Shown here: piece after piece, positions 1 to 10,551 of the stretch | How the letters are laid out: every line of letters begins with the position of its first letter | How positions within the stretch are numbered: the first letter of the stretch is position 1 | IMG/VR virus record: IMGVR_UViG_2529292736_000008 | DNA: 10,551 nucleotides | Direction: 5' to 3' (one strand) | From: a virus | Taxonomy: Duplodnaviria > Heunggongvirae > Uroviricota > Caudoviricetes | Notes under the pieces: model-generated | What the model saw: the letters and a program-made list of their open reading frames with translations, nothing else | What the model was told of the DNA's origin: nothing | The model's database searches: none | Position numbers and translations under genes: made by a program

Positions 1-636
1 TGACTGGCGGTATAACGGCAGATGGTCTGCATATTTTCCGGTGACAACATGGGCCAGAAGCCCCGCTCCGGCATAACTGCGTGCAATGGGTTTTGAAGGT
101 ACTGGTGCCTGCACGATATGGTCGCACCGGCAACAGGCCAGTTTCGGACGTTGTGTTTCGATAACCTTAAAGGCGCTGCTGATAAGCTCCAGTTGCTCTG
201 ACACATCACATCCCAGAGAACTGAGTTCACCACCACAGGCAGGACAGCATTCCTCTTCCGGCAGGATAACCCGGGTTTCACGGGGAAGTGAGGCCGGTAA
301 CGGTTTACGGGCTGAAGACTGGCGCAGGGCGGATGGCAGTACCGGGTCATATTGCTCACCCAGCGTTTCCGCCATTTCTTCCTGAAGTGCGCTGATTCGC
401 TCCTGTGCTTCCTGTATCTGCCGTTCGGTTTTTGCACGAAGTTTTTCTGAGCTTTTACCGAACTGCATACGTTGCAGTTTCGCAACCAGCGCCTTCAGCC
501 GGTTGATTTCGGAAGCATAAGCCGCCACCCGCTGTGAGAGCAGGCGGTTGTATTCAGCCATCTGGCGTATGGTGTCCTGTTGCGTCTGCAACAGTGCCCG
601 CAGGCGGGCGTTCTCATGAGCAAGTGAGGTGTCCAT
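1..636 (-). CDS. tnpC: IS66-family transposase TnpC, N-terminal 212 codons (continues beyond window start)
   Basis: Minus-strand ATG at 636..634; translation MDTSLAHENARLRALLQTQQ... with leucine-zipper-like region and CxxC...CxxC zinc-finger motif (PACGGEL...CCRCDH), typical of IS66 TnpC; frame open to position 1. Not in the ORF track because it has no stop within the window. Confidence 0.85.
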   Translation of the reverse strand, partial: MDTSLAHENARLRALLQTQQDTIRQMAEYNRLLSQRVAAYASEINRLKALVAKLQRMQFGKSSEKLRAKTERQIQEAQERISALQEEMAETLGEQYDPVLPSALRQSSARKPLPASLPRETRVILPEEECCPACGGELSSLGCDVSEQLELISSAFKVIETQRPKLACCRCDHIVQAPVPSKPIARSYAGAGLLAHVVTGKYADHLPLYRQS

Positions 637-655
637 ATCCTCACTTTACAACGGG

Positions 656-1003
656 TTATATGCGGATTCCAGCGCGTTCCGTTCGTTTCGGGTGCTTCCA
701 GTTGATACCTTCAAGAAGCATGGATAACTGAGCCGGAGTAAGGTGCACCTTGCCGTCACGGGTGACTGGCCAGACGAAGCGGCCCCGCTCCAGGCGTTTG
801 GTGAAGAGGCACAGTCCGTCACTGTCAGCCCACAACACTTTTATCTGGTCACCCCGGCGTCCGCGGAAGATGAACAGGTGTCCGGAGAACGGGTCATCCT
901 TCAGGACGTTCTGAACTTTTGATGCCAGGCCGTTAAAGCCATTTCGCATATCGGTGATACCTGCAACCAGCCAGATACGCGAACCTGCAGGGAGAGATAT
1001 CAT
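656..1003 (-). CDS. tnpB: IS66-family accessory protein TnpB (115 aa)
   Basis: 115-aa ORF of characteristic IS66 Orf2 size and sequence (WLVAGITDMRNGFNGLA...), start overlapping the tnpA stop. Confidence 0.9.
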   Translation of the reverse strand: MISLPAGSRIWLVAGITDMRNGFNGLASKVQNVLKDDPFSGHLFIFRGRRGDQIKVLWADSDGLCLFTKRLERGRFVWPVTRDGKVHLTPAQLSMLLEGINWKHPKRTERAGIRI

Positions 1004-1680
1004 CAGTGGCTGCTCCCTTTTATTTCGCGGATAAGTGTCTGTAATAACGCCGGCGTCAGTTTACCTTTAAGCCTGAGAGTTCCGGCCGGCAGAACCAGCT
1101 CACAACACAGACTGTCGGACGGTGTATTTATCTGCTCTGGTTCCTGTGCGGGGGCCGGGATTTTATTATCCGGCTCCGGCGTTAACGTCACGGGAAGCAG
1201 TGCCGGCATATTTTTTCCGGAAGGCAGCAGGCCACCTTTCCGGTATTGATGGCGCCAGTTGAAGAGCTGGTTATCGTTGATTCCGTTTTCCCGGGCGATC
1301 TGCGCCACACAGGCTCCGGGCTGCAGTGACTGCTCCACTAAGGCGATTTTAAACTCATAAGGGAAGTTGGGCCGCCGGGGACGTTTTTTTACCACGGGGG
1401 CTTCGGATATAACGGTGCTTTCAGGACGTACGACTGGTACCGTGGAAAATTGTCCGTAAAGGCAGGCATCAAGTTCCTGCTCCGACATGCCTGCGGGCAA
1501 AGGCCACGAAAGGCCAGCTCTCCGAAAGCGCACGAACATACTACAAACTGTTGATTTTGGTACACCCAGGCGACGCCCGGCCACAACCCGGGGTAAATGT
1601 TCTTCAAAGTGAAGACGTAAAGCTTCAGTGATCCAGGTCCGGTGTTTCATACGATAGTGTCCATTAAAAATGATGGACAT
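1003..1680 (-). CDS. tnpA: IS66-family TnpA (Orf1), 225-aa ORF; true start may be an internal Met (e.g. 1488)
   Basis: C-terminal half carries the IS66 Orf1 HTH-like motif ([52 protein letters not shown]). N-terminal ~64 aa is an extra HTH-like extension ([19 protein letters not shown]). Confidence 0.75.
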
Positions 1681-1710
1681 TATTTTTGTAGAGCCGGAGG
1701 AAACAGACCA

Positions 1711-2505
1711 GACGGTTTAAATGAGCCGGTTACTGCCGGTATTGAGAACACCCCTGACGGCATGCAGAGTCAGGTGCTGCTGGCGGCGGACAGGATTGCG
1801 ATGGTTAATCCTGCGAATGGCAACACAAAACCGATGTTTGTTGGTCAGGGCGATCAGATATTCATGAACGACGTGTTCCTGAAACGCCTGACGGCCCCCA
1901 CCATTACCAGCGGTGGAAATCCACCGGCATTTTCCCTGACTCCGGACGGAAAGCTGACCGCTAAAAATGCGGATATCAGTGGCAGTGTGAATGCGAACGC
2001 CGGGACGCTCAACAATGTCACGGTAAATGAAAACTGTACGATTAAGGGCATGCTGGAGGCGACTCAGGTCAGAGGTGACTTCGTTAAAGCTGTATCCAAA
2101 TCATTCCCGAAACAGGCTGGTACGTGGGGTAACACGGAAACACCAAACGGGACGGTTACAGTCACCATAAGCGATGATCATAACTTTGACCGTCAAATCA
2201 TTATTCCGCCCATTATCTTTAACGGAATAGCGTATAGCGATCCGGGAAGTGGTAATAACCCGGGAGGTACAAGATACACGGGTTATGGTTTTGAAGTTCG
2301 CAAAAACGGTGTATTAATCGCATCCAGAGAAACTAAAGGGGCTATTCCCGGTAGCTACAGTGCGGTTATTGATATGCCGAGTGGCAGGGGAAGCGTCACT
2401 CTGGAGTTTAAGGTTTTCCATAAAGGCAATCAGTGGGCAGGTAATATCACCGACTGTACGGTGATTGTGACCAAAAAAGCCGCTTCCGGCATCAGTATTC
2501 GTTGA
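1711..2505 (+). pseudogene. J: Tail tip host-specificity protein J, C-terminal fragment (5' part removed by IS66-family insertion)
   Basis: Translation ...[81 protein letters not shown]... matches the recalled C-terminus of lambda gpJ. No J-like N-terminus; in-frame stop at 1618..1620 and IS sequence upstream. Start coordinate approximate. Confidence 0.8.
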
Positions 2506-2523
2506 AATTGTTATAACCCATAT

Positions 2524-2550
2524 AAGGGCACCAGAAATGGTGCCTTTTTT
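2524..2550 (+). terminator. Rho-independent terminator between J and lom
   Basis: Stem GGCACC (2527..2532), loop AGAAAT, stem GGTGCC (2539..2544), followed by TTTTTT (2545..2550). Confidence 0.6.
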
Positions 2551-2574
2551 ATTGCAGAAAAGCGAGAGGTAATT

Positions 2575-3175
2575 ATGCGTAAACTTTATGCCGCCATTTT
2601 GTCCGCAGCCATTTGTCTGGCCGTATCCGGTGCGCCTGCATGGGCATCTGAACATCAGTCCACGCTGAGCGCGGGGTATCTTCATGCCTTGACGAACGTT
2701 CCCGGCAGCGATGATCTTAACGGGATTAACGTGAAATACCGTTATGAGTTTACGGACACACTGGGGCTGGTGACGTCATTCAGCTATGCAGGAGACAAGA
2801 ATCGCCAGCTTACCCGTTACAGCGATACCCGCTGGCATGAAGATTCAGTGCGTAACCGCTGGTTCAGCGTGATGGCGGGGCCGTCTGTGCGCGTGAATGA
2901 ATGGTTCAGCGCGTATGCGATGGCGGGTATGGCTTACAGCCGTGTTTCGACTTTCTCCGGGGATTATCTCCGCGTAACTGACAACAAGGGGAAAACGCAC
3001 GACGTGCTGACCGGAAGTGATGACGGTCGCCACAGCAACACGTCTCTGGCGTGGGGGGGCTGGCGTGCAGTTTAACCCGACCGAATCCGTGGCCATTGAT
3101 ATTGCTTATGAAGGCTCCGGCAGTGGTGACTGGCGCACTGACGGTTTCATCGTGGGTGTCGGTTATAAATTCTGA
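2575..3175 (+). CDS. lom: Lom outer-membrane protein (Ail/Lom family); reading frame broken by a +1 frameshift in a G7 run (3053..3059). As written the ORF stops at 3075 (166 aa); the remaining 38 codons continue in the next frame to TGA at 3173..3175.
   Basis: N-terminal 160 aa match recalled lambda Lom ([37 protein letters not shown]...). After the G-run the +1 frame reads [38 protein letters not shown], the Lom C-terminus. RBS GAGAGG 5 nt upstream of ATG. Confidence 0.85.
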
Positions 3176-3200
3176 TTAGCCAGGTAACACAGTGTTATGA

Positions 3201-3229
3201 CAGCCCGCCGGTTCAGGCGGGCTTTTTGT
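3201..3229 (+). terminator. Rho-independent terminator downstream of lom
   Basis: Stem AGCCCGCC (3202..3209), loop GGTTCA, stem GGCGGGCT (3216..3223), then TTTTTGT. It overlaps the ATG at 3197 offered by the ORF track, so that start is rejected. Confidence 0.65.
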
Positions 3230-3238
3230 GGGGTGAAT

Positions 3239-6200
3239 ATGGCAGTAAAGATTTCAGGTGTACTGAAAGACGGCACAGGAAAACCGGTACAGAACTGCAC
3301 AATCCAGCTGAAAGCAAAACGTAACAGCACCACGGTGGTGGTGAACACGCTGGCCTCAGAAAATCCGGATGAAGCCGGGCGTTACAGCATGGACGTTGAG
3401 TACGGTCAGTACAGCGTTATTCTGTTGGTGGAAGGCTTCCCGCCGTCACATGCCGGGACCATCACCGTGTATGAAGATTCCCGACCCGGTACGCTGAATG
3501 ATTTTCTCGGTGCCATGACGGAGGATGATGCCCGTCCGGAGGCACTGCGCCGTTTTGAACTGATGGTGGAAGAGGTGGCGCGTAACGCGTCCGCAGTGGC
3601 ACAGAACACGGCAGCCGCGAAGAAGTCAGCCAGTGATGCCAGCACATCTGCCCGTGAGGCGGCAACCCATGCAACCGATGCTGCAGGCTCAGCACGTGCC
3701 GCCAGCACGTCAGCCGGACAGGCTGCATCATCTGCTCAGTCAGCATCTTCCAGCGCAGGAACGGCATCAACAAAGGCCAGTGAAGCATCGAAAAGTGCTG
3801 CTGCTGCAGAGTCCTCAAAAAGCGCGGCAGCTACCAGTGCCAGTGCCGCGAAAACGTCAGAAACGAATGCGGCAGCGTCACAAAAATCTGCAGCCACTTC
3901 TGCATCCGCCGCGACCACGAAGGCGTCAGAAGCTGCCACCTCAGCCCGGGATGCGGCGGCCTCAAAAGAGGCAGCGAAATCATCAGAAACGAACGCATCA
4001 TCAAGCGCCAGTAGTGCAGCTTCCTCGGCAACGGCGGCAGGAAATTCCGCGAAGGCGGCAAAGACGTCTGAGACAAACGCTAAGTCTTCTGAGACGGCAG
4101 CGGAACAGAGTGCCTCCGCAGCAGCAGACTCAAAAACAGCGGCTGCATCATCTGCCAGCGCCGCGTCAACAAGTGCCGGGCAGGCCTCAGCCAGTGCCAC
4201 CGCCGCCGGAAAGTCGGCAGAAAGTGCCGCATCGTCTGCTTCAACAGCCACAACGAAGGCTGGCGAAGCCACTGAACAGGCCAGCGCAGCAGCGAGTTCT
4301 GCTTCCGCAGCGAAGACATCCGAAACGAACGCGAAAGCGTCGGAAACCCGTGCAGAATCCTCAAAAACGGCTGCCGCATCGTCAGCCAGTTCGGCGGCGT
4401 CATCGGCATCATCTGCGTCTGCTTCAAAAGATGAGGCGACCAGACAAGCGTCAGCAGCGAAGAGCAGCGCCACGACGGCATCCACGAAGGCGACAGAGGC
4501 AGCTGGCAGTGCGACGGCGGCAGCACAGAGCAAAAGTACGGCGGAATCCGCGGCAACGCGCGCCGAGACAGCGGCAAAACGGGCAGAGGATATTGCATCC
4601 GCCGTGGCGCTTGAGGATGCGAGCACGACGAAAAAGGGGGTAGTACAGCTCAGCAGTGCGACCAACAGTACGTCTGAAACGCTGGCGGCAACGCCAAAGG
4701 CAGTAAAATCAGCCTATGACAATGCAGAGAAACGTCTGCAGAAAGACCAGAACGGCGCTGATATACCCGATAAGGGACACTTCCTGAACAACATTAACGC
4801 GGTCAGTAAAACAGACTTTGCTGATAAGCGCGGTATGCGTTATGTGCGGGTTAATGCTCCTGCAGGTGCAACATCTGGAAAATATTACCCTGTTGTTGTT
4901 ATGCGTTCTGCTGGCTCAGTAAGCGAACTGGCATCAAGGGTCATTATCACCACGGCAACGCGAACCGCAGGCGATCCGATGAATAACTGCGAGTTTAACG
5001 GATTTGTTATGCCTGGTGGCTGGACTGACAGGGGGCGTTATGCTTATGGCATGTTCTGGCAATATCAAAACAATGAACGAGCCATCCACTCAATAATGAT
5101 GAGTAATAAGGGCGATGATTTGCGCTCTGTGTTCTATGTTGATGGCGCTGCTTTCCCTGTTTTTGCGTTTATCGAAGATGGCCTGTCAATATCCGCACCT
5201 GGTGCTGATCTCGTTGTTAATGATACGACCTATAAGTTTGGGGCAACAAATCCGGCGACTGAATGTATCGCGGCGGACGTTGTCCTTGATTTTAAGAGTG
5301 GGCGTGGTTTTTATGAGTCTCATTCGTTAATCGTTAACGATAACTTGTCGTGCAAAAAACTTTTTGCCACAGACGAAATTGTAGCGCGTGGTGGTAATCA
5401 GATTCGAATGATAGGTGGGGAGTATGGTGCATTATGGCGTAATGATGGCGCTAAAACTTACCTGCTGCTTACCAATCAAGGTGATGTTTATGGTGGCTGG
5501 AATACATTAAGACCGTTTGCTATTGATAACGCAACCGGCGAACTGATTATTGGAACCAAACTGTCCGCAAGTCTGAACGGTAATGCATTAACAGCAACAA
5601 AGCTGCAAACGCCAAGACTGGTTTCTGGTGTTGAGTTTGATGGTTCCAAAGATATTACTTTAACCGCTGCGCATGTGGCTGCTTTTGCCAGAAGGGCAAC
5701 TGATACATATGCCGATGCGGATGGTGGCGTTCCCTGGAATGCCGAATCAGGCGCTTACAATGTCACCCGCTCTGGCGACAGCTATATTCTGGTTAACTTC
5801 TATACCGGAGTCGGAAGTTGCCGGACCCTGCAGATGAAGGCGCATTACAGAAATGGAGGTCTGTTCTACCGTTCCTCAAGAGATGGCTATGGTTTTGAGG
5901 AAGACTGGGCAGAAGTTTATACCTCGAAAAATCTTCCACCAGAAAGCTACCCAGTCGGCGCACCAATCCCGTGGCCATCAGATACCGTTCCGTCTGGCTA
6001 TGCCCTGATGCAGGGGCAGACTTTTGACAAATCTGCATACCCGAAACTTGCAGTGGCTTATCCGTCAGGCGTTATTCCTGATATGCGTGGCTGGACGATT
6101 AAGGGCAAACCTGCCAGTGGTCGTGCCGTATTGTCTCAGGAACAGGACGGCATTAAATCGCACACCCACAGCGCCAGCGCATCCAGTACGGATTTGGGTA

Positions 6201-6505
6201 CGAAAACCACATCGTCGTTTGATTACGGCACTAAATCCACGAATAACACCGGGGCTCATACGCATAGTCTGAGCGGCTCTACAAGCTCGGCTGGAGCACA
6301 CTCGCACGTTGATGGGCGCAGGTTTAATACAAGCACTTTTAAAGACACCTATCAGTATGGTTCTACAGCTGTCGGAAGTAACTCATACCAGGTACAAGGG
6401 GCGGTTGGTCTGGGCGTTGGTACGATGGCGAATACGAACTCTGCTGGCGCGCACACCCACTCACTGTCCGGCACTGCTGCAAGCGCAGGCGCACACGCAC
6501 ATTGA
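3239..6505 (+). CDS. stf: Side tail fibre protein Stf, 5' portion (1088 codons), truncated by IS629; stop codon TGA (6503..6505) is supplied by the IS629 terminus
   Basis: Starts [26 protein letters not shown]..., the conserved lambda Stf N-terminus (recalled). Long Ala/Ser/Thr-rich shaft, a central lower-GC module, then lambda-like C-terminal region GAPIPWPSD...GAHTHSLSG...AGAHAH. Confidence 0.85.
3590..4640 (+). repeat. Degenerate in-frame coding repeats (Ala/Ser/Thr-rich fibre shaft) inside stf
   Basis: Recurring units such as AAKTSETNA(K/A)...SAA(A/T)SAS at DNA ~3841, ~4050 and ~4310; GC-rich GCN/TCN codon runs. This composition explains the long spurious ORFs on other frames and strands. 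Confidence 0.5.
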
Positions 6506-6527
6506 ACCGCCCCGGGTTTCCTGGAGA
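6503..6527. repeat. IS629 terminal inverted repeat (stf-proximal end)
   Basis: TGAACCGCCCCGGGTTTCCTGGAGA; reverse complement of 7787..7811 is TGAACCGCCCCGGGAATCCTGGAGA. Confidence 0.85.
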
Positions 6528-6544
6528 GTGTTTTATCTGTGAAC

Positions 6545-7431
6545 TCAGGCTGCCAGATCATCGTTTCCGATGGAAGCATAATAAGCTTTTTCTGCTTCTG
6601 CCGGTGGGATATGGCCCAGCCTTTCCAGCAATCGTCGATTGTTATACCAGTCCACCCACGTGAGTGTGGCCAGCTCCACTTCTGTCCGGTTTTTCCAGCT
6701 CTTACGGTGTATTACCTCCGCTTTGTAAAGGCCATTGATGCTCTCCGCCATCGCGTTGTCATACGAGTCACCAGTACTTCCTGTTGATGCCAGTAATCCG
6801 GCTTCCTTAAGCCGCTGTGTGTAGGCCAGCGATACATACTGAGAACCTTTATCACTGTGATGGACTGTGCCGGACGGTCGACGGGCCCATAACGCCTGCT
6901 CCAGAGCATCCAGCACGAATGTCGTTTCCATAGACGATGAGACCCGCCACCCCACGATGTATCCGGCAAACACATCAATGATGAACGCCACATAGACGAC
7001 CCCCTGCCATGTGCTGACGTAAGTAAAATCAGCCACCCACAACTGGTCAGGACGTTCTGCCACAAACTGACGGTTTACGCGGTCGCCTGCGGCAACGGCT
7101 TTCCGGCTGACGGTAGTGCGGACCTTTTTACCCCGGAGAACACCGGCAAGTCCCATAACCGCCATGAGGCGCGCCACTGTACATCTGGCTACCCTGATTC
7201 CTTCCCGTAACAACTGACGCCAGACTTTACGCACACCGTATACCTGATGATTCCCATCGTATACGCGCAGTATCTCTTTCTTCAGCCAGTCATCGCGCTG
7301 CGCACGGGCACTGCGTTTATCAGGATGATGTCGCTGTTGCTGACAGTGTAATACGTTGACGGGGCAATATGTAGTTCACTGCATACCGGTCCGACCCCGT
7401 ACAGCTTACGCAGCTTATCCAGCAGTGGCAT
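6545..7431 (-). pseudogene. IS629 transposase OrfB (DDE integrase domain), frameshifted near 7345..7352; longest intact ORF is 6545..7234 (229 aa from GTG)
   Basis: ATG at 7431..7429 opens [28 protein letters not shown], which then runs into a stop. The following frame continues HCQQQRHHPDKRSARAQRDDWLKKEILRVYDGNHQVYGV-RKVWRQLL... through the DDE catalytic region (LWVADFTYV...HHSDKGSQY...YDNAMAES). The two halves are in different frames. Confidence 0.8.
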
Positions 7432-7757
7432 CACTTTTTCCAGAGGCGGTCGAACTCCGCCTTCGCAAAATAAGCGGAAGCCTGGCGAAGGATATCGTTA
7501 CTGCGGCGCAGTTCACGATTTTCACGTTCCAGCTCTTTCAGACGCTGACGTTCAGCGGTGGTGAGCCCGCCATCACCGCCTCCGGTATCCCGCTCATGCT
7601 GGCGTACCCAGACACGCAGAGTCTCCGGTGTACAGTCAATCTTTGGGGCAATGGAACAAATTGCCGCCCACTGTGAGTCATATTCGCCCTGACTTTCCAG
7701 AACCATACGAATCGCCCTCTGACGGACTTCGGGGGAAAAACGAGTATTTTTAGTCAT
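7431..7757 (-). CDS. IS629 transposase OrfA (108 aa, HTH)
   Basis: [30 protein letters not shown]..., IS3-family OrfA with C-terminal leucine-zipper-like region; stop TGA overlaps the orfB ATG (TGATG). Confidence 0.9.
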
Positions 7758-7786
7758 CCTGTTTACCTCTTTCTCAGGGAGTTTAG

Positions 7787-7811
7787 TCTCCAGGATTCCC
7801 GGGGCGGTTCA
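7787..7811. repeat. IS629 terminal inverted repeat (tfa-proximal end)
   Basis: See 6503..6527; 23/25 identity in inverted orientation. Confidence 0.85.
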
Positions 7812-7949
7812 CATACTGTCGGTATTGGTGCACACACGCACTCCGTTGCGATTGGTTCACATGGACACACCATCACCGTTAACGCTGCTGGTAACGCGGA
7901 AAACACCGTCAAAAACATTGCATTTAACTATATTGTGAGGCTTGCATAA
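7812..7949 (+). pseudogene. stf: stf 3' remnant (last 45 codons of side tail fibre gene, separated from the body by IS629)
   Basis: Reads (H)[44 protein letters not shown], matching the recalled lambda Stf C-terminus; stop TAA overlaps the tfa ATG (TAATG). Confidence 0.85.
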
Positions 7950-8533
7950 TGGCATTCAGAATGAGTGAACAAGCACGGACCATAAAAATTTATAATCTGC
8001 TGGCCGGAACTAATGAATTTATTGGTGAAGGTGACGCATATATTCCGCCTCATACAGGTCTGCCAGCAAACAGTACCGATATTGCACCACCAGATATTCC
8101 TGCTGGCTTTGTGGCTGTTTTCAACAGTGATGAGGCATCGTGGCATCTCGTTGAAGACCATCGGGGAAAAACGGTTTATGACGTAGCGTCAGGGGACGAG
8201 TTATTTATTTCTGAACTCGGTCCGTTACCGGAAAATGTTACCTGGTTATCGCCGGAAGGGGAGTTTCAGAAGTGGAACGGCACAGCCTGGGTGAAGGATA
8301 CGGAAGCAGAAAAAATGTTCCGGATCCGGGAGGCGGAAGAAACAAAAAACAACCTGATGCAGGTAGCCAGTGAGCATATTGCGCCGCTTCAGGATGCTGC
8401 AGATCTGGAAATTGCAACGGAGGAAGAAACCTCATTGCTGGAAGCCTGGAAAAAGTATCGGGTGTTGCTGAACCGTGTTGATACATCAACTGCACCTGAT
8501 ATTGAGTGGCCTACGAACCCTGTCAGGGAGTAA
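7949..8533 (+). CDS. tfa: Tail fibre assembly protein Tfa (194 aa), intact
   Basis: [54 protein letters not shown]...[13 protein letters not shown]; near-identical in length and sequence to recalled lambda Tfa; coupled to the stf stop. Confidence 0.9.
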
Positions 8534-8582
8534 TCATTGGGATTATGCCGCAGCACGTCTTAAGCAAGAACGTGCTGCGGTT
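8366..8582 (+). repeat. Direct repeat copy 1 (~217 bp): tfa 3' end (last ~55 codons) plus downstream hairpin
   Basis: Aligns by eye with 9415..9632 at roughly 85-90% identity, including exact blocks CGTGTTGATACATCAACTGCACCTGATATTGAGTGGCCT and CCTGTCAGGGAGTAATCATTGGGATTATGCCGCAG. Confidence 0.8.
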
Positions 8583-8587
8583 GGATG

Positions 8588-9256
8588 CTATTTTTTCCCT
8601 GAAGCGGAAAACATTACTACAGTACCTTGAACCTTGGTTTTAACATTCTCGAAATGCTCTGAGAGTATATGTGTTAAGCCTTCTTCGGAATCTTTTGTGT
8701 TTGAAAAGATGCCTTTCTGATTGTAAATGCGCATCAGTTTTTGACCGAAGCTATTGTGCACAACTCCATCGCCAAGAATTGTGGCTCCGTATAGAGTTCC
8801 ATCGTCAGTTAAGGCCTGCGCCGCATTGCGTATTACACAGCTTTTTGTAGATATATTTCCAGGCAGGCAGTGAAGAAGGTAAAACATGGAAATGGAATCA
8901 AATTGACCATGTAACGCCGCGGGATAAGGTTCAAAAACATCATGGCTAATTTTATGTTTAATTTTTGATTCCCCAGCCCTTGTAGATGCCGCGTTCAGGC
9001 TAGCTTCGTTCAAATCCATTAAAGATATCAGACTACTCTCAGGTACGTGAGTAAGGTAAAACCCAGTTCCAACACCAATATCCAGATGGTTGTTACCTAC
9101 ATGTTCCAGAAAGTGTGGAAGAAGGTGTTCCTTTGTAGGACATCCCCATGCAAGCCGATTTGATACTCCCAAAACCCACCAGTCATAAAGCTTTAGGGTA
9201 AGTGGTGTGTAAATTTTAGCCCCATCATCTGTGTTTTTTTTCATTGATTTCACCAT
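8588..9256 (-). CDS. Putative class I (Rossmann-fold) SAM-dependent methyltransferase, 222 aa; AT-rich cargo gene
   Basis: Motif I LDIGVGTGFY (hh[DE]hGxGxG), acidic end of beta-2 (ISLMDLN), motif II/III-like FDSISMFYLLHCLP and LTDDGTLYGATIL. No DPPY/NPPY or PC-Q DNA-methyltransferase motifs, so the substrate is unclear. GC content visibly lower than the flanking phage genes. Confidence 0.7.
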   Translation of the reverse strand: MVKSMKKNTDDGAKIYTPLTLKLYDWWVLGVSNRLAWGCPTKEHLLPHFLEHVGNNHLDIGVGTGFYLTHVPESSLISLMDLNEASLNAASTRAGESKIKHKISHDVFEPYPAALHGQFDSISMFYLLHCLPGNISTKSCVIRNAAQALTDDGTLYGATILGDGVVHNSFGQKLMRIYNQKGIFSNTKDSEEGLTHILSEHFENVKTKVQGTVVMFSASGKK

Positions 9257-9285
9257 GTTATAGTTTTATTTGTGAATTAAATCAA
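9257..9285 (-). promoter_or_regulatory. Candidate sigma70-like promoter upstream of the methyltransferase gene (-35 TTGATT, 17-bp spacer, -10 TATAAC)
   Basis: Minus-strand reading TTGATT(9285..9280)-N17-TATAAC(9262..9257) directly abutting the first ATG. If used, translation would start at the second in-frame ATG (9244..9242) on a near-leaderless mRNA. Motif match only. Confidence 0.3.
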
Positions 9286-9312
9286 TTATGGCGATGAATT
9301 ACAAGGGGTTAA

Positions 9313-9582
9313 ATGCTGCCGCAGCATAGCGATATTGAAATAGCCTGGTATGCTTCGATACAGCAGGAGCCGAATGGCTGGAAGACCGTCACCACACAGT
9401 TCTACATCCAGGAATTCAGTGAGTATATTGCGCCACTGCAGGATGCTGTAGATCTGGAAATCGCAACGGAGGAAGAAAGATCGTTGCTGGAGGCATGGAA
9501 TAAATATCGGGTATTGTTGAATCGTGTTGATACATCAACTGCACCTGATATTGAGTGGCCTGCAAATCCTGTCAGGGAGTAA
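9313..9582 (+). CDS. tfa' - chimeric small ORF (89 aa): unrelated 35-aa N-terminus fused to a duplicated Tfa C-terminal domain
   Basis: C-terminal 54 aa ([53 protein letters not shown]) parallel the Tfa C-terminus at 8372..8533. ATG preceded by AAGGGG 4 nt upstream. May be a remnant or an expressed mini-Tfa. Confidence 0.5.
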
Positions 9583-9632
9583 TCATTGGGATTATGCCGC
9601 AGACACGTCGTATGCAGGAACGTGCTGCGGTT
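9415..9632 (+). repeat. Direct repeat copy 2 (~218 bp) of tfa 3' end plus hairpin
   Basis: See 8366..8582. Confidence 0.8.
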
Positions 9633-9696
9633 AGTTTGTGAGCTTTCGATAGTGGTTGTTATTTTTGCCCTTATTTGTTCCGGAGGCCATGGTTCA

Positions 9697-9867
9697 ATGG
9701 TCCGTCTGCCCCCTGTGGTGATGTCAGCAAAATCAGCCACTGCGCGAACCACAATAGCCCGGGAAGATGCTGAAGATCACCAGGTAAAGCTGTCAGCGCA
9801 GAAACTGGAAGAACTGCTCGCATCAATGGTTAAGGATGAGGTTGATCGCAATGATGGGATTTATTGA
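9697..9867 (+). CDS. Hypothetical small protein (56 aa)
   Basis: ATG at 9697 with GGAGG (9682..9686) 10 nt upstream; ORF ends 95 nt before a strong terminator hairpin. The track's 93-aa version starts at a TTG inside the repeat hairpin and is less plausible. No recognisable domain. Confidence 0.35.
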   Translation: MVRLPPVVMSAKSATARTTIAREDAEDHQVKLSAQKLEELLASMVKDEVDRNDGIY

Positions 9868-9961
9868 CGTCAGCGAGAGCAGAAGGAAGAACTGAATAAC
9901 CTGAATGATTTACGCTCAATCAGAGCGATGGCGATTAGCGGCAATCACGCTCGATAAAATT

Positions 9962-9987
9962 AACCCCGGTGATCATCCGGGGTTTTG
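9962..9987. terminator. Bidirectional rho-independent terminator between convergent genes
   Basis: AACCCCGG (9962..9969) - TGATCAT - CCGGGGTT (9977..9984), with TTTT after it on the plus strand and A-run before it (U-run on the minus strand). Confidence 0.6.
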
Positions 9988-9993
9988 CATTCA

Positions 9994-10551
9994 TTAAAAC
10001 CGCATCAACCTTTCCACCAATTGTTCTTTACGGGCAACGATCCACCCATGTTGCTCCAGATAAAATTTAAACCGTTCCAGCGTGCATACCATCGCATCGG
10101 CGGGGACTTTTTCTGTGAACTCGACCTGACCGTGTTTATCGAAGTGGATCAGTAATGCGCATCCATTATTTGGGGCGGGGGAGTTTTGTGCTGCAGGAGG
10201 ACGTTTGTGGAGTTCTTCTTCCATTGCGTTAAATTTTTCAATGTAAGCTTCTTTTAGTCTGGCTGCTTTTTTGCCAGTAAATCCCATTACGAGGAACATG
10301 AAGCCGTCTTTTGTGATCAGGTAGCATCGTGATTCACGTTCTGCGCCGTTGCCAATTTCGACAGTCTGAACATCGGCCGAAAAGTTGGCTGATGTAAATT
10401 CGGGAGAGCAGTCGAGTGTGTCAATCTTAGCTAAAACGTGTTTATGTTGTTTATCGAAGTAGTCGGCAACAGCTTGAGAGGTGGTAACCAGGCGACCATC
10501 TTTGAAAAAGACTTTTGGTGACTCGTTAGAAAAAGTTATAGCTGTATTCAT
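9994..10551 (-). CDS. Rha-family phage regulatory protein (185 aa as read; start codon coincides with the window edge, so the N-terminus may be incomplete)
   Basis: N-terminal region ...GRLVTTSQAVADYFDKQHKHVLAKIDTL...YLITKDGFMFLVMGFTGKKAARLKEAYIEKFNAMEEEL resembles the Rha (pRha) regulatory domain (recalled). C-terminal ~70 aa of unknown function. Confidence 0.7.
   Translation of the reverse strand: MNTAITFSNESPKVFFKDGRLVTTSQAVADYFDKQHKHVLAKIDTLDCSPEFTSANFSADVQTVEIGNGAERESRCYLITKDGFMFLVMGFTGKKAARLKEAYIEKFNAMEEELHKRPPAAQNSPAPNNGCALLIHFDKHGQVEFTEKVPADAMVCTLERFKFYLEQHGWIVARKEQLVERLMRF

Follow-up and report, generated by a model that had tools for sequence, protein, structure and literature searches.

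The sequence analyzed here is a 10,551-nucleotide stretch of DNA, hereafter called the window, that is 100% identical to bases 2..10552 of a 100,846-bp contig from Escherichia coli DEC13E (AIHJ01000020.1). The contig begins within an insertion sequence (IS) of the ISCro1 type, and the window opens one base into the contig. Beyond the right edge of the window, the contig continues with a partial ompW gene, yciE and yciF, and the sequence represents the right arm of a lambdoid prophage located at ompW. From left to right, it holds the right-hand part of the IS, the 3' remnant of the tail-tip gene J, the lom gene, and a side tail fiber gene (stf) that is split by a second IS. The features surrounding the junction between the first IS and J are collected in Table 1.

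Table 1. Features at the left end of the window. Positions are window coordinates; L005 denotes the numbering of the DEC13D contig sequence.
Feature	Position	Strand	Remarks
ISCro1-like IS66-family IS, right-hand 1733 bp of 2699	1..1733	-	Remainder lies past the window and the contig start
tnpC (DDE transposase), N-terminal 212 codons, ATG at 636	1..636	-	Runs off the window edge; LZ_Tnp_IS66, zf-IS66 and start of DDE_Tnp_IS66 (Pfam), transpos_IS66 (NCBIfam)
tnpB, IS66 accessory protein, 115 aa, intact	656..1003	-	Pfam TnpB_IS66, E 4.7e-40; NCBIfam IS66_TnpB, E 5.2e-38
tnpA, IS66-like accessory protein, 225 aa, intact	1003..1680	-	NCBIfam IS66_access_TnpA, E 1.7e-87; Pfam HTH_Tnp_1
Chimeric ORF, mechanically called, 287 aa	1642..2505	+	GTG and ~31 codons within the IS, running into the J frame
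Terminal inverted repeat	1712..1733	.	Read outward-in, GTAACCGGCTCATTTAAACCGT; its partner at the opposite terminus of complete copies is GTAAGCGACTCGTCAGAACCGT
3' J remnant (tail-tip / host-specificity)	1734..2505	+	256 whole codons (residues 910-1165; 1735..2502) plus stop; fiber and C-terminal receptor-binding domain
Target duplication TGCCGGTA, right copy	1734..1741	.	Identical octamer just before the left IS end (DEC13D, L005 553-560)
Terminator-like hairpin downstream of J	2524..2547	+	

The IS66-family genes in the window are real, with profile matches far beyond chance. Pfam and NCBIfam profiles recover the tnpA-tnpB-tnpC order of this family, with tnpC partial, and a profile search finds a complete 523-amino-acid tnpC in ISCro1 copies of identical type. 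By BLAST, window bases 1..1733 share ~99.5% identity with hundreds of copies from E. coli to which PGAP gives the label 'IS66-like element ISCro1 family', and the name used here rests on those labels. Full-length copies measure 2699 bp, and the copy in the related strain DEC13D is 2700 bp (L005 561-3260). One substitution, at base 1268 in tnpA, is specific to the window copy when it is compared with other ISCro1 copies. ISCro1 was first catalogued in Citrobacter rodentium ICC168 and is widespread in E. coli. It is a known element that has expanded in C. rodentium (PMC3072379), and E. coli regulatory regions are known targets for its insertion (PMC8764528).

Alignment with four copies located in unrelated contexts (DCE7, O103:H2 strain 129, WWCOL-315 and O39:H21) places the end of the IS at window base 1733 (...GAGCCGGTTAC). 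All four copies and the window have sequence in common through ...AATGAGCCGGTTAC and then differ; thus, the IS stops at 1733. This position replaces the boundary at ~1680 or 1740 that had been given by the initial annotation. An end near 1740, as implied by BLAST extents of 1740-1751, was rejected on the basis of the copy-by-copy alignment, which reveals chance extension into the flanks. At their opposite ends, the aligned copies all start GTAAGCGACTCGTCAGAACCG. IS66 terminal repeats were looked for and are present. In full copies, GTAAGCGACTCGTCAGAACCGT and GTAACCGGCTCATTTAAACCGT form imperfect inverted repeats that each start 5'-GTAA. An 8-bp target duplication is a hallmark of the IS66 family, and two of the aligned copies, including that of DCE7, carry their own (GTATAGCG and CCTGTAAT).

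Homology to J starts exactly at base 1734 when the window is compared with intact J genes of complete genomes and phages, and from this base onward the DNA is 98.6% identical to the J-lom region of phage phi458. The Pfam domains Phage_Tail_Tip and Ig_GpJ_C are encoded in the plus-strand ORF that ends at 2505, and lom is the next gene. The remnant corresponds to positions 908-1163 of the 1163 in the NCBIfam model lambda_TipJ (NF049904; E 7.5e-108) and scores 361 bits, where the cut-off is 1950. It represents a fragment of the gene and does not belong to the full-length J proteins of ~1130-1165 amino acids. An ATG-started form of 247 amino acids has an exact match in AIHJ01000020.1. The initial annotation had described an IS66-family element whose tnpA end adjoins the 3' part of J, which the profiles and copy alignments bear out, and it was also right that the window holds neither a J N-terminus nor an intact J. 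Its figure of ~265 codons is corrected by the count of whole codons listed in Table 1. Judged by its sequence, the piece of J in the window cannot be expected to function as a J protein.

The chimeric ORF that enters J from within the IS is probably not a gene. A promoter scan of 1400..2700 found no sigma-70-like promoter for it, and an exact look-up of its 287-amino-acid product found no gene on record. It is very improbable that this ORF is expressed in the lysogen to yield a free receptor-binding fragment, which might then exclude related phages by occupying the outer-membrane receptor.

Because the source contig starts inside the IS, the lack of J 5' sequence in the window is uninformative as to deletion. 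As the initial annotation had stated, the exact junction is beyond reach from the window alone, and copies from elsewhere were needed. A 34-nucleotide junction pattern has one exact match in IMG/VR, the AIHI01000009.1 sequence from E. coli DEC13D. This sequence is 99.88% identical to window bases 1..6502, with eight differences that comprise five substitutions and three indels. Given these differences and the divergence further downstream, DEC13D represents a sister strain rather than the same record. Four of the five substitutions fall within window bases 1..263, and all three indels are homopolymer-length differences. A hybrid IS at the window start was considered and rejected, since the clustered base differences are polymorphisms common to other ISCro1 copies and lend no real weight to a rearrangement; such a cluster could be expected where a draft assembly has collapsed a multi-copy repeat. 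In a third assembly, a 1343-bp contig opens inside J and does not cover the junction.

The DEC13D contig holds the whole IS and has the same right junction as the window. Moreover, J sequence oriented like the window remnant runs right up to the left IS end. The left flank in DEC13D reads ...CGCGGGTATTGGTGCCGGTA|GTAAGCGG..., and the right IS end in the window reads ...CCGGTTAC|TGCCGGTATTGAGAAC.... The octamer TGCCGGTA therefore borders both IS ends as a clean 8-bp duplication, with its left copy read in DEC13D and its right copy in the window. In the intact J of phi458, this octamer is present once at the corresponding place, nucleotides 2727-2734. When the left J fragment is joined to the window remnant, minus one octamer, the product aligns without gaps over 939 nucleotides to phi458 J nucleotides 2560-3498, with 99.1% identity. 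The presence of the octamer on both flanks and the gap-free J obtained after removal of the IS are characteristic of a simple transposition into an intact target.

Only 175 bp of J (nucleotides 2560-2734) are present to the left of ISCro1 in DEC13D. These abut a terminal sequence that we take to be the end of IS2, and IS2 sequence extends to the contig start (L005 1-385). The initial annotation had spoken of the IS66-family element as truncating J, which implies loss of 5' sequence at the junction. This implication is at odds with DEC13D, where J of the same orientation lies directly left of the IS with a clean duplication of TGCCGGTA. It had also proposed that an intact J region on that side, in the same orientation and with a clean duplication, would indicate a simple insertion. 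The orientation and the duplication are as it described, but the left J is not intact, with IS2 located 175 bp upstream. Overall, the truncation interpretation is partly supported.

A chimeric IS2-J-ISCro1 ORF crosses the left junction, and a look-up found it on record only for DEC13D. Since the spanning ORF is recorded for that strain only, the presence of this left junction in DEC13E is inferred from shared ancestry, and it is possible that DEC13E later underwent a rearrangement mediated by the IS. A junction search of 5,426 complete E. coli genomes in RefSeq found the DEC13 junction in none of them. An apparent full-length match in DCE7 proved to be a different insertion site.

We consider it very likely that the ISCro1-like IS inserted into J by simple transposition in the common ancestor of DEC13D and DEC13E, leaving a tail-defective prophage. 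In this history, a 2699-bp element would have entered J of the lambdoid prophage at the ompW locus through ordinary DDE transposition at TGCCGGTA (J nucleotides 2727-2734, within codons 909-912 of 1165), and the octamer would have been duplicated in the process. The left junction in DEC13E would then consist of J nucleotides 2560-2734, ending ...TGCCGGTA, followed by GTAAGCGGCTCG (GTAAGCG...). The IS genes point in the direction opposite to J, and the first ~911 codons of J, with the hub-forming part, are cut off from the last 256, which encode the distal fiber and the receptor-binding domain. Lambda J is needed for tail-tip assembly and receptor binding. With J split at codons 909-912, full-length J would no longer be made, and because J is essential for these two functions in lambda, the prophage is predicted to be unable to build an infectious tail.

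An alternative is that J is truly truncated at this junction, such that the IS marks a deletion end-point and the 5' part of J was lost through an IS-mediated adjacent deletion or through recombination between two ISCro1 copies. The window lacks J 5' sequence, the DEC13E contig ends within the IS, and the base differences between DEC13E and DEC13D crowd at that contig end. Tandem and nested ISCro1 copies are known elsewhere, which makes recombination between IS copies plausible in principle. However, DEC13D has the identical right junction, a clean 8-bp duplication and J carrying on to the left, and the crowded differences are the shared polymorphisms noted above. Thus, a deletion ending at ISCro1 seems unlikely. 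The idea that the junction is an assembly artifact, in which an IS copy and a J fragment of unrelated origin ended up in one chimeric contig, could draw on the draft status of both assemblies and on the fact that their indel differences are all homopolymer-length. This explanation appears extremely improbable given that the junction was assembled independently in two strains and falls exactly at the true IS terminus, with the expected 8-bp duplication.

A different kind of truncation, caused by the upstream IS2 rather than by ISCro1, merits more serious attention, and we regard it as a real possibility while leaning somewhat against it. In this scenario, J nucleotides 1-2559 and possibly more tail genes were deleted. 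In DEC13D, the distance from ISCro1 to the IS2 end on its left is 175 bp, the contig starts within IS2, and nothing upstream is linked to it. In addition, the prophage is clearly decaying, as seen from the IS629 copy in stf. Such a deletion is compatible with a simple insertion of ISCro1 at its own junction.

The second element in the window is an IS3-family IS of 1309 bp (6503..7811) that splits stf and is flanked by a 3-bp duplication, CAT, at 6500-6502 and 7812-7814. DEC13D lacks this element. The records that match it carry the annotation IS1203 family, which we take to be equivalent to IS629. Its orfB is split across two ORFs (6545..7234 and 7282..7434), so that this copy may carry damage or a sequencing error. 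No record matched the stf-IS629 fusion product in an exact look-up.

The lom gene (window 2575-3175) is shortened to 166 amino acids by a run of seven G nucleotides at ~3050-3056, whereas DEC13D has six and a 199-amino-acid Lom. Because all three indels between the strains are homopolymer-length differences, sequencing error is suggested for the G-run difference. However, other genomes, complete chromosomes among them, likewise have 166-amino-acid forms of Lom on record, and it is possible that the G run is really prone to slippage.

Beyond the 3' end of stf (window 7810-8511 compared with L005 8025-8726), the identity between DEC13E and DEC13D drops from 99.9% to 96%, and window bases 8512-10551 have no further match to DEC13D. 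The tail-fiber tip and tfa region has undergone recombinational exchange between the two sister prophages, which are otherwise near-identical. Two direct repeats of ~215 bp (8368-8582 and 9417-9632) are 89.8% identical and represent the 3' parts of tail fiber assembly genes. They flank a gene for a class I SAM-dependent methyltransferase on the minus strand (8588..9256). The module composed of stf, tfa, the methyltransferase gene and a partial tfa is kept in many E. coli prophages.

The lambdoid prophage at the ompW site of the DEC13 lineage is therefore best annotated as defective in its tail genes, with lesions in J from ISCro1, and from IS2 in DEC13D, and a lesion in stf from IS629 in DEC13E. 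The ISCro1 site, which the two strains share, and the IS629 site, which is strain-specific, could act as lineage markers. This locus also serves as a reminder that a contig starting inside an IS is not to be taken as a deletion. Both the IS and the prophage gene that it interrupts are known, such an insertion is not unusual, and the significance of the finding extends little beyond annotation.

Independent insertions of ISCro1 are also found elsewhere within J or next to it. In DCE7, the element lies within the last ~280 nucleotides of J and has its own 8-bp duplication; in 19KM2326N, it is ~513 nucleotides from the J end; and in ES5, it is located between J and lom. These three cases involve the same IS, the same kind of prophage module and the same orientation relative to J-lom as the window, although this agreement in orientation could simply result from the way in which the search joined matches, and their insertion sites differ from that of the DEC13 strains. 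In E. coli O103:H2 strain 129 (L002 1-4233), two ISCro1 copies are arranged head to tail beside a truncated gpU tail gene, with the second copy inserted in the terminal repeat of the first.

ISCro1 copies elsewhere have the same order of tnpA (225 amino acids), tnpB (115 amino acids) and tnpC as the window element, and share its termini and its 8-bp duplication. The copy described previously is quoted at 2,824 bp (PMC8764528), whereas the present copies measure 2,699 bp. When compared with lambda gpJ, the window remnant matches positions 908-1163 of the lambda_TipJ profile end to end. However, lambda gpJ is a full-length protein with N-terminal hub domains, FN3 repeats, a fiber and a receptor-binding domain, whereas the window holds only the last 256 of 1165 codons.

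Follow-up and report, generated by a model that had tools for sequence, protein, structure and literature searches.

A one-base length change in a G run interrupts the lom gene of a lambdoid prophage in a draft assembly

Is a run of seven G that breaks the reading frame of a prophage lom gene an error in the sequence, a genuine inactivating mutation, or a slippage-prone tract that switches a surface protein on and off? The question was raised by an earlier note on the DNA studied here, hereafter the window, which comprises the first 10.5 kb (10,551 nucleotides) of the WGS draft contig AIHJ01000020.1 (100.8 kb, GCA_000250395.2). The feature is an ordinary change of 1 bp in the length of a homopolymer, in a prophage gene that is well known, as recorded in a draft assembly.

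Direct reading of the window places seven consecutive G at 3053-3059, the sole G/C run of six or more in the window. Since approximately 0.7 runs of G7 or longer are expected by chance in 10.5 kb, the run by itself is unremarkable. By translation, the recorded lom ORF extends from the ATG at 2575 to the TAA at 3073-3075 (166 aa), reading MRK...SLAWG up to codon 161 and then GWRAV before the stop, and the downstream part continues in the +1 frame to ...GVGYKF and a stop at 3173-3175. Deletion of one G from the run yields a 199-aa protein. The wild-type codons at the tract are TGG GGG GCT (Trp-Gly-Ala), to which the window adds one G; alignment with phages 434, Perceval, and 2B8 maps the extra base exactly to the G run, the tract being G6 in phage 434 and GGGGAG in both Perceval and 2B8. 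Translation and alignment thus bear out the earlier note in that the run shifts the frame of lom and the sequence resumes in the next frame, and one G fewer does restore a full-length Lom. Two of its counts had to be corrected, the intact part being 161 rather than 160 codons and the restored protein 199 rather than 206 aa; the figure of 206 aa applies to the Lom of lambda itself, a different and much more divergent allele.

The interrupted gene is the standard 199-aa Ail/Lom gene for an eight-stranded outer-membrane barrel, well known in prophages. The repaired product shows 100% identity with WP_001230317.1 (from E. coli 214-4 and ETEC1720; annotated as "Ail/Lom family outer membrane beta-barrel protein"), differs by 2-3 residues from the Lom proteins of Perceval and 434, and matches the Pfam family Ail_Lom (PF06316) from end to end (positions 1-199 of 199, 398 bits at a cut-off of 23). 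The recorded 166-aa ORF scores 314 bits and covers only profile positions 1-161 of 199. Repaired Lom aligns to the solved structures of lambda Lom (9wso), OmpX (1qj8 and others), and Ail (3qra), and the position of the shift falls in the segment aligned to OmpX GFSYGAGLQFNP. The recorded ORF, which ends in ...AWGGWRAV, is without the region aligned to 'GAGLQFNP...GVGYRF' of OmpX and 'AGIQINP...GVGYKF' of lambda Lom; the complete eight-stranded barrel with its C-terminal aromatic residue, which signals outer-membrane assembly, is present in the repaired protein and absent from the recorded one. Given the topology that we assume for OmpX, the truncated Lom presumably falls short by roughly the last two and a half of the eight strands. 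A C-terminal end of the ...GVGYKF type is needed by outer-membrane barrels for assembly. Because the last barrel strands and the C-terminal Phe are missing, the recorded allele, judged from its sequence, should be null. As to the role of the protein, passages of PMC3342100 and references there describe Lom orthologues as expressed in lysogens and link them to adhesion and to the pathogenic profile of the lysogen.

The lom gene forms a self-contained cassette (terminator, RBS, gene, and terminator) of a lambdoid prophage and has the setting known for lom in lambdoid phages, namely a place between J and stf, an RBS of its own, and a terminator on either side (Table 1). The prophage is visibly degraded, with J cut by an IS66-family element and stf by an IS3-family element. 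The former, which extends past the start of the contig and interrupts J at about 1734-1744, shares 99.6% identity with an ISCro1 copy of strain 08-00022; the J remnant consists of the C-terminal 257 codons, and the remainder of J may be on another contig. The stf gene is broken about 135 bp before its normal end and continues at 7810-7950, and positions 1831-6502 and 7810-9537 of the window are contiguous in strain TUM13867. Further downstream lie a tail fibre assembly gene (7949-8533), a gene for a class I SAM-dependent methyltransferase in reverse orientation (8588-9256), and a second, shorter tail fibre assembly ORF (9313-9582), a layout found in many E. coli prophages. The prophage adjoins an ompW remnant and yciE-yciF-yciG-trpA. 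At contig position 10829, just past the end of the window and between an ash-family gene and the ompW remnant, a rare-looking A6 stands in place of the A7 of three close reference genomes. Among complete E. coli genomes, none covers 80% of the window, the best reaching at most 69% at about 96-98% identity, and AIHJ01000020.1 itself is the only contig recorded with the exact 166-aa product.

Table 1. Features of the lom region and the neighboring prophage genes, in coordinates of the window.
Feature	Position	Strand	Evidence or remark
IS66-family element, ISCro1-like (tnpA, tnpB, transposase start)	1..1740	-	Pfam IS66 domains; ISCro1 comparison
Gene J, C-terminal fragment (tail tip/host specificity)	1734..2505	+	Identical to 214-4 gpJ; Pfam Phage_Tail_Tip, Ig_GpJ_C
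Intrinsic terminator 3' of J, 5' of lom	2524..2553 (hairpin 2524-2547)	+	Hairpin and T-run; annotated likewise in phage 434
lom RBS, GAGG	2566..2569	+	RBS annotated at homologous phage 434 position; sequence reading
lom codons 1-161, original frame	2575..3057	+	Translation; Pfam Ail_Lom profile positions 1-161 of 199
G7 run, frameshift site	3053..3059	+	Sequence reading; relatives' alignment; tract censuses
lom codons 162-199 and TGA stop, now in +1 frame (last barrel strands and C-terminal ...GVGYKF)	3059..3175	+	Frame 2 translation
lom terminator	3202..3227 (hairpin 3202-3223, T5 3223-3227)	+	Hairpin and T-run; T6 in nearly all relatives
Side tail fibre gene stf	3239..6505	+	IS3-family element interrupts near 3' end (about 6502)
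IS3-family insertion sequence	6500..7811	-	0 mismatches, 1 gap vs copy on plasmid p300709_97

The sequence and length of the tract in relatives were surveyed by scanning three public collections for the pattern CTCTGGCGTGG-N(2-7)-CTGGCGTGCAG. The 121 copies from IMG/VR comprise 65 with G6, 51 with GGGGAG, three with G5, and two others, with no G7. Metagenome contigs (120 copies) contain G6 in 76 cases and GGGGAG in 44, and neither G5, G7, nor any other variant, and the 11 copies from species-representative genomes divide into G6 (8), GGGGAG (2), and G5 (1), with no G7 and no others. Overall, G6 accounts for about 60% of the relatives and the interrupted GGGGAG for about 40%; the latter (TGG GGA GCT) is a synonymous GGG-to-GGA change, and the longest run that it leaves is 4. 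The G5 alleles, which carry a -1 frameshift, belong to three IMG/VR loci (L044, L055, and L101) and to the species representative Shigella flexneri SFBU0723 (L253); at these loci tract contractions, besides expansions, occur or are miscalled.

For complete E. coli genomes, an 81-bp probe centred on G7 identified 13,255 places in 4,639 records, and exact G7 was found in 9-10 of these records. Beyond the exact matches, one genome (H135) has G8 and another (H137) has G7 with a flanking mismatch. Off-length alleles constitute about 0.1% of the 13,255 copies, a figure that leaves G5 uncounted, as G5 alleles are not separable in this census. Among phage genomes, none of the 163 copies matches the G7 probe exactly. 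The lom tract is neither conserved nor commonly variable.

Thirteen complete genomes are listed with a tract longer than G6, of which 12 were established as G7 or G8 from an exact match or by reading the tract itself, and one (H138) is unread. The G7 alleles that were fetched lie in at least five different prophages and are all annotated as 'frameshifted' by PGAP, with a gene length of 601 bp vs 600 bp. They adjoin tccP/espJ in O55:H7 DEC5A (E3155_RS10220), nleG7 in O157:H7 ECP19-598 (JG531_RS10150) and G5295, btsS in 17B6-2, and potB in JP538; G7 was also found in LR-17-1 and Z1323PEC0008, and F6667 carries a G8 allele, likewise 'frameshifted' by PGAP. Five of the 13 long-tract genomes come from a single accession batch, CP0383xx-CP0384xx (CP038328, CP038346, CP038366, CP038394, and CP038414; loci L007, L263, L264, and L267); the long tract of CP038328 is known from an exact 81-bp match, and the others of the batch are G7 or G8 where read. 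This clustering, which looks like an effect of platform or batch rather than biology, hints at a technical contribution and suggests that calls at the lom tract are often technical. The run is a recurrent site either of indels or of miscalls.

Compared with E. coli 214-4, the 1,702 bases at 1734-3435 contain zero substitutions and two 1-bp homopolymer indels, namely G7 vs G6 and, in the lom terminator, T5 vs T6. The T5 at 3223-3227, at a distance of 170 bp from G7, is likewise a rare homopolymer indel: the terminator has T6 in 111 of 114 aligned loci and in all 176 other loci with its motif, and T5 is matched at 99% identity or more by only 13 of 4,314 complete-genome records. In complete genomes, no more than about 0.1% of the homologous copies have G7, and the same holds for T5. 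A further 1-bp deletion near 7348 (GTGG to GTG) lies in the IS3-family element, which is otherwise 100% identical to the p300709_97 copy, and splits its transposase gene orfB into ORFs of 50 and 229 aa; in complete E. coli genomes, none of 4,984 copies matches the 81-bp stretch with this deletion exactly over its full length. Private substitutions number four in the 6.6 kb covered by at least five relatives, all in the sparsely sampled stf, and the densely sampled part of the window has none. The four stf substitutions are located at 4779, 4855, 5282, and 5701 and are absent from all 23-27 aligned relatives. Homopolymer-prone sequencing typically yields rare single-base indels unaccompanied by substitutions; in natural divergence, substitutions outnumber indels roughly tenfold. 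From the rare, substitution-free 1-bp indels we infer that the extra G is probably a base-calling or assembly error of the WGS draft, in which the G6 of TGG GGG GCT would have been read as G7 by a homopolymer miscall. If the extra G is a miscall, the real lom gene is probably intact.

Several observations speak against an error. The IS3 deletion lies in a 2-base run, which is atypical of homopolymer error. In the 2.5 kb of adjacent chromosome that were aligned, yciE, yciF, yciG, and trpA are free of indels, and the assembly is thus not riddled with frameshifts, which weakens the argument for error without eliminating it. Near the end of the prophage, some intergenic homopolymer differences are natural, since two A-run indels in the same alignment are shared with another strain and hence represent natural polymorphisms. 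Finally, the technical origin of the indels is deduced from the assembled sequence. A genuine mutation, in which unprogrammed replication slippage turned G6 into G7 and left lom a pseudogene in a defective prophage, comes second to error and is a possibility of lesser weight. The 166-aa product, deprived of the last strands and the C-terminal Phe, would then not be assembled in the outer membrane and would be degraded. A real lom pseudogene would fit a decaying prophage in which J and stf have already been cut by IS66 and an IS3-family element, respectively, and a truncated ORF that covers only part of the Ail_Lom profile. Complete genomes contain G7, plus one G8, in no fewer than five distinct prophages, and G5 alleles occur in IMG/VR and in one Shigella flexneri genome; under slippage, these alleles would make the run a recurrent indel site. 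On the other side, a pair of rare homopolymer indels but not one substitution in the 1.7 kb compared with 214-4 is unlikely under ordinary mutation unless the lineage was a mismatch-repair mutator, and there is no length variant in the 120 metagenome contigs and no exact G7 in the 163 phage-genome copies. Of the explanations offered in the earlier note, both error and inactivating mutation therefore stand, and the indel pattern leans to error.

The on/off switch, also offered there, found no support. We regard as very unlikely a contingency tract in which reversible slippage alternates between G6 (on) and G5 or G7 (off), the window representing an off state, even though independent prophages repeatedly have indels in precisely this run and Lom is a surface protein that passages of PMC3342100 and references there link to adhesion. 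Comparison of the G-run length across strains, which had been proposed as a check, gave length variants in about 0.1% of the 13,255 complete-E. coli copies and in 0 of the 120 metagenome contigs, and the tract is not maintained, GGGGAG replacing the pure run in 51/121, 44/120, and 2/11 copies from IMG/VR, metagenomes, and species representatives, respectively. In other bacteria, phase variation is frequent among such surface proteins, but real contingency loci have tens of percent of off-length copies; high switching rates are also a property of runs longer than G6, and mismatch repair is normally functional in E. coli. Neither maintenance of the tract among homologues nor frequent length polymorphism, the features of a contingency gene, was observed for lom, and a full-text literature search returned no paper on its phase variation. 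Phase variation is rejected because of the synonymous interruption in about 40% of copies together with the off-length fraction. A weaker version, in which the G6 of lom would be a real mutational hot spot of low rate that reversibly silences and restores a prophage adhesin in large gut populations, i.e., a rudimentary contingency locus of an enterobacterium with working mismatch repair and with G7 as one off state, likewise appears to us a long shot. Practically no credence is given to recoding as a source of full-length Lom from the G7 allele, whether as programmed +1 frameshifting on G GGG GGC or as slippage during transcription of the G run. If the tRNA-Gly that reads GGG re-paired by +1, from 3055-3057 to 3056-3058, the exact wild-type protein would be restored. 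However, the out-of-frame arrangement is not conserved, essentially all homologues being in frame; the shift site has no stop or rare codon, the next zero-frame codon being GGC and the first stop following 5 codons later; and no stimulatory RNA structure was detected in the 101 nt around and downstream of the run, whose folding does not surpass that of shuffled sequences (z = +1.0). Transcriptional slippage is known from long A or T runs. Both a conserved out-of-frame arrangement and a stimulator at the site, as in prfB-like +1 frameshift genes, are absent here, and programmed frameshifting is rejected on account of this lack of conservation, the absence of a stop or slow codon, and the folding result.

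The G7 of lom is of little biological importance. A frameshift in a short homopolymer of a draft assembly should be taken for neither a pseudogene nor a switch until the reads have been checked, and population censuses of tract sequence and length provide a cheap way to dismiss a phase-variation hypothesis. If the mutation is real, one copy of an adhesin-like outer-membrane protein of prophage origin has been lost from the strain, as is common in prophage decay.

The contingency loci of Neisseria, Haemophilus, Campylobacter, and Bordetella resemble lom in having poly-G within the coding region of a surface protein, where changes in length shift the frame; compared with them, lom has a wild-type run of only 6, interrupted in about 40% of copies and off-length in about 0.1%, without their conservation or length variability. 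The Ail/Lom pseudogenes annotated as 'frameshifted' by PGAP match the window exactly over 81 bp, their G7 lying at the same codon, but they belong to other prophages and other chromosomal sites, and these copies therefore represent independent events or independent errors. Since identical 'frameshifted' lom entries are already in public genome annotation, the feature of the window is not novel. Lambda's own 206-aa Lom (PDB 9wso) has only distant similarity to the window allele. Lambdoid Lom of the Ail/Lom/OmpX/PagC family (PF06316), notably in its 199-aa form WP_001230317.1 and as phage 434 lom, is alike after removal of one G, with a full profile match, and the phage 434 gene occupies the same J-stf position between the same flanking terminators; relative to WP_001230317.1 and 434 lom, the gene in the window differs in being recorded with G7 rather than G6 and, consequently, with a product truncated to 166 aa.

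Follow-up and report, generated by a model that had tools for sequence, protein, structure and literature searches.

The 3′ part of the stf (side tail fibre) gene in the window, a 10,551-nt stretch of a Caudoviricetes genome (IMG/VR record IMGVR_UViG_2529292736_000008), in all likelihood encodes the C-terminal receptor-binding module of a lambdoid Stf/StfR fibre, of the phage T4 gp37 type and with a predicted line of iron ions, which has been broken by an insertion sequence (IS) and is most likely unable to form a fibre. The module itself is a known one, since the relationship between lambda Stf and T4 gp37 and the iron sites formed by His-x-His (HxH) motifs are already described in the literature. 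Below, all features lie on the plus strand except the IS, and Stf residues are numbered in the reconstructed 1146-aa protein.

The 5′ part of stf up to the IS spans 3239..6502, as delimited by the ORF, Pfam matches and intact homologues. The ORF as it stands covers 3197..6505, and its terminal TGA is supplied by bases 1-3 of the IS. The ATG at 3197 is a possible start, but in intact homologues the annotation begins at MAVKISG (3239). The product stops at His1102. When the IS (6503-7811) is taken out together with one of the two flanking CAT copies, 3197..6502 is joined to 7815..7946 in a single ORF of 1146 aa, or 1132 aa counted from the annotated start, with its stop at 7947-7949. This join is real: many complete E. 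coli genomes match a 789-nt query across it without interruption and at 99.6% identity. An intact StfR of 1132 aa, from strain TUM13867, aligns gap-free with the reconstructed protein at 98.2% identity. Pfam assigns PF08400 (phage_tail_N) to residues 15-148, PF21446 to 677-776 and PF07484 (Collar) to 921-968 (E = 6.5e-11), and the 14-residue 'Phage tail fibre repeat' was also matched. The window gene is a disrupted member of the lambdoid prophage Stf/StfR fibres: the N-terminal prophage tail fibre domain and the gene order J, lom, stf, tfa are both present, and the frame is interrupted by the IS at aa 1102 of 1146. Directly downstream, the start of tfa overlaps the stf stop (TAATG). This gene is intact and encodes a tail fibre assembly chaperone of 194 aa (7949..8533; PF02413 Caudo_TAP, E = 1.3e-44), and 5,798 blocks of the collection contain exactly this protein. 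The prophage around stf shows decay, with J truncated and lom frameshifted.

The IS, of 1309 nt, occupies 6503..7811 on the minus strand. Its ends are 25-nt imperfect inverted repeats (TG...CA) at 6503-6527 and 7787-7811, and it is flanked by direct copies of CAT at 6500-6502 and 7812-7814, a 3-bp target duplication. The second copy (7812..7814) is recognised both from the flanks and from the overlap of the alignment blocks to the intact gene, and uninterrupted gene copies confirm the boundaries. The transposase genes orfA and orfB, with HTH_Tnp_1 and a DDE (rve) domain, are on the minus strand, where a 1-nt deletion near 7348 breaks orfB. By its inverted ends, 3-bp duplication and orfA/orfB organisation, the element belongs to the IS629/IS1203 group of the IS3 family. 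The original prediction had called it IS629, a name supported here at the level of group and family. The element is ~95% identical to the O157:H7 copy that carries the label 'IS1203 family', and copies labelled only 'IS3 family' match it at 99.8-99.9%. The insertion in this stf looks private. Among complete E. coli genomes, none matches 80% or more of the window. The left IS/stf junction occurs in 0 of 5,426 complete E. coli genomes and is also absent from GTDB representatives, and a search for the truncated protein, with either start codon, found no database record. Three proteins with ~80% coverage (P0046, P0054 and P0067) were considered as homologues truncated at the same point and proved to be chimeric or otherwise different proteins.

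Seven HxH motifs are found in the tip of the reconstructed Stf: HTH at aa 989 (6161-6169), HTH at 1021 (6257-6265), HSH at 1035 (6299-6307), HTH at 1086 (6452-6460) and HAH at 1100 (6494-6502) on the 5′ side of the IS, and HTH at 1109 (7833-7841) and HGH at 1118 (7860-7868) on its 3′ side. These tripeptides, and their division into five and two by the IS, match exactly what had been read from the interrupted gene, and the description of the segment as Gly/Ser-rich was borne out as well, Ser, Thr, Gly and Ala making up 82 of its 140 residues. The last 232 residues of the protein contain 14 His, every one within an HxH motif, as are the 14 of 14 in the last 158 residues. Chance clustering of His is ruled out by shuffling of the tip, since none of 200,000 shuffles reached seven motifs (mean 0.78). 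Motif 5 ends in a CAT codon that is itself the duplicated target site, and the IS breaks stf directly 3′ of the second His codon of this motif, at the equivalent of T4 residue 982.

The closest structural counterpart is the tip of T4 gp37, solved as PDB 2XGF (Bartual et al. 2010, PMC2996694; details as given in papers citing it). The last 232 residues of Stf match it with E = 2.4e-88 (query 25-256, chain 26-242 of 2xgf_A) and ~75% identity over the alignment. Motifs 1 to 7 align with His 883/885, 915/917, 929/931, 966/968, 980/982, 989/991 and 998/1000 of gp37, and the distances between successive motifs are 32, 14, 51, 14, 9 and 9 residues in Stf against 32, 14, 37, 14, 9 and 9 in gp37, unlike only across the tip. 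Residues G921 and G964 of gp37 are kept, whereas F970 is replaced by Leu. In gp37, the stem subdomain consists of residues 882-931 and 960-1009 and coordinates seven iron atoms, and no plaques form when either H929 or H931 is replaced by Ala (Islam et al. 2019, PMC6957217). The suggestion of a metal-binding tip comparable to that of gp37 is therefore supported more strongly than it was proposed, with the same domain and 7 of 7 motifs aligned, and homology suggests iron as the metal in Stf; the IS does cut this tip, after the equivalent of H982.

By sequence, Stf and gp37 share the same architecture of collar, needle and tip, in which the needle is inserted into the Collar domain and divides it. 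The N-terminal part of the collar, delimited by the Pfam match, the alignment and published limits (PMC6957217), comprises Stf 916-987 (5942..6157; gp37 811-881). It is followed in the alignment by the outgoing strand of the needle, or stem, with motifs 1-3 (Stf 988-1037, 6158..6307; gp37 882-931). The returning strand is divided by the IS into a first part with motifs 4-5 (Stf 1080-1102, 6434..6502; gp37 960-982) and the rest with motifs 6-7 (Stf 1103-1129, 7815..7895; gp37 983-1009). The last block is the C-terminal piece of the collar (Stf 1130-1146, 7896..7949 including the stop at 7947-7949; gp37 1010-1026), whose 17 residues show a pattern identical to that of gp37, the C-terminus being the same in both proteins. 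Both blocks 3′ of the IS are no longer translated. Between motifs 3 and 4, the variable distal tip, or head, subdomain of 42 aa (Stf 1038-1079, 6308..6433) corresponds in position to the 28 aa of gp37 932-959, to which its sequence is unrelated; it is presumed to be the receptor-contact part. The two systems also differ outside the module. The Stf tip is carried on a lambdoid side-fibre shaft with phage_tail_N and Ala/Ser-rich repeats, the gp37 tip on its own shaft; the gene directly downstream is of the lambda tfa type and not gp38; and the fibre gene is interrupted here, unlike that of T4.

This tip module is widespread. The complete E. coli genomes that have it number ~1,770, and it occurs as well in 278 phage records and across many Enterobacterales. 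Among 11 aligned tips from T4-like, lambda-like, P1-like and P2-like phages and Nonagvirus, motifs 1, 2, 5, 6 and 7 are invariant and the interval from motif 3 to motif 4 varies freely. Of all His past the PDMRG landmark, 95% are in HxH in a set of 64 complete tips drawn from species-representative genomes, where the number of motifs ranges from 4 to 8 and is higher in longer tips. Phage lambda (Ur-lambda) Stf and E. coli StfR share with the window the gene order J, lom, stf, tfa, the N-terminal domain and the tip family. The lambda/HK630 tip is 71-78% identical to the window tip and differs in having eight HxH motifs, with an additional GIGAHQHPVV unit, and another tip segment. In laboratory lambda, stf is broken by a frameshift, in the window by the IS. 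In R1/R2 pyocin fibres and the spikes P2 gpV and phi92, an octahedral Fe site is likewise built from three HxH motifs and lies on the three-fold axis, but these proteins hold one or a few sites in unrelated folds, and no sequence homology of the window tip to these proteins was found in this analysis.

On the model of gp37, the intact Stf collar would hold an inserted six-stranded needle, in which each of three chains goes out and returns, together with a small distal tip. In the trimer, the six imidazoles of an octahedral metal site would come from one HxH motif of each of the three chains, and with seven motifs per chain a line of seven buried ions is expected, keeping the chains in register. 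The 42 residues between motifs 3 and 4 would form the variable tip that contacts the receptor. An IS3-family element entered directly after the second His of motif 5 with duplication of CAT, supplying the stop codon. The resulting protein lacks motifs 6-7, its returning strand is 27 residues short, and it is without the 17 residues at the C-terminus by which the collar is closed; from this domain topology it is most likely unable to fold into a fibre. An AlphaFold2 monomer of an intact homologue (P0001, with a 99% identical tip; 45-sequence alignment) was uninformative, with a mean pLDDT of 44 and a tip below 50, as expected for a monomer modelled from an intertwined, metal-loaded trimer.

It might be asked whether the same fold holds Zn, Ni or Mn instead of iron. 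Sequence does not specify the metal, iron rests on T4, and crystals of T4 gp12 contained Zn at an HxH site (PMC6116203). This Zn is possibly a refolding artefact, however, as the protein was refolded in zinc salt (PMC6116203), and the metal in the T4 needle is iron (PMC6957217). Since the nearest solved relative, at ~75-80% identity and with all ligands kept, holds seven Fe, another metal in Stf is very unlikely. A working, shorter fibre assembled from Stf as truncated here, with its five motifs and its C-terminus missing, would render the insertion silent or specificity-changing. Natural relatives do function with only four or five motifs, and lambda side fibres are dispensable. Yet all the short natural variants retain the three final motifs as well as the invariant C-terminus, exactly the parts that the window product is without; its out-and-back hairpin would be unpaired and its collar open, and the decayed J and lom argue in the same direction. 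We regard a functional short fibre as extremely unlikely.

The motifs could also act chiefly in DNA, the G-x-H-x-H units being 'His boxes' for recombination and for segment swap or duplication in fibre genes, with no structural role. In the DNA they appear as short repeats of near-identical sequence (GCGCACACCCAC / GCGCACACGCAC), and their number varies from relative to relative, including the additional unit of lambda. In T-even adhesins, His boxes reportedly are the recombination points, a finding attributed to Tetart et al. 1996. Any such role at the DNA level would be an addition to the structural role and not a substitute for it: the His are kept at the protein level in distant phages, are the iron ligands of the 2XGF structure, and T4 requires them (PMC6957217). 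A role in DNA only is hardly credible, and the reading as a gp37-type iron needle is retained.

For annotation, the remnant 3′ of the IS (7815-7946) should be assigned to stf, and the tip can be described as a gp37-type needle, iron-binding by homology. Very probably this prophage no longer has a functional side fibre, which fits its other damage, the truncated J and the frameshifted lom. The tip variant might be of interest for Stf/gp37 tip swaps to retarget phage particles, but many E. coli genomes have intact copies of it, and the significance beyond annotation is small. The 42-aa segment is unlike the tips of T4 and lambda, so that the receptor may differ; a specificity other than their OmpC/LPS binding, displayed on a needle whose length is set in modular fashion by 4-8 HxH motifs, is proposed tentatively, as a possibility somewhat short of an even chance. 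If this is true, the variant would be a novel specificity on a known adhesin scaffold, with possible use in host-range engineering.

The window holds a lambdoid prophage end with J (C-terminal part), lom, stf and tfa in that order, and stf is interrupted by an insertion sequence (IS) at 6503-7811, placed in the IS629/IS1203 group; the name IS629 is confirmed no further than group level. The IS has 25-nt imperfect inverted ends (6503-6527 and 7787-7811), with a direct CAT on both sides (6500-6502 and 7812-7814), and its first triplet supplies the TGA stop of the stf ORF (3197..6505, plus strand). Joining 6502 to 7815, which takes out the IS and one CAT, gives a single ORF of 1146 aa with its stop at 7947-7949. 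This join is correct because many complete E. coli genomes carry an uninterrupted match (99.6% identity) to a 789-nt query across it, and because the reconstructed Stf matches the intact 1132-aa StfR of strain TUM13867 (start Met at the position of window 3239) with 98.2% identity and no gap.

All seven His-x-His (HxH) tripeptides of the original prediction, split 5 and 2 by the IS, are found in the reconstructed Stf. HTH at aa 989 (6161-6169), HTH at 1021 (6257-6265), HSH at 1035 (6299-6307), HTH at 1086 (6452-6460) and HAH at 1100 (6494-6502) precede the insertion; HTH at 1109 (7833-7841) and HGH at 1118 (7860-7868) follow it. All 14 His in the last 158 residues lie inside these motifs, and G-A or G-S directly precedes 6 of the 7. 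When the last 232 residues were shuffled, the mean was 0.78 motifs, and seven were reached in none of 200,000 trials. The 14-residue 'Phage tail fibre repeat' of Pfam also matches Stf, and thus the G-x-H-x-H unit is a curated repeat in its own right. Pfam further places a Phage Tail Collar domain at aa 921-968.

The structure of the homologous phage T4 gp37 tip is known. As far as the gp37 crystal structure is summarized in Islam et al. (2019, PMC6957217), it consists of a collar (residues 811-881 and 1010-1026), a needle stem (882-931 and 960-1009) with seven coordinated iron atoms along its length, and a distal tip (932-959) thought to touch receptors. Changing iron-binding H929 or H931 to Ala abolishes plaque formation (Islam et al., 2019). 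According to Buth et al. (2018, PMC6116203), one Fe at each HxH site is octahedrally coordinated by six His that three symmetry-related motifs contribute, a geometry common to gp37, pyocin fibres and phage spikes. Carrying over the limits in that summary of gp37 places the N-terminal part of the Stf collar at 5942-6157, the outgoing strand with motifs 1-3 at 6158-6307, the distal tip at 6308-6433, the returning strand at 6434-6502 (motifs 4-5) and, beyond the IS, 7815-7895 (motifs 6-7), and the C-terminal part of the collar at 7896-7946. Each gp37 motif (starting at 883, 915, 929, 966, 980, 989 and 998) aligns with one Stf motif. Spacing is 32, 14, 37, 14, 9 and 9 in gp37 and 32, 14, 51, 14, 9 and 9 in Stf, differing only between motifs 3 and 4, where Stf is 14 residues longer and unrelated in sequence. 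The structural residues G921 and G964 are retained, and F970 is Leu in Stf. This homology and the seven-for-seven pairing support, at the level of sequence, the predicted metal-binding tip comparable to gp37. An AlphaFold2 monomer model of the tip was uninformative.

A tblastn search matches the tip in 409 phage records, 278 of which cover 80% or more of it; they include T4-like myophages and lambda-like siphophages as well as P1-like and P2-like phages. Eleven aligned phage tips show no variation in motifs 1, 2, 5, 6 and 7 and almost none at the C-terminus, whereas the motif 3-4 block varies freely, and short variants lack motifs 3 and 4. The lambda/HK630 tip has an extra eighth unit compared with the seven here. 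The relationship between the lambda Stf and gp37 tips, and HxH iron sites in general, have already been published (PMC12617516, PMC9659904, PMC11705849). Among species-representative genomes the module is spread across Enterobacterales; 64 complete tips carry 4 to 8 motifs, with 95% of all His in HxH and tip length increasing with motif number. Of the 5,426 complete E. coli genomes, about 1,770 have a copy spanning 80% or more of the 789-nt query. Lambda/HK630 tip DNA was also found, 100% identical, in sixteen species-representative genomes of unrelated phyla (loci L021-L032, L040, L045, L051 and L059), among them Chromatium, Leeuwenhoekiella, Pseudomonas, Neobacillus, Paenibacillus, Shewanella, Kitasatospora, Bradyrhizobium and others. 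For several of these copies the contig has low coverage and a length of about 48.4-48.5 kb, and they are almost certainly phage lambda contamination of the assemblies concerned. Four database proteins (P0046, P0054, P0038 and P0049), in which the tip is fused to unrelated N-termini (capsid-like, tape-measure-like, Lom and terminase), are probably artificial chimeras, created where assembly or gene calling went wrong at the repeated tip sequence.

Other genes of the window are also damaged. An IS66-family element occupies its left end (1-1734; tnpB at 656-1003 and tnpA at 1003-1680, both on the minus strand), has 99.6% identity with an ISCro1-like copy, and interrupts J, whose remaining C-terminal part covers about 1735-2505. 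In lom (2575-3175), comparison with a close relative whose 199-aa lom is intact shows a frameshift caused by an extra G near 3053, which leaves two overlapping ORFs (2575-3075 and 3017-3175). The Stf shaft (aa about 130-480; window about 3600-4650) is Ala/Ser/Thr-rich and repetitive, with GC of about 0.60 and AT skew up to 0.45, and spurious long ORFs overlie it in other frames or on the opposite strand, e.g., 3633-4643 (plus) and 3736-4665 (minus). A SAM-dependent methyltransferase gene (8588-9256, reverse strand) and, after it, an N-terminally truncated second tfa copy (9313-9582) form an arrangement common to intact relatives, where it adjoins yciEFG and the trp operon. Homology to these relatives stops near 9540-9630, and a Rha-family gene (9994-10551, minus strand) lies beyond. 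The IS in stf is 1309 nt long versus 1310 nt in its relatives. A single-base deletion near 7348 splits its orfB between '...APSTYY' and 'HCQQQRHH...', so that the transposase is broken and this copy probably cannot move unaided.

By homology, intact Stf would most likely trimerise with the aid of Tfa, bury seven metal ions on the trimer axis, presumably Fe(II), and show its 42-residue distal tip to a surface receptor. The insertion, with its 3-bp duplication, cuts the tip as originally proposed: translation of Stf now ends with the second His of motif 5. Missing from the product are two metal sites predicted from T4, 27 proximal residues of the returning strand and the final 17, which complete the collar. 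The truncated Stf is expected to be unable to fold into a fibre, because the missing parts are those kept by every natural short variant. This exact insertion was not seen in complete E. coli genomes or GTDB representatives, nor was a database record of the truncated protein found; the insertion is therefore a private event, probably recent, in an already decaying prophage. The region is a disrupted copy of a well-characterised, very common and already known fibre-tip module.

Follow-up and report, generated by a model that had tools for sequence, protein, structure and literature searches.

The side tail fibre gene (stf) in a 10,551-nucleotide stretch of viral DNA, hereafter the window, is AT-richer in its centre than towards either end. 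The locus therefore raises the question of whether this centre is a foreign piece of DNA, whether it is a single piece and whether it serves to recognise the host. A preliminary description made from the sequence alone had taken positions 4715 to 5945 as one receptor-binding module of about 410 codons, acquired by lateral exchange. We find that the central block consists of three separable domains, A, B and C, rather than one module, and that the A+B cassette (4778–5659) and domain C (5660–5953) appear, on comparison with related fibres, each to have had its own history.

The DNA comes from a degenerate lambdoid (Rac-like) prophage of E. coli, of which the window covers the tail-fibre end. The window opens with an IS66-family element, which extends to about 1755 and cuts gene J short. 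The C-terminus of J (1756–2505) and lom (2575–3075) follow, and then the first 1088 codons of stf (3239–6502, plus strand), which were delimited from the list of open reading frames, the translation and the alignment to K-12 b1372. The true start of stf is the ATG at 3239 (MAVKISG...); an upstream ATG at 3197 was considered and rejected. Long antisense open reading frames over the shaft (for example 3736–4665) were also rejected as genes, being by-products of the GCN-rich repeats. The gene is an allele of the known stfR of the E. coli K-12 Rac prophage, and the annotated stfR in more than 1200 complete E. coli genomes shows 97.6–97.9% nucleotide identity to it. Phages such as 2H10 and mEp332 likewise bear StfR. 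An IS3-family element (IS629/IS1203-like; 6503–7811, minus strand), recognised by its rve and HTH_Tnp_1 domains and its terminal inverted repeats, interrupts stf after codon 1088; alignment to intact stfR reveals a 3-bp target duplication, CAT. The reading frame is thus broken, its last 45 codons having been split off by the element. These displaced codons (7812–7949, plus strand; translation ending in ...NYIVRLA and a stop) are colinear with the intact stfR of strain TUM13867. Next comes tfa (7949–8533, plus strand), assigned as the gene of the tail fibre assembly chaperone from PF02413 (E = 1.3e-44) and from the annotation of the homologous locus; a low-GC methyltransferase gene lies downstream of it on the minus strand. 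The position of stf, downstream of J and lom and followed by tfa, fits a lambda-type side tail fibre.

Both ends of the protein are also those of a lambda-type Stf. The N-terminal virion-attachment domain (phage_tail_N; 3239–3640, plus strand) matches PF08400 with E = 1.5e-71 and 239 bits, the cut-off being 26.6; among 5426 complete E. coli genomes, this domain was located at 15,385 places in 4848. It is followed by an Ala/Ser/Thr-rich repetitive shaft (3644–4642, plus strand), which has 80–86% nucleotide identity to lambda stf and carries degenerate direct repeats of 45 and 26 nt. At the C-terminal end, the Collar domain (PF07484) and the start of the His-x-His needle (5954–6502, plus strand) are found as in T4 gp37 and lambda Stf. 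This end matches the T4 gp37 tip (PDB 2xgf) with E = 4.9e-61, and the Pfam families Collar and Phage_fiber also match. A further hypervariable patch is located at residues ~1020–1080, in the needle/tip region. The centre has no counterpart in lambda Stf. Similarity to lambda stf in DNA stops at 4707 and resumes at 5957, with 80% nucleotide identity from there on, and similarity in protein is confined to residues 1–500 and 905–1089; the limits first given for a centre without lambda counterpart (4715–5945) were therefore right to within about 10 nt.

The centre is indeed AT-richer, as had been noted: total GC falls from ~0.61 (3450–4650) to 0.44–0.49 (4650–5700) and is ~0.52 afterwards. The contrast with the shaft had been taken as a foreign mark, and in this respect the composition had been over-read. 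Across the left boundary GC2 falls from 0.79 to 0.45, while GC1 is flat and GC3 is ~0.50 on either side of the edge. The high GC2 of the shaft (0.79) stems from its Ala, Ser and Thr codons; its GC3 (0.49) is ordinary. The large GC step on the left is therefore mostly an effect of amino-acid composition and not of foreign origin. A smaller dip at synonymous positions is nevertheless real. In 4778–5659 GC3 is 0.391, and in the remaining codons of the gene it is 0.513 (Fisher p = 3.8e-4). In a scan for the lowest-GC3 block of that length, 4778–5659 beats all but 0.02% of shuffles (p = 2e-4), and GC at four-fold sites is 0.39 there versus 0.51–0.63 elsewhere. The last 98 codons of the interval originally delimited (5660–5953) are flank-like, with a four-fold GC3 of 0.51, and the right compositional boundary therefore lies at ~5660 and not at 5945. 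A synonymous-site composition that sets an exchanged cassette apart is thus found in 4778–5659 only. This synonymous-site dip does coincide with the exchanged unit. Low GC3 accompanies the A+B cassette in every context examined, being 0.39 in the window, 0.38 in K-12, 0.36 in the allele of phage Turner and 0.40 in a P2-like prophage (locus GC 0.56). Such low synonymous GC is consistent with a history in lower-GC phages. The dip is of moderate size, however, and might be due to codon usage under selection instead of a foreign origin.

The block is bounded on the left and divided internally by linkers. Linker 1 (4643–4777, plus strand), with a conserved motif of 43 residues, is the putative left recombination junction; in a PDB sequence search the linker, which runs on to NGADIPDK, was found to resemble residues 120–172 of Mu S. 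Domain A (4778–5340, plus strand; residues ~514–700) is low in GC3 and is predicted to be globular and all-beta. A Pfam search found no family for it, and a profile search for PDB relatives gave chance-level antibody matches only (E 0.006 or worse). The AF2 model of domain A (24-sequence alignment; pLDDT 85, pTM 0.82) is compact and all-beta, and resembles structures predicted for the fibres of other phages (TM 0.74–0.91). PMNNC.F.G...GGW.DR and ERAIHS are invariant motifs in it. The domain occurs in hundreds of 50%-identity clusters, drawn from lambdoid, P1/P2-like, T4-like, T5-like, rV5-like and 9g-like phages. That so common a fibre domain should have neither a defined family nor an experimentally determined structure is the sole mildly new point to emerge here.

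Domain B (5341–5593, plus strand; residues ~701–785), also low in GC3, has the signature of a T4 gp34-type triple beta-helix and beta-prism. Pfam PF21446 spans 5225–5524 (E = 1.5e-28; 95.8–100.1 bits, cut-off 27), and the PDB entries 4uxe, 5nxf and 9x3r match domain B through gp34 residues 1036–1106, with a phmmer E of 1.2e-11 to 4uxe. In gp34, residues 1014–1047 and 1105–1128 form a triple beta-helix with the P4 beta-prism between them, and the whole is a shaft element (PMC5537660). Domain B matches this arrangement and would, by homology, be a shaft-type element as in T4 gp34. It also stands alone in T4-like gp34/gp37 and in many other fibres. Linker 2 (5594–5659, plus strand; motif ATKLQT.R..SGV.FDGS.DIT) is the putative right recombination junction of the A+B cassette, and its motif separates alternative domains in the compared sequences P0062, P0101, P0103 and P0024. 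Domain C (5660–5953, plus strand; residues 808–905), of flank-like composition, matches residues 322–415 of Mu S' (PDB 8ju3) with E = 6e-21, and Pfam PF12604 (gp37_C) spans 5717–5896 within it; it appears to be a Mu S'-like domain. An AF2 monomer of the whole 404-residue block (8-sequence alignment) had a pLDDT of 42.6, too low for a fold to be read from it.

The domains also separate from one another in database searches. The stretch 4778–5659, searched against 1.84 billion representative proteins, matched 2552 clusters, and these split cleanly into clusters matching residues 2–185 (domain A) only and clusters matching residues 194–293 (domain B) only. A- or B-like matches lie anywhere in fibres of 100–2682 residues, and in PHROGs different stretches of StfR match dozens of different families. 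The single module of about 410 codons thus gives way to A+B and C, which are independently distributed.

Turner, a lambdoid phage, locates the edges of the A+B cassette. Turner and the window have 92–99% nucleotide identity over residues 1–513 and 808–1020 but 50–72% over residues 514–807. Identity drops at ~4777 and returns at 5660; both transitions take place within a few codons and inside the linkers, between ...NGADIPDK and the G that follows it and between ...FDGS.DIT and LTAAH. Four-fold sites in conserved codons are 0.82–0.93 identical in the flanks and 0.22–0.32 identical, that is saturated, in A and B, where the two proteins differ by ~40%. This saturation argues for anciently diverged alleles and not for local fast evolution. 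In a P2-like prophage (genes O, N, M, L, X ... V, W, J, I upstream), the fibre at the position of gene H joins a P2 gpH-type N-terminus (PF12571) to the central block at 98% amino-acid identity. In DNA, the match to the window extends over 1395 nt at 97.5% identity, and it starts precisely with the first codon of linker 1, at 4643. The virulent siphovirus 9g shares only 5620–5905, at 92–94% nucleotide identity; its synonymous sites are saturated relative to the window everywhere but in domain C (0.82), and the GC3 of its fibre is E. coli-like in domain C alone (0.46–0.50 versus 0.25–0.37 elsewhere). Further arrangements are found in other sequences: P0062 and P0117 have A+B at 98% with an unrelated domain instead of C, P0101 has a variant of A without B, P0103 has B+C and then an S74-chaperone C-terminus, and in P0227 domain A is fused directly to the collar. 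9g/JenK1, P1 and P2_2H4 share the cassette at 50–65% amino-acid identity.

The same cassette is thus found on different anchors in unrelated phage types, and nucleotide and synonymous identity change in abrupt steps between otherwise near-identical genes (Turner, 9g, K-12). Several independent comparisons repeatedly showed the block inherited apart from its flanks, and the homologues include phages that share only part of it, 9g having domain C and the P2-like prophage the sequence from 4643 onwards. Lateral exchange, as first proposed, is strongly supported at the level of sequence by lambda, Turner, the P2-like prophage, 9g, P0062/P0117 and others, the direction and the donor being left aside. 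In the literature, stf genes are cited as a documented example of horizontal transfer between phages that are not related (PMC3945230). Among the 5426 complete E. coli genomes the A+B cassette was located at 1683 places and domain C at 2529; the full-length stfR arrangement is present in ~1231 of the 1316 genomes with the cassette. Since most E. coli copies are in one arrangement, exchange appears to be infrequent on short time scales.

Directly observed are the mosaicism of the gene, the places of its breakpoints, its composition and the fact that the domains are distributed independently. Our reading of them, which we hold to be very probable, is that the central block is a string of autonomous fibre domains shuffled between tail fibre genes. 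Short conserved linker motifs keep A, B and C apart and set them off from the lambda-like ends, and homologous or homeologous recombination inside these linkers could then carry domains from one fibre gene to another, across phages as unrelated as lambdoid siphoviruses, myoviruses of the P2 and P1 types and virulent siphoviruses resembling 9g. The A+B cassette (4778–5659) is one of several anciently diverged alleles at its slot. Recombination in the linkers is the most economical reading of how the junctions arose; for lambda and the stf/tfa region of Rac, relaxed recombination of this kind has been demonstrated by experiment (PMC3945230).

It could be argued that there was no transfer and that the break merely marks where the GCN, TCN/AGC and ACN codons of the shaft give way to sequence of an ordinary globular kind. 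The fall in GC2, the flat GC1 and the near-average GC3 of the shaft do explain most of the step at ~4650, and codon content remains the chief reason why that step is so large. As a complete account this explanation is unlikely and is refuted, both by the significant third-position and four-fold dip, which persists and is restricted to 4778–5659, and by the comparative evidence of exchange, which is independent of composition. Diversifying selection is known to act on tail fibre regions, and the centre might have diversified in place under selection for host range, without recombination; the ~40% protein difference between window and Turner in A+B would suit such a history. It is scarcely credible, however, that divergence in place would leave saturated four-fold sites in A+B directly beside flanks at 0.82–0.93, with transitions of only a few codons, or that it would yield a 97.5% identical copy on an unrelated N-terminus in the P2-like prophage. 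Pin/Cin/Gin-type DNA invertases accompany many stf/S genes and could instead have driven the exchange via their crossover sites. Invertase genes adjoin tfa in K-12 Rac and Turner, and stf exchanges have been ascribed to associated invertases (PMC3945230). The window, though, is without an invertase gene downstream of tfa, and its junctions lie in long in-frame coding linkers, far upstream of the starts of invertible segments. No cix/gix-like (Cin/Gin-type) crossover site was found in stf, although the consensus used makes this a weak test. We consider the invertase route highly unlikely.

With shuffling of domains through the linkers as the preferred reading, the question becomes what the shuffled block does. 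The block ends at residue 905 of 1132, the ~227 residues behind it being those of the collar, the His-x-His needle and the tip, and so does not have the distal location of a receptor-binding tip. Given this interior position, the gp37-like end behind it and the placement of tfa next to that end, A-B-C would be an interior knob-and-shaft segment that alters the length and geometry of the fibre; it might possibly provide a secondary surface for binding as well. The tip that primarily binds the receptor probably lies further C-terminal, and the block is probably not the primary module. The label "receptor-binding" in the preliminary description thus sits poorly with a block that includes an apparently shaft-like domain and lies upstream of a gp37-type collar, needle and tip. 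The opposite view, that the block is the primary receptor module and that its exchange switches the receptor, draws on the allelic and widely shuffled nature of the cassette, on domain A being confidently predicted to be globular and of a kind that often binds glycans, and on the resemblance of domain C to a portion of the Mu S' variable region. It has to be set against ~227 C-terminal residues homologous to the receptor-binding end of T4 gp37, a Tfa chaperone gene that comes after this collar/needle/tip end, the match of domain B to a gp34 shaft element and the separate hypervariable patch in the needle/tip, and we regard it as rather unlikely. It is comparably doubtful that domain A represents a new fold and a secondary glycan-binding site in the fibre shaft; were this so, the A+B cassette would give the fibre a second exchangeable specificity besides that of the tip.

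The gene is known and its mosaicism is of the ordinary tail-fibre kind, described since about 1990, so there is nothing new in the phenomenon. StfR of Rac is already known and the biological addition is small. The host range of phages is set by the shuffling of tail-fibre domains, of which phage engineering also makes use; an exact map of the exchangeable units, together with the linkers in which natural crossovers lie, is therefore of practical use in the design of chimeric fibres.

Among known systems, the closest is K-12 Rac StfR (b1372), which has the same architecture from end to end and the same context of J, lom, stf and tfa. Its central block has 96–100% nucleotide identity to that of the window, with four-fold sites 0.99–1.00 identical in A and B. 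The two differ in the needle/tip patch at residues ~1020–1080 (only 37–71% nucleotide identity), in the IS3-family element that cuts the window copy and in the gene content nearby, pinR in K-12 Rac and the methyltransferase in the window. Lambda Stf (orf-401/orf-314 in lambda PaPa) shares the PF08400 domain, the Ala/Ser shaft and linker 1 as far as ...PKAVK, as well as the collar, the His-x-His needle and a downstream tfa. Unlike the window fibre, it lacks A, B and C; a shorter segment of unrelated sequence joins ...PKAVK to GAPIPWPSD.

The fibres of Mu, P1 and P2 are the classical set for tail-fibre mosaicism (Haggard-Ljungquist 1992; Sandmeier 1992, 1994, as cited in PMC3945230). Mu shares the linker 1 motif (S) and domain C (S') with the window, and P1 S shares domain A at 59–64%. 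The whole block is present at 50–56% in the H-type fibre of the P2-like 2H4 and at 97.5% in that of the P2-like prophage. Mu S/S', P1 S and P2 H all differ from the window fibre in having other N-terminal anchors and other distal tips; Mu and P1 in addition use invertible segments, a site for which was not found in the window. In T4, residues 1036–1106 of the proximal gp34 (triple beta-helix and P4 prism) resemble domain B, and the tip of the distal gp37 (PDB 2xgf) resembles the collar and needle of the window. These elements belong to separate proteins of a jointed four-protein fibre in T4, whereas in the window StfR the gp34- and gp37-type elements are fused in one polypeptide carried on a lambda-type anchor.

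The window allele of the side tail fibre gene stf (3239–6502, plus strand) was compared at four-fold sites with stfR of the E. coli K-12 Rac prophage. The two are 0.99–1.00 identical in domains A and B, the central cassette (4778–5659), but only 0.83–0.88 identical in the Ala/Ser/Thr-rich shaft, the Mu S′-like domain C and the collar; the window and K-12 alleles are thus mutually mosaic. Apart from this central block, a second variable patch of Stf is located at 6300–6460 (residues ~1020–1080), in the region of the His-x-His needle. The patch is 37–71% identical to K-12 and to the lambdoid phage Turner and 100% identical to strain TUM13867, which carries an intact stfR. The region that truly sets the specificity of Stf is probably this patch.

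The fibre of phage 9g has E. coli-like GC3 in domain C only, the homologue of window 5620–5905, and across this segment the two are 92–94% identical. This match marks 9g, a virulent Queuovirinae phage, and temperate E. coli phages as recent exchange partners. No recent temperate–virulent mosaics were found among E. coli phages in published work (PMC3945230).

Two insertion sequences, both on the minus strand, interrupt the tail genes. An IS3-family element (IS629/IS1203-like; 6503–7811), with termini TGAACCGCCCCGGG... and ...CCCGGGGCGGTTCA and a 3-bp target duplication, CAT, breaks stf 45 codons short of its stop, leaving the remnant at 7812–7949. An IS66-family element (1–1755), encoding TnpB (656–1003) and an accessory TnpA (1003–1680), cuts J, of which ~750 nt of the 3′ end are left (1756–2505). 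A class I SAM-dependent methyltransferase gene (8588–9256, minus strand; GC 0.41, GC3 0.36) lies 3′ of the assembly chaperone gene tfa; it is a second cargo-like gene of low GC. A partial tfa duplicate is also observed (~9406–9632).

Several NCBI entries name fragments of this Stf-type fibre ‘short-chain fatty acid transporter’, and others terminase or ClpP (P0026, P0027, P0029, P0030, P0033, P0074 and P0089 in our protein set). These names look like mis-annotations or fusion artefacts.

The mechanical stf call begins 14 codons 5′ of the MAVKISG start, adding 3197–3238. The MAVKISG start is conserved and used by all homologues; the ATG at 3239 is the true start. A 309-codon antisense ORF (3736–4665, minus strand) overlies the Ala/Ser shaft and most likely arises as a side effect of the GCN/AGC-rich repeats. 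In lambda, a comparable antisense ORF is annotated as orf206b.

Follow-up and report, generated by a model that had tools for sequence, protein, structure and literature searches.

What has become of the side tail fibre gene (stf) in a lambdoid prophage whose last stf codons are separated from the body of the gene by a mobile element, and what does the interruption leave standing of the fibre, of the element and of the prophage? The locus lies in the window, a 10,551-nucleotide stretch of viral DNA (IMG/VR record IMGVR_UViG_2529292736_000008) numbered here from its first letter. Taking all lines of evidence jointly, we consider it very probable that one IS629-group element inserted into the stf of a lambdoid prophage, and that this was a young event in the decay of the prophage, with a non-functional fibre as its consequence and a copy of the element that is probably itself non-autonomous.

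A simple insertion into stf

The element spans positions 6503..7811, with exact boundaries at both ends and a length of 1309 bp, and its transposase genes lie on the minus strand, antisense to stf. A repeat finder and the sequence itself place the orfB-end terminal inverted repeat (IRR) at 6503..6527 and the orfA-end repeat (IRL) at 7787..7811. The two 25-nt arms, TGAACCGCCCCGGG...CCCGGGGCGGTTCA, are complementary at 23 of 25 positions (92%, repeat finder), and the element ends are of the 5'-TG...CA-3' type. At the left junction (6500-6527), the host gene reads ...GCA CAC GCA CAT before the element start TGAACCGCCCCGGGTTTCCTGGAGA; at the right junction (7787-7820), the element end ...TCTCCAGGATTCCCGGGGCGGTTCA is followed by CAT ACT GTC.... 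The trinucleotide CAT therefore directly flanks the element on each side, its left copy (6500..6502) being the codon of His1088 and its right copy lying at 7812..7814, and the empty site of Escherichia coli TUM13867 holds a single CAT. The original prediction, which placed the element at 6503-7811 with inverted repeats and a CAT target duplication, was exact to the base.

Upstream of the element, the truncated gene (stf', 3239..6505, plus strand) comprises 1088 codons ending in ...AGAHAH, followed by TGA. The start used here is the one annotated in TUM13867: the mechanical list of open reading frames begins the gene 14 codons earlier, at 3197, and the TUM13867 orthologue is annotated from the equivalent of 3239. 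The TGA (6503-6505) consists of the first three bases of the element, which, as had been proposed, supplies the stop codon of the truncated fibre; the product is 1088 residues long and carries no foreign residues at its tail. Downstream of the element, the 3' end of stf (7815..7949, plus strand) encodes 44 sense codons and TAA, which agrees with the predicted distance of 45 codons between the insertion and the end of the gene. Within this piece, a GTG located five codons ahead of the stop is the only in-frame start-type codon, and the last 44 codons of stf are thus orphaned without a usable start.

In-silico excision of 6503..7814, that is, of the element and one CAT, restores a single open frame of 3399 nt that begins with the ATG at 3239. 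The expectation that ...AGAHAH would be rejoined in frame was borne out; the restored protein has 1132 residues, and the 1133 given before counts the stop codon. The flanks form a continuous stf frame that matches uninterrupted genes in related genomes. In E. coli TUM13867, stfR is uninterrupted and likewise exactly 3399 nt long, lies in a J-lom-stf-tfa-methyltransferase module and is identical to the restored junction at 63 of 63 nt; its protein differs from the restored Stf by 20 amino acid substitutions, all before residue 764. A 240-nt sequence across the restored junction matches genes annotated as stfR or phage tail protein at 240/240 positions in many complete E. coli genomes, and at least 80% of it is covered in 958 of the complete E. 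coli genomes. At the N-terminus of the protein, the prophage tail fibre domain PF08400 (N-terminal tail fibre) covers residues 1-134 with an E-value of 1.5e-71; the other Pfam domains found in stf' are Gp34_trimer, Collar and Phage_fiber. The gene order J - lom - stf - tfa is recovered by Pfam and is annotated in the same way in TUM13867 and in E. coli PKF4.

Because the boundaries are precise, the CAT is duplicated and the empty site is perfect, the element entered by simple insertion, which duplicated 3 bp of the target and rearranged nothing else. A deletion or rearrangement linked to the IS was considered and ruled out, as the flanks rejoin perfectly to the empty-site sequence. Any three bases match by chance in 1 of 64 cases, but chance is not the cause of the CAT/CAT pair, since the restored junction is identical in uninterrupted genes. 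The possibility that the junctions between the element and stf are an assembly artefact, in which a multi-copy IS caused a repeat-induced misjoin, has some general appeal: multi-copy repeats are a classic cause of misassembly, and IS629-type elements occupy a median of 4 places per genome and up to 53. Such a misjoin would yield no perfect 3-bp target duplication, nor would the flanks, once rejoined, agree with intact genes at 240/240 positions, and we regard its probability as practically negligible. The insertion itself, which no observation contradicts, is best explained by a single, ordinary transposition of an IS629/IS1203/IS3411-group element into stf at codon 1088/1089, with a 3-bp staggered cut. 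Transposition in the IS3 family proceeds by a copy-out-paste-in route via a circular intermediate.

Identity and coding capacity of the element

Judged by sequence identity, the element belongs to the IS629/IS1203/IS3411 isoform group of the IS3 family. Its closest relatives are 1310-bp copies on chromosomes and plasmids of enterotoxigenic E. coli (ETEC; H10407, TW11681 and others), to which it is 99.9% identical with one gap as the only difference, and which RefSeq labels 'IS3 family transposase, programmed frameshift' with an 'AL1L pseudoknot'. Identity is 96.0% to the copy annotated IS629 in BP-4795, 95.6% to Stx-phage copies annotated 'IS3 family IS629', 95.2% and 94.8% to the 'IS629 ORF1/ORF2' copies of Shigella flexneri pCP301, the Shigella reference used for the IS629 comparison, and 94.8-95.0% to copies that PGAP names 'IS1203 family'. 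An identical OrfA is on record either as 'IS3 family IS1203 transposase ORF A' (one submitter) or as plain 'transposase'. By the ISfinder convention, isoforms share at least about 95% nucleotide identity with a reference. The values of 94.8-96.0% obtained against IS629 copies straddle ~95%, and they refer to depositor-annotated copies. The name IS629 given by the original prediction is right at the level of the isoform group, and these identities do not fix a finer isoform name. According to Rump et al., the subtypes of IS629 diverge by 4-5%, and IS1203 and IS3411 count among its isoforms (PMC3271280).

The remaining features are those of the group. The length is close to ~1310 bp, a single deletion accounting for the missing base; the terminal repeats are imperfect and end in 5'-TG...CA-3'; the target duplication of 3 bp, present as CAT/CAT here and as one CAT in the empty site, falls within the 3-4 bp known for IS629 (PMC3271280). 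Pfam and Rfam recover orfA and orfB in frames 0 and -1 together with the stimulatory RNA structure. OrfA (7431..7757, minus strand; open reading frame list, translation and Pfam) is intact, with 108 residues and an HTH_Tnp_1 domain. The ALIL pseudoknot that stimulates the programmed -1 frameshift (7360..7476, minus strand) is likewise intact, matching Rfam RF01497 over model positions 1-117 of 117 with 116.2 bits, where the gathering score is 50.

OrfB, which encodes the DDE (rve) domain (6545..7431, minus strand), is broken by a 1-nt deletion. Three-frame translation against a reference copy gives 887 nt in the window and 888 nt in intact copies, and global alignment with a 1310-bp copy reveals a sole difference, one missing G at 7347 (site 7346..7347), where intact copies read CAGTGGTAATAC and the window reads CAGTGTAATAC. 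On the coding strand, the missing base is located 13 nt 3' of the pseudoknot and some 28 codons past the start of orfB. Beyond ...APSTYY, the window's -1 frame runs through 21 nonsense codons to a stop (APSTYYTVSNSDIILINAVPVRSAMTG*); in intact copies the same frame stays open through to the DDE domain. The rve domain falls in the downstream piece of orfB (Pfam), and three-frame translation puts this remainder in the third frame, behind a stop. The deletion at 7347 thus places the DDE domain out of reach from orfA. After the programmed -1 frameshift, translation of OrfAB would continue beyond the deletion for 21 nonsense codons and then stop short of the DDE domain, which would make the copy non-autonomous. 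If the deletion is no sequencing error, the copy has no intact OrfAB frame, its family membership being unaffected. The copy is thus unlikely to make its own transposase, with the reservation that a deletion in a GG pair could be a sequencing error. Its ends being intact, it might still transpose or be excised, but only if another copy provided the transposase. The original prediction had the structure of the element right; its implicit picture needs the correction that the element has 1309 bp instead of the canonical 1310 bp, and the orfB frameshift had been overlooked.

The reservation deserves to be weighed. On an alternative reading, the element is really an intact, autonomous one of 1310 bp, and both the G missing at 7347 and an extra G in lom (described below) are sequencing or assembly errors. 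Both indels do fall in G runs (GG to G and G6 to G7), and a third indel between the window and TUM13867 lies beside a T run, after lom. The missing G is also the only difference from the ETEC copies, and no copy in an E. coli genome or plasmid matches the 1309-bp element exactly, the best reaching 99.9%. Two other copies of 1309 bp, on IncK2/Z plasmids, carry a different deletion, of an A at the equivalent of window position 7510. Against a sequencing error, a run of two bases is a weak context for homopolymer errors; the IncK2/Z plasmids (A at ~7510) indicate that disabling 1-nt deletions arise independently in this lineage; and the surrounding prophage is visibly decaying, with an IS66-type cut in J. 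We consider an intact element possible but unlikely, and a genuine deletion the better reading. The missing G was also considered as the mark of a propagating non-autonomous subfamily, and this was rejected, as the other 1309-bp copies have a different deletion and no exact match exists. For the same reasons, the deletion at 7347 appears private to the window copy.

Consequences for the fibre, tfa and the prophage

In the restored Stf, the C-terminal 231 residues match the receptor-binding tip of T4 gp37 (PDB 2XGF) with an E-value of 4.6e-88, in an alignment that extends to the final residue. By this alignment, the 44 residues lost through the insertion correspond to gp37 983-1026. The restored Stf contains seven HxH motifs, at residues 975, 1007, 1021, 1072, 1086, 1095 and 1104, in agreement with the needle of gp37 and its seven iron sites. 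The insertion after His1088 falls directly past the fifth motif and removes the sixth and seventh; a gp37-type collar and HxH needle is therefore present in the restored reading frame only, the tip in the window being split after the fifth motif. In gp37, the collar domain D10 is built of residues 811-881 and 1010-1026 (Islam et al., PMC6957217), and the needle is lined by seven coordinated irons, whose binding histidines are essential for function (PMC6957217). Through the loss of the segment equivalent to gp37 983-1026, the truncated Stf would be deprived of two iron sites, of the collar-closing segment and of a portion of the needle strand on its way back, and it could not assemble a tip with the collar and the iron-stapled, trimeric needle. 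On the strength of this homology, the truncated Stf is strongly expected to misfold, so that no functional side tail fibre would be made. The earlier view of the side fibre as almost certainly non-functional is thereby supported as a strong inference from gp37.

Might the 1088-residue Stf still work, or work with altered specificity, so that the insertion was tolerated or even selected? The truncation is clean and adds no foreign residues, five of the seven HxH motifs and the region aligned with the gp37 head are kept, tfa is intact, and an independent insertion in E. coli PKF4 indicates that hits in stf recur. The structural comparison speaks against a working fibre: in gp37, the chain runs up the needle and back, and its C-terminal segment is an integral needle strand that closes the collar (1010-1026), quite apart from the essential role of the iron-binding histidines (PMC6957217). 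The PKF4 insertion, about 1 kb upstream, removes the whole tip and fits neutral decay better than a selected truncation; and with J cut, there would be no particle to display the fibre unless it were used in trans. A functional truncated fibre is, in our estimate, highly improbable, and we retain the loss of function as the preferred reading.

Downstream of the orphaned piece, tfa, which encodes the tail fibre assembly chaperone (7949..8533, plus strand; Pfam PF02413), is intact, and the exact Tfa protein is widespread. Its ATG overlaps the TAA of stf (TAATG), and a GAGG lies 8-11 nt upstream of the ATG. Following the insertion, tfa would lose translational coupling to stf but would keep its own Shine-Dalgarno sequence. 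Lambda-type late transcription is antiterminated. With both features in place, synthesis of Tfa may continue, provided that the late transcript extends through. A consensus scan for promoters and terminators between 6300 and 8100 returned no more sites than shuffled sequence and none pointing towards tfa.

The insertion in stf is one of several lesions. An ISCro1-like element of the IS66 family (99.6% identical) occupies 1..1734, its transposase gene running off the start of the window, with the IS66-type genes tnpB (656..1003) and tnpA (1003..1680) identified by Pfam on the minus strand. J, the essential tail-tip gene, is cut: its last 772 nt alone are present, abutting the IS66-type element at 1734 and encoding Phage_Tail_Tip and Ig_GpJ_C domains (Pfam). 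The pattern of the IS66/J junction was absent from species-representative genomes. In lom, a run of seven G at 3047-3053 replaces the six G of intact alleles and yields a product of 166 residues instead of 199; a further indel relative to TUM13867 is intergenic, after lom and beside a T run. As one of several lesions in a prophage whose J is cut, the stf insertion cannot be what blocks phage production; it would represent a single stage in the degradation of a prophage that was defective beforehand or became so concurrently. The original account of the lesions holds for stf, and it had overlooked both the cut in J and the lom frameshift. Two side observations concern J. The window begins inside the IS66-type element, and the rest of the gene could lie beyond it; in other strains, IS1203 cuts J of the same prophage module.

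Age, significance and related systems

The filled site was sought widely. With a 300-nt probe of the left junction, no genome among 5,426 complete E. coli genomes was covered over more than 60%, the covered portion being the IS part alone, and the filled junction was accordingly found in 0 of 5,426. The pattern of the left junction was also absent from 185,579 species-representative genomes and, separately, from metagenome contigs, the truncated Stf had no exact protein match with either start, and coverage of the window by any one complete E. coli genome reaches 69% at most. At the same time, the element shows zero substitutions in 1309 bp relative to circulating ETEC copies, and the stf flanks, including the orphan bases 7815-7934, are 100% identical to intact alleles. 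The absence of the filled site, the lack of substitutions and the identity of the flanks are all consistent with recency, and the insertion is probably evolutionarily young and specific to a strain or lineage. The original prediction also suggested a relatively recent event, a view with which these three observations agree, but it cited the intact duplication as evidence, which is weak: three bases rarely mutate, and an intact 3-bp duplication therefore says little about age.

The locus is a case of routine prophage decay through a textbook insertion of the IS629 type, and nothing in it departs from known biology. Its importance beyond annotation is small. For annotation, the two stf pieces (3239..6505 and 7815..7949) belong together as a single pseudogene with a mobile element inside it, and the frameshifted transposase gene of the IS should likewise be labelled a pseudogene. 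A strain or lineage could be recognised by the junctions, the filled site being absent from the 5,426 genomes and the empty site common; typing by IS629 insertion sites is already in use for O157:H7 (PMC3271280). The locus also illustrates how a prophage decays by several IS hits, including the decay of an IS itself. Two departures from this plain history can be entertained together: either the element was already transposase-dead when it entered stf, as a non-autonomous derivative of the IS629 type mobilised in trans by intact copies, or the recurrent hits in stf, here and in PKF4, stem not from neutral decay but from selection against expression of a gp37-like fibre tip by a resident prophage. 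That one or the other is correct seems to us improbable, and an ordinary insertion in a decaying prophage remains the reading that we adopt.

Known IS629/IS1203/IS3411 insertions in prophages of O157:H7, other Shiga toxin-producing E. coli, ETEC and Shigella share with the window element a length of ~1310 bp, 25-nt imperfect repeats and a 3-bp duplication, as well as orfA and orfB joined by a -1 frameshift with an ALIL pseudoknot. Prophages or prophage-like elements hold 62% of the IS629 copies in O157:H7 (PMC3271280). The window copy differs from these known insertions in three respects: it belongs to the subtype common in ETEC (99.9%), about 4-5% from annotated IS629 and IS1203; it bears a private orfB frameshift; and none of the 5,426 complete E. 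coli genomes has an insertion at its site.

The nearest parallel is E. coli PKF4 (NZ_CP156662.1), in which an IS629-type element has inserted independently into the same stf allele, within a module that likewise holds J, lom, stf, tfa and a methyltransferase gene, and in which the annotation shows stf as a pseudogene in two parts that flank an IS3-family element. The PKF4 site corresponds to about window position 5510, roughly 1 kb upstream of the insertion described here; the element lies in the opposite orientation, belongs to a subtype 95.5% identical to the window element and, unlike it, has an intact transposase.

The T4 gp37 tip (PDB 2XGF) has in common with Stf the aligned C-terminal end (811-1026), seven HxH motifs, the collar domain and the C-terminal 13 residues. 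Stf differs from gp37 in being a side fibre of the lambdoid type, with PF08400 at the N-terminus, in being helped by Tfa (PF02413) where gp37 is helped by gp38 and gp57A, and in having a diverged central head segment, visible as gaps in the alignment.

Among lambdoid phages, Stf is an accessory fibre, whereas gpJ is the essential adsorption protein. In lambda PaPa, a 1-bp deletion that splits stf into two open reading frames was reportedly described by Hendrix and Duda in 1992, the phage remaining viable. Lambda PaPa and the window share a lambdoid stf inactivated by a small lesion, which deprives the phage of side tail fibres, with tfa remaining downstream. They differ in the nature of that lesion, a 1-bp deletion in lambda PaPa as against a 1.3-kb IS near the 3' end of stf in the window, where J is also disrupted.

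Left flank: a cut J gene and a frameshifted lom

The first 1734 nucleotides of the window (1..1734) are occupied by a partial ISCro1-like element of the IS66 family, which shares 99.6% identity with a copy from E. coli O39:NM F8704-2. Its tnpB (656..1003) and tnpA (1003..1680) both lie on the minus strand, and its transposase gene extends past the window start. At position 1734 the element adjoins J, the tail-tip gene, whose final 772 nt follow; J is thus truncated or interrupted at this point.

Downstream of J, lom (2575..3174) carries a run of seven G (3047..3053) as opposed to six in intact alleles, and the seventh G causes a frameshift that leaves a product of 166 aa versus 199 aa. This lom may truly be a pseudogene, or the extra base may be a sequencing error in the homopolymer. 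Comparison with the uninterrupted E. coli TUM13867 locus shows another indel at ~3221, in a hairpin and T-run between lom and stf.

Region downstream of tfa

A class I SAM-dependent methyltransferase is encoded directly past tfa on the opposite, minus strand (8588..9256), followed on the plus strand by an 89-aa piece of a second tfa (9313..9582; PF02413). Many prophages of E. coli share this arrangement, which looks like what is left of an earlier fibre-tip module of the alternative or invertible kind.

The terminal stretch (9400..10551) comprises tfa-fragment sequence, a region that carries DUF4376 and ash family annotations in other sequences, and a Rha-family regulator (9994..10551, minus strand) that runs off the end of the window. 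Several complete E. coli genomes match this terminal stretch at 100% identity; none of the complete genomes joins it to the remaining window, the best single place covering 69%.

Related insertions in the same prophage module

In E. coli PKF4 (NZ_CP156662.1), the same stf allele is interrupted by an IS629-type element (5184..6493 of the extracted locus) at about the equivalent of window position 5510. This copy, inserted in the opposite orientation, shares 95.5% identity with the element of the window and has an intact transposase; it is an independent event, and stf has been hit more than once. In two other E. coli strains with the same J-lom-stf-tfa module, elements annotated by PGAP as 'IS1203 family' truncate J (542..1755 in locus L015; 543..1756 in L016), at cut points different from that of the IS66-type element in the window.

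Disabled and probably degenerate copies of the element on plasmids

Two IncK2/Z plasmids, pLH50-c-A and pCh101, each carry a 1309-bp copy of the window element's subtype (201..1509 in both loci), and in both of them orfA is missing one A, at the counterpart of window position 7510. This single-base deletion is different from that of the window's element and likewise disables the copy. On the S. flexneri plasmid pCP301, two copies annotated 'IS629' (32042..33347 and 42886..44191) measure ~1306 bp and align to the window's element with four gap openings; their 'ORF2' is annotated at just 222 aa, which suggests that these Shigella copies are also degenerate.

Follow-up and report, generated by a model that had tools for sequence, protein, structure and literature searches.

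What is a lone methyltransferase gene doing behind the tail-fibre genes of a lambdoid prophage, where it runs against the late operon and has a copy of the 3' end of a tail fibre assembly gene on either side? The question is raised by the window analysed here, a whole stretch of 10,551 nucleotides from a Caudoviricetes record (IMGVR_UViG_2529292736_000008), whose relevant features are collected in Table 1. We consider it likely that the segment is a moron placed after the tail-fibre operon, with a YbcY-type methyltransferase as its cargo and with loss and re-assortment mediated by the repeats.

Table 1. Features of the tfa-methyltransferase segment and its downstream flank (window coordinates)
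Feature	Position	Strand	Remarks
tfa, intact 194-aa tail fibre assembly protein	7949..8533	+	Caudo_TAP, phrog_105, lambda orf-194 likeness
Direct repeat copy 1	8366..8582	+	last ~165 nt of tfa and downstream hairpin; 89-90% identical to 9415-9632
11-bp GC-rich hairpin	8548..8580	.	between convergent stops of tfa (8531-8533) and methyltransferase (8588-8590)
ybcY-type class I SAM-dependent methyltransferase	8588..9256	-	222-aa ORF; Pfam Methyltransf_12/23/25/11
AT-rich divergent spacer, 26.8% GC	9257..9312	-	predicted methyltransferase promoter
tfa', 89-aa chimeric ORF	9313..9582	+	phrog_3893-type start and Tfa C-terminus
Direct repeat copy 2	9415..9632	+	tfa 3' end and hairpin 9597-9630
DUF4376-type tail-fibre-associated gene remnant	9679..9957	+	internal stop, no N-terminus; PGAP on the identical L001 sequence

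Judged by its sequence, the tfa-methyltransferase-tfa' segment is an intact copy of tfaD'-ybcY'-tfaX' in the DLP12 prophage of Escherichia coli K-12. Window positions 8095-9559 are collinear with DLP12 at 96.9% identity, with two gap positions, both inside ybcY. In K-12, ybcY is annotated as frameshifted and the flanking tfa fragments as pseudogenes, and these are followed by appY and ompT. The core (8583-9405) was found in 3798 of 5426 complete E. coli genomes (70%). The IS-stf junction of the window had no match among complete E. coli genomes or GTDB species representatives. The locus is therefore of little weight as a discovery: it is already annotated in K-12, with ybcY between tfaD and tfaX, and thousands of genomes annotate the ybcY-type gene as a class I SAM-dependent methyltransferase. 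Literature searches with the protein accession or the PHROG found no paper, and a general search on morons, tfa, and methyltransferases returned nothing specific to the locus. The name ybcY appeared only in lists, namely a promoter SELEX table, a description of the ompT context, and a deletion with no phenotype. The locus is of modest interest on two other counts. Prophages of most E. coli carry an intact, apparently constrained enzyme which has never been characterised because the copy in the laboratory strain is broken, and the locus offers a clean, quantifiable case of a recombination scar (the duplicated tfa ends) that later drives the loss and re-assortment of a moron.

The left border of the segment is well defined. 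The last gene of the late tail-fibre operon is tfa, which matches Pfam Caudo_TAP (E 1.3e-44) and phrog_105 (E 1e-100) and is 92-95% identical at the DNA level to lambda orf-194. The Rfam "sRNA" family IS009 is actually the 3' coding sequence of tfa, a side effect of the scattering of tfa ends. Within the 49 nt after the tfa stop, CCGCAGCACGT (8548-8558) pairs with ACGTGCTGCGG (8570-8580) in a hairpin with predicted RNA folding energies of -28.5 kcal/mol on the plus strand and -25.4 kcal/mol on the minus strand (z -4.5 for both). The hairpin of the second repeat copy has one bulged A and folds at -24.1 kcal/mol (z -2.2), and in the lambda version both arms have changed, from C-G to A-U, so that the stem is kept. 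The hairpin at 8548-8580 always adjoins the 3' end of the methyltransferase gene, in 80 of 80 IMG/VR loci, even where tfa itself has been replaced. It follows the methyltransferase stop by 6 nt; a U-tract is missing on the minus strand and lies at a distance on the plus strand. A terminator consensus scan did not call it, and it is a candidate terminator only.

The repeat search paired 8357-8553 with 9406-9602 (197 nt, 89%) and 8554-8582 with 9604-9632 (29 nt, 90%), the two blocks being split by a 1-nt indel within the hairpin. Gapless identity was 89.4% over 8366-8553 and 90.2% over 8371-8553 and dropped to 38% just upstream of the repeat and 24% just downstream. With so sharp a drop outside both ends, the limits given for the repeats in the original prediction were correct; the copies align as proposed there, but at about 90% and not with exact identity. 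The stretch between them, described as AT-rich and ~830 bp long, measures 832 bp at 41% GC against 47-53% in the flanks (41.4% for 8583-9405, compared with 47.9% for tfa, 52.7% for J-lom-stf, and 47.9% for the downstream flank), a foreign base composition like that of a moron. A transposon with target-site duplication was rejected, as the repeats are 217 bp long, are 90% identical, and hold part of a gene, with no transposase between them. An invertible tail-fibre segment was likewise rejected: the repeats are direct, the repeat search found no inverted repeats in 7000-10551, and the window contains no invertase ORF.

The cargo itself was foreseen as a 222-aa minus-strand SAM-dependent methyltransferase with a Rossmann fold and no DNA-methyltransferase signature motifs, and both parts of this description were borne out. 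The ORF is intact and has Pfam methyltransferase matches, and its predicted structure (pLDDT 88) is a compact single domain with an N-terminal helical cap and the Rossmann-like seven-stranded fold of class I, including motif I GxGxG and acidic residues after strands 2 and 3. All of the SAM-binding motifs are intact. The real product is probably 218 aa long, starting at M5 (9244), since the homologues all begin there and the K-12-type promoter abuts the first ATG. Direct reading of the 222-aa sequence found neither [DNS]PP[YFW] nor PCQ/ENV motifs, no Pfam DNA-methylase family matched at E 0.01 or better, and no target-recognition domain is present in the single-domain model; on motifs, Pfam, and fold we rejected a DNA methyltransferase or restriction-modification enzyme. 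Naming the family, as had been proposed, did not succeed: PDB sequence and profile searches, NCBIfam, and cluster names gave no specific family or name, and the bit scores against NCBIfam PmtA, RquA, and CpaM (15.7, 16.9, and 18.0) lay below the cut-offs of 390, 175, and 180. The structural neighbours of the model are small-molecule methyltransferases (JHAMT, UbiG, BelI/CysG, and PE N-methyltransferase). In Enterobacter, Salmonella, and Yersinia, relatives with 56-68% identity occur as single genes outside phage surroundings, and no conserved partner genes were found beside the chromosomal homologues.

The gene also appears to carry its own promoter. The spacer holds TTGATT-17-TATAAC at 9285-9257 on the minus strand, for which 0.01 matches are expected by chance, and an alternative, TTAACC-16-CATAAT, at 9312-9285. 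The ybcY<>tfaX spacer of K-12 has the same hexamers and is flagged for H-NS, and it was recovered by genomic SELEX with RpoD holoenzyme (PMC3946193). The predicted sigma-70 hexamers and the K-12 SELEX result (PMC3946193) together point to an independent promoter of the kind seen in morons. H-NS binding suggests that the methyltransferase may be largely silent in the lysogen.

On the right-hand side of the spacer, tfa' is a chimera. Its codons 1-35 resemble a small gene of the phrog_3893 or HK225 gp29 type (phrog_3893 at E 3e-7 over residues 3-37; 39% identity to HK225_029 over 36 aa), and codons 36-89 are the Tfa C-terminus (81% over 63 aa), so that only positions 75-130 of the 131-position Caudo_TAP profile are covered. 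A Shine-Dalgarno-like AAGGGG lies 4 nt upstream of the ATG, and the ORF forms its own PHROG, phrog_2341. The predicted ORF with a repeat-derived C-terminus and a ribosome-binding sequence thus exists, but the idea that it is a new gene does not hold. In ~20 of 78 near-identical copies tfa' is frameshifted, truncated or deleted, stopped, or has its C-terminus replaced; its pN/pS is 0.72, with indels in 3 of 13 alleles, and PGAP labels it a pseudogene. What lies upstream of it is the convergent methyltransferase and no cognate fibre gene, an arrangement not expected of a maintained gene. Breakage in about a quarter of the copies argues for a scar rather than a new gene, and tfa' is probably a decaying remnant. 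Further downstream, the DUF4376-type remnant matches phrog_1141 and phrog_7703, and a 72%-identical counterpart of it lies upstream of the methyltransferase in other phages.

Presence and absence of the cassette show how the repeats act. With the same flanks, 763 genomes carry the cassette and 20 lack it, the latter having tfa, one repeat, and the same downstream flank. This polymorphism, for which the original prediction had asked related prophages to be compared, is bounded exactly by the repeats, and it falls at a module boundary as in morons. Locus L093 has the same J-lom-stf-tfa...rha-ash-ompW context. In 7 of the 20 empty sites the single repeat is a hybrid that resembles copy 1 in its left part and copy 2 in its right part, with the switch point at 8474-8512 in six and at 8519-8552 in one. 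Cassette loss through repeat recombination is real. It is conceivable that some of the empty sites descend from a parent that was never occupied; the hybrid pattern fits deletion better. Re-assortment is seen across the 80 IMG/VR loci. The part that stays constant there (98-100%) runs from the hairpin through the methyltransferase and spacer into copy 2, of which it includes no fewer than 111 nt. On the left, the flank changes over to other modules at repeat position 32, 57, 80, or 192, and on the right it ends at position 132, 155, or 227. In phage 2G7b the cassette sits behind unrelated fibre genes, and phage Ayreon retains the scar only, the methyltransferase gene having been deleted.

The position was described in the original prediction as one where lambda-like prophages commonly carry accessory genes, and other cargo is indeed found there: ea47 directly after tfa in lambda, dinI in HK225, a hydrolase and ompT in 2G7b, and dinI, sodC, and sopA in Citrobacter prophage remnants. 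The claim that the cassette was acquired by recombination between tfa-like sequences stands in part. The segment does look like a moron or cassette, but tfa recombination explains its later loss and re-assortment better than its original acquisition. The sequences that meet at the right-hand junction, at about 9405-9414, were joined without homology. We infer that the right-hand repeat is the scar of a single such join between two related phage genomes. A small gene that lay divergent from the methyltransferase would have supplied its first 35 codons, and another tfa its last 55 codons together with the hairpin, giving the chimeric tfa' as the product. The ~217-bp repeats now serve as portable homology. 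Recombination between them deletes the cassette, as the hybrid single-repeat empty sites show, and recombination within them re-attaches it to other tail-fibre modules, as the varied left junctions show. The methyltransferase itself would be read from its sigma-70 promoter in the AT-rich spacer, where it is probably silenced by H-NS, and would converge with tfa and make use of the hairpin that follows that gene. The enzyme presumably derives from a family of stand-alone chromosomal genes in Enterobacterales. It would bind SAM and, to the benefit of the lysogen, methylate some small molecule, most likely a carboxylate-like or lipid-like metabolite that undergoes O- or N-methylation.

It is also important to weigh other explanations of the cassette. 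The whole unit, methyltransferase included, might be non-functional debris of old tail-fibre swaps that hitch-hikes in widespread defective prophages. The frameshifted ybcY of K-12, the pseudogenes tfa' and DUF4376 remnant next to the gene, the scar in Ayreon, the H-NS flag on the spacer (PMC3946193), and the wrecking of the window's own prophage by IS elements all lend themselves to this explanation. We nevertheless regard it as unlikely, as every one of 78 loci has a full-length methyltransferase gene free of indels and nonsense changes, although the 80 IMG/VR loci were picked by similarity to it and such uniform intactness thus overstates selection. Its pN/pS is 0.37, against 0.72 and indels for the adjacent tfa' at the same loci, its SAM-binding motifs are preserved, and phage genome records, including those of 2G7b, ev243, and the PhiR phages, carry it. 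Counter to the uniform intactness, K-12 itself has a broken ybcY. Alternatively, the methyltransferase may be a working lysogenic-conversion enzyme, overlooked because the K-12 copy is frameshifted, which methylates a host metabolite or envelope lipid; taken as a whole, this more specific proposal is rather improbable. If it were true, the carrier prophages would be those of about 70% of E. coli, candidate targets of YbcY would include a carboxylate or amine head-group, and the enzyme would alter cell physiology, surface properties, or phage-host interactions, with the flanking tfa repeats as a built-in handle that moves the gene among tail-fibre modules.

In other phages the cargo hotspot behind the tail genes can house defence genes, the literature text on this concerning P2-like phages, and methyltransferases are common in defence and anti-defence systems. 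A factor of this kind might act by modifying nucleic acid, or by using up or changing SAM or a signalling molecule, and so protect the phage or lysogen. The suggestion, made in the original prediction, found no evidence here, and we hold it to be very unlikely. PADLOC gave no defence-model match at E < 0.001 for the methyltransferase (its sole match was mad2, at E 0.009 and 12.9 bits) and no matches for tfa' or the downstream ORF. The protein lacks DNA-methylase motifs, Pfam DNA or RNA methylase domains, and a target-recognition domain beside its single domain; its structural neighbours are metabolite methyltransferases; and its closest relatives are lone chromosomal genes without partners. 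It is conceivable, finally, that the cassette is a tail-fibre accessory unit in which tfa' is a mini-chaperone for an alternative fibre and the methyltransferase modifies the fibre or the chaperone. The cassette does always adjoin tail-fibre genes, and tfa' retains the conserved C-terminal segment of Tfa, its AAGGGG, and a PHROG of its own. Yet positions 1-74 of the Caudo_TAP profile have no counterpart in tfa', about one copy in four is disrupted, and no cognate fibre gene precedes the ORF. The methyltransferase gene runs antisense to the late operon, with a predicted promoter of its own and non-phage chromosomal homologues, and unrelated cargo (dinI, sodC, and ea47) occupies the same position elsewhere. 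We therefore find this extremely unlikely and retain the moron reading.

Taken together, these features can be set against known systems. The YbcY-type enzyme shares its fold, motif I GxGxG, acidic residues, and cap with insect JHAMT, UbiG, BelI/CysG, DhpI, NodS, and the bacterial PE N-methyltransferase (8ys9), but sequence identity to these small-molecule methyltransferases is only 13-21%, and, as no match stands out, a substrate cannot be transferred from them. Compared with DLP12, both tfa-end repeats, the hairpin, the spacer promoter, and the methyltransferase are present in the same order and orientation. In the window, however, tfa is full length and follows stf, lom, and J, and ybcY is intact, whereas the tfaD of DLP12 has lost its N-terminal part and is fused to terminase debris, its ybcY has a 2-nt deletion, and its tfaX has an internal stop. 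The 3' flanks also differ, with the DUF4376 remnant, rha, and ash at the ompW attachment site in the window and appY and ompT in K-12.

The invertible segments of Mu (G), P1 (C), and e14 (P), served by Gin, Cin, and Pin, likewise carry tail-fibre-assembly sequence twice towards the end of the tail-fibre operon. In the window, by contrast, the copies are direct, and there is neither an invertase nor an alternative fibre C-terminus. The segment also resembles the morons of lambdoid phages, such as lambda bor and lom, those of the HK97 family, HK225 dinI, and Gifsy-type sodC. As in these, a single gene of foreign composition, with its own promoter (predicted here), lies behind the tail genes where two modules meet, and some phages carry it while otherwise similar ones do not. 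Unlike lambdoid morons, its candidate terminator is only a hairpin in common with tfa, and unlike morons generally, it is bracketed by 217-bp direct repeats of the neighbouring structural gene.

The cassette is bounded by direct repeats of the tfa 3' end. A repeat search aligned 8357-8553 with 9406-9602 at 89% identity and 8554-8582 with 9604-9632 at 90%, the two blocks being parted by a single 1-nt indel. Identity stayed at 89-90% from 8366 on and dropped to 38% and 24% beyond the repeat edges, which bears out the limits of 8366-8582 and 9415-9632 given in the original prediction. The repeat covers the final ~165 nt of tfa plus 49 nt beyond it, in which 8548-8558 and 8570-8580 pair as an 11-bp GC-rich stem. 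When folded as plus-strand RNA, the hairpin of copy 1 reached -28.5 kcal/mol (z -4.5) and that of copy 2, which has a bulged A, -24.1 kcal/mol (z -2.2); in the lambda version a C-G pair has become A-U, both arms having changed so that the stem is preserved. The predicted AT richness between the repeats was also seen, as the unique stretch 8583-9405 has 41.4% GC versus 47.9 to 52.7% in its surroundings (spacer 9257-9312, 26.8%). The Rfam family IS009 (RF02111), classed there as an sRNA gene, matches at full length within the tfa coding sequence (8292-8490, plus strand; 223.8 bits, gathering score 117) and again over the short ORF tfa' (9336-9539, plus strand; 112.5 bits, slightly under threshold). 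This "sRNA family" appears to be a scattered tfa 3' coding segment, which in K-12 is the tfaD pseudogene region. The tfa-end hairpin (8517-8579, plus strand) also gave a weak, subthreshold Rfam match to CssrB, a chromosome-encoded Shigella sRNA (32.6 bits versus 76; E = 2e-4).

Presence of the cassette is polymorphic between the same flanks. The whole of 7900-9950 was found in 763 genomes carrying the flanks of the window, while a query joining tfa to the downstream flank through one repeat, its length chosen to keep occupied sites below 80% coverage, matched without interruption at 94 to 99% identity in 20 genomes. One of these empty sites, in NMBU-W13E19, has the order J-lom-stf-tfa...DUF4376'-rha-ash-ompW' of the occupied arrangement without the methyltransferase. 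The proposal of a moron, present or absent as a repeat-bounded unit, was essentially right. In seven empty sites the remaining repeat is a hybrid, with copy 1 variants to its left and copy 2 variants to its right; the changeover falls within 8474-8512 in six and within 8519-8552 in one, and small patches differ. Judged from these variants, this is the pattern expected if the cassette had been deleted by homologous recombination between the repeats, more than once. A never-occupied ancestor would be copy 2-like throughout.

The locus has been known before, under the names tfaD, ybcY, and tfaX, and is extremely common: the unique core (8583-9405) occurs at ≥95% identity in 3,798 of 5,426 complete E. 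coli genomes, K-12 among them, in which it is part of the DLP12 prophage. There, nohD and a terminase fragment precede a tail fiber assembly pseudogene without its N terminus, a frameshifted methyltransferase of class I, and another tail fiber assembly pseudogene, this one with an internal stop; appY, ompT, and envY follow. We take the pseudogene-methyltransferase-pseudogene trio to be tfaD, ybcY, and tfaX. Window positions 8095-9559 are 96.9% identical to the K-12 stretch, with two gap positions, both inside the methyltransferase segment (8583-9256), and ybcY is annotated as frameshifted in the K-12 record. Given this collinearity, the window carries in intact form what has long been annotated in K-12 as a pseudogene cluster. 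Deletion of ybcY was without effect in a Hha toxicity assay (PMC2408971), and the distance from ompT to ybcY is 272 bp in several uropathogenic strains and E2348/69 (10.1101/594564).

Genomic SELEX with RpoD holoenzyme placed divergent constitutive promoters, with an H-NS flag, in the ybcY<>tfaX spacer, that of ybcY being TTGATT-17-TATAAC (PMC3946193). This string occurs once in the window, at 9285-9257 on the minus strand, and its -10 hexamer abuts the first methyltransferase ATG. As every homologue starts at M5, translation probably begins at 9244, giving a product of 218 aa.

The short ORF tfa' had been described as a new ORF with its own ribosome-binding site. It does carry a Shine-Dalgarno-like AAGGGG, but it is better seen as a decaying chimera than as a new gene. 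Over its C-terminal 63 residues it shares 81% identity with the Tfa C terminus, and of the Caudo_TAP profile these match only positions 75-130. Residues 1-35 match phrog_3893 (E = 3e-7) and, at 39% over 36 aa, the start of HK225 gp29, a 99-aa ORF just past the HK225 tail genes and divergent from a minus-strand dinI moron. By these matches tfa' is a chimera, whose start codon and AAGGGG derive from a different small gene. The most economical history would start from two related phages, each with a tfa and the hairpin; downstream of these, one would have had the methyltransferase and the small gene, and the other different DNA. One nonhomologous join, leading from codon 35 of the small gene into the second tfa at about codon 139, would have created the direct repeat. 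Among ~78 near-identical loci, tfa' is intact (88 to 89 aa) in ~55 and frameshifted, stopped, internally deleted, or replaced at its C terminus in ~20; PGAP annotates it as a pseudogene. Its pN/pS was 0.72, with indels in 3/13 alleles, compared with 0.37 for the methyltransferase and 0.23 for full tfa, both free of indels, although these are small numbers from a sample biased to intact methyltransferases.

Family searches gave the enzyme no specific name: Pfam returned only generic methyltransferase families (Methyltransf_12, 23, 25, and 11), PHROGs assigned phrog_2132, of unknown function, and NCBIfam yielded only far-subthreshold matches to CpaM, RquA, and PmtA. A suggested defense or antidefense role was unsupported, with no significant match in a PADLOC search. 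Invariant across 26 homologues (down to 56% identity) are motif I (DIGVGTG), D81, H105-D106, FDSISMFYLLHCLPG, and an N-terminal YDWWVL...N..AW.C.T helix. AlphaFold2 modeled the enzyme with confidence (pLDDT 88, pTM 0.86). The best PDB relatives by sequence were juvenile hormone acid methyltransferase (JHAMT; profile E = 7e-6) and UbiG, and the top Foldseek matches were JHAMT, bacterial phosphatidylethanolamine N-methyltransferase, CysG, NodS, and RebM (TM ~0.55 to 0.65); these structural neighbors are all metabolite or lipid methyltransferases, and no single one stands out. Relatives of 56 to 68% identity are lone genes in unrelated, nonphage chromosomal contexts (Enterobacter, Salmonella, and Yersinia), and those of 68 to 90% (Citrobacter and Salmonella) sit among the prophage-type cargo dinI, sodC, sopA, and perC. 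From these contexts, the phage gene looks like a captured host-type metabolite methyltransferase. Our best guess is that, in the lysogen, the enzyme O- or N-methylates a small molecule resembling a carboxylate or a lipid. What remains of interest is that most E. coli harbor this enzyme, uncharacterized and apparently under constraint.

The window corresponds to the right end of a lambdoid prophage that is degraded, and defective because its tail tip gene J is truncated; a near-identical undamaged prophage lies at the ompW/trp locus of many E. coli strains, e.g., NZ_CP030768.

Features of the prophage right end and its cassette
Feature	Position	Strand	Remark
IS66-family-like ORFs (115 aa and 225 aa)	656-1680	-	directly upstream of truncated J
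J C terminus	1642-2505	+	only C-terminal 287 codons kept
lom	2575-3175	+	frameshifted
stf, long side tail fiber gene	from 3197	+	broken by IS3/IS629-type element
IS3-family (IS629-like) element, ~1.3 kb	6503-7811	-	orfA, orfB, ALIL frameshift pseudoknot (Rfam, 116 bits)
tfa	7949-8533	+	
Methyltransferase	8588-9256	-	
tfa', short ORF	9313-9582	+	
DUF4376-type pseudogene remnant	9679-9957	+	downstream of tfa'
rha	9994-10551	-	

The lom gene is split into overlapping ORFs (2575-3075 and 3017-3175) that span 601 nt versus 600 nt in the intact gene of comparison sequence L001, which looks like a frameshift from a 1-nt insertion. The IS629-like element sits in the 3' part of stf between CAT target duplications (6500-6502 and 7812-7814), and the stf frame picks up again at 7812 and stops at 7948. 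The exact IS-stf junction had no match in the 5,426 complete E. coli genomes or the GTDB species representatives. Directly past the rha stop codon, between rha and the methyltransferase promoter region, stands a clean intrinsic-terminator-like hairpin (9962-9984, minus strand; 8 bp, 6 of them GC, then AATTTTAT). A small ORF at 8475-8630 (plus strand), which overlaps the end of tfa and, beyond the hairpin, the 3' end of the methyltransferase, is labeled "hypothetical protein" in RefSeq and "nucleocapsid protein" in one K-12 record; it is probably a spurious call.

In 80 IMG/VR prophage loci with a 99 to 100% identical methyltransferase, the hairpin, the methyltransferase, the spacer, and 111 nt or more of repeat copy 2 formed a constant unit (80/80). 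The left flank was either a full lambda-type tfa or other sequence joined at repeat position 32, 57, 80, or 192, and the right repeat stopped at 132, 155, or 227. A 72%-identical counterpart of the DUF4376 remnant lies in another phage group (L072, 6839-7056), ~2.1 kb away on the other side of the methyltransferase; the post-tfa zone thus gathers remains of several tail fiber modules. Phage Ayreon (L094, 3286-3599) retains a scar of the tfa 3' end, the hairpin, ~45 nt of the methyltransferase 3' end, and a degraded tfa' start, nearly the entire methyltransferase having been deleted. The locus neatly illustrates how a recombination scar goes on to mediate the loss and reassortment of a moron. 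Unrelated fiber genes precede the unit in phage 2G7b, which has retained 170 nt of tfa 3' end, orphaned but still with the hairpin; the arrangement looks like a living relative of the DLP12 right end. In the genome record of this phage (L002, 4176-8007), an alpha/beta hydrolase, ompT, and an integrase come after ybcY and tfa', an order that echoes the ybcY, tfaX, appY, ompT of DLP12 and suggests that the segment is an intact relative of that right end.

Follow-up and report, generated by a model that had tools for sequence, protein, structure and literature searches.

The tfaX-type reading frame of a decayed lambdoid Escherichia coli prophage: a probable relic of fusion between two unrelated phage genes

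How did an 89-aa reading frame near the end of a lambdoid prophage come to finish in a Tfa C-terminal domain, while beginning with residues that share nothing with the Tfa encoded upstream of it, and is it a working gene? A sequence-only reading of this DNA had left two possibilities, a recombination scar or an expressed mini-chaperone. We analyzed the whole stretch of 10,551 nucleotides (IMG/VR record IMGVR_UViG_2529292736_000008, Caudoviricetes), referred to below as the window. It is the tail end of a decayed lambdoid E. coli prophage and contains the following features.

656-1680, minus strand: IS66-type element with TnpA/TnpB-like ORFs, which cuts the J gene
2575-3075 and 3017-3175: the two ORFs of a frameshifted lom (frameshift at about 3020-3075)
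3197-6505: 5' part of stf, the side tail fibre gene, whose 3' remnant ends at 7947
6506-7762 (approximate ends), minus strand: IS3-family insertion splitting stf, with an ALIL frameshift pseudoknot at 7360-7476 (Rfam)
7949-8533, plus strand: intact lambda-type tfa of 194 aa, a full-length relative of the C-terminal part of TfaX
8357-8582, plus strand: left-hand tfa 3' repeat, in which the intact tfa ends and a hairpin follows
8588-9256, minus strand: class I SAM-dependent methyltransferase (K-12 ybcY, PHROG 2132), an AT-rich cargo gene
9257-9312: divergent spacer of 56 bp with a promoter-like site for the methyltransferase
9303-9308, plus strand: Shine-Dalgarno-like AAGGGG, 4 nt 5' of the tfaX ATG
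9313-9582, plus strand: tfaX-type chimeric ORF, 89 aa plus stop (ORF list; PHROG 2341 match)
9313-9417, plus strand: tfaX codons 1-35, 5' fragment of a PHROG 3893-type 79-aa gene
9406-9632, plus strand: right-hand tfa 3' direct repeat, made of tfaX codons 32-89, the stop and a hairpin (about 9596-9631)
About 9679-9957: DUF4376-domain pseudogene remnant with an internal stop, just 3' of tfaX (PGAP, identical ST131 locus)
After the DUF4376 remnant, minus strand: Rha regulator gene

The window yielded no tRNA genes, and IS009 and ALIL were the only Rfam families that reached threshold there. IS009 (RF02111), which is catalogued as an sRNA gene, overlies the 3' half of the tfa coding region: it scored 223.8 bits on tfa (8292-8490) and 112.5 bits on tfaX (9336-9539), the latter narrowly short of its 117-bit gathering threshold. 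The same pattern was seen in K-12 tfaD and tfaX (locus L002, 5857-6055 and 6899-7102). The IS009 model probably captures protein-coding sequence and not an RNA gene.

The existence of the reading frame with a ribosome-binding site was borne out. Its ATG is directly preceded by an in-frame TAA, and the AAGGGG occupies the same site as the ribosome-binding site of the 79-aa gene described below (AAGGAGG in the Klebsiella copy). The Tfa C-terminal domain at its end was likewise confirmed. Pfam Caudo_TAP (PF02413) matched TfaX residues 31-86 over profile positions 75-130 of 131 (E 6e-25), and profile positions 1-74, the N-terminal fibre-binding domain, had no match in TfaX. BLASTP aligned TfaX residues 27-89 with residues 132-194 of the upstream Tfa (51/63 identities, 81%), and no alignment to this Tfa was found before residue 27. 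Residues 123-174 of Mu TfaU aligned with TfaX 32-86 (E 1.8e-9). In the DNA, positions 8357-8582 recur in direct orientation at 9406-9632 with about 89-90% identity, and the repeat extends beyond the stop codon into a strong hairpin common to both copies (the left one at about 8547-8581; -24 to -28 kcal/mol, z -4.35). The AF2 model of TfaX predicted two long helices over residues 28-71 with a pLDDT of around 80-90, and a fold search of this model against the PDB returned no structural neighbour (best E = 2). Scans with NCBIfam and PADLOC gave no match for TfaX or the 79-aa protein.

The gene itself is already catalogued. By sequence comparison, the window ORF can be identified as the uninterrupted ortholog of E. 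coli K-12 DLP12 tfaX (b0563, old name ylcE). The 61-aa K-12 product, annotated as 'protein TfaX', is identical to window residues 1-61, and the ribosome-binding site, the spacer and the order tfaD - ybcY (minus strand) - tfaX are shared. The K-12 gene carries TGA instead of TGG at codon 62, whereas the window copy is uninterrupted at 89 aa; the K-12 sequence also differs beyond about codon 85, and ybcY is frameshifted in K-12 (a methyltransferase pseudogene) while the methyltransferase in the window is intact. TfaX further matched PHROG 2341 from end to end (positions 1-88 of 88, E 4e-61), a family with no assigned function whose library entry does not mention a chimeric make-up. Members of PHROG 2341, or the module, are present in the temperate phages 2G7b, ev243, PhiR26_1, Turner and Kati. 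Of 5426 complete E. coli genomes, 3443 contain the 121-nt stretch that runs from the ribosome-binding site to the junction, and with a single exception its identity in them is 95% or higher. Many ST131 genomes match the surrounding 1.4 kb at 100% identity; in them, PGAP marks the 59 C-terminal codons as a pseudogene ('tail fiber assembly protein, missing N-terminus'). The gene is known as tfaX or PHROG 2341, and what is new here is confined to the recognition of its N-terminal parent.

The first ~35 residues had been described as unrelated to Tfa and novel. They are indeed unrelated to Tfa; they are not novel, since they match the N-terminus of PHROG 3893 (profile positions 2-36 against TfaX residues 3-37, E 3.3e-7). 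A Citrobacter/E. coli member of this 79-aa family is 44% identical to TfaX in BLASTP (E 2e-10), and tblastn against phage genomes found identities to TfaX residues 1-37 of 75% in phage Ayreon, 51% in Klebsiella phages and 35-39% in HK225, mEp390 and HK140. Start and ribosome-binding site positions are shared between PHROG 3893 genes and tfaX, and residues 2-35 align at 35-51% identity. In an alignment of 34 members, the first ~36 residues follow the pattern MPRxxDIExAW..EPNGRRTVTT..F.xEL, which TfaX also shows. Free-standing genes of the family include a 79-aa ORF of Klebsiella phage Kp4882-3 and the 99-aa gp28 of HK225, and the length of 79 aa is kept across Klebsiella, Raoultella, Enterobacter, Citrobacter, Salmonella, Erwinia and Pantoea.

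The C-terminal half of the 79-aa family has invariant residues A46, N47, W49, D59, S61 and G65 and a PNGG end. AF2, run on a 32-sequence alignment, predicted a compact a1-b1-a2-a3-b2-b3 domain (pLDDT 87, pTM 0.75), of which TfaX keeps only a1-b1-a2, that is, helix 1, strand 1 and helix 2. Foldseek of this model against the PDB gave no significant neighbour (best E 0.07); its best-ranked matches were mostly winged-helix DNA-binding domains (TM 0.45-0.54), which is only suggestive of a winged-helix-like fold for the modelled family. NCBI records call the family 'DNA polymerase V', a name that is probably wrong. We also considered whether the family could be a diverged mini-Tfa, in which case TfaX would be a domain swap between relatives. 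Residues 46-69 of the Klebsiella member had weak matches to Pfam Phage_tail_APC (E 0.08) and PHROG 2381 (E 0.003); only 4/34 members reach E < 1, and this origin was rejected, with an hhalign probability of 0.3% against the Tfa alignment.

Free-standing members of the family have genomic surroundings of their own. A Peptidase_S24 (UmuD-like) gene lies 2 nt downstream of member P0177 in 5/5 contexts, and this pair is located near the prophage end, after oppositely oriented cargo (gtrABC or an acyltransferase). The pair's position is downstream of tail genes. The truncated member P0205 (53 aa) has a similar position, and its downstream gene is without a Pfam hit on record. The LexA-box-like palindrome TACTGT-N8-ACAGTA, found in nine fetched loci of which eight are family copies, lies 18-37 nt upstream of the 79-aa gene in these eight. 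The family units occupy the following positions in the fetched loci.

L005, 3967-4571
L166-L170, 3964-4631
L004, 4001-4300

The 79-aa and UmuD-like pair has the look of an uncharacterised prophage unit, possibly under SOS control. It is a by-product of this analysis that may be more interesting than tfaX, and it merits a study of its own. The window contains no Peptidase_S24 ORF 3' of tfaX, and no LexA box or LexA-box-like palindrome, including in the spacer at 9257-9312.

Alignment of the window with Ayreon, Citrobacter, Klebsiella and the upstream tfa placed the junction within 9406-9424, at codons ~32-36. Over this stretch the two parents are similar, the 79-aa gene reading ..TC-AGG-A-T-AG.. 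and tfa reading ..ATGCAGGTAGCCAGTGAG... With a probability of only 0.3% in hhalign for a link between the parent families, TfaX is a true chimera of unrelated families. This junction, together with the position of the module between two tfa 3' repeats, supports the recombination-scar interpretation.

The only unfused copy was found in phage Ayreon. There, a tfa 3' remnant and hairpin are followed by the last ~35 nt of the methyltransferase gene and then by a tfaX-type spacer, ribosome-binding site and start, and the frame runs on into degenerate sequence of the 79-aa family rather than into tfa. Ayreon represents the unfused state after a secondary, clean deletion of the methyltransferase. The copy is degenerate and the methyltransferase is lost; an unfused methyltransferase together with an intact 79-aa gene was present in none of the 79 IMG/VR loci.

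The fusion is completely linked to the methyltransferase. Among the IMG/VR methyltransferase loci with upstream sequence, 79/79 carry the 5' end of tfaX. In 153 of 156 loci, tfa 3' sequence and the hairpin adjoin the methyltransferase on its left. The left homology starts with a full-length tfa in 73 loci and inside the last 30-230 nt of tfa in another 73. The left and right Tfa C-terminal peptides assort freely, TNPVRE occurring with ANPVRE, EEPDTM, TSPAE or TGPIIE, in an ungapped comparison that is disturbed by indels and is to be read qualitatively only. The methyltransferase has a GC content of 38-43%, compared with ~49% for tfa, and is 99-100% conserved across 80 viral contigs, under purifying selection. 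The PHROG profile begins only at residue 5, which makes the ATG at 9244 its probable real start. A consensus scan placed its promoter-like site on the minus strand of the spacer (-35 at 9312-9307, -10 at 9290-9285). It matched no specific NCBIfam family and no defence model.

The cassette was also observed in other surroundings: behind a truncated DNA invertase in ST131 (L001, 8708-10083), behind unrelated, non-Tfa tail genes in phage ev243 (L176, 3732-5536), and, as the methyltransferase-tfaX pair, at the close of a P2-like prophage after gpU/X/D (L180, 1-3636). These contexts indicate that the cassette moves independently of the lambda-type stf-tfa module.

The comparisons show that the start codon, ribosome-binding site and first ~35 codons of tfaX come from a PHROG 3893 gene, and that the last ~54 codons, the stop and the hairpin come from the 3' end of a lambdoid tfa. 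One ancestral illegitimate crossover would have joined the parents where both read ..AT-CAGG-A---CAG.., creating a cassette made of a tfa 3' end, a hairpin, the methyltransferase on the minus strand, the spacer, the fusion of the 79-aa 5' part with the tfa 3' part, and a second hairpin. As this cassette begins and ends in tfa 3' sequence, any lambdoid tfa could then recombine homologously with it and insert, move or delete it, which would explain both the intact tfa before the cassette here and the different tail modules elsewhere. The single crossover and the later mobility are inferred from the anatomy of the locus and were not observed as events. Most copies would still have an open frame because the cassette is young and hardly varies from place to place, and not from a need for the protein. 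The protein, if made, would consist of half a winged-helix-like domain joined to the Tfa trimerisation helices, without the fibre-binding domain. On this basis we regard tfaX as probably a gene-fusion relic, a recombination scar that hitch-hikes with a cargo gene. Several observations run counter to this reading: about three quarters of the copies are open (86-89 aa) with a good ribosome-binding site, the 5' segment keeps at least 95% identity in 3443 genomes, the tfaX module is carried by viable temperate phages, and the SNP counts and the K-12 transcription data given below leave room for moderate constraint and for expression.

Comparison of copies showed how the frame has fared. Among 78 loci picked solely by similarity to the methyltransferase, tfaX is open in 58 and disrupted in 20, with at least 10 different lesions, including nonsense mutations at codons 12, 29 and 62, several frameshifts, a deletion and a replacement of the C-terminus. 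The methyltransferase, which is 2.5-fold longer, is disrupted in 7/78 loci picked solely by similarity to TfaX, with four lesions. In common variants of 61, 82, 101 and 106 aa, the C-domain is cut short or exchanged for other sequence; a 40-aa form, seen in one IMG/VR variant, results from a deletion that fuses tfaX codon 16 to the DUF4376 remnant. In NC101, the methyltransferase is kept intact and tfaX is nearly all deleted, with ~30 nt left. Search for stand-alone homologues had been suggested as a check on the ORF, and these proved to be abundant. Their abundance does not show function, because the ORF is fully linked to the methyltransferase and often broken.

Distinct SNPs were counted in three regions, with p values from a binomial comparison with neutrality.

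Methyltransferase: 20 synonymous, 26 nonsynonymous or nonsense, p 0.001
tfaX codons 1-61: 11 synonymous, 22 nonsynonymous or nonsense, p 0.06
tfaX codons 1-31: 4 synonymous, 10 nonsynonymous or nonsense, p 0.28

The SNP classes of tfaX and the methyltransferase did not differ significantly (Fisher p = 0.48), and the tfaX counts are too small to separate neutrality from moderate constraint. On these thin data, the tfaX patterns do not differ from neutral, and purifying selection specific to the ORF is not shown.

It is rather unlikely, though the best placed of the alternatives, that what is conserved is the DNA and not the protein, with 9257-9420 acting as the promoter and regulatory region of the methyltransferase, the tfa 3' repeat and hairpin acting as a terminator or recombination handle, and the open frame being incidental. 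The promoter-like site in the 56-bp spacer, the strong hairpins after both tfa 3' copies and the clustering of cassette ends in tfa 3' sequence are all in keeping with it, as is the binding of the K-12 ybcY/tfaX spacer by RNA polymerase and H-NS in vitro (PMC3946193). The window was also compared with the diverged P0022 lineage (83% identical), whose methyltransferase and spacer are 99% identical to those of the window (L179, 2276-3270, against 8588-9582). Even here the spacer is identical at 55/56 positions, and the methyltransferase differs at 7/669 nt. However, the divergence jumps at the tfaX ATG, codons 1-35 differing at 7/105 nt (omega ~0.55), which means that these codons are not under tighter DNA-level constraint than their neighbours. 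The intact methyltransferase of NC101, next to almost no remaining tfaX, also argues against this explanation, which largely overlaps the relic reading and does not replace it. The N-terminus of P0022 TfaX reads MMPRH, as in phage Ayreon. This pattern suggests that the start codon marks a further recombination breakpoint, or that an unfused copy was the source of a conversion.

The remaining alternatives need a translated product. RNA polymerase binding to the spacer and a 2.55-fold rise of the K-12 tfaX transcript in mixed biofilms (PMC3646849) indicate that transcription does occur, and translation possibly follows; this evidence is at the RNA level and all from the truncated K-12 allele. 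In the window, a consensus scan of the spacer found no promoter for tfaX, only the minus-strand site of the methyltransferase, and detected a plus-strand promoter-like site inside tfaX at 9401-9429. The promoter ATGGCA-15-TTAAAT, proposed for K-12 tfaX in the SELEX paper (PMC3946193), was rejected, as its -10 overlaps the ATG and would give no translatable mRNA. Expression as a protein with some function is possible.

The mini-chaperone offered by the sequence-only reading would be a TfaX that is translated and aids fibre folding or trimerisation through its Tfa C-terminal helices, in this prophage or in co-resident lambdoid phages. We consider it very unlikely, although the Tfa C-domain is complete in the window copy, the ribosome-binding site and ATG are present, AF2 predicts the two long helices, and the ORF occurs in active phages with most copies open. 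In Tfa, fibre binding belongs to the variable N-domain and trimerisation to the conserved C-terminal helices (PMC9608196), and we propose that TfaX, which does not have the fibre-binding domain, cannot act as a specific tail-fibre chaperone. An intact full-length tfa lies 800 bp upstream; stf is split by the IS3-family element, which leaves the Tfa-like proteins of this prophage without a client fibre; and the common variants affect the C-domain itself. The C-part has a low omega (dN/dS) of 0.17 with a dS of 0.62 between P0022 and the window, but this value is inherited through exchange among real, recombining tfa alleles and is no evidence of selection on TfaX. The mini-chaperone thus found no support, and the interpretation given by the first reading, taken as a whole, is partly supported.

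The chance is slimmest that the fusion was kept as a small protein with a new function, retained for Tfa association and hindering competing or superinfecting lambdoid phages in assembling their fibres, or serving another regulatory role: a very wide distribution with a high share of open copies, the biofilm response of the K-12 transcript and the enrichment of tfaX (7.2) under itaconic acid in a genome-wide chemical-stress screen (PMC5064937) speak for it, and against it stand the K-12 allele without half of the helical domain, the wild-type growth and biofilm of a K-12 ylcE/tfaX deletion (PMC3646849), the many independent null alleles, and the failure to find a selection signal, a matching PADLOC defence model or a PDB neighbour for the model. 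A specific form of this idea, also highly improbable, is that the orphan helices of translated TfaX enter mixed oligomers with the Tfa of other lambdoid phages and tune or sabotage the side-tail-fibre assembly of competitors; if true, the fusion would be an exapted small protein and not a scar.

For the relic reading that we prefer, the main value of the tfaX result lies in annotation. About 63% of complete E. coli genomes carry the ORF, labelled 'tail fiber assembly protein' or pseudogene. The ORF is a fusion of two unrelated genes, and differs from a normal Tfa as well as from a Tfa simply truncated at its N-terminus. The cassette in turn would be a clean example of the conserved tfa 3' end serving as a recombination handle that carries cargo between prophages.

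Compared with known systems, TfaX shares with Tfa/Caudo_TAP proteins (lambda Tfa, Mu U, PDB 5YVQ chain B) the conserved C-terminal helical region. Those proteins are encoded directly downstream of a co-oriented fibre gene, whereas tfaX is separated from stf by the real tfa and the antisense methyltransferase. Compared with PHROG 3893 proteins, TfaX is without residues 37-79 (helix 3, two strands and the PNGG end), continuing as Tfa sequence from ~36, and without the downstream Peptidase_S24 gene and the LexA-box-like palindrome. The methyltransferase resembles phage morons, being likewise AT-rich, oppositely oriented, independently promoted and located after tail fibre genes, in the position held by gtrABC or an acyltransferase in other prophages. 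Unlike in morons, the cargo here comes with a fused gene fragment and lies between duplicated tfa 3' ends.
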